Shown here piece after piece: positions 1 to 8,177 of a stretch of DNA of 8,177 bases. The position numbers were made by a program, and so were the translations under genes. The DNA comes from Octopus sinensis. Taxonomy: Eukaryota. The notes beneath the pieces were generated by a model. The model ran no database searches. It was not told the origin of the DNA and worked only from the letters and a program-made list of their open reading frames with translations. How positions within the stretch are numbered: position 1 is the first letter of the stretch; each line of letters starts with the position of its first letter. The stretch spans positions 1 to 8,177 of the forward strand of contig NW_021828538.1 in NCBI RefSeq assembly GCF_006345805.1, written 5' to 3'.

Positions 1-6
1 ATTCAC

Positions 7-34
7 AATAAATAATAATAATAATATATAATAA

Positions 35-90
<56 letters not shown>

Positions 91-101
91 ATAATAATAA
101 T
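7..101. repeat. Compound microsatellite (AAT)n-(AGT)18-(AAT)4
   Basis: Read directly: AAT units at 11-35 (one interruption), 18 perfect AGT units at 36-89, 4 AAT units at 90-101. Confidence 0.97.
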
Positions 102-232
102 ATAGGCACAAGGCCTGGAAATATCGACCTGGAGAAGAATTCATCTCATCCTGAAAGAATCCCAAGAAATAATCGTCAGGTTTGAAGAATCTTGTTCCCA
201 CAACACTTTAAAATATAATACTTCTAATTATA

Positions 233-600
233 ATGGCGTGGGCGTTTTGCAGAAAGTATGATCTAGAATATCCCGCAATGTTGTACGAGCACCAAACATT
301 TGCCACTAGCAGAGAATGGTTTGGTGAAATTGGCATAGCGTAAGACAATCTACACAGAAAAAGAAGCTTCCACATAACCGACCAGGTACCAGATATGAAT
401 CTTCAGCTGACGAATGAACCGCCTTCAACGACGGAGCTATTTTTGTAAACCAGAAAATTGTGGAAAGAGAAAAAGGAGAAAGCCGGAAAGTACCATGGAG
501 CTTCAAGTATAAGTGTAATCCCTATAGTGATCGATGCATTTAGGACCATCTCCGAGAAAGCAATATCCTGGCATAGAAAGCTGCAAGAACTAAACTTCAT
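233..600 (+). mobile_element. Decayed non-LTR retrotransposon, R4/Dong-like clade, C-terminal restriction-like endonuclease (REL) region, left part
   Basis: Joining + frames across several frameshifts and a stop gives WAFCRKYDLEYPAMLYEHQ / ENGLVKLA* / KLPHNRPG / FNDGAIFVNQKIVEREK / EKAGKYH / SVIPIVIDAFRTISEKAISWHRKL. This follows the order of the REL-domain motifs of R4-type elements (W..C.KY..YEH, K.LWD, HNRPD, IDVA, EK..KY, PIVIGALG). The family assignment is from recalled motif knowledge. Confidence 0.8.
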
Positions 601-1034
601 CATCATCATCATTGTTCGACCGTGGTCGAGACAATGGAATTTACTATACTACGCCAGACTTCATGGTCCATCATAGCATTACGGAGGCCCTGTTGCTTGA
701 TGCCTATATTCCTGGAGATTACATCAGGGTAGGAGAGTGCGAGCCCACTGGTATCGCGAGCTGATGGCTTCCAGAAGAGAAGAGTGGAAATTACCTCGTT
801 TTCAGCTCTACAGCAATGTCCAGCAAATTGGACTCTCCTACCTTTCACAACAGATGATACAGGTGTTAATTTCTCATATATTTGTACTTTGGTTGGATGA
901 CGCTTCCACGAGAGATTTTGAGCTCTCATAATGAGGCGAGTGTAAGTTCCCTCCAACCGCCTCTCAAGCTTCTTTGATAACGTCCAAGTTTCTGAGCCAT
1001 ATAGTAGAATTGGTGCGACTGTGGCTTTGAAGCT
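601..1034 (-). mobile_element. 5'-truncated RTE-clade LINE, 3' end of the ORF with a (TGA/ATG)n tail
   Basis: The minus-strand frame is open and reads FKATVAPILLYGSETWTLSKKLERRLEGTYTRLIMRAQNLSW...RRVQFAGHCCR...VWRSIVNSIVSTTVEQ*. LLYGSETW and R..F.GH are hallmarks of the post-RT region of RTE-clade LINEs. The stop at 609-611 runs straight into a trinucleotide tail (CAT x5 at 598-612 on +). TTCAT flanks both ends (596-600 and 1035-1039). Confidence 0.9.
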
Positions 1035-1157
1035 TTCATATTTCACAGGAAGTACACTGTTAGCAGTAATGCATCTTGTAGGTTGTTGTAACCACTGAAG
1101 AGAAGATTTTTACGCTGCCATCAAATGAGAAAATTTTAGGATAATTACTAATGTTAA
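1035..1157 (+). mobile_element. Right-hand remainder of the R4/Dong-like element (ORF end, short 3' UTR, decayed TAA-like tail)
   Basis: Past the RTE insert the + strand reads Q(fs)STLLAVMHLVG, resembling the LQK..LLGT.HILR terminus of REL ORFs. It is followed by GGTTGTTGTAACC and an AT-rich decayed tail (ATAATTACTAATGTTAAT). The right boundary is approximate. Confidence 0.55.
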
Positions 1158-1385
1158 TGTATGTGATACTAGCGCCACGGCTTTCAAAAAGTAACAAAAG
1201 AAAAAGGATTAATATATAAACAAATAAATAAAATTAATATGATCTAGCAGAAAATCGATCGTAGCAGAATTTGAATTCAGAATTTAGAGAAGTGAAACAG
1301 ATATTATAAGAAGCCGGCAATAATATATTCTGCGTTGCACCCACTTTGATTACTGACGATCGCTCTAAAATTAATAAGAATATTT

Positions 1386-1425
1386 GAAAATAAATAAATA
1401 AATACATAAATACATAAATAAATGA
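1386..1425. repeat. (AAAT)n tetranucleotide repeat, imperfect; a shorter one lies at about 1215-1235
   Basis: AAATAAATAAATAAATACATAAATACATAAATAAAT read directly. Confidence 0.9.
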
Positions 1426-2317
1426 CTTTATAAACAAACACTGATTAAGAATTAATTACGTCTAGGAAATCTTTAGGAAAAAATGTTTCATTTATCATCA
1501 AATAAAAGCGTTTCTCAAAAATATTCTTGTAACCTTTATACTGTAAACCAATATAAATTCAATTAACATCTTTGATTCGATTATTGATGAGAGTGTGAAA
1601 GGTTAATATTGTAAACTTCGCCGGTTTAGTACAGTCAAAGGTTAAATATTAAAATACATTCTCAAAGGCTTTCAGAAAGGACTGTTTTTAATTTTTTATT
1701 TTTATTTCGTTTTCTGAAAGTCCTTTTATGTGTTTATGAAGTTCTCCTCCCAAATCCACGGTTTCGTTTTCCATTCTTCATAGCCATGGGTCAATCAATC
1801 GAGACGGAAAATTCTGAGATGAAAACTCTGCAGAAGGTGGCACAGTGGAACTAAATTTGTTCCAAAGTGATTGACATAATCGATCGCATGCTTTTCTTGT
1901 TTCAGTGTTCGATATTTTTGCCCTAAGTTTTGACGCAAGGATTCTAAACAGGCCTGTGGTCGAAAAAATATTTCTTTCGTATTAGTCTTGAAACATGTGG
2001 CATTCTGCAGTACAATAACAAATGAAACTAATGGTTTTTAGCTCCAGTAGAAATACGTGCATGTCATGTTTTCATGTATAAAATTCACAGTCCAAACCAA
2101 TCACGTGTAAACTGTACGGTTCAATTTTTTCAGAGGCGTTTTGTAGTTGAAGATAAAACAATTTACTATAAAACTTATAAACGTTCTATATTGTATCATG
2201 TAAGAAGAATTTTCTATCATGTGATAAAATATCACTTCAGATTATAACGGCAAATTGAACGGTATTTTCATAACGCTGATGATACAAATGTGTTGTCATT
2301 AAATCACTGGAATTTAC

Positions 2318-2319
<2 letters not shown>

Positions 2320-2374
<55 letters not shown>

Positions 2375-2416
2375 AGAGAGACAGAAGACAGATAGGTAGA
2401 TAGACAGGCAGAGAGC
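2320..2416. repeat. (TA)26 followed by a degenerate GA/GACA/GATA tract
   Basis: Perfect TA run at 2320-2371, then AGGGAGAGAGACAGAAGACAGATAGGTAGATAGACAGGCAGAGAG. Confidence 0.95.
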
Positions 2417-3546
2417 TACATATATATATACCGAGGTTAGACAAATTTATGATCTTCCAGGAATACGTGAAATGATTCTTTCCGGAAAGAGTGGGTCTCG
2501 AATCAAAGAAAATCTATAACAAATCGGTTGTGAATATTGATCTGAAAAACTCTTTTACATAGAAACGCCCGACCACATGTTATACGTTAATTCAGTTTTA
2601 TACATCATCCCCATTAGAATTTATTCATTTAATTAACTATAATTTTAACAATGAGACATTTAAATGTGTAAATAATTAATAGTGTTTAATATAACAGAAT
2701 ATTCAAAGAGTTTATTAAATTACATTTAATTAAGGGATATAATCACGTTATCTAATACAATTAGAGTGAACAATTAGTGAAATCTTTAAATAAACAAGTA
2801 CGTAATTATATAACACTTAGGTTTAATATTAGTTAATGTAATACAATCTCCAGAAGTTAAGGCGTCTGATGCCTGGTAGTTGAATAATAACCGAATACAA
2901 GAATTTAATAAAGTATAAAAAATAATTATTACCGACAGAATCAGTATTAATACGAAATCGTAATACTCCGCCTCACATAATCGCTTTTGTGTTAGAACAA
3001 AGGATACTGCGAAATGTATCACGAGAGAACCTGCCATATAATATTTGGGTGCGTTTAAGCACTCTTGTTTAGATCGTGTGATCAGATCACGTGATTTCGG
3101 TTTCCCCTGGCCATATCAGAGTTAGACTCTCGACTGCTACTTTAAAGCAGAAATATCTCTGCCAGAGATATATATATACAAATCACAGTGCCTAATAGAG
3201 TTTAACTTCGTTAATGTGTTTGAAAAGAATATGTATTTTGAATGTAACAAATAAAAAATTATTCTGCAAGAATTAATGAATTCCAAGAAATTTTAAACAA
3301 TTAGGAATTTGGAAACATTTCAAGAAGTTGATAAAAAAAAGTTTCTCCCGCCCCACGATGGGTCTCTTACTCATCTGTCTGTCTTATTCATATGTCCGGT
3401 TTGTCTTCTCGCGATGCAATTTTTCCTGTTCAATATTTGCCGATGCCGACAAGAATAATTTTTTCGCGGTCGTTTGTGTCTTTATATTCTCTTAAGTACG
3501 CACCCGATACTACATGTTGTAGTACTCTATGAACACATACAAGTTG

Positions 3547-3584
3547 TTGGTAAGCAAGCTACTTACCACATAGCCACTCCTACG

Positions 3585-3586
<2 letters not shown>
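3547..3586 (-). mobile_element. Isolated 5' head fragment of the same tRNA-SINE family as 3647-4052
   Basis: TTGGTAAGCAAGCTACTTACCACATAGCCACTCCTACGCC matches 4013-4052 at 38 of 40 positions. It contains the A box but not the B box. Confidence 0.9.
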
Positions 3587-3626
<40 letters not shown>

Positions 3627-3645
3627 TATATATATATATATATAT
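3587..3645. repeat. (TA)n microsatellite with a CA interruption, lying between two SINE copies
   Basis: Read directly. Confidence 0.95.
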
Positions 3646-3646
3646 T

Positions 3647-4052
3647 ATTCTTTTACTCTTTTACTTGTTTCAGTCATTTGACTGCGGCCATGCTGGAGCA
3701 CCGCCTTTAGTCGAGCAACTTGACCCCGGGACTTATTCTTCGTAAGCCCAGTACTTATTCTATCGGTCTCTTTTGCCGAACCGCTAAGTGACGGGGACAT
3801 AAACACACAAACATCGGTTGTCAAGCAATGCTAGGGGGACAAACGCAGACACACAAACACACACATATATATATATATATACATATATACGATGGGCTTC
3901 TTTCAGTTTCCGTCTACCAGATCCACTCACAAGGCTTTGGTCGGCCCGAGGCTATAGTAGAAGGTAGTTGCCCAAGGTGCCACGCAGTGGGACTGAACCC
4001 GGAACTATGTGGTTGGTAAGCAAGCTACTTACCACACAGCCACTCCTGCGCC
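3647..4052 (-). mobile_element. Apparently full-length tRNA-derived SINE (family A), ~405 bp
   Basis: The minus strand starts GGCGCAGGAGTGGCTGTGTGGTAAG (A box TGGCTGTGTGG) with B box GGTTCAGTCCC. It continues with a CCTTGGGCAA-led body, an internal TA/GT microsatellite (~3845-3888) and an AAGTAAAAGAGTAAAAGAAT tail. TA tracts flank both sides. It resembles the abundant octopus SINEs as I recall them. Confidence 0.9.
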
Positions 4053-4344
4053 TATATATACAAAAATATATATATATCTGTATTCTATTTCGCATCGATT
4101 GCAGCTACAGCATGTTGATTACGTTTATTAAACCACTGATATCATGTATGTATAATGTAAAGAATAACATTTCGCTTCATTCTTTCAACTTTCTCCTATG
4201 TTGTTCAACCTGTTCGCACGAACCATTTATAGATTCTTTTTCTCTCCTTTACCTTTCTATTCCAGTGATTTCTATAAATTTCCTCTTCTATTTTTACTTA
4301 TAATCTTTTCTCTCACTAATCATTATATACCAGAATACATAAAC

Positions 4345-4390
4345 GCATACACACACACACATACACAGATACACACAAACACACATTCAC
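4345..4390. repeat. Degenerate (CA)n tract; a similar CA/TA-rich tract lies at about 4660-4746
   Basis: Read directly. Confidence 0.8.
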
Positions 4391-4828
4391 ATGCGCGCTC
4401 GCGTACGAACGCAGGTACGGACAACTGCACACATAGGAATTCACAAGCTATTTTCTATTGGCGCACTCACATAAAATCCAAACAGATTCACATATATTTT
4501 CGAAATTGCCCTTCAATTTGTTCGTACTAAAATTTAGACGTACATAAACTTTTAATTCGTATAACGAGTTATAATACGCTGTTCGAGTATGAGGCAGATG
4601 CATGTGCACCTACTAGCGTACATACCTAGCAATACGCTCCTGTACCTTTAATAAAATCATACACATGCACCGGCATTCACACATACACGCAATATATACA
4701 TATACATACATGCACACATAAATACAAATATATATATATATATATCACATCTATTTTCTTTCCTCCACCACACTCGCTATTTTGTATTCTATCTAAATTA
4801 ACTATTACTTAACCATCCTCTCACACCC

Positions 4829-4878
4829 TCTCCGATGAAGGGATATAATTGCAAAATAACCTGGAAACAGCTGTAAGG
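4829..4878 (+). ncRNA. Minimal type-I hammerhead-ribozyme-like motif (Penelope-associated type), non-canonical core
   Basis: Elements in order: CCGATGA (4832-4838, versus canonical CUGANGA); stem II GGGATAT/ATAACCT (4840-4846/4856-4862); GAAA (4864-4867); 2-bp stem III with palindromic AC-AGCT-GT; GUA cleavage triplet (4873-4875); 3-bp stem I TCT/AGG (4829-4831/4876-4878). Confidence 0.5.
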
Positions 4879-5211
4879 CCTTCTATCTATAAATGTTCTA
4901 CACAGCCTTGGTTTTTCATATCATTACGCAAAAAAGTCTTATATATATATACACACAATAGTTCCTTGGTTTACGAACGCCTCTGATCACAAAAAGTCGT
5001 GCTTCTATATCTATAACTATATATCTCTCTATATATGTATATGTGTGTGTATTATATATATATATATATATACGTTATATAAGATATATATTATGCATGT
5101 GTTTGTATGGTTGCTCTATACGTATATGGAAGGATATAATTAACCTGGTCATTTACTCCCCCATGTATACATTGTCTATATTGGCTCTTTCTTTTTTTTT
5201 CTATTTGGCAG

Positions 5212-5361
5212 TTGTACAAGGCACGATCCGATGTTCACGTTGTGATTCAAGAATGGACAGCTTTTATGGCGAATGCGAGGAGTCTCCACCATCCCCAACT
5301 CAATGTCCAGAGGTACCCAACTCCAAGTACTGCTTAATATTGAGGGAAACGACTTTTGCAG
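5212..5361 (+). CDS. Internal exon of a Ly6/uPAR (LU, three-finger) domain protein, quiver/sleepless-like; end of signal peptide plus Cys1-Cys5
   Basis: Acceptor CTTTCTTTTTTTTTCTATTTGGCAG (AG at 5210-5211) and donor CAG|GTAAAC (GT at 5362-5363); 150 nt, phase 1 at both ends. Translation (x)VQGTIRCSRCDSRMDSFYGECEESPPSPTQCPEVPNSKYCLILRETTFA(x), with spacing C-x2-C-x10-C-x9-C-x8-C and a VQG|TIRC signal-cleavage-like junction. It is a GC-balanced island in AT-rich DNA. Confidence 0.85.
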
Positions 5362-5644
5362 GTAAACCACACGAAATACATTTTATTGCGTACCTTTACA
5401 TATATCTATAATCGACATCGGTATAATCACTGGCGAATCATACATCATACAAACAACAACACCATCAACAACAACAACAAAATAATCTTTTACTTATAGC
5501 CAAACGTAAATAACCTTCGTCCTCTTTTTGTGTCTCTCCCGGTTGCCATAAACGCCATTGTATCATCCCGAGATTCTGCTTGTAAAAATCGTAACCATAT
5601 TTCGCTAAGGGGAACATAACATGAAACTACATTAAATTCCCCCG

Positions 5645-5995
5645 TCGCTTGGTTGTGAGTTCAAATTCCACCGAGGTCGACTTTGACTTTCATGCTTTCG
5701 GGGTTGATAAACTAAATACATATTTCTTTACTACTCACAAGGGGCTAAACACAGATAGGACAAACAAGGACAGATAAACGGATTAAGTCGATTACATCGA
5801 ACCCAGTGCGTAACTGGTACTTAATTTATCGACCCCGAAAGGATGAAAGGCAAAGACGACATCGGCGGAATTTGAACTCAACGTAACGCAGACGAAATAC
5901 CGCTAAGCATTTCGCCCGGCATGCTAACGTTCCTGCCAGCTCGCCGTCTTAGATAAACTGAATACCAGTTGAGTGCTGGGTCGATGTCTGTCCAT
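5645..5995 (+). mobile_element. Older 5'-degenerate tRNA-SINE (family B-like), split into 5645-5719 and 5952-5995 by an inverted younger copy
   Basis: GAGTTCAAATTCC (B box) to GATAAACTAAATAC, resuming as GATAAACTGAATACCAGTTGAGTGCTGGGTCGATGT. Both halves are colinear with the reverse complement of the inner element. Outer boundaries are approximate. Confidence 0.8.
5720..5951 (-). mobile_element. tRNA-derived SINE (family B), ~232 bp, with a 14-bp target-site duplication
   Basis: The minus strand starts GACGGCGAGCTGGCAGGAACGTTAG (A-box-like) with B box GAGTTCAAATTCC (5867-5879) and ends GTAGTAAAGAAATAT. It is flanked by GATAAACTAAATAC (5706-5719) and GATAAACTGAATAC (5952-5965), 13/14 identical. 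Confidence 0.92.
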
Positions 5996-6090
5996 CTGGT
6001 AATTGGATGGCTTCTCTGTTTAGTACCTGTCCCGTTTTCATGAATAGTATTGCACACTTGTCTATACCAAATTCCAAGCCTTTATTTTAG

Positions 6091-6218
6091 AATCAGTTCC
6101 CTTAGTCTGCCGATCTCGTGGTATTCGTTCTATCCCTCAATTTAACAAAACCATCGACACCAACACATCTACCAGTTGTGGGAAAGTTCATTGGTGCAAC
6201 CATTCTTTCGCTGATTGA
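6091..6218 (+). CDS. Candidate terminal exon of the LU-domain gene (tentative)
   Basis: Acceptor CCTTTATTTTAG (AG at 6089-6090) is phase-1 compatible with the 5361 donor. It reads (E)SVPLVCRSRGIRSIPQFNKTIDTNTSTSCGKVHWCNHSFAD*, ending C-x5-CN like the LU terminal motif, with AATAAA at 6239-6244. It lacks the usual CC/CxC pair, so it may be chance. Confidence 0.33.
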
Positions 6219-6324
6219 GTTATAAAAATGTATATATTAATAAAAATCTTTATGTAGTCCACCATCTGCGAAACATCGATGTACGTATGGAGATTCAATT
6301 AGACTAATGTAAACGAATCCGAAA

Positions 6325-6400
6325 ACCACACACGAACAACATCAACACCAATGTCACCTTCGACACCAACACCAACACCATCAAGGCAAACCCAACAACA
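6325..6400. repeat. Degenerate (AAC/ACC)n low-complexity tract; a smaller (CAA)n lies at about 5450-5480
   Basis: ACAACATCAACACCAATGTCACCTTCGACACCAACACCAACACCATC read directly. Confidence 0.65.
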
Positions 6401-6540
6401 TTACACGCTGCTTTTTAAGTGTGCCGAGAGATGTTAAAACGGAAATCAAAGAACGCATCGAACCGTCTTTTTCCATTATTCTTCTTATACATGACAGTAG
6501 CAAATAATCACCTGACCACATATCGCCTGCTACAGTGGAA

Positions 6541-7499
6541 ATTTTGTTGTGTAAATGTATGTGTGTATATTTTGTTGTGTAAATGTATGTGTGTATATTT
6601 TGTTGAGTAAATGTATGTGTGTATATTTTGTTGTGTAAATGTATGTGTGTATATTTTGTTGAGTAAATGTATGTGTGTATATTTTGTTGCGTAAATGTAT
6701 ATGTGTATATTTTGTAGTGTAAATGTATGTGTGTATATTTTGTTGAGTAAATGTATGTGTGTATATTTTGTTATGTAAATGTGTGTATATTTTGTTGTGT
6801 AAATGTATGTGTATATTTTGTTGAGTAAATGTACGTGTTTATATTTTGTTGAGTAAATGTATGCGTGTATATTTTGTTATGTAAATGTGTGTATATTTTA
6901 TTGTGTTTGTATATTTTGTTGAGTAAACGTATGTGTGTATATTTTGTTGCGTAAATGTATGTGTGTATATTTTGTTATGTAAATGTATGTGCGTATATTT
7001 TGTTGTGTAAATGTATGTGTGTATATTTTGTTGAGTAATGTATTGTGTAATTTGTTATGTAAATGTGGTGTATATTTGTTTGTAAAGTATTTGTATATTT
7101 TGTTGAGTAAATGTATGTGTGTATATTTTGTTGAGTAAACGTATGTGTGTATATTTTTGTTGTGTAAATGTATGTGTGTATATTTTGTGTGTAAATGTAT
7201 ATGTATATTGTTGTGTGATGTATGTATATTTTGGTTGAGTAAATGTATGTGTGTATATTGTGTTACATGTATGTGTGTATTTTTGTTGAGTAAATGTATG
7301 TGTATATTTTGTTATGTATGTGTGTATATTTTGTTGTGTACATGTATGTGTGTATATTTTGTTGAGTAAATGTATGTGTATATTTTGTTGAGTAAATGTA
7401 TGTGTGTATATTTTGTTGTGTACATGTATGTGTGTATATTTTGTTGTGTAAATGTGTGTACATTTTGTTGTGTAAATGTATGTGTATATATTTTGTTAG
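6541..7499. repeat. Minisatellite, 28-bp consensus ATTTTGTTG(T/A)GTAAATGTATGTGTGTAT, about 35 copies
   Basis: Units start at 6541, 6569, 6597, 6625, 6653, 6681, 6709 and 6737 (28-bp period), with shorter 18-26-bp variants later. The + strand has almost no C. Confidence 0.97.
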
Positions 7500-7720
7500 T
7501 TGTGTGTGTTTGCATATGTGTGTTCGTGTGTGTGCGTGTGAGTGTATGTGTGCGTGTGGGTGTATGTGTGCGTGTATGTGTGTGCATGTGCTTGTTTGTG
7601 TGTAAGTGCGTGTGTGTGTGCTATGCGTGTGTGCACGTGTTAGTATGCGTGTACGTGTGTGCGTCCTTGTGTGTGTTTGTGCATCTGTATGTGTATGCGT
7701 GTGAATGAATGAGTGAATGA
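7500..7720. repeat. Degenerate (GT)n/(GTGC)n microsatellite ending in (TGAA)n
   Basis: Read directly. Confidence 0.9.
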
Positions 7721-7903
7721 ACTTCAGTTAGTGGTATTGCAGAAGTGCGAGTCTATAAAAGAGAAAATCAAGCAAACACCACGTGACTGCAGAACTTACT
7801 GCGAACGCACTTAACGTCGAAAAGTATATTTGTGTATTTGATAAAATTATCTTGTTTCTGCGTAATAGCTCACATTTCACCCGTTCGCCATTTTGATGCC
7901 TGC

Positions 7904-8177
7904 GGAGGCGCAATGGCCCACTGCTTAGGGCCAGTTGAGTCGCGGTCATTGGATCGCGGTTTCGATTCCCAGACCGGACGTTGTGAATATTTATTGAGCG
8001 AAAAGACTTAAAGCTCCGGCAGGGGTTGGTGGCGAACCCTGCTGTACGCTTTCACCACAACTTTCTGTCATTCTCTTTTCCTGTTTTTGTTGCACAAATA
8101 TTTGAAAGGTTCAGCCTTGTCACACTCTGTGTCATGCTGAATCTCCCCGAGAACTACGTTAAGGGTACATGTGTATG
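7904..8177 (+). mobile_element. tRNA-derived SINE (family C), running off the window end
   Basis: Starts GGAGGCGCAATGGCCCACTGCTTAGG (A-box-like at 7914-7924) with B box GGTTTCGATTCCC (7958-7970). The body is unrelated to families A and B and resembles a common octopus SINE as I recall it. Confidence 0.85.

Follow-up and report, generated by a model that had tools for sequence, protein, structure and literature searches.

The question raised by this locus is whether an open interval of 150 nt on the forward strand of Octopus sinensis DNA, at positions 5212-5361 of the whole 8,177-nt stretch analysed here (the window), is a genuine coding exon and, if so, to which gene and protein family it belongs. 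A preliminary description, made from the letters of the sequence, had proposed that it encodes part of a Ly6/uPAR (LU), or three-finger, domain of a small and possibly lineage-specific cephalopod gene, which annotation could easily miss and whose product might be a neural or glandular modulator. On inspection, the interval is bounded by AG and GT and has phase 1-1, its first two bases finishing a codon and its last base opening another; coordinates, boundaries, phase and cysteine spacing are exactly as originally given. The features discussed are collected in Table 1.

Table 1. Positions, within the window, of the exon and of the features associated with it (^ marks a splice junction, here and in the text)
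Feature	Positions	Strand	Basis
3' splice site of intron 1 (polypyrimidine tract and CAG acceptor)	5186-5211	+	Sequence; conservation in Argonauta
Very probable coding exon 2 of the octopus Ly6/uPAR (QVR-like) gene, 150 nt, phase 1-1	5212-5361	+	Sequence, database match, gene models, Argonauta orthologue
VQG, likely residues -3 to -1 of the signal-peptidase site	5214-5222	+	Full-length model and AlphaFold helix
Five Cys codons (5232, 5241, 5274, 5304, 5331), Cys1-Cys5 of the 10-Cys LU signature	5232-5333	+	
Internal ATG, wrong start of the shortened UniProt model A0A0L8GQ77	5253-5255	+	
5' splice site of intron 2, CAG^GTAAAC, phase 1	5362-5367	+	Consensus match; GTAAA conserved in Argonauta
Mechanical 122-aa GTG ORF, coding in its middle 50 codons only, the rest being intron in frame	5043-5411	+	

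The exon and its splice signals

The acceptor context reads ...ctctttctttttttttctatttggcAG^TT, with AG at 5210-5211 (CAG at 5209-5211), and the donor reads GCAG^GTAAAC, with GT at 5362-5363. Both signals are unusually good for this DNA: 17 of 20 positions in the acceptor tract are pyrimidines, a count exceeded at only one of the 377 AG sites on the forward strand of the window, and the donor matches 7 of the 9 consensus positions, a score that no other GT site in the window improves upon. At modest splice thresholds, the forward strand offers only two AG..GT intervals that are open and 90-300 nt long, and just one of them, the interval under study, contains at least five Cys codons. The exon is well beyond what chance would produce.

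Its translation, (V)VQGTIRCSRCDSRMDSFYGECEESPPSPTQCPEVPNSKYCLILRETTFA(G), starts with (V)VQGTIRC, ends with TTFA(G), and carries cysteines spaced as C-x2-C-x10-C-x9-C-x8-C. It covers the end of a putative signal peptide and, of an LU domain, loop I together with the first strand of loop II; Cys1 to Cys5 fall in this part, and all five are invariant when 12 full-length homologues are aligned. By tblastn, identity to the real protein begins and ends at the splice sites of the exon, and the 122-aa ORF in which the exon was said to be buried is indeed otherwise junk.

Identity and extent of the gene

For the database search, the exon peptide was carried within a stop-free frame of 149 codons, of which residues 84-134 were scored against 5.8e9 proteins. 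A single cluster was returned (E=3.1e-16), headed by A0A0L8GQ77, a "UPAR/Ly6 domain-containing protein" of Octopus bimaculoides; a word-indexed search with the composite domain returned this cluster only. At 90% identity it has just three members. A0A0L8GQ77 itself (138 aa) begins at a Met inside the exon, and is thus devoid of the signal peptide and of Cys1-Cys2. The RefSeq entry XP_014779287.1, "uncharacterized protein LOC106875585" of O. bimaculoides, is full length, with 177 aa. The O. vulgaris member, CAI9740548.1 (102 aa), has an aberrant C-terminus after Cys7, where ...EENCV is followed by SWWKYPE, and Cys8-10 are lost.

Both junctions of the window, 5211/5212 and 5361/5362, are used in the latter two models, which read ...AAMN^VVQG(T/A)IRC...TTFAG^VQIRF...; the full-length one reads MTYIQRFNSFGYPYTIFIGFMAAMN^VVQGTIRC...TTFAG^VQIRFARDC...DGCNSN.... 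Each of the two is identical to the window at 49 of the 50 exon residues and at the splice junctions, and represents the same gene, as orthologue or allele. The sole substitution with respect to O. bimaculoides is E in the window for Q, at ECE(E/Q)S; that with respect to O. vulgaris is T for A, at G(T/A)IRC.

We therefore regard the interval, with high confidence, as the second of three coding exons of the Octopus orthologue of LOC106875585, a 177-aa single-domain LU protein of the invertebrate QVR-like branch, and we place exons 1 and 3, with the same confidence, outside the window, beyond introns that measure from tens up to hundreds of kb. Exon 1 encodes the putative signal peptide, and exon 3 encodes Cys6-Cys10, the ...DGCN motif and a hydrophobic C-terminal stretch, a putative signal for membrane attachment. 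When the full-length protein was compared by tblastn with the window, one of the three coding exons was located and no other exon of the gene was found there. The recorded range of the gene is 256.7 kb in O. bimaculoides; the O. vulgaris model, which is defective, covers 340.7 kb, and an O. vulgaris paralogue covers 253.9 kb. In a gene that spans 257-341 kb, the absence of exons 1 and 3 from the window is to be expected. The spans in these two Octopus assemblies also bear out the view that the exon lies buried in long, repeat-rich introns. "Small", the word used for the gene in the preliminary description, suits the protein, but not a gene of some 257-341 kb.

The gene is already known: it is present in RefSeq and UniProt under the correct family label, and what we describe is an ordinary gene, correctly read, not a discovery. 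Its entries as LOC106875585 and in UniProt contradict the expectation that annotation could miss it, but the part of that expectation that concerned difficulty was sound, as three of the four public models are truncated or otherwise defective (internal-Met start; premature C-terminal end; exon 1 missing). The exon of the window has its value here, since it shows the N-terminal half of the domain as it should be annotated. A literature search found no papers naming LOC106875585, LOC115212746 or the accessions of the gene. New biology is limited, LU proteins being abundant in molluscs, with an average of about 83 per molluscan genome (PMC13719153).

Conservation of the exon and of its position

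The Argonauta hians orthologue, GAB1609253.1, is named after O. sinensis LOC115212746, and its public model is without exon 1. Its exon 2 is also exactly 150 nt long and is likewise bounded by CAG^ and ^GTAAA; an intron 2 of about 6.7 kb follows, and the remaining protein is encoded by one exon, exon 3, whose acceptor is in phase 1. Alignment between the window and the Argonauta DNA starts about 10 nt ahead of the acceptor and stops at the donor, the flanks being unalignable. Within the exon, the two differ at 12, 8 and 30 first, second and third codon positions, respectively, and all five Cys are kept. The resulting pS of 0.92 (synonymous sites being saturated), against a pN of 0.18, indicates purifying selection on the protein encoded by the exon.

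The exon plan extends to bivalves. The homologue of the freshwater mussel Sinanodonta woodiana, annotated as "Protein quiver" (PF17064), has three coding exons, all in phase 1; exon 2, of 132 nt and phase 1-1, opens shortly before Cys1 and closes, like the octopus exon, at the loop-II Gly. Phase 1-1 and the loop-II position are thus conserved between a cephalopod and a bivalve. The same intron position is visible in other database entries: three shortened ones diverge directly after the loop-II Gly, another has unrelated residues as far as the equivalent Gly, followed by exon-3 sequence, and the 367-aa model of A0A0L8ICT5, a paralogue from O. bimaculoides, continues through intron 2, retaining intronic sequence at the Gly position.

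A cephalopod homologue, about 50% identical, is encoded by an uninterrupted ORF on 21 short RNA-derived contigs from runs SRR276660xx; 11 of them are shorter than 2 kb, and the other 10 measure 2-5 kb (2.4-2.6 kb in five examples). These contigs are spliced mRNAs, of the homologue rather than of the window's own gene, for which no transcript was found. No papers naming the SRA runs of the homologous transcript were found in the literature search. A "quiver" match in a squid cell atlas was discarded, as it is the name of a software.

These data bear on two other explanations of the interval. The window is dense in repeats, and its microsatellites yield many fake Cys-rich ORFs, which would suit an open frame that shows its cysteine pattern by chance, or a piece of an interspersed repeat. 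We leave this explanation practically no probability: the database match, the Argonauta orthologue and purifying selection, taken as sequence evidence, already refute it, and orthologous exons are found in other genera. Membership of a high-copy repeat, named from the start as a ground for abandoning the exon, is contradicted by the small size of the 90% cluster and by the window itself, where no second copy of the exon was found.

The other explanation, a relic or pseudogenised LU exon surviving intact in a dead gene, might draw on the absence of exons 1 and 3 from the window and on a peptide that is one residue off each of two Octopus models. It is very unlikely nevertheless. Missing neighbours are what the gene spans predict, and a single difference from each of two species, together with strong purifying selection with respect to Argonauta, argues against a dead gene; moreover, the exon has neither stop nor frameshift, retains all five Cys, and is flanked by splice signals which rank among the best of the window. 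We thus maintain that the exon belongs to the orthologue of LOC106875585.

Two additional features were observed in Sinanodonta. Just within intron 2 (locus positions 3563-3834), about four tandem copies of the exon-2 3' end (KYCIKYEGTIRKG) occur with a period of about 76 bp, and the same 139-aa protein is encoded twice, 5.2 Mb apart on one chromosome.

Family membership and predicted fold

LU genes are defined by three exons, one for the signal peptide and two for the domain, flanked by phase-1 introns, and the domain by 60-90 residues, 10 plesiotypic cysteines and an Asn directly after Cys10 (PMC6600238). In XP_014779287.1 the domain extends from Cys33 to Asn118, that is 86 residues with 10 Cys, all invariant in the 12 homologues and five of them encoded in the window. 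The Asn follows Cys10 within ...DGCN(S), where G116, C117 and N118 are invariant; this part belongs to exon 3, outside the window. As for the gene plan, the phase 1-1 of the window exon is matched by phase-1 junctions of exon 2 and of exon 3 in Argonauta and by the three phase-1 exons of Sinanodonta. The gene displays every LU feature tested: three exons, phase-1 introns, a domain of 60-90 residues, 10 Cys and Asn after Cys10.

Searching 1.84e9 representatives with a HMMER profile produced 17 matches at E<=1e-3. The profile had 138 positions, 13 N-terminal columns having been dropped, and Cys1-Cys2 contributed nothing to the search. Full-length matches share the 10 Cys, an invariant Arg and the terminal G-C-N, along with the motifs PPxPxxC, YCxIxxE, FxRxC and DGCN, which characterize the subfamily. 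Named sources are Argonauta, paralogues of O. bimaculoides (A0A0L8ICT5) and O. vulgaris ("Protein quiver"), the scallop Argopecten irradians, Sinanodonta woodiana and two mayflies. One mayfly protein, which takes its NCBI name from a centipede venom family, carries both PF00021 and PF17064; a precomputed PF17064 domain is present in three relatives. Cysteine-conserved homologues in other molluscs, which the preliminary description had called for, are therefore found in scallop and freshwater mussel, and with them and the mayflies its suggestion of a lineage-specific gene falls: judged by these sequence matches, the QVR-like family is common to molluscs and mayflies, not specific to cephalopods.

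Among Pfam models, the window exon alone matches only DUF753, with E=0.042. The whole domain aligns with QVR over the entire model (1-86 of 86), with 19.6-20.3 bits and E=0.0011-0.0019, below the gathering cut-off of 27.3 bits; the same model is matched by 9 of the 12 homologues (E<=0.01; best 2.2e-8). The Pfam comparison proposed at the outset thus gave a complete alignment to QVR, but one scoring below the cut-off, and no match to toxin models at E<=10. Given the score of the octopus protein, the matches of its homologues and the PF17064 domain of three relatives, it seems best termed "QVR-like", rather than a curated QVR member.

AlphaFold2, supplied with the 12-sequence alignment, yielded block-mean pLDDT values of 82-92 over the LU domain, and the protein is predicted to adopt the three-finger beta fold. 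When the model was compared with the PDB by Foldseek, the best 26 matches were all LU domains, with weak E-values (8e-3, at prob 1.0, for the best) and a target-normalised TM of about 0.5. The matches are Lypd6, C4.4A, uPAR, GPIHBP1, Lypd6b, the TGF-beta receptor II ectodomain, CD177, Lynx1 and snake three-finger toxins. A search of PDB sequences with the family profile returned Lypd6B only, at a non-significant E=1.6. The assignment of the interval to an LU/three-finger domain is upheld on several sides: two gene models, the 10-Cys and CN architecture, the fold search, the Argonauta exon and the bivalve exon phases.

Likeness to known proteins is of different degrees. The octopus protein resembles Drosophila QUIVER/SLEEPLESS and the insect Ly6 family (QVR PF17064, DUF753) in having one LU domain, whose 10 Cys open with C-x2-C and close with C..C....CN, as well as a putative signal peptide and a putative, hydrophobic anchor signal at the C-terminus; however, the subfamily has motifs of its own, and the likeness, with a sub-cut-off QVR score, stays at the family level. 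The LU domains of vertebrate Lypd6/Lypd6b, Lynx1, CD59 and uPAR match its predicted three-finger fold and its three-exon, phase-1 plan (PMC6600238). Lypd6 (6gbi, 6ib6) is the best structural match of the octopus model, and sequence identity to vertebrate LU domains is 15-20%.

Termini of the protein and possible function

Around the putative cleavage site, the full-length model reads MTYIQRFNSFGYPYTIFIGFMAAMNVVQG followed by TIRC, and AlphaFold places a helix at residues 11-26. This agrees with the initial reading of VQG as the end of the signal peptide, and the mature protein would probably start with the T encoded at window position 5223. Besides the hydrophobic N-terminus, sequence and AlphaFold model indicate a hydrophobic C-terminal helix at residues 136-159, and such a hydrophobic tail is conserved throughout the 12 full-length homologues.

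A course of events may be proposed on this basis. Signal peptidase would cleave the octopus protein after VQG, and five disulfides, expected in the LU pattern 1-5, 2-3, 4-6, 7-8, 9-10, would lock the domain into the three-finger fold. The protein would then be tethered to the outer leaflet, probably via a GPI anchor; since about 20 extra residues follow the hydrophobic stretch, a transmembrane anchor is also possible. Once in place, it might act in cis on a membrane receptor or channel complex, tuning its trafficking or gating. Drosophila QVR/SLEEPLESS acts on Shaker and on nAChRs, and Lynx1 acts on nAChRs (PMC6600238).

A tethered regulator of this kind has to be weighed against a secreted three-finger protein of the venom or saliva type, working as a toxin-like effector. 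The LU fold is common to snake three-finger toxins, which are among the lower Foldseek matches and belong to the same fold class; NCBI labels a mayfly homologue after a venom family; and the posterior salivary glands of octopus are venomous. Unlike the snake toxins, however, the octopus protein has a predicted loop-I disulfide and a hydrophobic tail that may anchor it to the membrane, the latter kept by every full-length homologue. The family is conserved, under purifying rather than diversifying selection, and has members in non-venomous animals, such as bivalves and mayflies. Toxin_TOLIP, the Pfam model of snake three-finger toxins, gave no match at E<=10, so that membership of the toxin family is not indicated. 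We consider a venom-type protein highly improbable.

For a membrane-tethered protein, function can be approached by analogy, within a family of known functional diversity. A role as modulator of channels or receptors seems plausible and is tentatively put forward. A role in septate junctions or trafficking, like that of Boudin, Crooked and Coiled, would be a lesser possibility, and a co-receptor role of the Lypd6 type appears unlikely; something else would account for the remaining probability. A more specific proposal, which we hold to be quite doubtful, combines an ancient protostome QVR-like subfamily (PPxPxxC / FxRxC / DGCN), present in cephalopods, bivalves and mayflies, with the gain in octopods of a conserved extra C-terminal segment and of giant introns, the protein serving there as a dedicated neuronal accessory subunit. 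If this were true, Shaker-type channels or the expanded nicotinic-like (chemotactile) receptors would be examples of its partners, and the protein would be the cephalopod counterpart of Lynx1/SLEEPLESS. In any case, the analysis defines a small QVR-like subfamily, common to molluscs and mayflies, whose members are candidate channel or receptor modulators in cephalopod neurons.

Two features of exon 3 products were noted along the way. In their C-terminal region (XP_014779287.1 residues 136-177, GAB1609253.1 residues 109-164), octopod orthologues have some 20-35 extra residues beyond the hydrophobic stretch, with shared motifs VP.L.NI ... W..ID...Q; the extension is conserved in Argonauta, is missing from paralogues and from bivalve and mayfly homologues, and is atypical for a GPI signal. 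Cephalopod members of the subfamily also have a conserved N-x-T sequon in loop III (QNITAT / ENITAT / KNHTSH / KNVTAS / QNHTTH), probably an N-glycosylation site.

Other features of the window

Two frames on the reverse strand recall mobile elements. One, of 166 codons, at 612-1109 (...ILLYGSETWTLSKKLERRLEGTYTRLIMRAQNLSWKRHPT...FAGHCCRA...), has what we take to be a resemblance to the C-terminal part of a LINE ORF2, the reverse-transcriptase tail; no Pfam match was obtained for it. The other, a short frame at 5949-6077 (MEFGIDKCAILFMKTGQ...), lies some 600 nt downstream from the exon and resembles part of a LINE reverse-transcriptase domain; its 42 aa gave no Pfam match either. Scans of the window for tRNA and Rfam families found nothing.

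A weak tblastn match of the full-length protein, at 3624-3692 (E=0.15-0.35), was rejected as due to chance, as it lies in a (TA)n/repeat region and has no ATG and no ...MN G^GT end. Similarly, other Cys-rich frames at 6500-7700 were rejected as artefacts of a TG-rich 28-bp minisatellite and of microsatellites. The minisatellite, with a 28/56-bp unit (ATTTTGTTGTGTAAATGTATGTGTGTAT), occupies 6541-7497 with about 35 copies, and is followed at 7502-7703 by GT/GC-rich microsatellites; GC skew in these repeats reaches up to 0.92.

About 300 nt downstream of the exon, a 64-nt inverted repeat is found at 5656-5719 and 5817-5880, its arms being 88% complementary and 97 nt apart: it probably consists of two opposed interspersed (SINE-like) copies, or of a MITE. 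A 75-nt direct repeat with 89% identity (GTKGTTGGTAAGCAAGCTACTTACCACA...GCC), at 3543-3617 and 4009-4083, is likely a dispersed repeat of the SINE type, each copy abutting a TA-rich tract. Near-perfect microsatellites are located at 35-90, 2320-2371 and 3587-3645: (TAG)18.7 and (TA)26 are 100% matches, and (TA)29.5 is a 96% match.
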